From the NCBI GenBank assembly GCA_030264375.1, contig JASCQW010000128.1, positions 33,825,973-33,889,972 of the forward strand: a stretch of DNA of 64,000 nucleotides, read 5' to 3'. How positions within the stretch are numbered: position 1 is the stretch's first letter; the number at the start of each line of letters is the position of its first letter. Shown in pieces: positions 1 to 64,000 of this stretch. The position numbers and the translations under genes were made by a program. The notes beneath the pieces were generated by a model that saw nothing but the letters and a program-made list of their open reading frames with translations, was not told where the DNA came from and did no database searches. The DNA comes from Carcharhinus longimanus. Its lineage: Eukaryota.

Positions 1-50
1 CCACGTTCTCAGCCTCACCAAGGGAGTCGATGTCAAACCAGGACTCAAAG
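1..50 (-). CDS. HELLS: HELLS/LSH (SNF2-family helicase)-like exon fragment, running off the window edge
   Basis: Strong acceptor (ttttatttatttatttttgtacag|C), phase 2. Translates FESWFDIDSLGEAENV, versus recalled human HELLS (LKS)FESWFDITSLSETAEDII. Only 16 codons are visible. Confidence 0.65.
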
Positions 51-800
51 CTGTACAAAAATAAATAAATAAAAGATACAAACAAGAGATTAAAGCTGAG
101 TAGTTAGCAACACAGGAATAAGTACAGATTCAGAATCCAAACACTGTCCTACCATAAACATCCAATGATCCATTCTGAACAGTTTAGGAGTAAGAAAGTG
201 CTGTAGTTTTGGACACACTAATATATCCAGCATAATTAAGTTATTTCTTATCCTCTTGTACTTTCTTCAGTGCCTAATTATATATACACCTCCTGGAATT
301 TTTTATGCTGATTTTCTACAAATTATTTCTATTGCCTCCAGCATTATAGAAGTTGGAGTTGCATCTATCCACTTCTCCATCAAGAATGAAATTAGCTTCT
401 TCAGTTGTGCAAGATTGCAGGTGAAAGCAGATTTAATTACAAAAACAGTATTCAAGCAATAATCTCACTTTCCTTTGCCTCATTGGCAGAAATAACTTCT
501 ATTGGTGCAAAGCCCATTTTTAAATCAAGAAAAAAAATCAAAAGCTATCATGTTCATTGAACCAGCACATATTCAAAGATCTATCTATCAACATATTTGA
601 AATCACTAAAAAATAAAATCTCAGTGGTAGTTGGAGGCTGGCAAATAGTGCCTTCTCTCATTCCACTGTGACATCGAAAGGCAGTACCACCAGAATTCTT
701 CCCTTGTGTCACTTGTCACACACAAATACATGTCATTTGCATTGAGAAAAGATCAAATCAGCTTAAATTTAGCCAACATCTGTTAAATTCCTTTCCTTAC

Positions 801-942
801 CTGATACTTCAGTGCTTCTCTCAACAGAGACCATGCGTTGAGCAGTGGGGTTGTTGAACATATCTGGCAGAGGACTTTTTTGAACTCTTCCAGGAGGAGC
901 TGGTGGTATTTTTAAATTATTCTGTAATGCAGGGTCATGTAC
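801..942 (-). CDS. BAIAP2L1: BAIAP2L1 coding exon (exon 9 equivalent), proline-rich linker
   Basis: 142 bp, gtcctag|GTA...TCAG|gtaagg, phase 0-1. Translates VHDPALQNNLKIPPAPPGRVQKSPLPDMFNNPTAQRMVSVERSTEVS, versus human [22 protein letters not shown]. The acceptor could instead be at 921. Confidence 0.88.
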
Positions 943-1439
943 CTAGGACACCATTTTATCATTATTGATTTGTTCACATACAATGTTTAGAATATTGCAC
1001 TTAAGTTGCTTCTGAGTTACAATTTCTTTCTTTCAGTTGTGCAGGAAAACAAAGGCCTGATGTACCTCTTGATAACATTAAGTTATGAACCAGAATGGAA
1101 ATAAACTAATATGCATCCATACTAAATAAAGGAGATCAACTTAACTTGCATAACTACAGACTCGTCAGCATTGCATTAACAAATGAAAAAAAAATAATGA
1201 AATTAATCATCAGCCATATACATACCTGTGATAAGGGGAGGATACTACCTCACTAGCCTCAGAAAATAAATAAATATGCGTGCACTTGAATTTCTGGAGG
1301 CCTTAAGGAAGTTCCTTGCAAAAACCTGAAGGCAGTAGAAATTCAAGGAAAAGCCTAAATGCGGAAGGATTTATGCACAAAATGAGTTTCTCACAATAGG
1401 TGAAAGAGGGAAGTTTGGGGTATGGAATGGGTGTGGTAG

Positions 1440-1640
1440 CAGATTAACATCCAGACAGCTGAAGATAGCCAATTTTGTGGTGAAGGGATGGGGAAGCACA
1501 GGAGATCAAAGCTGAAGTGACAGAGTTCTTAAGAGGGTAACAGGATTGAAGAAAGTTGCAGGCCACAGTAAGGCCACGAAGGGATTTACACACAAAGGTG
1601 GAGTTGTTAAAGGACTGGATACTAATGTAGTTGAGTGAAC
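1440..1640 (-). mobile_element. decayed L2-type LINE 3' fragment
   Basis: Purine-rich degenerate sequence resembling the reverse complement of the L2-like ends at 17.0-17.7 kb and 24.7-25.0 kb. Boundaries approximate. Confidence 0.4.
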
Positions 1641-2307
1641 ACAAATTGTAAAAGTAGAAAGAAAAACACAAAAGAACAAATAGTAAGAAGAGGTACAAAG
1701 TGTAAAATACGTATAAAAAGGACAGAATTTCTCTCTTCACGTTTGTGATATTTTAACACCTACAACTTCTCGTTTGCTTTTAGGTCCTTTAATTTTACAG
1801 GCAAAGCAAAACTTTAATAGGAGTTTTCTAAACAATGCATGACTAGCCATTTAAAGACCAACCTTCTGTCTTGCAAAATTGCCATAGCCTTTTTCATAAG
1901 GCCTACATCATATAGGACCATCACATTGACGTGCGGTTCTAACATCCTCTAGAAATGTTTGATCAAATATTTATTTGGAATTAATGTATTCTCTTTAGAA
2001 TCCTACTAGTCATTCAACTCCATAACCTGCCCTAATTACAGAAAAACACCAGTATCAAATTATGTGCATTTGAATGTTAAGATTTTTAAGAAGTCCCTTC
2101 AACAACAATATTTATTTTGGAACAAACTTTTCCCAAACAAAATTCCTCAAATGGCAGAACTAATTTCCAGCAGAAGACACCCCAGTGAAAGCATGCCTTT
2201 CAAATCCTAGATGTACATATGATTACTCAGAAAATAGTACTGAACTAGGCTTCGACTAAAATATCTCTCATCTACAGTTTTGAATTTCAGTTAGAAATTA
2301 AAAAATT

Positions 2308-2860
2308 ATTGGTGGAATTTTCCTATTTTTGCATGGTGTGCTGGCTGAGGCGAGAAAACAGGCGTGCAGCTCACCAATCACACAACTGGCTTTTCTCATC
2401 AGATAATCCAGCTTTTGGTGCAAAAGGAAGTCTCCAGACATGGCTCATGCCATCATGCTGATGGCTGGAGCTAAAAAATGCTGATAACATTGGGGATCCC
2501 GAATTCGGGGCACCCTGCTCCCCGATAACAAAGCAAAAACTACCCCACCTACATGGAGATCCCATACACATGCCCCCCCCACCTTCCCAATGGATAAGGA
2601 GAACAACTCCCCAGTCAGCTTACCAGAGGGGCGTCCCCACCACTTCCTCCTAAGGGTTCTCTTTGCCTAGTTTTTAAAAACCCTTTGTAACCCGCGTCAG
2701 CTTTCCGATAGGGGGGGGGGGGGCGGTGTGTGTGTGTGTGTATTTTAACATTACTATAAATTATTTAAATGAGGTTCCTGACCTTCCTGGCAGGAACCTT
2801 ATTAAGTCATTGGCGGGGTGGGGAAAATCCAAGACAGGTTCTTGCCGGTGAGATTCTTAT
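2308..2860. mobile_element. non-autonomous DNA transposon (Harbinger-like MITE) remnant with poly-G/(GT)n
   Basis: Starts ggtggaattttcc like the other ggg..gaattttc termini in the window. GC-richer body; G run at about 2710-2723 and (GT)n at about 2725-2740. Confidence 0.45.
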
Positions 2861-2999
2861 TTTTTGCATCCCATGTCGCCATTTGCTCTTGTGGCATGAG
2901 TTTGTCTCAAAATGTATTTCTACAGAATTCAAAGTTCTTAAATATGAATTTAAAACTTTTCCCCTATTTAGTACAGCAGTATTTGTCAAAGGAGCAAAA

Positions 3000-3310
3000 A
3001 TAGTCCCAGGTTTGACTCCTCTTTCTGCTGATTTATTTTAGCTCAGCAACAGTTTGGATGCTATAAATCAGTCTCAGCCCCACTGGCTGAGGAAGGACAG
3101 AAATTACTCCAATCCACCCTGAAAGTACATATTTGTGGATGCTGGGCAAGGACACACTGGCTTGTCTATGAATCTCTCCATGACTGAATAGCTTTCCAAT
3201 ACATTTTTTTTCCTGTGAAATAACAACCCCTCAACTTAGGTATGGAGAGCTTCTGACACCCTTAGAGCTGTACTTCAGGGAATGTCAGCATCTTTATGAG
3301 AATTGTGGGG
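3000..3310 (+). mobile_element. old tRNA-derived SINE-like element (same family as 10700-11040)
   Basis: B-box-like cccaggtttgactcc, followed by degenerate similarity to 10740-11035 (ctcagc...ccctgaaagt...tggatgctgggcaaggaca...tgaata). Confidence 0.45.
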
Positions 3311-3458
3311 CAAAAATAGGAGGGGGCGGATGACAGCTTGGTAAACAATGTTTTAAGACTCGATGAAAAATTTTGAAAGCTAATGTCATTGGCATCCTTC
3401 CATCTGTGTAAGGTGATGGGCACATAAATCAAATCCACTGTGGGGAAACCGTACCTTG

Positions 3459-4100
3459 GGATGGAATTCTCCTAAGTCCCTACTGGCTTGTTTGATGGCA
3501 GGCAGGTGAGAGAATGTGTCGAGGGGAGGGGGGGGGGGATGGGGAGGTGCTGGTGCCTATCATGGCAGGTCAGAAAACCTGCTGGAGGACAGCATAGTCC
3601 TCATTTGCAGATGAAGGCATGACTTCCACGCCAGACTCTCCATGACGCAGGCAGGAAAAAGAAACTGTGAAACACATTCATTCAAAATGTCGGGACTCAT
3701 CTGAATAATATCTGGGGCTGTCTCTTGAATTCGGGATGGAGGCATCTCATAACCCAGGACCACTACAGTGGATCGGGATTTCAACTGCCAGTGGATCTTC
3801 CAGATCTGGAGGAGTCCACCTTCCAGCTTCAGAATGTCCCCAGAGATCTATCTTCATTTTTAGGAGGTCCACCTTCTTTCTTGAATAGTGGGTCAGTAAT
3901 GTTGGATGCCTTTTTGATATGACACCTATAAATCAGCAGACTACACACCATCCAGACCTGCCCCACCACTGAATGTGGCATGAAGGACACATAATTAATG
4001 AGATTGGTAACAGAGGATTTGGTGTGTTTTTCCAACATCTTCAGTGGGAAACATGCCATGTTTCTGCCATGGCACAGTCTCAAATTGTAGAATTCTGCCC
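3459..4100. mobile_element. Harbinger-like non-autonomous DNA transposon
   Basis: Imperfect terminal inverted repeats gggatggaattctcc ... gtagaattctgccc around a GC-richer interior. Confidence 0.55.
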
Positions 4101-4975
4101 TGTATGAATCAATTATATATTAACTTGCCAATAAAAATTGACATATGCAAGTTAATTGTACCTTTTACAATGAGGATGTTTTGAGCACTGTAGATGCAAA
4201 TATACTCTTTTGTCGCTGAAGCCTTCCTACTAATAGTACTACTTTATGGGTCTTTGTTACTGGCGTCTCCTATTTGATACTTTTTAAACCCAAATGCTGT
4301 TTGTATAGAATTACATGCCAGAAATTCCTGAGTAGAATAAATATTTATATCACATTGCCTTCCCACATACTTTCTTTCTTGTATGTGGATTCATCAGTGA
4401 AGTGTCATTTCATTCTTGGCCATGGTTTGAACTGAATCCACTTCTCTCTCTCAGCTGCATGAGTTTAGTGCTGTTAATTTGGAATTTCAAACCAATTTCC
4501 AATGGGGCAAACCACCACAAATTTGCCCACAATTGGTTAAAACAATGACAGTCTCAGAGAAGCCATAAGAAGTGAAGAAATTAACATTGATGCAGTTGAA
4601 ATTAGATGAGAATCCTTGCCTCACCTTCAAATTTATATAATTTTGCATTTTAATCCACACTTACTCCACCCACAGATATACTCTCACTCAATTCCACAAC
4701 TCCTCCAGTATGATTTTGGTTTCCTGTCCCTCATCACTGGTGATCTTACTTTCTCCTGCATACTGAAACTTCATCCCTAAATAGTTTGCAACAACTCATT
4801 CTATTTTCGAAAAGTACTTTTTTTTTTAAACCACCCTTAATTCTATCTTTTTTTTTGAGGAAGATGGCAAAAGTACAAGAAGTTCTTGCTGTTGAATGCA
4901 ATCTTATATCCATTGCTAACCAAAGTAGATTTTTTAAATAAATGATTTCTGCCCTCCCCAAAATCAGTCACTCAC

Positions 4976-5125
4976 AGTGTATCGTCCCATCAATGGAGAA
5001 GGTTGAGGAGTTCTGGATATATATGATGGGGGACTGTCATCTTCACTCAAAAACTCTGGCACCTTGGTGGCATCGAAACATTTCTCCTTCCATCGGTTTA
5101 GTTTGGCACTTAGTACTTCACTGGT
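4976..5125 (-). CDS. BAIAP2L1: BAIAP2L1 coding exon (exon 8 equivalent), end of I-BAR domain
   Basis: 150 bp, ttcctttag|ACC...ACT|gtgagt. Translates TSEVLSAKLNRWKEKCFDATKVPEFLSEDDSPPSYISRTPQPSPLMGRYT, versus human [24 protein letters not shown]...TPQASPM. Not in the ORF track. Confidence 0.92.
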
Positions 5126-5449
5126 CTAAAGGAAGAAACATACAATGATTATGAAACTGAAATTATAAAGTTAAGAATTTTTAAAATCAAGAAGCACAAA
5201 AATGGATTCTACAGCTCATGATTCATGCTGTGCACACATCTCCAGCCACATATTCTAATTGCTGTCATTTTGGAGAGGGGAATGCATTTTGAGTTGTAGA
5301 TACATGATCTTTCTGTCCTATCAGAAGCAACACTTTGGGTATGTCTTTTTTTGCCTGGAAGGCAATCTACCCTTAGACTTTGTAAAACATGAAGTGCAGC
5401 TATTTTCAGTTCCATTGAGTATGATGGCTTCAGAGTTTGATCACAATGT

Positions 5450-5906
5450 TCACAAAGGAAATTTGGCATGTCAGCTACGATTTTCAGCAACTTTAACAGG
5501 TGTACCATTGAAAGCATTCTTCCTGGTTGTATCACAGCTTGGTATGGCTCCTGCTTTGCCCAAGACCACAAGAAACTACAAAAAGTTGTGAATGTAGCCC
5601 AATCCATCATGCAAACCAGCCTCCCATCCATTGACACTGTCTGTACTTCTCGCTGCCTCGGCAAAGCAGCTAGCATAATTAAGGACCCCATGCACACCAG
5701 ACATTCTCTCTTCCATCTTCTTCCATTGGGAAAAAGATACAAAAGTTTGAGATGATGTAGCAACCGACTCGAGAGCAGCTCTCAGCCTTTTGAATGGGCC
5801 TACCTCGCATTAAGTTGCTCTTTCTCTACACCCTTACTATGACTGTAACACTACATTCTGCATTCTCTCCTTTCTTTCTCTATGAATGGTATGCTCTGTC
5901 TGTATA
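5450..5906 (+). mobile_element. Rex1/Babar-type LINE 3' fragment
   Basis: ORF 5468-5755 contains RCTIESILPGCITAWYGSC...LQKVVNVAQSI, a Rex1 C-terminal motif. Highly similar to 7239-7710. Ends at an N gap. Confidence 0.85.
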
Positions 5907-6006
5907 NNNNNNNNNNNNNNNNNNNNNNNNNNNNNNNNNNNNNNNNNNNNNNNNNNNNNNNNNNNNNNNNNNNNNNNNNNNNNNNNNNNNNNNNNNNNNN
6001 NNNNNN

Positions 6007-6087
6007 ATAAATTGGTTGGACTTAAACCTGGTGTTGTGAGACTTCTTACTGTGTTTACCCCAGTCCAACACCGGCACATCCACATCG
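6007..6087 (+). mobile_element. Penelope-like terminal repeat fragment
   Basis: gttggacttaaacctggtgttgtgagacttcttactgtgtttaccccagtccaacaccggcacatccacatc, near-identical to 46277-46345. Confidence 0.6.
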
Positions 6088-6646
6088 TGTCTCCAGACTG
6101 CCAGTGAGAGTCCCAGCATGGCCAGCAATGTCTCCCACATGCCCCGACACTCATGGCCATTGAACGCTGTGCTTCCTGGATGTTGGAATCACACTCGCCT
6201 GTAGAATCTCCAAGATGGCCTGGACCCTGTCACCCATGAGGACAGATCCCTGAGCTGTATCGGTACCACCTTCTGCAACACTATTCTACTGGATTCCCTA
6301 AACAGCCTTCCAGTGGCAGCATGGCTGCTGACAGACCTTCCACAACTCCTCGGGTTTGCTGATGCATCTCCACCAGCCTTGGGATGAACGAACCCCAAGG
6401 CCCCTCATCTGGCTTGGGGACAGCTCAATCCTCACCTCAGGAAGACCTCTGTGCGCCCGAGCCCTTTGATGTGCCCACCTCCTGCTCCATCAAGTAACTG
6501 GCCAAATGAACTCCCTGTTAGGTGGGATTGCTGCCTCTGTTAGATGTTGTAGCAGTCATTATTCCTTCCAGCTACTTTGCTAAGATGAGGGTGTTAGCTG
6601 TAAGTTGATCAGTTGCCTCTGAGCCACAGGGTTCCAATTCTAGCTT

Positions 6647-6928
6647 TGTTAACCTGTGACATTGCACCTTATCCAGTTTAGTGGGAATTCCAGCCTACCC
6701 TGGATAATACAGTGACTGGCGAACTGCAGTATAGCTGGGAGTCTGATTAAGGCAGTAATGGCTTGTCCAATTAGGGAGCCCTGCATGTATATATAGCTGG
6801 GTTGTCAGGGTTACTGGCACTCTGGGTTTATAATCTGTACAAGGAAGTACCTGCCTGATTGTAGCTGACTTTGTAAATAAATCTAAATTTGGAGAAGGAA
6901 CACTGAAGGCCTTGGAGGAGTTATTTCA
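6647..6928 (+). mobile_element. probable solo LTR
   Basis: About 280 bp, TG...CA (ends gttatttca), with CCAAT (~6767), TATATATA (~6788) and AATAAA (~6876) in LTR order. No exact TSD resolved. Confidence 0.5.
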
Positions 6929-7238
6929 GTTTGGAGGGAGAGATGGAAAAAATAAAATTCTCCTCATCGCCAGTGTAATGATTCAGCCAAATGCCAATTC
7001 CCCATCAGCAAACACCCTGATTTGTGCACCAAAGTGAAAGGCCATGCCTGCAGTTAGACAGTCCATACATCAGGACCTACAGCACCAGCTGACGGCTTCT
7101 CATTGGGTGAGCCTTGGCTCAGTCAATAATGAAGCTCAGCCTCCACAAAGCCACTGGGGGGATCCACCAATGATCCCCCGTGGCCACCATGGCCATCATA
7201 ACCCAAGCGCCATCAGGATACATTGCTATTCCTTTCTC

Positions 7239-7710
7239 AGAAAGCATTCTTTCTGGTTTTTTTCACAGCTTGGTATGGCTCCTGCTCTGCCCAAGACCGC
7301 AATAAACTACAAAAGGTCGTGAATGTAGCCCAATCCCACACACAAACCAGCCTCCCATCCATTGACTCTGTCTACACTTCCCGCTGCCTCGGCAAAGCAG
7401 CCAGCATAATTAAGGACCCCACATACCTCGGACATTCTTCCACCTTCTTCTGTCGGGAAGTCTGAGGTCACGTGCCAACTGACTCAAGAACAGCTTCTTC
7501 CCTGTTGCCATCAGACATTTGAATAGACCTACCTTGCGTCAAGTTGATCTTTCTCTACACCCTAGCTATGACTGTAACACTACATTCTGTGCTCTCTCAT
7601 TTTCTTCTCTATGAATGGTATGCTCTGTCTGTATAATGTGCAAGAAACAATACTTTTCACTGTATGTTAACACATGCGACAATAATAAATCAAAACAAAA
7701 AAAAAATCAA
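7239..7710 (+). mobile_element. Rex1/Babar-type LINE, 5'-truncated, with 3' tail
   Basis: TAWYGSCSAQDRNKLQKVVNVAQS motif; 3' tail aataataaatcaaaac-poly(A). Ends about 65 bp from the exon 7 donor. Confidence 0.85.
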
Positions 7711-7775
7711 TTTTAATGCATTGCCATATATTTCCCCCAACAAGAGCATACTTTCAACAGTTCAATCATACAGAC

Positions 7776-7928
7776 CTTTTCATGGTAATTGCTCAGATCT
7801 TGGGAAAAGCTGCAATGTTTGTCCACTAGGAAGCAGAACCGTCTTTTTTCCTCAAGTAAGGCCTCTTTGCAACCTTCAGTAATGAATCGCTGAATATCAT
7901 TTTCCCTTGTACTGATGGTCGCTAAAAA
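7776..7928 (-). CDS. BAIAP2L1: BAIAP2L1 coding exon (exon 7 equivalent)
   Basis: 153 bp, ttcccag|TTT...AAG|gtctgt. Translates [51 protein letters not shown], containing the conserved [21 protein letters not shown] motif. Confidence 0.96.
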
Positions 7929-8988
7929 CTGGGAAACAAAATACACATTAATTTTCTGTATTTCAAAAACAAGTCATTTTTTAACAGGTCATACTTATTG
8001 AAATTCTGGTAGAAGATCCAGCTTCTATCATGTTTATGATAATATTATAGAAATAATTTGGTGCTTTCCTTTTAATGCAGACTTTTAAAAAATTCTCATG
8101 AATTAGAAGAGATAGCAACTCAAATGATGTTCGCTGATATCAATGATTGCATTTCAGAAATTAAAGATTTGTTCTAATCAAATTAAAAAGCAACATTAAA
8201 TAATCAGAAGCTGGCCATTTAAATGCAAATGAGGAGCATGAGAGAAAAACATCGAACAGGGCTAGTTTGGTGCTGTAATATTACCATTTAGGGAATCAAG
8301 ATCAGAATAAAGGCAACATGTCATTAAATTTAGAACAGAAATACTCCTCCAGTCACTTCACACACATTTCAACTTTTGTTTATTGTGATTACAGAAAGAT
8401 TTTTATCAGAGCAGAACCAAATGCTTCTGTGATAAAAATAAACATTTTTGTTCTAGTTGTCAGTGGTATGCTTTCCGCACCATATTTCCAAGCATACCAA
8501 ATCATAAATGATTTTTACTGTTTATTCCAAAATCCATTAAGAAACAGTTTAAACACAAGGTGCACACAGCCCAACTATTTCCTGGTTTTATTTCAAGGAC
8601 AAACAGGTCAGTGAAGCAAACCCACACCTTCTTTATGATGTGGGTGTTTCCATAACCTACAGTTATGTTATGATTAAACTCACATTTTAGGGAAGAAGGA
8701 GATGAAAGGTAAAACATCATTCAAAATAGTCAAAAAGCTAAAGAAGAAATAGCATCATGTCTGTAAAAACACAAACTTTACTTAAAACACAATGTGTGAT
8801 AGTGTATACAAATAAACAAAAGATTCAATGTCGCCNNNNNNNNNNNNNNNNNNNNNNNNNNNNNNNNNNNNNNNNNNNNNNNNNNNNNAACTGATAAAAT
8901 CTGGCAGAGTTTGATCTAGAGCTCGATTTGAGTGTGATCTGACAACAAAATCTATTTATTAGCTAAGGAATCAGGCCTAATAAACACA

Positions 8989-9127
8989 TGGGCCATAATT
9001 TTCTGGCCATTCATGCCAAAGGGATTCTCTGGTCCTGCTACAGCGAAGGGAGATGTGGTTGAGCGCCAAGTTCTCTGTCTTCACTTGCAGTAGTGGTGGG
9101 GCATGAACAGCCAGAAAATTCTGGCCA
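8989..9127. mobile_element. ~138-bp MITE
   Basis: TIRs ggccataattttctggc / gccagaaaattctggcc, one mismatch in 17 bp. Confidence 0.7.
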
Positions 9128-10699
9128 AGGTTTTCCTCTTTATCCGAATAAAGACTCTTCCTGGTTGCAAAATAGTAGTGCTGGAATCCAGGTTATTCAG
9201 AAGAAATTGATGTTTACACAAATTAGAAACTGTTCAAATTGGAACTGGATTGATAGTCACTGTTTTTTTTAAACGGAAAATAGTCTGAAATTTTCAAGGA
9301 ACTGAAAGTTTGACAGAACTTTTGCCAGTGTAAGAAATAGTCTCAAAAAGTTGCATTATAACAGACTTATTTAACAATGAGCCACATGAGTTTGATTAAG
9401 CAACCATAATCATGTTTTAATAACAAAATTAGTGTTTCTTTTTTTTATTCAATCTGGAGATGTGGGCAGAACAAGCAAGTCGGGCAATTTTTGTCCATCC
9501 TTAATTCCCCATGAGCAAATGTCAGTGGCAACTAGATTTTAACTTTTATTATCTTATTAATGGTTTTCATTGGTGAAGGCAACACAGAACTACTAAAAAT
9601 TAAATTGGCATCGTTGACAACCATGTTATTTCGATGAAAAAGTGGCAAGTAAATTCATGCCAAAAAAAGCTATATTCAATGCAGTCACTGATAATACTGT
9701 GCATGTTGGTTAAAGACATTTTTTAAAAAATACATTTGCTTAATTTGTGGCAATTTAAGAAGTGTTCAACATGGAGAATGGTTATTATTTATTATTCTCT
9801 CATGACCTGCAAAATCTGAATTTGTAGTTCCTATACCCAAGATTAGGTCATTCCTAAATAACAGAGGAGTTCTAATATTAATTCCTAGGAGATCCTGCCT
9901 TATATCTGGCATCAGTTCGAAAAGCATTTGTTTGCCACAACATTGTCTCCTGATCCTTAGCCAATTATGTACCTAAGTTACCTGTATCATTTTCATTGTA
10001 TGTTTCTATTTTCTGAAATTTTTGCATTAACAAACCATAGCTCCCTTACTCGCAATAAATACTCTTTTTCAGCAGAGCATGGATGAATAATAATTTTCTT
10101 CAAATAAATAACTTGCTCTCACCCACAGAAAAAGGAGATCATTCGGCAATTTGTGGCAGCTGTACCTCTGCAACTGAGTAATGCATTATACTTGTTGCCT
10201 TGCTTTCTGCCCCATATCTTGCAATACATTTCCCATTCTAATAATGGTCTTCTGCTCAATAGGCATTTGTGGTAAAGCATTTGATGTTTCAATAACCTCC
10301 TCTGGAGAGCATTTTTTCTAACTTCCACTTTTATTCTTCTAACAATACTCAGTCTATATTCCTTTGTTAGTCATTCATGAACCAGCAATATTATTTCTTC
10401 ACTGTTTATCCTCTCAGAATGCTGAAAATATCCATTCTATCGTTTGTTTCACATATTCAACACCTTCTAACAATAAAAGCCCTAATTTCTCAAAATGATT
10501 ACCTCATTCCTGTATCATTCCAGTGAATCATCACTGTTCTCTTTCCATAGTTCCATTATCCATCCAATTATGGGATTCCCACAACCTCATGCAACACTCC
10601 TCTGTGGTCCAATCTATGTCTTTTACATTTACTGCTTCTAAGTCAGGTTGCCTATTCATTAGGTACATTATCTTTTAAAAAACTGTTTTTTCATTTCTC

Positions 10700-11040
10700 T
10701 CAGTGGCTTATTTGGTTAAGACAGATCAGGAAAAGTCTTTGGTTCAATCCCTAGTAAATACAGAGTTGGTGGAACTCAGCAGGGATATCGCAACCAGCCT
10801 CAGCCAGGGCCCTGAGTTAGGAACGGGAATGAAAGTTAGCTCTCTCATTCCTGAATGTCATCTAGAAACCCCTGTTGGAAGTGTGCTTGTATGGATATTG
10901 TTTAAGGACAAAATAAAATGCAGCTGTGATGGCTCCTCCTGCAGTTGAATAACTGCAGCTACTTAATACAACAGTACACAAGATAGTCATTTAGGCACAG
11001 AATCATAGGGAAGACGGATTCTGGAGGAACTGCATCAAAA
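10700..11040 (+). mobile_element. old tRNA-derived SINE-like element
   Basis: A-box-like gtggcttatttggtt and B-box-like ggttcaatccc; diverged second copy at 3000-3310. Confidence 0.5.
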
Positions 11041-12454
11041 AGATTGGTTTGGGGGTGGGAATTTAGTAGAAGGGAAGGACTTTGTTGTCAAGTGCTGTAT
11101 TTACCAAATGTCAGTAATCAGTCAAAGTGTGAAAGAAATAGTGAGGGGAAGTGTTGAAATAGGCCAAAGGGATTTCTTTATAATGTTCATGCTCTTTATT
11201 GTTGTGGTGAACCTACTTTCTGAATTGGGAACTATCTTTTTTTCAATCCCTGCAAATTCTCTGTTATACTTAAAGAAGCAGAAAATGGTAATGCCTTACA
11301 CATTGGCCAACTGTATTTAGTAACAGGGCTCCTTCATTTTAGAGTCTAATTATTTTGTAGGGAGGAGAAATTAATTTCCTGCCTTTTAGCTACATTCTGC
11401 TTTCTGCTGATAACATACAATTGGTTTATCAAGTTCCATTTTATTAACTACAATAATCACAATTTGAGAAAAAGTCACTTTGCAGTGTAGAAGCAGCTTG
11501 ACTTTGCATCTAAACATGCTGTGCCTGACCTGGCAATGCTTGGGTGCATGAAGAGCAAAGTATTTTGTTACCACCACTCACATCTTTTATATTAATGAAC
11601 AAAGGAAAAAGACACACAGGAAAAAATGACTTCAACAGAAACTGGCATGTGAAACAGTATCTACACTTTTGAAAAAAGAAAAAGGTAATAAATCAAGGAA
11701 ATCTCTTCAACAACCTAAACAGTTTGGGTTCAAATTTACAGTTTAAATTAACATGATTTAGTACAGTCTGAGAGATATATCATTCCAAACAAACTGCAGT
11801 CTTTCATCAAATCAAGGAATAAAGTTCAATTAATTGTGAAGGGAAGTTCTACTTGAAAAGTGTTAAAAGACAAGTCTCAAGCAGCTCTCAGTGAATACAA
11901 GTCCGTAACTCACATTTTGTATATGAAGTAAATCCAAGCTCAATTATAGTAAGCACGAACATTTCATCAAAACAATGTATTTCATTAAGTACAAATTGGT
12001 GTCACATTAATTCCTTCTATCATTCAAATATAGTTAGAAACCATTCATCTTGCTGGAAGTTTCCATTGTGTTTAGCACAACTGCAAAGATGGAAATCACA
12101 TAGAAACTTCTTTATATTAATTGACCACAAGCACAACTCCTATCAGCTGAACAGAGAACAATGTTGTCCAATGAATTGGCCACCAGTGGCTGTTTGGGAA
12201 TTCAAATGTGGCTAATTTTATTTTTGGTTAGCAAATAAAAATGAATAATAAACAGTGTAGTCAAATTGCTTGCACAGCATTTATACTTTAACCTTTTTGT
12301 GCATTTGTTTGCTGGCAAAATGGCAAGACAAAAGCGGCAGCGTGTGTATGTTTTTTAATCATTGAGTGTTTTAACTTCCTTCGTTACTTGAAACATCTTT
12401 AAGTAAATATACTGGTGCAAAATCTAATTATATGTAATGTGTGACAGCGAAGTA

Positions 12455-12700
12455 ATAAAACCATTCATCAACCTAATGAAACTACAACACAGGACTACTT
12501 GCATGCCAAGCAGCAAGCAATAGACGGAGCTCAATGGTTCCACAATAAGCAAATCAGATATAAGCTTTGCGATCCTGCCACATCCAGTTGCGAGTGCTGA
12601 TGGACAATTAGACAACAGATAGATGAAGGAGATTTCACAAATATCCCCATCCTCAGTGATTGAGGAGCCCAGCACATCAGTGCAAAAGACAAGATTTTGA
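12455..12700 (+). mobile_element. CR1/L2-group LINE ORF2 internal fragment
   Basis: cctgccacatccag...tggacaatta...acaaatatccccatcctc...gcccagcacatcagtgcaaaagacaag, a common shark LINE motif. Further pieces at 38380-38760, 41440-42010 and 45700-45990. Confidence 0.55.
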
Positions 12701-13369
12701 AAGTGGTTGAAACAGACATAAAATACCAATAGCACCATGATAATGGAGGAAGCTAAAGTCCCTCCCTAACTGAAAGAAACCAGAAGGATGTTTTTGAAAA
12801 CAACATAAACTGGATGGGGTGGTTTTGAAAATAAAACATAAACAAGCTGCAAATGATGGAAATCAGCAAGAAACCAACAACAACTTGAATGTATACATGA
12901 CCTCAAATTTAAAGAAATACTCAAAGTCACTTCATAAAGTACAAAAAAAACTTTAAATCTAACACGTAGGATGCAGGGAACCTGTGTCAGTCAGTGAAGA
13001 TGTGGCTGAGTTGTAAAACTGAGTCTTTGGGTAGGAGTGAGCACATGTAGCAGATTCTTGAGTTGCAGTTTATGGATGGTATGAAATCCCCAGTGAGAAC
13101 ATTTGTTGAGGTTGGCGGTAAGAAATCAATTATGTTTTCAGCAAAGGAGTGCCTGAAGTACGAACTGAAGTGGACTATGTTGTGGATGGGGAGTAGGACA
13201 TGGGATTTAATATTCGCTTTAAATAGAACACCATGATTATAAACTATGTTGATTAGCATGTGTCAGAGGATAGGAAGGAATTACCAACAAGGGAGAAAGA
13301 GTTACATTTATATAAAAAAAAACTTACTTACTCTTTAACATATTTGATTTCCTCAATATATATGTGGGG

Positions 13370-14160
13370 TTACATGGAATCCATAGAATCCCTACAATAC
13401 AGAAGGAGGCCATTTGGCCCATCGAGTCTGTACCAACTACATTCCACCCAGATCCTATTCCTGTAACCCCACACATTTACTCTGCTAATACTCTGACACT
13501 AGAGTCAATTTAGCATGGCCAATCAACCTAAGCCGCACATCTTTGGAATGTGGGAAGAAACTGGAGTACCCAGAAGAAATCCACGCAGACACGGAGAGAA
13601 AATACAAACTCCAACCAGACTGTGACCAGAGGCTGGAATTGATTTGATTTATTATCGTCACATGTATTAGTATTGTTGCTTGCACGCTATACAGACAAAG
13701 CATACCGTTCATAGAGAAGGAAATGAGAGAGAGTGCAGATTGTCATGTTACAGTCATAGCTAGGGTGTAGAAAAAGATCAATATAGGTAGGTCCATTCAT
13801 ATGTCTGATAGCAGCAGTGAAGAAGCTGCTCTTGACTCAATTGGTACATGGCCTCAGACTTTTGTATCTTTTTCTGACGGAAGAAGGCGGAAGAGAAAAT
13901 GTCAGAGGTGCGTGGGGTCCTTAGTTATGCTGGCTACTTTGCTGAGGCAGTGGGAAGTGTAGACAGAGTCAAAGGCTACATTTACACCCTTTTGCAGTTT
14001 CTTGCAGTCCTGGGCAGAGCAGAAGCCATGCCAAGCTATGAAACAATCAGAAATAATGCTTTCTATGGTGCATCTGTAAAAGGTGGCAAGAGTTGTAGCT
14101 TACATGCCAAATTTCCTTAGTCTTCTGAGAAAGTAGAGGCGTTGGTGGACTTTTTTAACT

Positions 14161-14200
<40 letters not shown>

Positions 14201-14383
14201 CACACGCACACACCGGGGCAGGTTGGTGATCTGGACACGAAAACTTGAANNNNNNNNNNNNNNNNNNNNNNNNNNNNNNNNNNNNNNNNNNNNNNNNNNN
14301 NNNNNNNNNNNNNNNNNNNNNNNNNNNNNNNNNNNNNNNNNNNNNNNNNCGATCTGTAGAGGCGTTGGTGGACTTTTTTAACT

Positions 14384-14439
<56 letters not shown>

Positions 14440-14722
14440 CACACGCACACACCGGGGCAGGTTGGTGATCTGGACACGAAAACTTGAAGCTTTTGACCAT
14501 TTCTATTTCATCCCCATTGACATAGATAGGGTTTTCTACTATGCTTCTTGAAGTTGATGACAATCTCCTTCGTTTTGTTGACATAGAGAGAGAGAGAGAA
14601 GTTATTGTCATCACACCAGTTCATCAGATTCTCTCTCTCATTCCAGTGCTCTAATCACTGCTGGCGATCTGACCTATTACCACTGTGAAGCAGCAGTGCT
14701 AATCACTGTTCACTGTGGTGCC
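13370..14722 (-). mobile_element. HE1/V-SINE split by a nested Rex1 LINE (about 13640-14640) containing a (TG)n microsatellite
   Basis: SINE tail and body at 13370-13640, tRNA-like head at about 14680-14722 (gtgaagcagcagtgctaatcactg). Between them lies the reverse complement of the Rex1 sequence, including ORF piece PIYVNGDEIEMVKSFKF. Confidence 0.8.
14163..14432. repeat. (TG)n microsatellite present twice across a 100-N gap
   Basis: 14133-14249 repeats 14357-14488 with a different TG copy number; probably one locus duplicated by assembly. Confidence 0.85.
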
Positions 14723-16615
14723 TGGTAAAGTTACATGCATGTTCTACTCCAGATTGCCAGCTGGTGAAGGAAGAATCCAGAGCCTGTCTTTACTTGGGAT
14801 AGATTTATCCAGAGTGAAACATACCATGTATATATCCCTTCACTCCACTTACCGGTTAGTAAGTGTCTCTTTATATGTACTCAGGTAACCATCCAATTAA
14901 TGCCCTCCATCTGTAAGTATTAACCTCAACCAATACAATAAAAAAATGCATTTGTTAAATAATTTATCTAATAATTCAACTGATTACGAGGACAAATTGA
15001 TCAGTACATAAGACCACAAAATCCTTGATGTGTACTGTTGTTTTTATGAGCCCTGATATGTACTGCTACGTTGAGGAACATTGCTGAGCACTCTCATACA
15101 TGTTGAGGAAACAGATCTGAATCTCCATTCACCAATGTTCGCACTTGTATTTTGCTTTATTCATTATTCTTATCTTAAAACTTTGAGCGAAACAATGACA
15201 GATTTTTTGTCCCAGGTGATAGGAAGCGCTCAGCTGCAGTTCCCAATGCAGCATTCATTAGGAATCTCTTTAAATCAGTAGTAGGATGCTTTTGCTGGTA
15301 GTTCCTGACATTTTACTAATTTAGCTGAAGTGAATGGTGGGATCTTGTTTGCCCAAATTTGGTTAATTCTGTTAAATTTATTTTGGGTTGTTACTGACTG
15401 TGACAGAATCATACACGGGGTATGGCAGTAAAATCACCCACTAATAATATAAAAGCAGCTCTGAAATCACTCTTTGGATGTAGATATAGTCATTTGGGAA
15501 CAATTGACAACTCATCAGCAATGCACTGCCTTAAGGGCTGGATTGTGCAGATGAACAATATTACAAATCAAACAAAAATAGAAAGTAATGGAAATGCTCA
15601 GCAGGTCAGATAGCACCTGTAGAGAGGAAGGTAGCGTGGACATTCAGGCGTATGGAACATCGAAACAATGTCAGCCATTCAACCGCTCAAACATGTCCTA
15701 CCATTCAATGAGATCATGTCTGATCAGGTTTCTAACAAAAGGTCATCAATTCAAAATGTTAACCCGCATCTTCCCTTCTCTACAGAATTTTCTCTATTTT
15801 CAAATATTATTGGTTTATAATTTCATATTTCCAGTATTTTGCTAAATGTTACAAATCAGACAGCTGTTCTTTAACATTCAAGAATTGCCACTTGAATGAT
15901 CATGACAGACAAACAAACTGCATTAATTACCATAAACAATTGTGTGGTTTCTGGTTTCCAAAAGTAGATTTTGATTGTCAAAGTAGGGGTTATTAATACA
16001 GATGATAGTAGGATTCCTCTGTACCACTGCAATACAAGATTAACACCCTTTCTTCCTGTGTAGTAGAAGTATTGACATATTCTGCAATATCTCTGACAAA
16101 AATAGACAGGCTGCTAGTTTTATTGCACAGCCTGAGTTATATGGTCCCTCCAGTGGCAGCCGGCAGCAATTTTATGGTGGGGTGGGCACGGCCTCACTGC
16201 GCAGGGCTCGCCCATGGCAGTCAATCTGAAACATTCAGGCCCATGTTTTAGATTATAGTAGATCAGCCATTTGCTGGTGCTTATGCTGATTCTTAACAAG
16301 TGGCCACCTCCTTGTGTCTTTACCTCAAGAGCACTGAAATCAAATTTACATGTTCACATCATTAGCCATGCTAAATATGAACTGCACATGATTTACAGAT
16401 AAACATACATGAAAAACTTTTCACTGAAGCACTCAATTCTGTAAAAAAAAGTATTAGCTATGAGCCAAAGTAGTACACCTCTCACCAGCAAACCATTGTC
16501 ATACTGTAGAAGGATTAACAGGTTAGGTTCTGTACATTGAAAGAGAAAAATGACAGCAATGGGATAGGAATTAAATTGTTAGTTTACACACAGAGAATAA
16601 TAAGCTAATACATAC

Positions 16616-16753
16616 CTCCATTTCTTTATTTTCATATTTATACGCATTTTTTGTTCCTTGACTTTTCCTTCGAAGCTTCTTGAGTTCTGCTTGAGACTTT
16701 TCAAGAGAATCCAATTTAGTTCTATGTTCTGTTTGGTACTTTTTAAGAGTTGC
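16616..16753 (-). CDS. BAIAP2L1: BAIAP2L1 coding exon (exon 6 equivalent)
   Basis: 138 bp, tttgcag|GCA...GAG|gtatgt. Translates [46 protein letters not shown], closer to BAIAP2L1 ([26 protein letters not shown]) than to BAIAP2 (AALKKYQTEQRSKGDALDKC). Confidence 0.96.
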
Positions 16754-17029
16754 CTGCAAACAAAATTTCATCAATGTATTAATCTGCAGTTTTTTTGGAC
16801 TCAAAAAACTTCAATTGATTCGGCAATCTTGCAGAGTAATAGCAGTGAATTCTGCTTGATTGAAGACTTTACAGGGATTCAAATCTAGGAATAACTAACT
16901 TTGGCTCAATTTACAAATGCAGAAATTCAGATAAGCATCAGTTTAATCTCTTATAGCTGTTTCATTATGCATTCTTAGTCTTTGTTACTCAGCCTTTTCG
17001 ATATTAACAACTTGCAGTAAGTCCAGTTC

Positions 17030-17690
17030 ATCACTCTGTCTGTCCTCACTGATTTGCACTCACCTCCAATGTCTCAATTTTGAACTTTACAACCTTGTTT
17101 GCAAGGCCCTCGATGGCCTTGCATTTCCCCATCTTTTTAACCCCCATCAGTCCCACAACTCTCAGGTATCTGCACTCCTCTAATACTGGCCTCTTGATCC
17201 TAACCTATTTTAGTTGCTCCATCAAGGGTAGCCGTGTCCTCAGCTGCCATGACCTGGAGCTCTGGAACTCAAACTCTGAAGGCAGGGTTTTCTGACACCC
17301 CTCAAACCTTGACACGTGTTTTGCAGTGGCAGAGGCAGCCCGGCATTAGCCAGCAGCAGGATCTTCTAATCCTGCCACTGTCAATGGGGTTTCCCGTTAC
17401 TTGCACTCTCTGCCACCAGGGAATATATGGCAGGAAACCACTATCAGTGGGACTGGAGGTTCCCGCCAGCAGGAACAGCTGCAAAAATCCCACTCTATAT
17501 CACCCCAAGCCTCTCTACCTTTTTTTGCTCCTTTAAAGTACACCTTAAAAACCTACCACTATGTTCATGCTTTAATCATCTGCTCTAATTTTCTTTTATG
17601 CATCTAGTATCAAATCCTACTTTCTGAAACTTCTGCGAAATGTCTTGGGCATTCTGTTATGCTAAAAATGTTATTTGATGCAAGTTGTTT
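17030..17690 (+). mobile_element. L2-type LINE 3' end interrupted by a MITE (about 17281-17495)
   Basis: L2-like text (ctgcactcctctaatactggcc...ctctggaactc|...|ctctctacct...ccttaaaacctacc) broken by ggcagggttttctg...gcaaaaatccc. Confidence 0.6.
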
Positions 17691-17949
17691 CTGGAGTATT
17701 AATACAACATCTGAAAATTAAATTGAATAACATTGCTGATTTTTTTGGGTTAAAAGAAATGAATATGGGCTATATGAAATGCTCCATTTTTTGTTGTCCC
17801 AGTTCTTTTTGCAAGTTCAAATACCTTAAAAACCAAAGAAAAACCAACCCCTAAAATCCAAAATTATAGACAAACACATTTGTCCTATAATGTTAGTTGA
17901 TCAAGCCACCAAATTTTCTGCTGGATATATTTCTATTAAGTAAAATGTG

Positions 17950-18790
17950 CTTTGCCAAGATTTATTGGATGTTCTTTCCTCTGGCAGGGATGTTGAGAAC
18001 AAGAGATCATATTTCAGGATACAAGGTAGGCCATATATGAGACTAAAATGAGGAGAAACTCTTCACTCAAAAGATGGTGAACATGTGGAATTCTTTCTCA
18101 CAGGAGACTGGTGGTCACACGTTATTATCAGGTGGTCACACAGTGAGGCCTTCCATTGTTTGCTGGAGCAGAAGAGTGAAGGAGCAGAGAGATAAGAATT
18201 TACCTGTTAAAAACCTGTTTAAATTTAAGTTTAAAGCACTTTGTCCCTTGTAGAACTGTTTAAATCATTTAAAAGCATTTTTGTGGGCTTATTGTATTTA
18301 CCTCTTTAAGAATTCTGAGGGAGTGGTTAAAAGGGAGTTGTGGGCCAGCAAGCTTTAAATCAGCGCCAGGTTTAAAAAGAGGCCTGGTGTAGACAGCGGG
18401 CAGCGTCGGAGCGGGCAGCGGAGNNNNNNNNNNNNNNNNNNNNNNNNNNNNNNNNNNNNNNNNNNNNNNNNNNNNNNNNNNNNNNNNNNNNNNNNNNNNN
18501 NNNNNNNNNNNNNNNNNNNNNNNTATTGAATGGCAGGGCAGGCTCGAAGGGCTAGATGGCCTACTCCTGCTCCTATTTCTTATGTTCTTATGTTCTTATG
18601 ACTGTGGAAACCAAGTCATTGAATATACTTAAGAAGGAAATAGATAGATTGCTAGGCTATAAAGACGTGAAGGGGTATGGGGAGAGCATAGGAACGTGGT
18701 GTTGAGTTAGAAGACCAGCCATGATCATACTGAATAATGGAGCAGGCTCGAAGGACCAAATGGCCTGCTCCTATTTTGTATGCTTCTATA
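17950..18790 (+). mobile_element. older CR1 3' fragment with a younger CR1 (18111-18600) inserted, spanning a gap
   Basis: Host CR1 text continues across the insert. Insert ends (TTCTTATG)3; GACTG is duplicated at 18106-18110 and 18600-18604. Confidence 0.75.
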
Positions 18791-19213
18791 TTATGACAAC
18801 CTTGTCCTCTACATTAAGAATTTTTGAGCTTTTATTATCCAACATGCTTGAATTTCTACTATCCAACAGATTCTTCAGTTATTGGCTTGTTGAAAGGGTT
18901 AATTATTTGCTCAGGGAAATAACTGCTGTCACTTTAGAATTATCTGTAAAATGGGTGCTTGCTTACATTGTGTTAACACACCATTAATATTTGAAACCTA
19001 AAAATAATTGGGTGAGATCGGAGAAGAAAGGATATATCCTTTTGGTGGCACAAGATCAAAAACATGTTGAATGAATATTCAGTATTTGGAAAAATTGAAG
19101 GATTTCTTTAAAGTATTAAGGTTACATTTGTATTTTGCAACAGAAGTGACAATTGCCAGTAATCATAACTTTGCACAAGTTACCGTTGTAGAATGAAAAC
19201 ATTAGATACCTAC

Positions 19214-19285
19214 ATTCATGTATTTCACATCTTGATCAGTCTTTTTCTCCAATTCACTTATGATATCTTTGTGAAATTTCCTAAA
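19214..19285 (-). CDS. BAIAP2L1: BAIAP2L1 coding exon (exon 5 equivalent)
   Basis: 72 bp, cctttaag|TTT...AAT|gtaggt. Translates [24 protein letters not shown], versus human [24 protein letters not shown]. Confidence 0.95.
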
Positions 19286-19887
19286 CTTAAAGGTGAAAAA
19301 AAGAGTTTTAATGAGAAACCACATCTGCAATAAAGAGAACAATGAACTTAACAGTCATAAAATAATATGTGTCTTAACTTAATATTCTCTCAAACCCAGT
19401 TACCATTGATTTTCCACCGAATGGGTTGGGCAGCAGGTTGGCAGATGAAACTCATGCAAATTCACACACTATTCTGGGCAAAATGTAAAGGAACATCAAT
19501 GCAAATTTCTCAACAGCTTGATTTGGAGCAGCTGAAGAGATGGGTGAAGAGAACAAATCGATTCCCTTACACTGTTTAGAGCTCTCTTGAACCCCTGAGT
19601 TCTCTGTTCAAAGGGTTCCTTTGACATCACTTTGTAACTGGACAACGAAAGATCAATTAGTGGCTTAGACTGATCAATTTTCACTTTTCAAATGCCTTAT
19701 GTTAACTAAATAACTTACAATTAAGTTGCTGAGATCAGGAACACAGATCTGAGAATTTTCATGCAGCAGAACCAGGCTATTGCAGTTTAACTTATAAAAG
19801 TATAGTAGTCATGAAGGATAAGCTTCAATTGCAAGACAAAAGTAAAGCTATTTAAAACTATTTCAAAGATTGCAAAAATAATCTTAA

Positions 19888-19906
19888 ATATATATATATA
19901 TATATA
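19888..19906. repeat. (TA)n microsatellite abutting the exon 4 donor
   Basis: AAT|gtatgtatatatatatatatatatt on the minus strand. Confidence 0.9.
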
Positions 19907-19911
19907 CATAC

Positions 19912-19973
19912 ATTATCTTCCATATCTATGTTGATTTTCTTGTGTACTTCAGAAATCTCCATGAGGACTTGTC
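19912..19973 (-). CDS. BAIAP2L1: BAIAP2L1 coding exon (exon 4 equivalent)
   Basis: 62 bp, ccccacag|GA...AAT|gtatgt, phase 1-0. Translates (G)QVLMEISEVHKKINIDMEDN, versus human GHVLIEISSTHKKLNESLDEN. Confidence 0.93.
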
Positions 19974-20285
19974 CTGTGGGGACAATTGAAAATTAAGTTC
20001 AAGAAGCTGCTTTTTTTTTTCATTTGCACACAATATTCTGCATTGCAAATGTTCTTGAATTTCCAGTCCATCATTGTTGTTGAAAGCAGAGATAGTTACT
20101 TCCTGGCCTCCATGACTGGATCAGTCAACAACTACTGGGAACTGCTTAAGAAAGTCAATCTACATTTGCCACTCTGCATCTATCTTTCTGACCTGGAAGG
20201 CATTACAGGTTATGTATTTAGTCTGGCTGAGATTGAGAACTGACCAGAGCAGTCAAGCTTGTCAGAAAATGCTGGTTCAGCCTCT

Positions 20286-20822
20286 AGGCTTGATTTTTAA
20301 GCCCTTTGGGGAAGACAGGTGTCAAAAATAGCACAGCTGACTGACCGTAGCTACCTCCAGCCCCCAGGCCATTTTACTGAGATAGATTTGGAGGTGGGAG
20401 TGGTTGGTGATGAGCAGCTGATCCACTTCATTAAGGACAGCTTCATGCCAATTAAAGGAAGGCAACCTGGATTTTCCAGTTGGTCTACAGATCCCCACAG
20501 GCACTGGATGCTGGTTTTGTGCTCAAGGTGACCTCCCAGCGTTTGACAGGCTTAGAGCCGTTGCATGCCTGAGTTAAAAAGCCATTTTTAATTTAAGATA
20601 TCTCCATTTTGGAAAACCTCCTCCTTCATTTATCTTCCATCACAGCCTGCTACTTTCAACTGAAAGGTTTCTGATTGGCCCTCTAGCTTTGACAGCCAGA
20701 TTGCTGTCCCTAATTGGAAGAGCCTGCCCTCTATCTGCTCAGGGGAAAACCACATGTTGTAGGCTTGATCCTTATTTGAGCCAAAGGGATTCAGAAAAAA
20801 GTCCGCAGATAAAATCCTGCCC
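20286..20822. mobile_element. Harbinger-like MITE
   Basis: Termini ggcttgattttta ... taaaatcctgccc around a GC-richer interior. Confidence 0.55.
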
Positions 20823-23149
20823 TGTATTATTATCTTGCCAGTCTATCCAAATGATTCTCTAAATGATAATCTAAGAATATTGCCATAATTTGGAAAGAGT
20901 AGTCCCAATCAAGAGGCTTCATTTTAAATGAGGTTTTGGCCTGTCTTTGGCTCTTAAGGCAAACATAGGGCAAAGGGCGCAAATGTATTTGCAACTAGCT
21001 GTAATCCATTGTCTGACGGTTTGTGTAACAGCTTTAGTAGAATGGCCAGATCCTGAAGGAACCTGTGTGAAGCAAAGTTTACCTCTGTTGTTGGAAGGAA
21101 ATAATTTGGCCTCAATTGATGAATTGGCTTCACATAGTAATTTCTCTTCACTCAAAAATTCAAATCTGGCCATGGTGAAAATCAAGAATTCCCAGCATTT
21201 TACCATACTGAAATGCATTGATAAGTTATGCAGGATTTCAGAGAGACAGGTCAGCGAAGGTAATTTTTTTGCTCCTGTTTTTTTAATCAGTCTAAACAAT
21301 ATGTCTTAAAAACCAATACAGATTTCAACAAAACTTAGTACACACATAAGGCCCAAATAAGAACTGATTAGTTTTTGGTGAAGACATGGTTCTGGAGTTT
21401 ATTAACATTAGGAGATAGGACAAATTGACTTTAAGAATGTTCTGGATATTTAGAATGTTGTGGATTGTCTCAGCTGCTCTGGTGAAATTTGTCAAAATGT
21501 AAGCAGAACTTTCAAAGCAGGTTGTTAGATATGGATTGATCTGAAGCCTCCTCAGTGAAGTGGAAAAACCTAAAAAAAATATATTTTTAAGATTTGTAGT
21601 TAGTGAATCAATCAGACAGAGAAAAACATCAAAAGCTGCACAGTTGTAATAAGTGAGTTAACACAGTGTGGCAGATGTATGGGCTCTATTGAGTGCCCTC
21701 TTCAATTGTCATCTGTCACTGTTCATCAGGAGACGTATTTTCCCAATCTCCATCCAAAGTCTAACTCTTCCCTCTGTTCAACATGGCCAGTCAAAATAGA
21801 TAATGTACAGTGTGCTGAAGTTTTGATGTTGGCTAGAAAGACCTCGCGCTCTTTTGTGAAGTTTACTTATCCAGCCTCCCCATACTCCGGTATCAGCCCC
21901 TCCAAGGTAGCAAGAACCATGGACAAATACTTTTCTCTGATTTAGCCTCTGGAGCTTCACATTATGGAACAAACCAAGCCTGTGAGATATCTACTTATGG
22001 AATTGGAACCTTGAATAAGTCCCAGGCTTAGGCAAACCTAAGCAATTCCCCCAAGGTAGCTCGAGTCTCAAGAGTTTGCCATTCCCTGTATGTACTAACA
22101 AGAGAAAATTTCAACATCTTGATATGCAGTGTTAAGTATTTAGCATCAAAAGTGTATAGCAATTTCATTAATGTATGAATTAATATGTCTAAAGACTTTT
22201 TCCCCCAGGCTGCAATCTTCTGCGAATTACGTCACATGCGTACAAGTAGTTAGAGGTTCACAAGACACTCCCTGATGCAATCTTCCCTGTTTGCCTAGCA
22301 ACAAATCAGAACTGTTTTGTAAACATCAATGTTTGTCCACTGAGCAAAAACTCAGGAGCTCCAATGGTAAAAATTGGCAGGTGAGTGGATGTCGCAACAG
22401 TGGAACATAGCTATTGTACGCATCTATGATTACTCAAATGATTAATGCAACATCATGGTGAAAGGAAAATCTAAAAGGAGTATTGTTTGTTCAATAAATT
22501 CCCTTAGTGCTTACCGGGGGAAAAATACAAGCTTTCATTAGTTTTTAAAAAATAGGTGAATTTTACCATCTCCACAGTAATGTGCCAAGACAAAGACTCT
22601 TGTTTCCAGGCACACCCTCCTGGTATTTACTCAATGTTAAGTGCACCAACGTCACTGCTGTTATTGCAATCAATGAGACAGTTTTAAGATATGCGCAATG
22701 CCTTCCTTTGGCGGTGAGTCAAAGTTAGGCAAGGCCTGTCTCCATTCAGAGGAGAATATTGACCTTTTAAAAACTCTATTTCTACGCCTTTTTACCTGTT
22801 TTAGACAATAAAATATTTTCTTATAATTATTTTGTACCAATGCCATGACATGTTGCCTACTGTATTTTTTAGTCTATTCAAAAAATATTGGTATCCAAAA
22901 CCATCAATTTCAACAATTTATTATGAACGAAAAAATGTTTAGGGATAGGTTATCTGCATTTCAGCCTAAAGGAATTGGAAGAACTAGGAAAATATAAGCA
23001 TTTCCCAATTGTATTTAGCAGCCTCAGCCAATTACAACAGAAATTCTCCAATTATTTATGGCACTGCTACTAAACACTGAAGGAATATTAAAGAGTAACT
23101 TTAATTGCAAATTTTGTATCCTACATTGTATTCTATTTTTAAAGATAAG

Positions 23150-23575
23150 TTAGACCTTCCACGATCTCAGGTCAGTATAAAATGCTTTACAGGGAACAAA
23201 ATACTTCTGGATCATAGTCACTGCTCTAATTTAGGAATATGGAGACAAATTTGTGCACTGAATGTTCCCGTAAGTAGCAATACGATAATAATGAGATAAT
23301 CTGCTTTTAATGATGTTGATTAAGTGCTAAATATTGTTTGGAACACATGGGATAATTCCCCTGATCTTCTTTGAAATAGTGTGTGGAATCTTTTACACCC
23401 ACCAGAGAGGCTGACTATTTCTTGATTAACATCTTATCCAAAAGATTGCCTCTCTGACAATGCAGCACTCCCTCAATATGACACTCAGTCTAGATGTTTT
23501 TGCTGAAATCTCTGGGTTTAAATCTACAATCTTCTGATCCAGAGCAGAGTGTGCTGCCTGGTAACCTATGGCTGA
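23150..23575 (-). mobile_element. Deu-SINE (SacSINE1/AmnSINE-like)
   Basis: Deu-domain reverse complement: ttcccctgatcttctttgaaatagtg...atcttttacaccca...tgacaatgcagcactccctca. Confidence 0.75.
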
Positions 23576-24744
23576 TAAAATTGCTCATCCCTTGTTTGAC
23601 AGTTCTCAGAAACAATTTTTTCTAGAGTTCCTGAAATTAGTCATCAAAAAAAAAACTGCATTTACATGGGGTTTTGTGGCAGTGTCTGAAGTCTGTGTCT
23701 AATTGTTTTACCAGCTGCTATTTTCACCAATGTTTCAGTATTTGAATGAGCATACATACTGATTCTGGTCTGTCAAATTTGCACCAAAGAACAGAAAAAA
23801 ATGAAAAAGACTAAGCCAGTTAAGAGGGTTGATGCATAAAGTTATAAAGATCATTGTTTAATAATACAAATCCTCAAATAGAAAATAATTGTTTTCAATG
23901 AAAATTTCCTTCTTCACTTAGATAATCTATAGATAAGCAGAAGTCAGTATCAATGTTTTGAATGTCAGTACCTCTTAACATGATAGTTTTAGACCACCCT
24001 ACACAAACAGTTGTAAATTTTAAACTCCTACTCACGGTTTCTAAGTAGTCTCATTTTAGGATTGCACTTACACAAGGTGATTCAAAAACATTCAGTTGAC
24101 AAGAAGAGGGATTGGCTTCTGTCAATGTTTAGGATTTGCTTTCACGACACCATAATTTTGTAAAAAAATAGCATGTGCGCGTGGGGGAAAAGAGGGAAGA
24201 GGAAGAAGAGGATAACTCCGTAAATATCAATTAAGTTAATCATCATAAGTAATCTCTCCAGCCAGTCACAAAGTTAAAAAAACCTTGTGATAAGTTACTT
24301 GCTTTGTCATTCCTACAAATAAGATTTCAAAATTTAAGATTTTATATTTTGTGGGAATAAAATGGAAGGCACCAATTAGATGTTAAAGTATACTGTGGGA
24401 TAATGAATCACAATAACTCTATTATTTAATACTATCACTCAAAGATAATCAGGAGAAAGAAAAAGTAGGTTTTCTCCAACGTCTACATATTTTAAGTTCG
24501 AACAAATAACTTATTCCTACGCTCCACCTTAATAATGCAATAAAAGTGGTCCAACTATGAACCATCACCACCTGGGAAATGTGCTTTAACTTAAATTTGA
24601 AATGAGGATACCTTCTGATAAATATTTGAAAGAAGTTTCCACCAAAAGGTCTTATGCTAGATTGAAAAAAATTCTCTTTTGCATCTAAACCTCAATATTA
24701 CTAAATGATAAAAAGGTGAAAGTCTTCTGTACCTAATACCTGTG

Positions 24745-25060
24745 CTCGCTGGCCTACACTGGCACATAGTTGAACAACATCTTTATTTTAATGTTATTAA
24801 ATTGGATGTTATTTTTCATCCTTGTTTTTGAATCCCTCCATGTTCCTACCCCTCCCCATATCTGGCCCTATAATCCTCCAAAATACCTGCACTCCTCTAA
24901 TTCTGACCTTTTTAGTCAAATGCAATTGCTCCACCAGTGAAGGCTGTGTCTACATTTCAATACTCTCCCTACATTTCTCTGCCTCCATACCTTGCTTTGT
25001 TTTAAAAAGGTATTCTTTAAAACCTTCCCTTTGGCCAAACTTTGTCACCTGACCTAATAT
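24745..25060 (+). mobile_element. L2-type LINE 3' fragment
   Basis: Similar to 17030-17690 (ctgcactcctctaattctg...taaaacct). Confidence 0.55.
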
Positions 25061-25224
25061 CTCTAACTGTCGCTGGGTCAACATCCTGGAACTCCTTTCC
25101 TAACAGCTTTATAGTTATACCAACACCAAATGGTGTGCAATGATTCAAGAAGGCACAGTGAAGCACTTTGGGATGTTTTCTACGTTAAAGGTGCTATAAA
25201 AATATTCAAGATGAGAAACAAGTT

Positions 25225-26320
25225 TGATGATACCCTCTGCGTGCCACACAGGAAAGATTATTGCAAAGATCATCCTCAATTTCCCCTTCCTGAGTCACCG
25301 TACAGCTTTCGCCCATCAAGAGGCTCTACAACTGCATGATAAATCCAAGAAAAATACCAGGGACAGCACCAACTGCTGTACATGGCCTTTTACAACCTCA
25401 CTGAAGCCTCTGACTTGTCAACTACGAAGTCCTACATGGCTGTAGTCAATTTTGTCAACATCCTCCACCTGCTTCACTATACCATGCAAGTCATGATTCT
25501 CTTTCGTAGAACCAACATAGACCCAACCTCAGAGAAGGCAGAGGTCAAACAAGACTGTCACTGTACCAACCCACTTCTCTATCTTCCTCTCTGCAATACT
25601 GCACCTCTCATACAAAAGCTACTCATGGGCCTGGAGATAATTTACAAAACAGATGGGAAACTGTTCAACTCACCCAGTCTTCAATCCAAAAGCAAATCAC
25701 TCCAATATCAGTCAGCTCCAAAATGCACTCACTCAGTGACCTTTATGAGAAAACTGGCCTTTCACTGAACACCCGGAAAACCAAGCTTCACTCAGCGGGA
25801 CAAGTTGCTCATATATCTGAAACTAGACTTCTAGTTTCTACCTGGAACTCAATTGTCGTAGGCAGAAGACTCCTAGGAGGATTTCGCTCTAGGCGCTTAC
25901 AGCATTTGAACTCCTAGGCACATTTTAAATGAGAAATAAAGTTATATTGCTTGGACAAAACAAATGACATAACTTTCGTGAAGAACTTTTGAATTGTGGA
26001 CATCTTCAAAACTTCTTGAAGAAGCCAAACATCCCCATAGGCGTTCCTGGCTTGTGACTATCCAAACGGAAAAAGTTCAATCAGGAAGGCACCAAACATA
26101 TTGACAGACTTTGTCGGGAATATGCAGAGCCAAAATCAAGGCATTGGACAGGGTGCACAAACCCCTCAGAAACTCATCTACCTAATCCTCCAAGCACCAC
26201 CTGCCCCAAGTGACAGAGTCTGCAAATGGTGTTTTGGACTTAGTAGCCCTCTTGGAATCCACTAAACCAGGGTGGAAACAGTCATTTTTGATTCCACGGG
26301 ACCTCCTAAGAAGATGGATA
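25225..26320 (+). mobile_element. decayed RTE/BovB-like LINE
   Basis: ORF remnants resembling RT (GVKQ-like EVKQDC, IIYKTDGKLFN, GLSLNTRKTK) and an RTE-type 3' end (gtcatttttgattccacgggacctcctaagaaga). Confidence 0.65.
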
Positions 26321-27579
26321 TAAATAAGTTGTTGTCGCTTGTAAAGTTTAAACTTCAGGACTTTTGAATCAGTGACATTTTAAATGAGAAATAAAGTTAT
26401 ATTGCTTAGACAAAACAAATGACATATTTCATAAAGTTTTGAATTGTGGACATTTAATCTTTAAAGAGTAGCTTGTTTGCTGGATAATAAGCCTTTTAAA
26501 AATCTGCAGATTTTACAAGAGTATGCTGACCTAGTAATCATACAACAGAAATTAAGTCTTTCCTATTATTAGGAACCCCTACTCAAAAACTCTGATCATA
26601 TCCTGCAAGGAGAGGGAGTAACTTTATGGAACGAGCACAGTAAATCTCCAGTGAGATTATACATTGAAGAAAAATCAAACTATAGAAGTTAGATCATTGG
26701 TAACATATGGAACACCAAGTAGTAACAATATACAGAAATAAACACAAGTTCACAATCCGTGGAAATTTGACTGAACAATCTTTGACAGTAACAGCAAGAT
26801 TGTTCTTGCGCCGGGCATATTTTACCAATAAGATGTTTTGTTGATAACGGAATAAAGAGTAACATTATCACCCTATTCCTATCTTTTTGGTTGATTCCTG
26901 TTAAGGAAATGAAACATAATACTACGCGGCTAATTGGCTAGCATGGACAAATCAGCTTCCTGATCCATAAGGAAATAAACCAGTCATGCAGGTTTAACTC
27001 CTGGACTCCATCCAGATCCGTAGACAGTCCTTGACCATTAGTGAGCAATACCACAAATAATTTAATAACTCAAAACTATCCAAAGAGGTCTTTATTGTGC
27101 ATAATTTGGCAGTGAAGTATGAAAATAATATTTCAACAAACAATTCAGGTATGATTGATCTAGTTATTTTGTATGTAGTAGTTGTTTTCATCACTATCTA
27201 GGGCTGAACAACAAATGCCAAATGCTTATAAATTAGATTCAAATTTATTTTCAAACAACTACAAGAGAAGTGTAAAAGAGCTAATGATATTCCAATTATG
27301 TAGTTTCATAAAGGGAACGCTCTGCCTACAACAATAACAATAATTTACCTGTGGCTGTAGTCTTGAGTTGAATACTATGAAAATACATTGTTGCAAATTT
27401 TGGAAGGAGCTGGGTGTGGGAGCCTGAGAAATCTGGTAAAATAATTTAACTTTTGATTGCAGCCGAGCACAGTGCACAACTACTTGGTGTTTTGTCTATC
27501 TTGGTTCAATGATAGCATGCCATTTCTGAATCAGAAGGTCAATGTTTATGCTCCTCACCAGACACTGGGCAACAAAATT

Positions 27580-27910
27580 CAATTGTGTGCAATCAAGTCC
27601 CACAAACAACAATGAGATACATGAACAGATAATCTCTTTTTAGCAGTCTTGGTTGAATGGTAAATATTGGCCAGGGCACCAGGAGAATATCATTGCTCAT
27701 CTTGGATTGTGTTATGGGACTTTTTAATGTTTACTTGAGAAGGCAAGGTCTTGGTTTAATGGTTCATCTGAAAGACAACATCCCCAACAATAGAACACTC
27801 CTCAGTATTGCACTGAAGTGCAACTGGATAATGAATATTCTGAAAATGCATGCTGAGCACATGACCTTCAGACTCATACGTCAAAAATATTCAGTGGGTC
27901 TGTCAACACA
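27580..27910 (-). mobile_element. Deu-SINE
   Basis: aaatattggccagggcaccaggagaa...ggtttaatggttcatctgaaagacaacatc...cactcctcagtattgcactgaagtg. Confidence 0.75.
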
Positions 27911-30699
27911 GGTTGAATATTTGGGTGAACCTTTCTTCAAAAAAATTTATTTTTGTTGGATATCCATAACTTCTGTCTTAATAAACTTAGGTTGCAATGT
28001 TACTTTGTGATCAAGACTAGGATGAAAAAAGATCAGTTGAAAAATCTACCCAATTATTCATGTCCCTCAGCAGATTGCATAAATTGGATAGAGCCCATAC
28101 TATAGGGTGTATACGTGTTCTGAGAGGGGAATCTATTTTCCAATTAAATATACTCACAATAACAGCAAAAACATCGCAGGCTTTTACTTTCAAATTTTCA
28201 TGCTCCCCTGAGTAATTTCTTTACTATCTTCAAACTATAATCAAGATTTATATATAAAAATTTCTTTGCACATGATCAAGAACACCGCACCACAAATTGA
28301 AACTTATATATTTGGCCTGTGGTGCCATGGTACATAATTAGATTGATGACAAAGGCAGAAAGTTGAACTGTGGACTATGGGCTAATAAGGTGATGCAAAA
28401 GAGTAATCAACTTGAGCTTCCAGTGTCCTTTCTTTAAAATGGGGTTTCAACCAAGTTTTAAAAAGTCATAACTCTGATGCTTTCAGAAATTTTAACTTTC
28501 AGGAATGAGCTACTAAATTCAATTCTGTAATCCTCAACACCAAAACAGCATATGAAATCAAATGGATCACATTTTCATTGAATTTATTTAAGGTAAATGT
28601 GTTTGATTTTCAACTATGTGACTATAATGTGGTTTAATGAAAAGTCAAGTTTGTTCTGAACAACTAAAAAATTCTTTGGGTGTTGGGGGGTGGGAGACAA
28701 TCTTGCAGTACAAATTTCAGCTCTTATTTTAAAGTATCTTCTATATGGTGTTGATTTATTTTCTTATTTGAAAGTGGTTGGGAATTACTTTAATACTTCA
28801 GCAGTGGTGCTATTCCATAAGAAGCAATACATTAAAAAACACATTGCTGTTTGTTGATTCTGTTCAATACTTGTGGTTCAGAGTATTATTTTTGAAATAT
28901 TACTGTGAAATAACTAGAAATTGCTTATGTTTGTCTGAAAGCATATAATGGACCAGAAACAGAAATATAAACATTCATGGTTGTAGCCAGCAATTTAATT
29001 GAGAAGTTCAAATGCTGTAAGCGCCTAGAGCGAAATTCAGTTTATAAGTCATTTGGACCATGAGATTAAATTACAACCTTGAAACATTCCCTGCTATTAT
29101 CATTTATATGAGCTTCGACTACATGAGGGACTTTATTTCATCACTTTTCCTCCTAGCACCAAGACAATGTCCGCTATGTCCTTGATGTGCAGTGAAGCTC
29201 ACAAGATTAATAAATGTGACACAACCACTGAAGACTTGAAAGTTATCTGCAGCGGATTACTCGGCCATTCTGTGTCCAACACGTGTCACATAGTAATAGA
29301 TAGTGAATTGTGTTCTCAAAGAACTAAGCTGCCTAATTATGGAGAAAAGAAAAAAACTGGCTTTAGACCATCAAAATCAAAACACTAAACATTTGCAATT
29401 GTGACAAGAAAAATCCCTGTTACAGCATAAAAGTAGCATGGAGCAAGAACGACTGATTATAATAAGATATGTAATTTCACAGACATCATACTTTTAGTTC
29501 CACTATAAACTCCACTACTGGAACCAGTTGTATCGAATATGCAACACAGTTACAGGCCATTCAGCCTGATTACTCTTGTTCAGTGGTTTATATTCCACAT
29601 TTAAGATGGAGTCTCCTCCCATTCAAATCCACCTCATCCCAGCCATTCAGCATTCTATCTATCATCTTTTATCTCAGGTACTTGTGTAGTCCTTTGACAC
29701 ATGCAATGTATTTGCCTGAACTACTTCCTGTGGTAGTGAATATCATATTTTAACCACTGACTAATCTCCTGGAGGGAAGGTTCTGTGAGTTCTGCTCCTG
29801 GATTCCTCGCACAAAGGAAAATACACCAAGGCACGCCAAAACCCCAAAATAAATAAACTTTATATCGTCATTAACTATCCTACATTGCCTTCAATAGAAA
29901 TATTCCATAACCGTAGCCCAGGAACCACACTGAGTCACATGCCTTTTCATAAAAATGTTAACAGTATCAAAGCAGGCCATGTCACCTAATAGGTCTGCAC
30001 AGGTGTTTTTCCTCCGTGAATCACTAACTCTAATCCCCTTCTCTCCTGCCTGTTCCCATCTTTATGTTTCATTTTATTGGCAGAGTATTTCATAGACTAA
30101 TCACCAAAAGAATTTTCTCTTTCCTCTCCTTCAATTCTTTTTGCAATCTGCTTGGGTTAATGTTTATATTGTCTAATTGTTGCATAACACATTAATCAGG
30201 GATAATTGGAGGCACAACATCAATAATAACTAGATGCTGTTCAACTAATATAGGTGCTAATTAGAAAATAAATTCAATCCTATTTAAATAAAGGTTTGGA
30301 AGTATATGAAAACATCCCTCTGCACATGTTTAAAGCATTTGCTGTAATTTACAGAACATAAAACAAAAGCCAAAAAGGAGTATAATTGAAGGTGTTTTTA
30401 AATGCGCACACAACATAGTTCAAGAAATGCAATATAAACTTTGTCTTTAAAATTAGTCCAACTTTTTCTTCAAAAGCAAAGGTACTAGAACCTTACAGTA
30501 GTTCTGTTTAATTATAATTTTGCATCCTATGAAACTCAGTACAATGTGCATGTTCAAACAAAAAATCCAAATTTAATTAACAGCATCACAGTTCTGGACA
30601 AAAAAACTGGAGTCAGGAATTCACTGCAACGATGATTATCGACAAATGCCACAAATTATACATTGTGCTGCTTAGTTCTTTAGTGACAAGTTCATTTTT

Positions 30700-30972
30700 A
30701 AGTTTTATTTTTTAGTCACAAGTAGGTTTACATTCACACTGCAATGAAGTTACTATGAAAATCCTCTAGTCACCACACTCCAGTACACTGAAGGAGAGTT
30801 TAACATGGTCACCTAACATCTTTGGAGTGTGGGAAGAAACCAGAGAACCCAGAGGAAACCCACACAGACATGGGGAGAATGTGCAAATTCCACACAGTGA
30901 CCCAAGCCAGAATCGAACCCGGGTGCCTGGCGCTGAGGAAGCAGTGCTAACCATTGTGCCACCATGCCGCCC
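30700..30972 (-). mobile_element. V-SINE/HE1-type tRNA SINE with an alternative tail
   Basis: Head is the reverse complement of gggcggcatggtggcacaatggttagcactgcttcctcagcgccaggcacccgggttcgattc. Confidence 0.85.
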
Positions 30973-32019
30973 AATATTACAATTTGCTGGTCAAGATAAC
31001 TTCGATGTGCTGCAGTAAACGTAACAGCAACTCAAAGTGGTACAAAAACATATCCCTGAAATACTGGGAAAGCATTGAGTATTGCCTGCTAAAACAGCTC
31101 ACATCAAATTTCAGCCATTGTACACCAAGGGGCTGGAAACTGTGTAAACAGACTATATACCTTGCATGTATATTGTAAATATCAAAGTACTGAAATTGTA
31201 CTGAGGCACCTCAGAGTGAGATATGCTCAACGGAGAAAAGTTGAATGTTAGTGCACTCTGTAATATTAAATTTGAAATGGTTAGATTGTATTTACACAAA
31301 TTTTATGAATAAAGTATAAATTTTGGAAAATATGGTAGCAAAGGAAATGCTTTGTTAACATATTTAAAGTTGTTACCTGAAAAATAGCAATGCAATGCAT
31401 ATTTTAAAAGCATTGTCCCAGAATTTGTTACAAAACAATCTTGCATGGTTTTAGCAGTATATGCTTTATTGCAAACGGGTGAAATGTAGGCACAAATCAA
31501 TGCAACTGCTAATCCCTCTTAATACAACATAAATATTAATAACTTAACAAACAATAACATTGCAATGAAGTGATGTAACAACTAATTTATTAATTTAAGA
31601 AGTGTTGAGCATTTTGTTGGGCTCCTATTTATAATTAGCAGTGTTAAAGCAATGTCACCGGGTCCCATGACATCTTTTACTAACTGAAATCCCAAGTGAG
31701 CCTGTTCAAACCTGAGCTGTTCCATAATGTAAACAGCAGTCAGCACAGGGCTTCCACCACCACCACTCCCACTGGTTCTGGAAGATAAATAATTGTTTTT
31801 TAAAGCAGTGCCTTTAGTCCAAATCAATGGATTACAAAGTAAAGGTCTTAATATTTGAACCAGTTTATTCAAATTAAGGTTCATTTGCATTATTAGAATA
31901 CTGTATTTATGACTTTTCCTATTCTTGTGATTATACCAAGATCATTGAGCCCTTTCATGAAGTTTGTTAATCACCGAATACACTGCAATGATGATACTAA
32001 CGCTCATTCAACAAACTCG

Positions 32020-32600
32020 AACTGGAGTTGAGTATTGTACCTGGTACAGAGGAATCTGGAGGTTCTTCTTTGAGGATGACAGGATTGAGAGAGTAGTTAG
32101 CAAAGCATTTGAGATTTAGGTTTCATTAAAAACAATACTGAGTATAAAAGATTATGCTGAACCTATTTAAGCCATAACTACAGTGGTTTGTCCAGTTTTG
32201 GTCACCACAGGTTAGAAGGATCAGAGAGTCCTTGAGGGTACAGAAGATATATCAATAGTTTCAAGGATTTGGAAATTTTGATGGAGGTGTACAAGGTTAT
32301 GACAGGTTTAGATAAAGGAGACAAAGTTGTTCCAATTGGCTGATAGTACAAGGAAAAGGCAACAGAGATTTAAAGTTTTGGGCAAGAAATGCAGAGGGTA
32401 TATGAGGAAATACTTTTTTATGCAGGAAGTGTTAGTGGCTTGCAGCCTCACAGTGATGATGGTGAAAGTAGAGATGATCAATGATTTCAAAAGGAAATAA
32501 TCTTTCAAGGGATAGAGTATTGGAACAGAACTGACTGCATTGTACTGCAGAGAGCCAGCAAGGACTGGATGGGCCAAATGGCCTCCTTCTGTGTCATAAT
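32020..32600 (+). mobile_element. decayed CR1 LINE 3' portion
   Basis: cagttttggtcacca, gaggtgtacaaggttatgacagg, and the 3' end gatgggccaaatggcctccttctgtgtcataatgact. Confidence 0.75.
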
Positions 32601-32615
32601 GACTGATTTTAGTGG

Positions 32616-32948
32616 GAAGCAGAACTATGATAATTAGCTGTTCAACTGTATTGTCAAAAATCTGTGACGCAGTGCAAAATTCCCCAACTGTGACATGGTG
32701 TATGTAGTGCCATAATTTTCTCAAATTTCAGAGCCATAGTTATGCTGAACACCATAGACAAAATGTTAACATGATACAGTTTTATGGCAAATTCACAATG
32801 GTTTGTCTCTGGTGTTCAGCATAATTATGGTTCTGAAATTTGAGAAAATTATGGTATTACATATACTATGCCACAGTTCAGGAATTTTGCATTGCTTCAC
32901 AAACTCTTGGTAATACAGTTGAACAGCTAATTATCATAGTTTTGCTTC
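32616..32948. repeat. long inverted repeat (two ~147-bp arms, ~39-bp spacer)
   Basis: 32616-32762 is the reverse complement of 32802-32948 with scattered, mostly transition, mismatches. Confidence 0.95.
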
Positions 32949-34372
32949 TTTTTTTTGTTTAGGTTAAGACCATAATTTTGCAAGTTGAGAAACTTCAATT
33001 ACTGAAGAAGAAATGAGAAATGAAGAAATAGCACGTTAAAAATGTGTTAGGAGTTTTAATTTTTGATCACAATCCAGGAGTTGGGGCGGTGTGTGCAGAT
33101 ACATGAACATCGAGGGAACGTAACTGTAATTTATGTTCATCAAATATTTTACTTGTGTATTGCTCCTCCCTCTGCCAATCGCAGGTCCTCTTCCTCTCCG
33201 CTTCCTCTTACAGATCCCATTTCCAATCCCTCTCAGGCTCCACTCGCTCCCCCGCCCTCCCACACCCTCGCAACACTCGCTCCCCCAGTCCCTCCTCGCT
33301 CTCTCAATTGCCTACCCTCAGTCCCTCACAGGCCCCCTCTGACCATCATTCCTTCTCGGTGCTCATCCTGATTGATACAACTTAGGTTTTGTGTTGTTTC
33401 CAACTCATCTAATCTGAGGCTGGATTCTGAAGAAGCCAACTGAAGATTGGATGATCTGCAAATGACATGAAACGCAAACTCAGCCTGGCCTGGCGTAGAA
33501 CCCCTGGGGAGGCTTCTGTGGAATCCCAGTTTGGGAATCCCAGATGTACACCATCATTATGATGCAGAAATTTGAAGTGCGAGTGACCTACAATGAAGAG
33601 TTCAGTGCATTGTATGGATTTACCCACACCACCAGCTCACCAAGCCAATAGTAAGGTTGAAAAAGGAGTATGTACAGAAAAATCATTGCTGAAGAAGAAC
33701 AAAACATCCAACTTGCACCTTTGAACTTTCAACTCAATTCTAAAATGGTTTAGCATTATGTGAACGCCTGAAAACTTTACTCTCCCACACACACACTTAT
33801 GGCACAAGTGCAAGCTGATGACTTGGAAAAAATAAGGCAGAAAGAGGGTATGTATCATTCCAGTCAAATGTGCAATCATGACAAACATCACAAATCACAC
33901 AATCTGCAAGAGTTAGTTTGGATCAGAGACCAATCTCTTTATGGACAGTGTTTGAACAGATACAATTGAAAACATTACAGTGAGACAAAACAGATGTGCA
34001 GTATTTGCCAAACAGAAGCAACCCCCTACAGCACTGAAGGGGTCGCCTCCCCCAGTCAAAAAGACCAGAGATGCTATGTTCTTCAAGAGATCCAAATTGG
34101 TGAACACGAGTCTTCTACAAATGCTCCTTCTGCTCAGCAGAGCCCAAGAGATCGCATGCAGGATTCAAATCCCCAATCTCTCGTAAGGGAGCTGAGGATC
34201 TGCTTGGATAGACTAATGAAACTGCTTGAGATACAGAATAGTCTTAGGAAGCGATGTAATGTCTCATGATGTGGCCATCTTTTCTATAGCCTTATTGTAA
34301 GATGTAGCTTTCTGTAAGATGTGTTCCAATAAAGTTGACGTTTTCCTTACCTCAACAGGCTCTATAAATATT

Positions 34373-35850
34373 GGGTGGGATTCTCTCCAAAAAAATTTTA
34401 AGTTCTGAATTCGCGTAAAAACTGGAGTAAATCCCACTGGTTTTTTCAACGGGATTTTCAAAATGAACCTCCTACACTGTGCATTACAGAGTGTACTAAC
34501 GTGAATCTCATTAAAAATCTGTGGCAGGGCCTATTCCTGCTGGAGAGAATCATAAAATTCTACAGTGCAGCACGAGGCCATTCAGCCTATTGAGCCTGCG
34601 CCTGCAACAATCCCAACCAGGCTCTATCCCCATGACCACACCTATTTACCCTGCTAATCCCCCTGACATTAAGATGCAATTTACCATGACCAATCCACCT
34701 AACTCACACATCTTTGAACTGTGGGAGGGAACTGAAGCACCTGGAGGAAACCCACACAGACACAGGGAGAATGCGTGAACTCCATAGTGACCCGAGGCTC
34801 GAATGGAACCCTGTGAGGCAGTAATGCTAATCACTATGTCGCCCAGAGAGAGGCCAGCAGCATAGAATCATAGAGGTTTATAGCATGGAAACAACTTGAC
34901 CATGCCGCCCTTTTCTTTTTTTTTTAAAAAGACTCCTAAGCTAGTCCCAATTGCCCGCATTTGGTCCACAACCCTCTATACCCATCTTACCCATGTAACT
35001 ATTTAAATGCTTTATAAAAGACAAAATTGTACCCACCTCTACTACCTCTGGCAGCTTGTTCCAGACACTCACTACCCTCTGCATGAAAAAATTGCCCCTC
35101 TAGACCCTTTTGTATCTCTCCCCTCTCACCTTAAACCTATGCCCTCTAGTTTTAGACTACCCTATCTTTGGGAAAAGATGTTGACTATCTAGTTGATCTA
35201 TGTCCCTCATTATTTGATAGGCTGTGTGGGCCACTGCGCATGTGATCTGCCAGTGCCGAGAGTGACGCATGCGTAGTATTCCTGCACTCCCAGCCTCCTG
35301 ATTGCTGGCCAGCCTTGTGACCTTTCCATTGCTGCCCCACCGATTCCCCTATGGCCCGATCACTTGCCTCCTGGATGAATGTGGGCCAGCCTGAGACTGC
35401 GCCCATCCCGATTTCTCTAGCCCCTGCCCCCACAACTGACAGTCTCGACCTCAATCCCCGCAACCCAGCCCCCTTGGTAGGCTGACCCCAATGTACAGCC
35501 CTGATTGTTGATCTCCCTCTCTCCCGGTGTCACACAGCCCAAATGCAGAGTGGCAGTGATCTCTCCACCGATCTCTTCAGAGGCCCCACCCCATTATGCC
35601 ACCTTTCAGCACTGCCTGTACCTGGTGAGTAGTACCAAGATGCCTCCTGGACATTTACACTTTGCTTCTTGGACAATGCCAGGAGGCCAGGCTGGCACTG
35701 CCTCAGGGAGCACTCCTCTTTAAGCCCAACCTTCTGGGGGCCTCCATGGCCTGTCTTCACTCCAGTGCGCTCGGACTGCTAGTTCCCTACTAGCAGGCAG
35801 TTGTTGCAAACTTTGGTGCAGAGCTGACAACGCCAAAAATCCAGCAGACG
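34373..35850. mobile_element. Harbinger-like non-autonomous element with nested HE1 SINE (34550-34845, -) and CR1 3' end (34861-35215, -)
   Basis: Termini gggtgggattctctcc ... aaaaatccagc. The nested CR1 piece is highly similar to 36548-36880. Confidence 0.6.
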
Positions 35851-36547
35851 GAGACACATGGAGGCTGTGGCACCCAGCGGGAAGCCTGCTACAAGGTCTC
35901 CACTTGAGTCTCCTACGCTGAATACCTGTTATGTTCACCCAATGACACCAAGAATTTCTACTATAGTGTTGCTTCAAACCAATAAGATTGCAAACCATTG
36001 GCAACTAAAGATTGCCAGCCGATCATCTGACGATCTATTGAAGACCAGCTACCACCATGTTAACGTTTCTATCATGTTTCCTAAGGTGAATGCTGCTGCT
36101 ATTTTATGTTCATACCTTGGCATTCCCATTTCAAACCAGTGTAACTACTGATTTAACAGTGTATCTACACATCATCATGAGATTTTGCTACTTTATATTT
36201 AAAAGGATTATTATCACTTAAAGAGTAATTTGTAAACCCTGGGTGGTTGGCTGGCAGAAAGAGTAGGTAAATCAACTGCAAGTTGCAGTGGGAGGCCTGC
36301 AGCACAGTGTAACAGCTAGACCTCACTTAAATGCAGGGGCGGGGGGGGAGGTGTCACTGGCTTGAGCAGTTTTGTAGAATCTACAAGATAATTCCTTCAA
36401 ATATTCTTCACAAAAATAAGACCAACGACCGGAAGTGTGGGTGGGAACTCTGCTTTCGGTTTGACAGTTTCTGCTGGGTAGTATATTCGTGATGGATGCT
36501 CTGTCCTGTAGGCCATAAAAATGTACTTTCCACGAAATACTCGATTA

Positions 36548-36880
36548 ACACAGAGTCATGGAGATTTACAGCATGAAAACAGGTCCTTCAGCCCAACTTG
36601 TCCATGCCGCCCTTTTTTGTGTAAGCCCCTCTCATCTCAATTGCCTGCATCTGGCCCATATCCCTCTATACCCATCTTACCCATGTAACTTTCTAAATGC
36701 TTTTTAAAAGACAAAATTGTACCCACCTCTACTATCACCTCTGTTCCAGACACTCACATGCCCTCTGGACACTGTTTTATCTCTCCCTTCTCACCTTAAA
36801 CCTATGCCCTCTAGTTTTAGACTGCCCTACCTTTAGGAAAAGGTATTCACTGTCTAGCTGATTTGTGCCCCTTATTATTA
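36548..36880 (-). mobile_element. CR1/HER1-type LINE 3' end
   Basis: Same text as 34861-35215 (cccatcttacccatgtaact...accttaaacctatgccctctagttttagact). Confidence 0.8.
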
Positions 36881-38004
36881 ACATAATTAATATAAATTCA
36901 TAAAGCTCCTATGTGAGTCACCTGGACACCTCAGCTTTAAGATGGTTGTAGGATGGGAAATGAATAAATGGACTGCTTTGACTTCCACAAAAGATTACAG
37001 ATGTGAAACATTAACTCTTTTCTCTCACCACAGATGCTGCCTGGCCTGCTGAGTGTTTCCAGCACTTTACTTTTAATTTCAAATTTATAGCATCTACAGC
37101 ATCTTGCTTTTGCTGCTTTGAATTCAGCTCCTCTACTGCCTGGACTACCCCAGGCCAGCGAGATAAAAATCACCTTTGAAGTTTTGTTGTAGATTTATAG
37201 CCAGCAGGGAAGCTGATCCTAATGGGATTATGGTATAGTTTATTTCAGCATTTCCTATGTCCAGTTCTCTCATCTGGTCATGGACACTGCCCAGGAGTTT
37301 CTCCCCACTAATTTTCTTGCTAGACTCTTTCTCTTCTGATGATGGTAACATGCAAGGCTCTAGTTCCAATGATGTTGGCAGCCCTTCACACAAATAACAC
37401 CTACAAATGGTTCAGGAAGTGGACATAGGCCAGCTATTCAACACTAGAAGCATCACAAATGAATCAAATCTTAATTTGACCCAGTATTCAAAAAAAAGCT
37501 GTAGTCGGAATTTCTGGATAGCAATCAAAAATAAGACCTCACCCCATAATGTTATTCCTGGTTCACACAGAGATCATTTTTTCAGTGGATGAACTTAAAT
37601 TTTACCCAGGACCTTATGTTCTGCACAACTTATTACCAAACAATGCACAGGCATGATGGTATCAGTCTATTCCTTGATAAACTAAACCATGACTTTATTT
37701 GTGAAACAATAATGGGAACATTATACAAAAAATAGAATAATTTCCTATTTTCTCATCAACTGCCCCTTGTCTTCCTTCAGAGGAAAAATCGATTANNNNN
37801 NNNNNNNNNNNNNNNNNNNNNNNNNNNNNNNNNNNNNNNNNNNNNNNNNNNNNNNNNNNNNNNNNNNNNNNNNNNNNNNNNNNNNNNNNNNNNNNAGGAA
37901 AAATCGATTAACGTTGATCCCATCTCCATAAACTGCATACATCTCAGCTGTCATTCGAATCAGAAAAATGATCATATAGAAATGCAAAGTTCAGACTGCA
38001 ACTG

Positions 38005-38352
38005 TCCATCAAGGCTGACATTTCAATACAGTTGTGAGCAACTGCTACACTGTCGAAGGTGCTACTTTTTAGCTAAAGCATTTAACCTAGGTTCCATCCA
38101 TCTTCTCGGGAAAAGTTTCCATCGTATTTTTTGAAGGAGGGCAGGGATCATGACCAAAATTTAACTCTGAACTGACACTATTAAAAATAACATTTTCTGA
38201 TCACATATCCTGTTGTTTGTCAGATCTTGCCACACAAATTAGTTGCCACATATTCCAACATTGCGTCAGTGACTACACTTGGAGAATATTTATTTGTAAA
38301 ATTATTTGGGAAATCATAAACAGAAGGTATTAGATAAATGCAAAGTCTTTGG
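38005..38352 (+). mobile_element. Deu-SINE
   Basis: aggctgaca...tgctacactgtcgaaggtgc...cagtgactacactt...ataaatgcaaagtcttt. Confidence 0.7.
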
Positions 38353-39129
38353 TTGCAGATGATTTTACCTTTCAACATGTGTATTTGAGGCCAGTCATCT
38401 CAGCTGTAGTACATTGCTGCAGGAGTTCCTCGGGTAATGTCCTTGGCTGAACCATCTTCAACTGTTTCATCAGTAATCACCATATGTTCATCATATATTC
38501 ACTAATTGCACCAGATTCGGTACCATTTGTGACTTGGATACCGAAGCTACGTATCCTTCTGCAGCAAGACTTGGACAACATTCAAGCTTGGGCTGCTAAA
38601 TGGCCAATAACATTGCCTGGCACTTCTGTGGCATGAATGACCATCTCTCCATAACATTCGATGGCATTACCACTGTTGGATGTACCACCATCAAAATCCT
38701 GAGGTTACCACTGACCAGAAACCTAACTAAATCAGATGAATACTATTGTCATGCCCAGTCATATTATAAACTTTCAGACAATACTTTTAAAAATTGGACA
38801 TGAAACTGTTAAGATCGCTGCTGCAGATTATGTGACTTTTAGCACTTGGAGTCCAAACAGTATAAATCTCAGGTGCATACCTAATTAAGTATAGACATTG
38901 GTAAAGGTAATTCAACCATTTGTGGGATTCACACATTCCACTGTTTAAAGACGGGCCATCACCTAAAGATGCTGGAGTTTCAAGACTGCCTTTATGTTTC
39001 ATAACGGGCAAGAGCGAAGATCAAAGCTGAAGATTACTATCAACTTCCCATTGTATTACAAGCCCACTCCCACCCAAACTAGATGAGCCTCAGAGTTGTT
39101 AACCCAGTGATCATGTCATTGAAGCTGGT

Positions 39130-40700
39130 TTCAAAGAACAGTACAGCATGGGAACAGACCCGTCAACCCTCCAAATCTGTGCCGACACAGATGCCTCTCT
39201 AATTTAATATTTTCTTGCCTCTCTGTGGTCCATGTCCCTCTATTCTCTGCCTATTCACGTATCCATCCAGATACCTCTTGAACATTGTTACAGAATCTGC
39301 TTCCACCACCTCCTCTGGCAGCACGTTTTAGGCATTCGCCACCTGGTGTGTAAAAAAACTTGCCTCTCACATCTCTTTTAAACTTTCCCCCTCTCACTTT
39401 CAACCCATGCTCCCTTTTTCTTTTTATACAGGGACATACTTGTCCTGAATTGTTAACAACTGACTTCTAAAAGACCCCCACATACTGGATGTGGATTTAC
39501 CCTCAAACAGCCGCTCCTCCAGATCTACATNNNNNNNNNNNNNNNNNNNNNNNNNNNNNNNNNNNNNNNNNNNNNNNNNNNNNNNNNNAAACTCCACACA
39601 GACAGTGACCCGAGCCGGGAATCGAACCCAGGACCCTGGAGCTGTGAAGCAGCAGTGCTAACCGTGTGCCACCGTGCCTGGCCGGTCTTGTTTCCCAGAA
39701 CCTGGTCCAAGATATCCTCAAGAAGCACTCTTGGACACACTGAACAAACTCTGCTCCTTCCAAACCGCTGGCACTAAAGAGATCCCCGTCTATATTGGGG
39801 AAGTTAAAATTGCCCATCACAACAATCCTGTTGTTTTTACATCTTCCCATAATCTGGGAACATATCAATTCCTCCGCTTCATGCTGGCTGTTGGGAGGTC
39901 TGTAGTACAGCCCCGAAGGTGTGATTGCACCAGTACTGTTCCTGAGTTCTACCCATGTGGCCTCACTACATGATCCCACCAAGGTGTTCTCCCTCTGCAC
40001 AGCTGTGACATTCTCCTTAATCAGTAAAGCAACACCCCCACCTCTTTTATCATCCTTTCTATCTCAGCTGAAGCATCTAAATCCTGGAATGCTAAACTGC
40101 CAGTCCTGTCTTTCTTTCATCCTAGTTTCTGTAATTGCCACATCATAATTCCATATAGTAATCCAAGCTTCAAGTTCATTCACCTTACTTGTCATTCTCC
40201 TTGCATTAAAGTGAACACACCTCAGACCATCTGTCCTGTCATGTTTTGTACACTCTCCCGGTTTTATTTTTCTTAGCCTTACCGGACCCTTTCATTGAGT
40301 TCGCCACAGTCTCTGTACTCACCCCCCTGACTTATTAGTTTAAGTCCACTCGAACTGCACAATCAAATCTCCCCGTTAGGATATCAGTGCCCCTTCCAGT
40401 TAAATGCAACCTGTCCTTTTTGTACAGGTCCCATCTGCGGTGGAAGAGATCCCAGTGGTCTAAAAATCTGACACCTTCTCTCCTGCACCAACTCTCAAGC
40501 CACTTATTAAGCTGTACTATGTTACTATTTCTTGCCTCACTACCATGTAGCACAAGGAGTATTCCTGAGAGTACAGCCCTGGAGGTCCTGCATTTCAGCT
40601 GCCAACTCGCTAAACTCATTTTGCAGGACCGCATTTTCGTTCCTAACTATGTCATTAGTTCCAACATGGACAATGAATACTGGATGTTCGTCCTCCATGG
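39130..40700 (-). mobile_element. CR1 LINE remnant: ORF1 esterase end, APE endonuclease and 3' end, RT missing; nested SINE head at 39589-39677
   Basis: ORF 40335-40634 (LNKWLESWCRREGVRFLDHWDLF...DRLHL, SGNH esterase-type ORF1) and ORF 39503-40000 (WVELRN...GLYYRPPN...VVMGNFNFPNID). Confidence 0.85.
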
Positions 40701-41439
40701 AATGCACTCTTATTATCTCAGGACCTAAGCCACTCTACCGTCACCATCATCCTTTATTTAAGCATGCTCAAAGTGCAGCTCTGTGGCTACAGAGAACAGG
40801 TCAGCCCCAAAATCTTTTGGCTGCTGGCCTAATTGGGAGTTGGATGGTTTAAACCCCTTGCTTCTCCTTCCTTATTGGGTGAGCTTCCACTCGGCTAATA
40901 GGGAAGCTCCTGTTCCACGAGGTCCACAGGGAGATTTTATTGATGATCCCGTGGGACATCATAACAGGAACCATCAGTCATCTGCCAATATGAGAACCAG
41001 ACTTTGAAACTCGCTGCAAGTCACCAAGTTCCAAAATAATTAACCTGTTCTATTTTCAAAGTTCACCTGAGAATCAATCCCCCAGATACTCAATCACAAG
41101 AAACTGCACAATCTCCTATGGAGCTTTTGCTTTACCCTCAGTTAAATCATTTAATTCATTCAGTTAAGAGGCTGAAACTTATAAATCAGAGACTAAATTA
41201 ATTGTAATCTGTTAAAGGGCACTTTTTAAAATCTGTAAATAGTCTTTGTTTGTGTGTGAATGTGTTTGTGAGACTAAGTGTGACATTGCTTTAACTTGGG
41301 ATAAGTTTTTAAATCACAAAAGCTTGCTGCTTAACTATTTAACTCAAATACACACTCCAAGGGTAAGAAAAGATGCACCTCTTTCAATATAAAAGATACT
41401 GTTGCAACCAGTAAAAGAGGACATAAATTATGTCTGTGA

Positions 41440-42010
41440 TACTGGTTACATGAACATGTCAGAGGTTAGGAATTCTGTGGCAGGTAACTCGTCTTTTGAC
41501 AAAAATCTGTGCACCATTTACAAAACACAAGTCAGAATTCTGATGGGTTACTGTCCACTTACCTTGATGAGTACACCTCCAACATCACAAGAAGCCCAAC
41601 ACTATCCAGGACAAAGCATCCCATTTGATCAGCACCCCATCCATCACCATCAACATTCAATCCCTCCATCACCAAAGCGCAGTGGTAGCTATGTGTACCA
41701 TATAAAACATCCATTGCAGAGACTCATTAAAGTTTCTGCAACAGCATCTTCACACGCATAACCTCTCCCACCAGAAGGAAAAGGGCAGCAAATGTACGGG
41801 ATCACCACTACCTGCAAGTTTCCCTCCAAGCCATACACCATCCTGAATTGGAACTATATTGCTGTTCCATTGCTATCGCTCAGACTTCTTTCCTGACAGC
41901 AGACGGATAGCAGCAATTTGAGAAGGCAGCTCACCATCATCTTCTCAAGGGCAGTCATGGATCAGCAACAAATACTGGCCTTGCCAGCAATTTGCACATT
42001 CCATTAAAGG
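41440..42010 (+). mobile_element. CR1/L2-group LINE 3' end
   Basis: cacctgcaagtttccctccaagccatacaccatcctga...gaaggcagctcaccatcatcttctcaagggca, the common shark LINE tail. Confidence 0.7.
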
Positions 42011-42639
42011 ATTACATGTACTCAATTTTATTTTGATTGTTAATTAGGTTTTTAATGTTTTTGCAGAGCCTATTGTAAAAGGTAATTGCATCATTTAGTA
42101 CTGTAGATAGCTGTTCAATGCAGCACCATGGTACAATGCATTACTAAGAAAGGTCTTTCTTTACTCTCACCTCCCTTTACTTGTCTTGAATATTCCAAAA
42201 TATTAGCCTGAGCACTATGTTTTCATAGTGACACAACTATGCAAGGATGTAAAACTCAAGTTAAGGCCAATCTCACTATTTGCCTTTTCTTGTTTTGTTA
42301 ATATGCCCTGTGCCTCATTTCAAACACCGAAGTGAGATTTCTCTCAGACTATCAGCAACATAAGTACACTTAGCAAACTGTCTAACATTGTCTTTAAATT
42401 ACAAAATCACTTCAAGAAGCAGCACTGCAAAGCAGTTACCATGAATTCCACTCCTTTTGCATTTTGTACTTGATTCCCAAACAATGTTACAAAAAAAAGA
42501 CTGTGTACAAGCTTCATGTGTAAATGCTTCAAAGTTGAAATAAGAGACTGGTGATTTTCCACATAGACCACTGAAGTTTAATAACCACTTCAGCCTCAAA
42601 ACAATCACAGCCATTTTCCTCTGTGTTAGGTTTTGGAAC

Positions 42640-45600
42640 AAGGTGTCGGATGTGGCTTGGTTGGTCTTAGGGTATTCATAGACTTAGGGGACTCAACACC
42701 AAAAATTAATTAACTATCAGAAACTATCTACATAAGTACAGTAAGTGTCTAAGCTAGGAACCTGCTTGCTTCTAACATGGTTCTGTCCATCACTACACTG
42801 AACCCAAGGTGTGAATCTCTTGCTTCATTGTGTGGATGGTATTGCACTCAGTTCCACCTTCAGCCTTTACGTGCCAAATGATTCCCCAAGTCTTTATCCA
42901 ACAGGTTACAAATTATCCCAGTTTACCCCATATATTATGTCACTAATATCTCATCTCCCCTCTCAAGTCTGAGTTCAAAGGGTCAGGCAGTCTGGAGGCC
43001 TTATAATCCTTCCGTAGCTTGTTCTCACTGCTGTTGGAGGAGTGGTAGGATCTGTTGCTCAAGTAAACTTTGTTGAATTGGGGGTTGTTCTGACATTCAG
43101 GTGTCTTATCATCATCCTTTTCCGTTCTTTGGCACTGAATCGCTCTTTGTCAATTCCCCAATTGTGCTGATAGATGGCGGTTGTTGTATCCTGCTCTTTA
43201 CAAGATGATCTTTGGGCTCATTTCTATAGTTTTTTTTCCCTTAGTTCTTCGTGTGGCTCATAGTGATGTACCCTGGCATGGCAGATAGCTCTTCCTGTTG
43301 TAAGGACGTGACTTAATAAACTCACCTTTGTGTTTGGCTGTGCAGTGTGCTGTCGTCAATAACGGCTGCTACTTGGTTCCAACAACATTTGTGGCACTGT
43401 TAGCTAGGGTTGCAGCATCTGCTCTGTGGTCTTGGGGTTAATCTTTCCAACTTGCCTTGGACTAGAGGTTGAGGCTCTTCTCAATAGTTCCTCTTTTGAC
43501 TGTCATCTACTCAAGTGGTTGGGTTGGTCTGATCAATGAGGGGGCTTCGGGCACCTGTAGAAAAGTGAACAAACCTTTTCTGCAAGAACAGAAAACAATT
43601 CAAAGCTGAAGTACCAGTTGGGAGAATCCCGTTTGGAGCTCTTGGGAACTTGCATTTCTTTATAATGACAGCTGTAACCTTCATACCTTCCGTCATTCTG
43701 AGGAAGGTCAGGGCTATAAAGGCATCTATGCTTGAGTGAAAACGACTAGTTGCAGATGATGTAAATCAGCCTGAAGATTTGTTTATTGCCATACTTTAAT
43801 GTTACTAGAATCATACTGATGACTGGAAATTCGGCTTTCTTCAGGGCTAAAATAGCATGTCTGTTGTTCATAGTCAGAAGTCTCTCAACCACAGTTCTTT
43901 GTCCAATAGGACTGAAAATTGGATACAGGAGCCAGTGTTAAAGTTTATAAGATGACCACAAACCAAGATGTCCACATTCTTAAACAAAAATCCAAGAAGC
44001 ATGGTTGTGTCCTCTTGCTGTCTTGAACTTGTGAATCCTCTTGGGATCTTCTGCGTCGTTTCACATTTTGGCCTTGCACAGCTTCCCAAAGTATATTATT
44101 CAGTTACACTGAAAGCATTAAGGTGAAACTGTTGGTCATTGATTGCACCCATGGGGGTTTGGAACTTTGCTCCATAGTGTCGGCATGGTCAGTTTACTGG
44201 CTGGTTAGGGTATTGCGTTCCTTGGTCTGAAATGTCCCTGTGTCTGCACTATTTCACTAACTGAACAATTTGACTTTTTTTCCAGTAAATATGGATCTGT
44301 GCTGCAAACGGAATTTCAGATTGCCTACCAATCTTGAAGGCTCTCTCATCGGTTAGATCTTCCTTAGCTTGAACCATGTCTGAGAGTGCATCTTCTGCCA
44401 CTCCTATAACAATTCTATTCCTGATTAGCTCAGATTTCAGATCACTGTAATCTCAGCCATCTGCCACAGCTCGGGAATGAAACAGCCAACAGCTTCTTTG
44501 GCTATGTTTATTAAATTTAGCCCTTTCAAGGATTTTGTACTTTAAAATAAAGACTCAACAATTTTAAAACTTCTTCAAATTCTGCAGATGATTCATTGAT
44601 TCCTTGACAAGTTTCAGGCCTAACAAATAAAGCAGTGTGAACTTGTTCAGTTTCTGTCTTTTTATCCAGACCTGAAGCAATCATGGATCTAAGGATCTCT
44701 ATTCTCCAGACCTTTGCGATTAATCTGAGCCTTGGATAAGTTCAAATTAATTTGGAAGAGTGGATTTCCAATCCATGATTAAAATTTTCAAATTGCACGT
44801 TCAGAATCAAGAGGTTTCTGAAAATCCAAGATGGAGTCACTGTACCTTCCTTCACAAAAGATTTTCCCACACGTGCTGTTTTTGTTGGGCTCCTGGAGTA
44901 ACGGCATTCATGGTCTCAGCTTTTAAATGTTTTCAACAATAGCTGTCTGGACCTTGGTTAGTCTTTTCTCTTTAGTTCAATGTACTCAGGCCCCTGAAGC
45001 ACCAAATTCTGTCTTTTGCTGTATTTTTAAAGCTGCCTATTCAGTCGTGATTATTTTAAAATTTCCTCTTAGTTTGGAGGAAGCTCAGCCGCCACGCATT
45101 CAGACACTTGTTTGGGAATTAGTTGCATTAGACTAGGATTCAGTGGCAATTTCTGACCACTGTAGTTTTGAACATTCTTTTCCACGTGTCCAGGAATTTC
45201 ACATTTCTATCTCATCTCTTTGGTTTGTTGACTCTACACGTCTAGATATTGAACCTGGACCTCTACAGAATTCAATGAAACCTTCTGCTGTAGTGGGGAA
45301 TTTAATTCTTCCTTCAGCTTCCAAGCCTTTCTTTGGAGCTTCTATATCTTCACTTCTTAAGCTTTTCTTCAGGTCAGAATACCACTTTGATTATATTTTT
45401 CTTCAATCTGCTAGCATTTTATTTTCTTTCTGTAGTCCTTACTTGGTTCTGAGTTGTTTCATTCCCTGCTACCATATTGCAAGATGCTGGACAGTTTAGT
45501 ATGTCTTAGGTAGTTCAACAGCAAGTATTTATTAACTATTGGAAATTATTTGTACATACGGTACAGGTCCAAGCCAGGAGCCATGCTTGCTTCTACATGT

Positions 45601-45690
45601 GGCTCAGTACAATGACCCTTAGGTACAAGTCATGTGTTGTCTTACTCAGTTCCAATGTTAACCAATTAGCTACCAGTCTCTTATACTACA
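42640..45690 (-). mobile_element. Ty3/Gypsy LTR retrotransposon, internally deleted and decayed
   Basis: 5' LTR at about 45475-45690 (starts TGTAG, contains AATAAA). PBS TGGTAGCAGGG at 45464-45474 resembles the complement of the tRNA-iMet 3' end. Gag motifs IASGLDKK (~44670) and SELIRNRIVIGV (~44415); protease-like LINFNTGS (~43940). PPT gagaggggaga at 42954-42964, then a diverged 3' LTR at about 42640-42953. Confidence 0.8.
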
Positions 45691-46100
45691 CGTATAACTC
45701 CAATCATTGGAGAGTTTTCCCCCAGTTCCCATTAAATTCAGTTTCATGAAGTTTCCAACATGCCACACTGGTGAAACACTGTCTTTATGTCTAGGGCAAT
45801 TACCTTCATCTCACTTGTGAATTCAGCTCTTTTATCCATGCTTAAATCAAGGCTGTAATGAGATCAGGAACCAAATGCCCCAGGGAACTTCACTGAACAC
45901 TGGTGACAGTTTATTGCTGTACAAATGCCGACACCTTCCACCACTTTGCTGATGACTGAAAGCAGACTGATGAGGTGGCAACAGGCGAGATTGGAATTCA
46001 CAGAATCATTATAATGCAGAAGGAAGCCATTTGGCCAATCATGTCTGCACCACCTCTCTAAACGATCATGGATTAGAGCCACTTCCCTGCCTTTTCTCCA

Positions 46101-46345
46101 ACACAGTAAAAAGTCTGACAACACCAGGTTTTAGTCCAACCTATTTATTTGATAATATACTCACAAGCTTTCGGGGNNNNNNNNNNNNNNNNNNNNNNNN
46201 NNNNNNNNNNNNNNNNNNNNNNNNNNNNNNNNNNNNNNNNNNNNNNNNNNNNNNNNNNNNNNNNNNNNNNNNNNNNAAAACCTGGTGTTGTCAGACTTTT
46301 TACTGTGTTTACGCCAGTCCAACGCCGGCATACCCACATCATGAC
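46101..46345. mobile_element. Penelope-derived element with inverted termini around a gap
   Basis: acacagtaaaaagtctgacaacaccaggtttt (from 46101) is the exact reverse complement of aaaacctggtgttgtcagactttttactgtgt (from 46277). Confidence 0.65.
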
Positions 46346-47723
46346 TACTATTTTCTCCAACACACATTGTCTTGCTTTGTGATTGGACATATGTGAGCAA
46401 CTTTCCACATTGTTGAGTAGATGCTAGTGTTGTAGCTGTCCCAGTATAGCTTGGATGTGGTGCCTTTGTAATAAAAAAATGGTGCATTACTAGAAATAAA
46501 TTTTCTCCTTTTTAAATCTAATCAGCAAACAGAAATAGGAAAGGAATTGGGATTCTACCCATTGTGGACATTTGCATTTAATGCATGGGGAAAGACTCGC
46601 CATCTGCAGTCCTGCAAGAGCTAGGGGAGATGAACTCCAGTCAGCATGGCGGGCTATCAGTAGATCTATATCCACTTTTATATTCTTTGCTATCATCTAG
46701 CTGGATTTCTTGCAGAAGAGGAAGATGAAGCAAATAAATAAATAAAATGGTGTAGACAGAATGAAGCACAGAGTATACAAAAGTGCAAGAGAGATTGATT
46801 TCACTGTTGTAGAATTCACAAACCAACTAAAATTCACTGTACGGCTTACAGGTGACCACTTGGAATTGATAATGGAAAATTGGAGATAAGAGGCAAGAAT
46901 CTGTGCCTTCAGGAGCAAAAGGGAAGGGCAGGAAATTGGCAAAATAGAACCAGCTTTTTCCAAGTTATATTATGTAAATTTTAATAGTTCTTGGTCTGCA
47001 TTGATGTCTCCTTATTCAGAATGTTTTTTAAGCTGATAAAAATAGTGAACAAAAATCATGATTGCCTGTCTCTACTTGAATACTTATACTTATTGATTTT
47101 ATCCAGAACTGGAAGATTTCAACTAACCCTGTCTACTATTAAATACATTTGCAGCTAGATGAACCATCAAAGTCAGCTACATCATAAAGCCATCCATAAA
47201 AAAATTGTTTCAACAAGTAAACATTTAACTGCAATTTAAAAGACTATGAACACATCATAACTCTCACCCTAAAACAATTTTGTGTGTAATATTGATTTTT
47301 GTTCCTCACTACAAGCACTCCAATGGAAAATGTGCTACATACTACATTGCTTACTTTTTCAAGCTACTGTGATGTTAACATGCAATCATGTTTTTGAAGT
47401 TTGATAAAGATTAGAAATGGTGATTGAATAACTTACTAATTAATTTGAAGAGCAGACTCAATAACCAGGGCAACATTTCTTTTCTAACCTATACCACAAA
47501 GCTGAAATTAACTGGTTGTTCATCACAACATTATTTGAAGGATCTGTTAAAATGGTCATTGGGTTTACCTGCATCATAGCACTTTCATTTTAAAGTAAAC
47601 TGACTTTACATGAAACACCAACATGTTCCTAACATAACAAAACTCATTATTGTATCTCCCAGAAAAATAAGTTTTATGTGAACTGAAATACAAAATGCAT
47701 CCATTGGCTCAAATGCATCTTAC

Positions 47724-47810
47724 CTAGCTCTTTGGAGACCGGTGACTGAGAACTCAACTCTCCCAATTTTGAAATGCCATCGAAGTATATCTTGCCTGCA
47801 GCCACCATAG
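47724..47810 (-). CDS. BAIAP2L1: BAIAP2L1/IRTKS coding exon (human exon 3 equivalent), I-BAR domain
   Basis: 87 bp, ttaacag|CT...CTAG|gtaag, phase 1-1. Translates (A)MVAAGKIYFDGISKLGELSSQSPVSKEL(G), versus recalled human [30 protein letters not shown]. Confidence 0.92.
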
Positions 47811-50209
47811 CTGTTAAAATAAGCAGAAAATAATATTTGGACGAAGTGTAGTTACTTATTTAAAACACAGCCAGTTACAATTTTTTTTGTTCCAAGAGAA
47901 AACACCAAGTACCTGTGAATTAAAACTGGAATCATAGCAAATAAAGACCATTATCCTATTGAGCTAGCTCATTTTGTAAAATTATTGCATCTGCCACGTT
48001 ACTGGTGACACATTTTACACCATTTTTTACCTTGCCACATTCCAAGTGTAAAGTTGCAAGTGAATCAAGGTTGCAAGTGAAAGTTGCTCAAAATGGATAG
48101 TAAAACCAGCTCTGATGACCAGTTTAGAATATGATTTAAAAAAAGTATTTCACTGGAGCTGCTTGTGTGTGTTACAAACTTTAGTTGTGCTTTTATGAGT
48201 TTTTCTGAAGGCTTTTGGTCATTGGCCCTAATATCTCCATATGTGGCTCAGTAAAGTTTTATTCAAAAATGCTCCAGCTTAGTGCTTTGGGATGTTTTAG
48301 GTTAACAGGTGACATAGTTGCTGTAGTATCATGTTTGCACTATTTGCATTTTTTCTTTTTGTACCTAAATAATAGCATGGTACATTATCAACCCAAGAAT
48401 CAGAGTTTCAAAGGTTTTGTTTTCTGAGTTCAAAGTTTAAATGTTTTCTTGAATGATTGCTGTTCTGTAGAAATAGAAAACCAGTTAATGTAATACTTTA
48501 AACTGAAACTCAAATGTCTTCTTTCTTTTTAAATTATGCAATTATCACCCTTTTCAATCACACAAATTAATAATGTAACACACCCATCAGATTATCTGGA
48601 AGTAAAATGAAACATAAATTGATAAAGATCAGTGCAAATTCCTTTGATCAAGGCATGTTCTCATTAAATCCATTCAGAACGTATTTTAAGAAATGCAAAA
48701 AGGAAGCATCAGTTTTTATGGGCTGGGTTCCTTTTTAGGCCAACTGGGACTGTAATAATTATTGTCCAAGAATTTATAAGAGTTTAAACAAGAGTTTGTA
48801 ACAGTGTGGTGTAATCTGGAGGCTGCAGACTTAATTGGGCAGTTTCCCTATGGACTAATAATATTGGTAAGAAGTATTATGAAAGAAATTTAAATTTAAA
48901 CCCTTCTAAAAATTTCAATCCTTAAAGTGTGCCATGTTTATTTAAATTAACTGCAGTTTTCTAATTTTGTCCAACAATGACAGTATTAGACCTAGTTGGA
49001 AATTTTTTAAAACATTTGCCCTAGGTTTCTACTGCAGCCCAATTATAACTGGGGAGGGACCTTTCAAACATTAGCAAGATAAACTCCTGAAAACAAGTAC
49101 AAGAATGAAAATTTCTTCCTTGGCAACAACCAGACCAGAAAGAATAGTTTACATCTCCTTCAACCATGAGAAATGTTAGCTTCTTTCAAGTACAAGCAAA
49201 TAGGATCACATATTGCTTAAACCGATAACTGCATGGTTTCAATGCTGTGTAGAAGTCCATTTCTGTTTTCAGATGTAGAATACACCATCTATTTGATGTT
49301 AAGGATCCTATCTGGCACCTTCAATGGAAGGGGGAAATGAATCAACAACATATTCACTTGCACCTTTCCGCAAGGAATCTGGATGAGCCCACATTCACAT
49401 CCAAGTCACAGTTGCTCTCTTTGTAATTTTTGTGCTGCAAATTACTTCTGGTGAGCTGCCTCTATCTCCTTTGGAACATGAAATAAATTTCAGATCCTGT
49501 GACTCTAGTTGGTACAGTAGCCCAGTCTGAGTGAACAAATGACCAATCTCCATGATTTTCTGGGTGCAATTACACTGCGAGTTTTATGTTGATGCGAAGC
49601 AGTCTCAGGTTTGTATCAAAGCTAAACCTGTACTATGTAAATTGGGTATTAAAGTTTGAACTGACACTGAAATGAAAATCTAAAGAGTCTCATTTCATTT
49701 TGTTCCAGTATGAGTCAAGCCCTGGCTCTTGATTCAAACTAAGTTTATATTATAACTGTAAAACTGATGCAAAGTAAAACCGCCACAGTTGTAGCATAAA
49801 TGCACCATTGATAACCTTCCAATTCAGTACTAAAATCCAGTCTAAGTCACTAGAACTGGAATGAAACCACAATTACCAAAGAGTGAAGTTTTTCATTCAA
49901 TGTAAATATAATTAAATTTGTCATGGAAGCAAGGCAAGGCTGTATGATCTACTTTTCTTCTTAATAAAATGCCACCATTCTGTCAAAATTCACAAAATCA
50001 AGTTCAGTCCCAGATAATTTACTGAGTTAAAACACGTTACATTAATAAATTTTAGTTAACCCAGATTTTCAAGATTTGAGAATAAATACACGTTAGGCTA
50101 CTCGTACTGACCACCTGCCAAAACAAAGTCTTGTCAAAGAACTATAAGACCATATAAATATCTTGGTCAGGTCTCAAAATATCTTGTTCAGATTTGGTCT
50201 CTCCACATA

Positions 50210-51140
50210 AAAGGTAGAAAATAGGAGCAAGAGGAAGCCATTCAACCCTTTGTGCATGCTCCACCATCCATAACCTGATCCAGCTTCTCCCCTATATCCT
50301 TTGATTCCCTTTGCCCCACATCTGTTTCTTTAAAGCATATAATGTTTTGGCCTCAACTACTTTGATAGTGAACTCCACAGGTTGCCCACTGTCCAGGTGA
50401 AGAAATTTCTTCTCATCTCCATCTAAACAGTCTACCCCATATTCTCAGAGTGTGACCCCTGACCACTACTGGAAACATCCTTCTTGCTGCTACTTTGTCT
50501 AGTCCTGTTAGAATTTTATAGGGTTTTACAAGACTCCTGTCATTCTTCTGAGCTCCAGCCAATATAATCCTAACCGACTCAATCTCTCCTCATACGTCAG
50601 TCCAAACATTGCAGAAATTAGTCGGGTAAAGCTTCTCTGAACTCCCTCTAGAGCAGGAGCATCCTTCCTCAGATAAGGAGACCAAAACTGCATTCAATAT
50701 TCCAGGTAAGGCCTCATCAGGGCCCTGTATAATTGCAGCAAGGTATGCCTACTCCTGCACTTGAATCTTCTCACTACAAAAGCCAACATTATATTTGCGT
50801 TTTTACTGTATGCTGCATCTGCATGACACCCAGATCTTGTTGCACATTTCCTTCTCCTAATTTATGGCTATTTTAGTTTAAACCCTCCCCACCACTCTAG
50901 CAAATACTCCCCTTAAGGCATCAGTCCTGGTTCTGCCAAGTGTAATCCGTCCAGTTTGTACTGGCCCCACCTCCCCCAGAACCGAACCCAATGCCCTAGG
51001 AATCCGAAATCCTCCCCCTCACACCATCTCATCAGACACTTATTCATCTAATATATCCTGCTATTTCTACTCTAGCACTAGGACTACGACTAGCACTAGC
51101 ACTGGTAGTAATCCTGAAATCATTATCTTTGAGGTCTGGT
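50210..51140 (-). mobile_element. CR1 LINE remnant: ORF1 end joined to the ORF2 C-terminus and 3' end
   Basis: 50210-50860 is the reverse complement of the CR1 C-terminus (gaatgcagttttggtctccttatctgagg). 50872-51140 resembles the ORF1 esterase end seen at 40335-40600. Confidence 0.75.
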
Positions 51141-51299
51141 GAGTAAAAGCCAGCCAGGCTTTGGAAAATTATACATTGGAGGGCCACAAAACTCATTCCC
51201 AATTTGAGGCATTAGGGACTCCAAACTTCAGAGAAACAGAGTTAGGGGGTGATCTGATCAAGGTTTCCAAGAATTTGAAGGAAATTATGTTTGGAGTAA

Positions 51300-51728
51300 G
51301 AAAGAAAGCATGTATAGCGTTTTTCTCAGTTAGTGGATATCTTAAAGTGCTTTACAGTCAAAGGTAATTACCTTTGAAATGTAGGAAATGCAGCTGTCAA
51401 CTTGCACAGAAAGCTTTCACAATAGTATTGTGATAACAACAGATAATCAATTTTAGTGATATTAATTGGGAGATAGATATTGGTCAGGACACCAGGAATA
51501 ATTCCTCTGCTCTCCTTCAAAATCACATCTTGGGATCTTTTATGCCACCTCAGGGAACAGACAGGCCCTTAGTTTAACATCTGAACAGAAAGACAGCACT
51601 TCCAGTATTACAACACTCCCTCAGTATGGCGTTGAAGTACCTGCCTGAACTTCAGTGCTCAAGTTCTGGAATAGGACTTGAACCCACAATGTTGTGTCAG
51701 AGGCAAAAGTGCCATCAACTGAACTAAA
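51300..51728 (-). mobile_element. near full-length Deu-SINE nested in an old CR1 fragment (51225-51930)
   Basis: gatattggtcaggacaccaggaataattcctctgctctc...acactccctcagta...ggacttgaacccacaa...agaggcaaaagtgccatcaactga. Confidence 0.8.
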
Positions 51729-52059
51729 GGTAAATAGTTTGCTCCAGCTGAATAAGGGGTCACAATTTGAAGTTATTTAGAGTCAGATTCTAGATTAGAC
51801 ACCAGGAGATGTTTTCCCAAAAAATAGTGGACCTCTGGAACAGGCTGCCAGCTTTTGTGACAGACACTGAAGATCTGAATTCAATCAAGTGAGAATTGGA
51901 CCTACTTCTAGCTGGGGCAAAGATCACCTTGTATTAAAGGTCAATACTGCACAGTATTATCTCTATGAGTGTGATCTCTTTGGCAAGGTTTGATCGCTTA
52001 AGCAGCTTTTTCCAGATTTCACCCTACCCACAAAAACAAAATCTTGTTTTTCACCACTC

Positions 52060-52850
52060 CCGATCACATGATTGTGGTTGGAACAGGAGTATGTATTGTG
52101 ATGGACGATGCATCACAATGTGGCAAATTAAGAATGTCAGAAAATGTAAAATTGACACTATTGATAGGAATTGGCATTTTATCTAAATGTTGAGACTGCA
52201 CAACTTGAGATGCTGAGGGATTGGGTGGCCTAGTGCATGAATCACAAAAGGCTGTAGGATGTAGGTACAGCAAAGAATTAAGAAAGCGAATAGAATCTTA
52301 TTTTTTGTGTGGGGAATTTAATACAAAAGAAACGAGGTTATGCTTCAGTTATACAGGGCATTATTTAGACTACATCTGAAGCACTGTGAGCAGTATTGGT
52401 CTCCTTACTTACAGAAATAATTCCTGGAATGGGCAGGTTGTCTTACAGAGGAAAGGTTGGACCAGCTACACTTGTATTCACTGGAGTTTAGAGGAGTAAA
52501 AGATGATTTGTTTAAAGCATATAAGATCCTGAGGGGTCTTGACAGAATGTGGAAGAATCTAGGCCACTGTTTAAAAGCAAAGGGGCACCCATTNNNNNNN
52601 NNNNNNNNNNNNNNNNNNNNNNNNNNNNNNNNNNNNNNNNNNNNNNNNNNNNNNNNNNNNNNAATCTTTGGAACTCTTTTCCTCAAAAGTGGCAGAAGCA
52701 GAGTCTTTGAATATTCTTAAGGCAAAGATAGATAGATTCTTGAGAAGCAAGGGGGTGAAGAAAGGCAAGAATGTGAAATTGAGGTTACAATCAGATCAGC
52801 CATCATTTTATTGAATAGCACAGGTGGTGACAGGCCAAGAGCTTACTCTT
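52060..52850 (+). mobile_element. CR1 LINE 3' portion
   Basis: ORF 52457 reads LHLYSLEFRGVKDDLFKAYKILRGLDR, the CR1 ORF2 C-terminal motif. Confidence 0.85.
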
Positions 52851-53387
52851 GATCAGTAGGTGCGCATGTGTGTGGGGCAGGCTGAATGAATCAGTGGATC
52901 TTTTTCTGCCAGTCATAGTTTTTCTGCTTGTAAAATGGAATAAAAAGGCCAAACTGCTTTAGTTAGCTTGAAACTCTGAAAGGATAGAATCCCAAACTAG
53001 GTAAAAACGTAACACTGAATTAAAAAAATGTTTCTTGGATAGGATTTCCCAACTGACTAAATCCAAGTAGAGTTATGATATCATATGTGAAGACAATCCA
53101 GATAGATATACACAAAATAATAGATGCTGTTGTACAAATTTAATGCATACATCACCCTGCAGTCTTTGTATAGGCNNNNNNNNNNNNNNNNNNNNNNNNN
53201 NNNNNNNNNNNNNNNNNNNNNNNNNNNNNNNNNNNNNNNNNNNNNNNNNNNNNNNNNNNNNNNNNNNNNNNNNNNNNNNNNNNNNNNNNNNNNNNNNNNN
53301 NNNNNNNNNNNNNNNNNNNNNNNNNNNNNNNNNNNNNNNNNNNNNNNNNNNNNNNNNNNNNNNNNNNNNNNNNNNNNNNNNNNNNNN

Positions 53388-53551
53388 ACATCTTTGGACT
53401 GTGATAGGAAACCAGAGCATCTGGAGAAAACCCACACAGACACGAGGAGTGTGCACAAACTCCACACAGACAGTGGCCCAAGCCAGGAATTGAACCGAGG
53501 TTCCTGCAGCTGTGAAGCAGCAGTGCTAACCACTGTGCTACTGTGCCGCCC
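53388..53551 (-). mobile_element. HE1/V-SINE head and body
   Basis: Reverse complement of gggcggcacagtagcacagtggttagcactgctgcttcacagc; truncated by a gap. Confidence 0.85.
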
Positions 53552-53907
53552 ATGTATACACAACCAAGAGAATTTCTCACATGTATCTCTAATTCACTGG
53601 TCACCTGAATGGAGAGGCTGTGTTATTCCTTTCAGACTATAAAAGGACATGAGTGAGGGCATTACTGGTAAGTCCAGCATTTGTTGCCTGTTCCATAATC
53701 ACCCTTGAACTAAATGTAGGAAACTATGTAAGAATGATGAACACAGGCTAGGATTACACAATCAACAGGAGTAAATTTTACATTGGATATTGGACACGGT
53801 GATGCAAATTACTAGGGTAGAAGGCACTCTATGCATAAGGATAGGCAACAGGAAATGCAAATTACAAAATTTAGTAATTCCAAAATAAGTGTATCAGAAA
53901 GAGATGT

Positions 53908-56537
53908 GGGGTGAAATTTTCTGAAAGTCAATTTTGATGCAAACATCAAAGAGTCAGTGTGATGGCATAGACAGATAGGAGTCAGACATGAGCAGTATCT
54001 GAACAGAATCACAGACCATTCCTCACTGCAGTCATCATCATCCTCCTGCATCAGCCAGCTAGCAGGCACTCAAGGATTCCACTCCCCTGCTCTAGCACCT
54101 TGATATTTGGTATGTTGGAGGGGGTGCTCATGCTACTGGATAGTGAGCCAGCCCTCTTCCATGGTGTGAGGTGATGAGCATCCTGTCCATGCATACTCTC
54201 ACCTCTGCCTGACCCGAATTCTCTGAATCCTGAATGGGTTCTTCTTGATAGCCTCCTATATGTTCTCCTCATCCGAGGACACTTGTTGCTCCTCGAGATC
54301 TTCCTCGGGAAGGTCATCACCCTGCTACAGAGATAGTTTGTGGAGCACACATCAGATTATGATGATGCAGGAGATCCTCTGAGGGCTGTATTTGAAATGC
54401 CCCACCAGACCTGTCAAGATAGCAGAGTCGCATCATTAACAGGCTGATGCACTGCTCAATGACAGACTAAGCCTTATTGTACTTCACCTCTGCTGCAATC
54501 AGTGCCCTCCAAAGTGGCATCATCAGCCACAACGTGAAGGCATATCCCTTGTCCCTAATGAGCCACCCCTGAAGCCTGGATGCCCCTTTAAAATTCTAGG
54601 GAACTAGCTGATGGAACACAGTCACACTAGCGGCACATCACAGCCACGTGACCCCCTTGATGCCCTGGGGCAAGGGCAGTGACAAGGGCAGTCAATTGCC
54701 CTATGCATCTGTGGCAGACCAGTTATGTTCGCAAAGCCCATGGCCCTTTCATCTTGCCAGGTCTGGTCAGGTCAAATGTATCTACTTCAGAATCCTAGTA
54801 TGAAGTAGATCCATGACTTCACAATGCACTTATGAACAAATGCCTGTGATATTCCACACAAGTCACTTGTGGAGCCATGGAAGAACCCATTGTGTAGAGG
54901 TTTAGGGCTGCCATGACCTTCATGGCCACAGAGGGTAAGTCTCCTCTCCCACCATGTGAGGTAGAGTGCTCGAAGGCACATGTTGCCTGACAGCTCCACG
55001 AAAAATACAAGTCCTGTAGATCTTTGCTTTCCCTCATGCCCCTGCACAGCTGGTGCGGCCCCTGGCCCAAGACTGTCCTGTGACATCTTGGCCTCCTTCT
55101 GCAGGGTCTTCCCTTGATGCTGTCACACATTGCTGCTGGAATCTATGCTCTTTCAGGACAATTATTAGTAGGTTGGCCAGCTCCACTGGCTCCATTCTGA
55201 TATTAATCAGATTCCTGTGAGAGAGCGAGCGAGGAGCAGCGAGAGCAAGAGGAAGAGAGAGCTCCAGCCTATGGCCTTACTCGCTGAAACTTGCCTTAAG
55301 ACTCCCATCAGGTGCTCCCCTCCCTTAGCTTCTGGGGGTGTTAACAGAAGGGTTCTATGCTCACTCATCCTGAATGACCAGAGTCAACTGGATGGTGATG
55401 TCCACCTTGGGGGGCTATTCAATCCTGACCAGCAGGAACTTGAGTTCCAGCAATGAAGTGAGCACAGTGCTCTCAATCCCATGCAACNNNNNNNNNNCCA
55501 TGCAACCAAACATTAAGTCCTGAACCTCAAGTATTCTTCCCATATTTGACTGAGACTGCGGGCAGCTGACATTGCTCAGGGTTAACTCTTGCTGCTAATT
55601 AGTGTGACTGGCATGAATCCAAAAATGTTAGAGGGCACAACTGCTTTACATTTCAAGGAGAGGCCGAGCTAATAGGCACCCTATTTACTCACGCTGCATC
55701 ATTCAGAGATCTCATTGCTGTCATGCCTCAACACTTAAACCAACATGACTGCTGCTTCAGAGGTTAAGAAACCTCCCCTACAGAGTGCAGACCATGTTGC
55801 CCTCTATTTTGGGTTGGGTCTAATCCACCCAACCCAGATCCTCAACTCTCATCACACTCTGCTCAATACCTCATGTGCCTGCAGCCACCCCTACTTGATA
55901 CTCTCATGTTATAGATTGCAAACTTACATAGCACTAAAAATTCACAAGCAATGCAGACAACAGACTTACACAGTACTAAAAGCTCACTTAAAGTTCAGAC
56001 AGTGGACTTCAGGAGCACCCACACCAACCGTGATCCCCACACTGCCTCACAAATGCAGCATTATGCCCCAGAAGCTGCACTCCGCTTCCTCTCACACCCC
56101 CTGACTCCTCTCTCAAGTCATAACCCCAATCCCCCCACCCCCATCTTCCCAAAAGATCTCTGACCACCCCCCCCTCTTCGGAGCTGGCCAGTGGGCACTG
56201 TCTCATTGGACTTCCTGGTGCTCAGTGGAGACAGTGTTGCTCACCAATTTCCTCTCTCAGAAGTTATGGTACCTGGTTTCCATTTTTAAAAAGGAGAAAT
56301 TTGCACCAGTGCGATGTTAAGCCTGGTGTGTGGGCGGATTTGATGAGGACTGAAGATGTGAAGCCAACCATGCTAATGGATTCAAATTCACGTAAATCAA
56401 GTTTGCAACCTTCCTGGGTGTGAACCTCAACCCATCATCAGGGATGGCTCAGAAAGATCATGCTCAGAAATCTCACTGGCGCAAATCACATTTTTAGCCT
56501 CTCACAAGATTGAGCAGTCATGATGGAATTTGCGCCC
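53908..56537 (-). mobile_element. decayed PIF/Harbinger DNA transposon with DDE transposase remnant (about 54330-55090)
   Basis: Minus-strand translation gives KVMAALNLY, DLCGISQAFVHKCI, GWLIRDKGYAFTLWLMMPL, EVKYNKA*SVIEQCISLLMMRLCYLDRSGGA and CVLH, which are HARBI1-like motifs with stops and frameshifts. Putative termini ggggtgaaattttc / ggaatttgcgccc. Confidence 0.8.
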
Positions 56538-57374
56538 GCAGCTAACGTGGCCACTAAATCTTGTCCACGATTTGTGTCACAATTAACTGAACTTTTATAA
56601 CAAGAGAAATTCCATTTGACCACTTCCAAAATGCAGCCTAGCTCATTAATTGAATTTACTAGTACTGGTACCACTATTAGCTTCTTTGCTGGAACAATTG
56701 TTCATTGTTACCTCATCCTGTTCACCGGAATGACTCAATCCAAACTAATGTTACAAGACTGTCCGGAAAGAATTCAGATTCTTTGTCTCTTCAGAAACCA
56801 TGCCCCAAGGTGTTGGTGACCATGGACTTCATGTGTAAGGTCACAGTTATGCTTGGCAAGATACTGCAGTGCTTTGCCATTGCTTTCTGCAGATTCTGGC
56901 TGATCAAAAGATTCTCCTTACTCCATGCTACACACATTAGGAGGATATACAGGTTGATAATTAATACGTTTGGCCACATTATGAATGCAGTCTTTTTTGC
57001 AATCAATTTCTGTGGTGAGCCTTGAATCTGGAGCTTCTGGCTCTGAGATAGGGATGTTACCTGCAACACCACAGGACCCTCAGATTTCTGATTAACTAGG
57101 ATAAATATTACCAATCTAAAAGACGGAAAATTATTACACAAGTCCCAAGTACTGTTTAAATCCAAGTGATAAGATTATCTGCAAATGCATGTCCACTTTT
57201 ATTAAACTTTAATCTTTTTGAATAAAAATTATTATACCAATGCAGACATGCCAAATTGATTTTATGACTTCTCCGGGACAATTAGGACTTCTGCACCTGT
57301 TTTCCCTCAGTATTTAAAACTGGGAACACAACATGCATTGGGAACATACTGCCTCAAATAATAAAAGATTATAA

Positions 57375-57720
57375 GATTGTGAGGGAAATGGACAGAGTGG
57401 ATAAGGAGCAGCTGTTCCCCTTAGCCAAAGAGTCAGTCATGAGGGGACATAGGTTCAAGGTGAGGGGCAGGAAATTTAGGGAAGATGTGAGGGAAAATCT
57501 TTTTACTCAGAGGGTGGTGACAGTCTGAAATGCCCTGCCTGGCAGGGTGGTAGAGGCATCCTTTAAAAAGTATCTGGATGAGCACTTGGCACATTACAAC
57601 ATTCAGGGCTATGGGCCAAATGCTGGCAGATGGGATTAGGTAGGAGTTCAGGTGTTGCTAACGTGTCAGTGCAGATTCGATGGACCGAAAGGCCTCTTCT
57701 GCGCTGTATGAATCTAGGAT
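57375..57720 (+). mobile_element. CR1/HER1 LINE 3' end
   Basis: gaggggacataggttcaaggtgaggggc...tttttactcagagggtggtga...gatggaccgaaaggcctcttctgcgctgtatga. Confidence 0.85.
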
Positions 57721-58284
57721 ACGATAATATGAGAGCACTATTTATAGCATTTTATGGTTGTTTCACTGTCATTAAAACCAAGAAAACTGCTGTGTTGTTG
57801 TGATGATATGAAAAAACATTGAAATGCAAATGGATGCAATGTAGTGCAACATCATATTTCTTTTAGTACCAATTTTGTGTGCAAACTTAATTTACAGGCA
57901 GACAAAAAGCTTATGTAAACAACAACTTCTGCAACAAGGTCAGTGTTTTATTGTAATACCACCAGGATATAGGAACATAAGTAGAGCATGTGACACCATT
58001 ATTACTTAGTAGTTGAGTACAATGTTCTAATTCATAAGGAACTGAAGTACACAAATTATAAAGTAACAACTAAAACAATATAAGCAATACATGTTCGTAT
58101 TATTTAATATTTTGTTCACATGACAAAATTACTAAAACTATTTTAAGCAGGGATTATAAATCCACACAAGGTTAGCTGGTGACATTGAACAAAAGAATGC
58201 CAATGCTTTTCATTCATAATTCTACATAAATTATTTTTGAATTAGCTCCTCCAGTTGTGATTCCCTCTTTAAATGGAAATTTAA

Positions 58285-61200
58285 TCAGTGGAATCAACTG
58301 CTAGCATGTGCAGGATCTTAAAAGAAGTGGCTGTAGAGGCATGCATTATAACCTTCCAAAATTCCTTACATTCTGGAAATGTTTCAGTGGTTTGGAAAAT
58401 ATCAAATGTAACACATTTATTCAAGAAAGGAAAGAGACAAAATGCAGGATGTATAAACCAGTTGGATTAACACCTGTCATACAGAAAGTGCAAAAACCCA
58501 TTAAGGTTACAGCAGGATACTTAGAAAACCATAATGGAATCAGGCAGAGTCGACATGGTTTTGTGAAAGGGGAATTGTGTTTAACTAATTTATTAATGTT
58601 CTTTGAAGAAGTAATAAGCAGGGTGGATAAAGGGACACCTGTAGATGTACTTGGATTTCTAAAACACATTTGACAGTACACCACCCTGCTTCTGAGTTCC
58701 TTTTGGAAATGAGCCTCAACAGTCCATGTGTGAAATTCCATGAAAAACAATATATCAGGGCATGTTTCCAGTGCAAGCAAGAGATCAGTCCTGAAATGGA
58801 TGTATTTTCTCACCCACCAGAACAGAACATCAATCACCAGTTTGATATGGCTGTGAGCAGCTGACTGGGAGACATCACAAACGTCACCATCTGACCCCTG
58901 GAAAGATCTGGGGACATAACTGTTAAACGTGACGGTGATCTTGAGAGCCATGGGCATTGGACAGCCATCCAATCATCCAGCACATGGATGCCAGAGCTTC
59001 CCTTGAAAGCTGGATGCAAATTGGACTGATCTTTGTATGCCCTGAGGGGAACAAATCTCAGATGTCATCAGACTGAAATGTTCTGAAAACACCAGACAAG
59101 ATGCCCAATCTCCAAAGCAAACAGTGAAAATGTTCATAATACTCCAAACTGGACCCTCACCAAATGTTCAATTTTCTTCCCAACTCAGCCTGCCTTTGTT
59201 CTTGCCCTATGGATGACAAAATGGCAAAAACGGTTTGTCTGTCTGCCCATGTTGTTGTCATGCCATCCTAAAACTTGTATGGGCAGCATAATATTCTGGT
59301 CAATTACACTTTTGATTCTCAAAATGAACTTCCCAATTGATGGCAGGCATGCATCTGATTCAGGCTAGCGCCGACATCTTATCACACGATTTCAAATGCA
59401 CATCCACCTGGGCAGCGTAAGATTCTGCACATGTAGGGATAACAGATTAGCATAGATAAATAATTGGTGAGTTAGCAGTAAAGTTGGGATAAATGGGTCT
59501 TTTTTGGATTGAAAACTTTAACAGGTGAAGTGTCACAAGGATCAGTGTTGGGGATCCGCAATTTATAATCTCTATCAATGACTTGGAGGAAGGAACCAAA
59601 TGTATAGTAGATAAAAAGGAGGTAAAGATTCTATAAAGGGACAGATATAGGAGAGAGGGGCAAAACTGAACTTGTGTATTCGTGTCTGTAAACAGATTTT
59701 TTTGTTGTTTTAAAGAATAGAATATAGCACTTATTTGAAAACACCTTTGTTTGTGTAGCCAATTCTTAAAATTACTCTTGGCAAAGTCCCTTAGTATTAA
59801 ATCAGAAGTTTGGTTTATTCGCACATTCAAATCAGAGGAGAAGTGGGTGGTGATTGCAATATCACACACATACAATTACAGACTAAGAGGATAAGAAGGA
59901 GGTGTTTTACAATTATGGATAACTGTAAAAAGAACCACAGAAATAGATGTCAGTTCATTTGACTGCCAAAGTTCAGAATGTCCAAATCCAGTTGGGGTTC
60001 CATCATGGAGAAATTCCAGTTCAGGCAGGTTTCAAGCTGAAGGCAGAAGTGCACGATTCCTCCAAAGATGATTGGGATGCAGTGAAATGAGATTGATATT
60101 CTGGGATTTTTGTCTGCTTGGCAGGCAGTGGCTTCCAGATGAATAGGCTTAGAGGAGAGCTTGTTGCAGACTGCTTAGCCGGCTTGGGGTCTGCTGTTGT
60201 ATTTTTGCAGGTTGGAGTTAAATCAGTACACCACCCTGCTTCTGAGTTCTCAACAGTATAGGGAGATTTCAACATGGTCACAAGTCATGTGGCTTCCTTC
60301 CTCCACAGTGATTTCATAAAAGGTTGTTTACTTGATGTCTGGATCTGGCATTTGTTTGGTAACTTAGATGCCCCGATTATTTGCCTCTGAAAGAGTCATT
60401 ATCCACACTGATGATGCTGTTCTTGGTAGCTATTGTCTTAGTAGACTGTTAGAGGGGTGAGCTTATAAAGATGCAAAAGACGCCCTTTTCCCTTTAGTAG
60501 TTCCTTTTGGAAATGAGCCTCAACAGTCCGCATGTGAAATTCCATGAGAAACAATATGTCAGGGCATGTTTCCAGTGCAAGCTATATAATACTTTAGCGT
60601 TCATTTTATAAATCCAGGCATCAAGTGACTTGTGGCAACCATCTTTTGGTTCAGAAAAGTTAATTTTTAGATGAGGAAAAAAAAAGTTCTATTTACATTG
60701 TTTATGATTGCTATCATGTCATAGGGACATGTCAACAGGAAGACTAGAAAACAGTACACTACTTATTTGGAGAGAATGCAAAACTTGATAATACAGAGGG
60801 ATCCAGGTGTCCTGGTACATTTAATTCACAAAATGTTAGCATGTAGATATAATAAATGATTAAGAAGGTAAGTGGAGTCTGTGTTTATTGCAAGGGGAAT
60901 AGAATATAAAAGTAGATAAATTTTACTGCAGCTGCAGAGGGCCTTGATGAAACCACATCTGGAATACTGTACCCAATTTTGGACCCCTTATTTAAGAATA
61001 TAATTACATTAGCAGTTCAGAGAAGGTTCATTGGACTCATTCCTGGAAGGAGTTACTTTATGAAGAAAGGTTGAACTGAGTGGAATTTAGGAACCTGAAA
61101 TTTTGTTGAAACAAAAAATCTTGAGAAAATTCAATGGGATCAATGCCAGGCAGGTGTTTCCTCTTGTGGCAAAGACTTGAACTCAGGTGACATTGTTTAA

Positions 61201-61470
61201 AAATAAGAACTCTTCTTTTTAAAGATGGAGATGAGAAAATACTTTTTCTCTTAGGAGGTTGTTAGTCTGTGGAATTCACTTCCCAAAAAACAGAGGAGGC
61301 TGGATCATTGAAGTTATTCAAGGCTGGGTTAGACAGACTTTTGATAGAGAGGGGGAGGGCAGACAGGAAGTTGTCTTGTGGAGTTGAGACCACAATTAAA
61401 TCAGTCACCATCTTATAGAAAGTTGGGAAAGATACTCAGGACCGAATGGCCTGCTCCTACTCCCAAGTCC
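58285..61470 (+). mobile_element. one CR1 LINE (RT to 3' end) broken by two insertions (about 58674-59430 and 59665-60720)
   Basis: ORF 58308 (YKPVGLT...IRQSRHGFVKGELCLTNLLMFFEEVISRVDKGTPVDV). RT resumes at 59430-59660 (GVPQGSVLG-like caaggatcagtgttggga) and again from 60720 to the 3' end at about 61470. Confidence 0.8.
59665..60720. mobile_element. ~1-kb LTR-like insertion within CR1
   Basis: Non-CR1 block that interrupts colinear CR1 text; no coding motifs recognised; family unknown. Confidence 0.4.
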
Positions 61471-63145
61471 TGTTCCAAAGCACGTTTTTCCCATGCATGT
61501 TGGCTTCAAGTACGATGCAGGGAACCCAGTTATTTTGTTTCTGCATCATAAAACGTAAATATCACATTTATCAGTTAAATCTTTTATTTGACCTCTATTT
61601 CCTCTTTTGAGCATACTGGATGCTATTAGGTCATGGTTTTACTGAAACCAACCATCCTCAAGTGCCAACGCCTACATGCCATTCCTTCACATCCAAGCCT
61701 CAATTGAACATGCTGGCAAGCTTTTGGATTTCAGCCTAAACCTGTCTCTAGTCAAAACAGACCTGAAGTTGCAGCTTTGAAACATCACTGCCTTTTAATT
61801 GCAGTAGTCAATGAAGTAACTAGTGAATTTCTCACTATTTGACTAGAGAACTGCTAATGGGATTGACCTATTTATCAGCCTGCTAACAGATCTAATGCTA
61901 CAGTTTTGACATGCAATTTTAGCAGTGACAATTCTGACATAAGGAATAGTCCGGTAAATTCTTCAGGCATATAAATCAACTTGGAAAGTAGCACACAGTT
62001 TTTAATTGGAGCTAAGGAACTTAGAGAAAAACAAGAATGATGAGAGAAGAAAAGAGTACTGAAGAAATAAAAGACACAAAGTCATAAATTAAGTGAGGGA
62101 ATAAAGACATACCATTCAGGCATACAAAATAGTAGAGCGAAATGGTGTTAGAGCAAGATCATTAGGCACGAATTAGGCTACTGTAAATAATAGTATATGT
62201 AGCTATTTCTGATGCTTTTCAAAAACCTAAACACCATTTCCCCATCTATAGAATATCTAGGTTTTTTGTACGAACATAAATCAATACCTTCTAAAAAGCA
62301 AAACACTGAATAATATTATTTCTGCTGAAATTGTCTCAGTTGTCCATTTCATCCTAAATTATTTTAAAAGCAAATTTTTCATTTACTCATCAAATTTGCT
62401 CCACTTTTATTCCTCAGTTTAGTTTTCCCAGGTTCATAGACAATTTAGCCAATATCATAGAATCCCGACAGTGCAAGAGGTCACTCAGCCCATCAAGCCT
62501 GCACTGACAACAATCTCAGCCAGGTCCTAATCCTGCAACCCACACACTGACCCTGCCAATTGCCTGGACGCTAACAGGAAATTTACCATGGCCAATCCAG
62601 CTAACCTGCACAACTTTAGACAACATGTTTACCTTAAATTATTTCAGTACATGTAATTTTTTTTGAATTTGATTTTGTGAAAAAGTGTGAAGTCCTTCCT
62701 TGGACACACACAATTGACAGAGGGATAAGCTGGTTGTTTTGTATCTTGGAAAACATTTCAAGAATTTTGTAGTTATTATGGTACTTTCCCTTTACAGCTG
62801 ATGATTTTCTAATATATTCATTGTATCAAGTCACTTGTACAATGCCTAGGCTCCAAATTTAATTAGGTTTTTAAGCAGCTTTTCTGGACCTCAATAACTA
62901 GTCTTGGTAAGCAAACATTTTCTCTTAGCATACTTTAATTTTAGCTACACTCGTAGGAAAGCCGGTGGGAAATATGAAAAATTTAAATTTAGCCTGCGTG
63001 ATGCTGCACCATTGAAAGTGTGCTATGGGAAATGTTTCACGAGATCTAAAGATTCAGCATTCAAAATAATTTACGAAGGTTAACAAAAAAAAGCAATATT
63101 TTAATTTGAACATAGATGCACACTTCATTGTAGTCTGAAAGACAA

Positions 63146-63472
63146 GGGAGGCATGGTGGCACAGCGATTAGCACTGCTGCCTCACAGCGCCAGGGACCCA
63201 GGTTCAATTCCGGTCTTGGGTGACTGCCTAAGTGGAGTTTGCACATTCTCCCCTTTACCTGGATGGGCTTCCTCTGAGTGCTTCAGCTTCCTTTCACACT
63301 CCAAAGATGTGTGGGTTAGATTGATTAGCCATATTAACTTGCCTCTTAGTGTCAGGGAGATTAGAAGGGTAAATACATGTGGTCATGAGATAGGATTGGA
63401 TAGTTGTTGATGCAGACTTGATGAGCCAAATGGCCTTCTTCTGCACTGTAGGAATTCCATGAATGATTCTGA
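63146..63472 (+). mobile_element. full-length HE1/V-SINE (tRNA head, V-domain, CR1/HER1-derived tail)
   Basis: A-box tggcacagcgattagc, B-box ggttcaattcc, ggagtttgcacattctccc core, tail gatgagccaaatggccttcttctgcactgtagg. Confidence 0.9.
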
Positions 63473-64000
63473 ATCACGTAAAAACCTGCCCAGTTTTATA
63501 TTACATTTGATTGCAATTATACAATTCCCNNNNNNNNNNNNNNNNNNNNNNNNNNNNNNNNNNNNNNNNNNNNNNNNNNNNNNNNNNNNNNNNNNNNNNN
63601 NNNNNNNNNNNNNNNNNNNNNNNNNNNNNGTGGTAACGAGACACCAAGAAAAGTTCCAAAAAACAATCTTCAATGATGGTCTTAGAAGATACTGAATACT
63701 TTTCAACCAAAGGAGAAGGGGCGATAAGGGCATATTTTGGCCCAAAATTTTTCCAAAATGTTAAGTTAATCAAACAAGAATACTAAAGTGAAATTTATAT
63801 AGGAAAAACATTCATATTTGATAAAATGAAACAATTTTTGCCAATTGATTCTTGTATGAGGACTATAAATCTACCTGTTAATGGGATTTAAAAAAAATAC
63901 GAAGTTTTTGCTGATTTCAAGTAATTTCAATGCATATTTTAGTCTGGAAAACTATGATCGCACAAAAACAACAAGTCCATATTTGACGTAAACATGTATT

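What the first reader, a model, noticed from the sequence alone, without database searches (positions are those of the whole stretch)
1..800. HELLS/LSH-like exon only 750 bp downstream of BAIAP2L1 exon 9, on the same strand
Seen: a strong polypyrimidine acceptor at 51-80, then C|TTT GAG TCC TGG TTT GAC ATC GAC TCC CTT GGT GAG GCT GAG AAC GTG = FESWFDIDSLGEAENV. Knowledge: this matches the SNF2 helicase HELLS (DDLKS-FESWFDITSL), and the leading C would complete the Ser codon (phase 2). BAIAP2L1 still needs its SH3/WH2 exons downstream, no upstream HELLS exon is visible in 51-800, and there is no N gap. Third codon positions are G/C-rich (10 of 15 non-Trp codons), unlike the AT-rich BAIAP2L1 exons. 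Inference: a scaffold misjoin or foreign (e.g. teleost prey) DNA, a duplicated or horizontally acquired HELLS fragment inside the intron, or a true rearrangement. Splicing from exon 9 (phase 1) would read another frame, ALSPGLTSTPLVRLRTW, giving an I-BAR protein without SH3.
Basis: partly seen in the sequence, partly recalled or inferred. Interest (0 to 1): 0.7.

Follow-up and report, generated by a model that had tools for sequence, protein, structure and literature searches.

The report
Bony-fish contaminant at shark assembly gap
The first 100 bases of this shark sequence are a scrap of a bony fish's HELLS gene, missing at this spot in other sequencing runs and most likely pasted onto the edge of an assembly gap from contaminating DNA, so the surrounding BAIAP2L1 gene is ordinary.

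Summary
The HELLS-like exon is real sequence, but it is foreign. Window 2-49 (minus strand) reads FESWFDIDSLGEAENV: 16/16 to two wrasse HELLS proteins, 7-9/16 to 12 cartilaginous fishes. The host is a shark with its own, different copy of this exon on another scaffold. In 4 of 4 public runs laid (4 studies), contigs match from base 101 on and continue before it with other letters, alike among the runs. So exactly bases 1-100 are absent there, and a 1,204-N run lies on their other side. BAIAP2L1 is intact: 14 collinear exon blocks, and exon 9 joins the SH3 exon in phase. The assembly holds much foreign DNA: a herring-type HELLS exon, three non-host fish-type mitochondria (one COX2 identical to a sardinella's), and two invertebrate-code mitochondrial pieces fused to host DNA at gap edges in the same way. 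Verdict: contamination at a gap edge (about 0.95), probably one 100-nt read. A real teleost-to-shark insertion is not fully excluded (about 0.02). The value is a warning for other findings in this assembly.

The parts
1..50 (-). 5' part of a foreign (percomorph-type) HELLS/LSH exon, phase-2 start, FESWFDIDSLGEAENV; cut off by the N run beyond base 1
   Evidence: 16/16 to P0117 and P0375; tblastn E 3e-5 in 364 kb
51..100 (-). Foreign intron end with polypyrimidine tract and AG acceptor; travels with the HELLS piece
   Evidence: other letters before base 101 in 4 of 4 runs; 19/50 identity to the host HELLS intron end
100..101 (.). Junction between foreign and host DNA, without N
   Evidence: loose ends at 101 in X1, X2, X6, X7 (71-157 letters)
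101..800 (-). Genuine BAIAP2L1 intron 9 (5' part)
   Evidence: single contigs span 101-1300 in X2, X6, X7; X1 covers 101-724 and 728-1300 with 0 other letters
801..942 (-). BAIAP2L1 exon 9 (matched part), phase-1 GT donor at 800; joins the SH3 exon about 1.65 kb left of the window in frame
4967..5116 (-). BAIAP2L1 exon 8 (tblastn extent)
7773..7931 (-). BAIAP2L1 exon 7 (tblastn extent)
16601..16771 (-). BAIAP2L1 exon 6 (tblastn extent)
19211..19285 (-). BAIAP2L1 exon 5 (tblastn extent)
19909..19974 (-). BAIAP2L1 exon 4 (tblastn extent)
47716..47817 (-). BAIAP2L1 exon 3 (tblastn extent)

Best explanation
Window bases 1-100 are a piece of a percomorph bony fish's HELLS gene (50 nt intron end plus 50 nt exon) that is absent at this place in four other runs and was likely joined by the assembly to the edge of a gap in intron 9 of a normal shark BAIAP2L1 gene. 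Shown: the piece is percomorph-type, ends at 100|101, borders an N run, the host gene is collinear, and the assembly carries DNA of several other animals. Inferred: the read pool was contaminated and a contig-end or gap-filling step attached one stray read; 100 nt is a common short-read length (recalled). The piece would have no biological function.
For: (1) Peptide 16/16 to Notolabrus and Halichoeres HELLS, 15/16 to Sparus, 7-9/16 to 12 chondrichthyans, 8-11/16 with one gap. (2) The host has its own HELLS on C122 with a different exon (FESWFDVTNITENAEDIV); a neighbouring exon is 61/61 to three sharks. (3) 4 of 4 runs laid, from 4 studies, have loose ends at base 101, 71-157 letters long and alike among runs; one run is otherwise identical to the window. 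(4) A 1,204-N run adjoins base 1. (5) 14 BAIAP2L1 exon blocks run collinearly over 132 kb, with exon 9 and exon 10 both in phase 1; no other HELLS hit under E 1 in 364 kb. (6) Foreign DNA elsewhere: a clupeiform-type HELLS exon on 654-bp contig C55281; three overlapping non-host COX1 genes, 75-84% identical to each other and to the host's; a COX2 identical to Sardinella melanura. (7) 2 of 2 invertebrate-code mitochondrial pieces found on large scaffolds touch an N gap at one end and are fused without N at the other.
Against: Only contigs were laid, and contigs drop rare variants, so an allele private to the assembled animal is not excluded. The tool skipped bases 1-86 as repeat-like, so zero depth there is no evidence; only the loose ends count. 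Only 4 of 22 listed runs were laid, and X1 may be the source sample. The N run may be an assembly gap or a withheld stretch; the tools do not tell which. The joining mechanism is inferred.
Confidence: 0.95

Rival explanations
1. A real germ-line insertion of teleost HELLS DNA in this shark individual (horizontal transfer), extending into the gap and possibly offering a cryptic acceptor to BAIAP2L1.
For: Seamless junction without N; intact acceptor on the gene's strand; fish-to-fish transfers exist (PMC12107551, passages); contigs cannot show absence.
Against: Absent in 4 of 4 runs, including one identical to the window elsewhere; no decay (16/16); length exactly 100 up to a gap; the assembly is contaminated and has two like cases from invertebrate mitochondria; single copy in the genome.
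Confidence: 0.02
2. A duplicated or misplaced copy of the shark's own HELLS exon, or a second shark HELLS paralog.
For: Same exon boundary and 22 of the first 23 aligned columns are mostly alike (alignment start); the host HELLS locus has gaps.
Against: The host exon is present at C122 and matches only 9/16 with a gap; the intron ends match 19/50; the peptide matches percomorphs without a gap; no further HELLS exon nearby.
Confidence: 0.01
3. An alternative or poison exon of BAIAP2L1 that resembles HELLS by chance (frame ALSPGLTSTPLVRLRTW).
For: Good acceptor 750 nt after the donor.
Against: 0 of 120 BAIAP2L1 proteins hold these residues, and 6 of 8 chondrichthyan proteins printed show the direct exon 9-10 join (the other 2 missed my search motif); chance of the HELLS match is at most about 3e-4; the segment is missing in relatives.
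Confidence: 0.01
4. A true rearrangement or scaffold misjoin that fuses BAIAP2L1 to a HELLS locus.
For: Adjacency in the window only.
Against: The SH3 exon lies 1.65 kb beyond the window start and four more exons follow in order; none of 84 SNF2 matches is on this scaffold.
Confidence: 0.005

Closest known systems
Foreign DNA at contig flanks or beside Ns in public assemblies (Conterminator survey, PMC7218494; passages read)
   Same: [quoted passage not shown] This assembly shows the first two.
   Different: That survey works across kingdoms by default; here it is fish in fish and 100 nt. FCS-GX ignores intra-kingdom chimeras under 10 kbp (PMC10898089, passages), so such a piece would pass that screen.
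Percomorph HELLS/LSH (SNF2 family), e.g. Notolabrus celidotus P0117 and Halichoeres trimaculatus P0375
   Same: 16/16 residues without a gap; same phase-2 exon start as the shark orthologue.
   Different: Only 50 coding bases; not a gene.
Fish-to-fish horizontal transfers (herring-smelt antifreeze gene: PMC3499448, PMC2440524, search listing and abstract start only; PMC12107551, passages)
   Same: A gene piece that sits in the wrong fish lineage.
   Different: Those cases are whole genes found in two species or independent assemblies, with long reads across them and clean mitochondrial read mapping. This piece fails the first test and the assembly holds foreign mitochondria.
BAIAP2L1/IRTKS (I-BAR, SH3) of cartilaginous fishes
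   Same: All 14 exon blocks present, 75-96% identical to Heterodontus P0241.
   Different: Nothing of note.

Membership tests
HELLS/LSH exon | FESWFD motif followed by HELLS-like residues | tested here: met
HELLS/LSH exon | Conserved phase-2 acceptor before FESWFD | tested here: met
HELLS/LSH exon | Frame continues to EREQN..MLHQ and a donor | not testable with these tools
   N run beyond base 1
Functional HELLS gene at this locus | Other SNF2/helicase exons up- and downstream | tested here: not met
Percomorph-type HELLS | Segment one residue shorter after FESWFD than in other vertebrates | tested here: met
   66 of 205 motif-bearing proteins have the short spacing (58 named, percomorph by recalled classification; 8 unnamed); the window aligns 16/16 without a gap to that type. 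The spacing itself cannot be measured on the cut piece.
Shark HELLS copy | Closer to chondrichthyan than to teleost HELLS | tested here: not met
Assembly contaminant at a contig flank | Absent at the locus in independent data | tested here: met
   4 of 4 runs (contigs only)
Assembly contaminant at a contig flank | Borders an N gap or contig end | tested here: met
   gap versus withheld stretch cannot be told apart
Assembly contaminant at a contig flank | Other foreign DNA in the same assembly | tested here: met
Assembly contaminant at a contig flank | Very low read depth in the source library | not testable with these tools
   no raw reads among the runs listed
Horizontal transfer between fishes | Present in a second individual, species or assembly | tested here: not met
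Horizontal transfer between fishes | Long reads span the piece and its flanks | not testable with these tools
   only contigs offered
Horizontal transfer between fishes | Data set free of foreign mitochondrial DNA | tested here: not met
BAIAP2L1 alternative exon | Seen in relatives' proteins or conserved in relatives' DNA | tested here: not met

The most novel reading that the evidence does not exclude
A recent real transfer of ordinary bony-fish genomic DNA (part of the HELLS gene, no transposon in view) into a shark's germ line, private to one individual or population, placing a working splice acceptor inside BAIAP2L1 intron 9.
Probability: 0.02. Interest if true: 0.75.

Novelty: not a real feature. 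Interest (0 to 1): 0.08.

Why it matters
As biology it does not matter: the piece is very likely an artefact and both genes are normal. As quality control it does. This assembly carries DNA of at least three other fish-type animals and an invertebrate, and some of it is fused without N to host sequence at gap edges inside chromosome-sized scaffolds, below the size that a standard screen reports. Any oddity next to a gap in this genome should be checked against reads first. If the insertion were real, it would be a transfer between bony and cartilaginous fishes caught while still polymorphic.

Tried and rejected
Extending the HELLS frame leftward failed: an N run follows base 1. A degenerate FESWFDI pattern gave 3 genome matches: the window and two non-coding chance hits; it missed the host exon, which has V at that place. 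The third match (C1) was not examined. Pfam found nothing in the 34-aa frame; the PDB search was not significant. No RNA holder was listed. A second laying of runs, meant to show the exon 9-10 joint and other gap edges, gave no result, so the splice rests on phase and on relatives' proteins and the other gap edges near the window are unchecked. Exact look-ups did not name the mitochondrion on C21427 (1, 6), and its COX2 identities (192-202 of 230 to 15 teleosts, 198 to the host) do not place it. A DNA search for window 1-110 found only itself. Paper searches for BAIAP2L1 with HELLS (13 papers, 10 listed, none relevant by title or abstract start) and for teleost-shark transfer with contamination (1 paper, not read) showed no report of this case. 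No supplements were read. No folding or complex jobs were run; a 16-residue piece does not warrant them.

Full report
Observation. Everything lies on the minus strand. Window 2-49 reads FESWFDIDSLGEAENV, after a C at 50 and a pyrimidine tract ending in AG. The BAIAP2L1 donor is at 801|800 in phase 1, 750 nt away. An exact 16-mer has a chance of 1.7e-22 per site; with the acceptor and an assumed 1e10 candidate peptides, 2.7e-4 are expected in the genome. So the match is not chance, although Pfam sees nothing and the PDB search gives human LSH only E 0.66.

Surroundings. The window is G000:C128:33825973-33889972. A 1,204-base N run begins right beyond base 1, in a scaffold full of N runs of 9 to 3,920 bases. 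It looks like a sized assembly gap, but withheld stretches also read N and I cannot tell them apart. tblastn of a shark BAIAP2L1 (P0241) over 364 kb finds 14 exon blocks in order on the minus strand, from 72,161 to -60,017 in window numbering, plus one stray weak hit. The SH3 exon starts about 1.65 kb left of base 1 with a phase-1 acceptor. The direct join reads ..STEVS-EDVNLTRSISV.. and matches 6 of 8 chondrichthyan proteins printed; 2 missed my motif. The only HELLS hit under E 1 in the 364 kb is the window piece, and none of 84 SNF2 matches lies on C128 (a lower bound). There is no rearrangement.

Whose HELLS is it? The host's HELLS gene lies on C122. One of its exons is 61/61 identical to three sharks, so the host is a shark. 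It has its own copy of the exon in question, FESWFDVTNITENAEDIV, with the same phase-2 start. Of 239 proteins have the motif. Of these, 66 have a segment one residue shorter (58 named, percomorph fishes by recalled classification, with Notolabrus checked; 8 unnamed) and 139 do not. The window peptide is 16/16 to Notolabrus and Halichoeres, 15/16 to Sparus, 7-9/16 to 12 chondrichthyans (8-11 with one gap) and 9/16 to the host exon with one gap; the intron ends match 19/50. GC3 is 11/16 against 11/32 in the host exon. The piece is percomorph-type; 16 residues do not name a species.

Is it in the shark? Of 22 runs listed I laid 4, from 4 studies. All match from base 101 rightwards, with 0, 9, 15 and 29 other letters over about 1,200 bases. 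All four go on before base 101 for 71-157 letters that are unlike window 71-100 and alike among the runs. The tool skipped bases 1-86 as repeat-like, so the zero depth there is no evidence; the loose ends are. Contigs drop rare alleles, and the identical run X1 may be the source sample. Still, the native intron is conserved across related animals and differs from exactly bases 1-100.

The assembly is contaminated. Contig C55281 (654 bp) holds another HELLS exon: 57-58/61 to four clupeiforms, 53-54 to percomorphs, 46-47 to chondrichthyans, GC3 52/61. There are six COX1 matches. Besides the host type on C154, three overlapping intact genes on small contigs are 75-84% identical to each other and to the host's; their bony-fish character is read from recalled residues, except C2370, whose COX2 is identical to Sardinella melanura. 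Further intact non-host cytochrome b and COX3 pieces lie on small contigs. Two pieces open under the invertebrate code and closed under the vertebrate one sit on large scaffolds. C160:2274494-2275066 (COX1, 191 codons) abuts a 2,375-N gap. C162:62600426-62601353 (COX3 and a further frame) abuts a 100-N gap. Both are fused without N to other sequence at their far end, with host repeats beyond. The two other mitochondrial-like hits on large scaffolds outside C154 have stops under both codes and are 77-80% like the host's, as old nuclear copies would be.

Mechanism. Shown: foreign origin, border at 100|101, N run on the other side, intact host gene, foreign DNA elsewhere with two cases of the same anatomy. 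Inferred: a stray read from a contaminated pool was attached at a contig end during gap filling; 100 nt fits one short read (recalled). The donor is probably a different fish from the clupeiform behind C55281. Prey and laboratory cross-talk both remain open. Confidence 0.95. Rivals: real insertion 0.02, host duplicate 0.01, BAIAP2L1 exon 0.01, rearrangement 0.005.

Comparison with what is known. PMC7218494 (passages) describes contamination as short contigs, flanks of longer contigs and regions beside Ns. PMC10898089 (passages) says FCS-GX ignores intra-kingdom chimeras under 10 kbp. PMC12107551 (passages) accepts fish-to-fish transfers only with presence in two species or assemblies, and adds mitochondrial read checks and spanning long reads; this case fails the first test, the assembly holds foreign mitochondria, and long reads were not available. 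Searches (listings only) showed no report of this locus. One look-up of the scan's notes for this genome returned one unrelated note.

Verdict. Not a real feature; interest 0.08. The lasting result is a warning that gap edges in this assembly can carry foreign DNA.

Noticed in passing
L038 (G000:C55281) 256-438 +: Unplaced 654-bp contig with a clupeiform-type HELLS exon, a second foreign HELLS piece in the assembly.
   Followed up: yes
L086/L079 (G000:C2370): Mitochondrial contig whose COX2 is identical to Sardinella melanura.
   Followed up: yes
L085 (G000:C21427) and L078 (G000:C13495): Two more non-host vertebrate-code mitochondrial contigs; COX1 84% identical in DNA and 98% in protein, so probably two related fish species; not named.
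   Followed up: partly
G000:C160:2274494-2275066 (L080) and G000:C162:62600426-62601353 (L102): Invertebrate-code COX1 and COX3 pieces (bivalve-like by recall) fused to host DNA at gap edges of large scaffolds; C51938 holds a similar COX3 end.
   Followed up: partly
L096 (G000:C56820) 407-628 -: Cytochrome b piece, 76% to the host's, that looks bird-like by recalled residues; if so, laboratory cross-talk is more likely than diet alone.
   Followed up: no
G000:C154 about 14.172-14.182 Mb (L088, L089): The host-type mitochondrial genes COX1, COX3 and cytochrome b lie with open frames inside a 41-Mb scaffold: a misplaced mitogenome or a very young nuclear copy.
   Followed up: no
G000:C160:10431396-10431725 and G000:C112:41245253-41245486: Decayed cytochrome b copies with stops, probably old nuclear mitochondrial copies.
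   Followed up: partly
L002 8500-8796 -: A SINE-like repeat (tRNA-like head, A-rich tail; read by eye) flanks the far side of the N run and may explain the gap.
   Followed up: no
   Followed up: no
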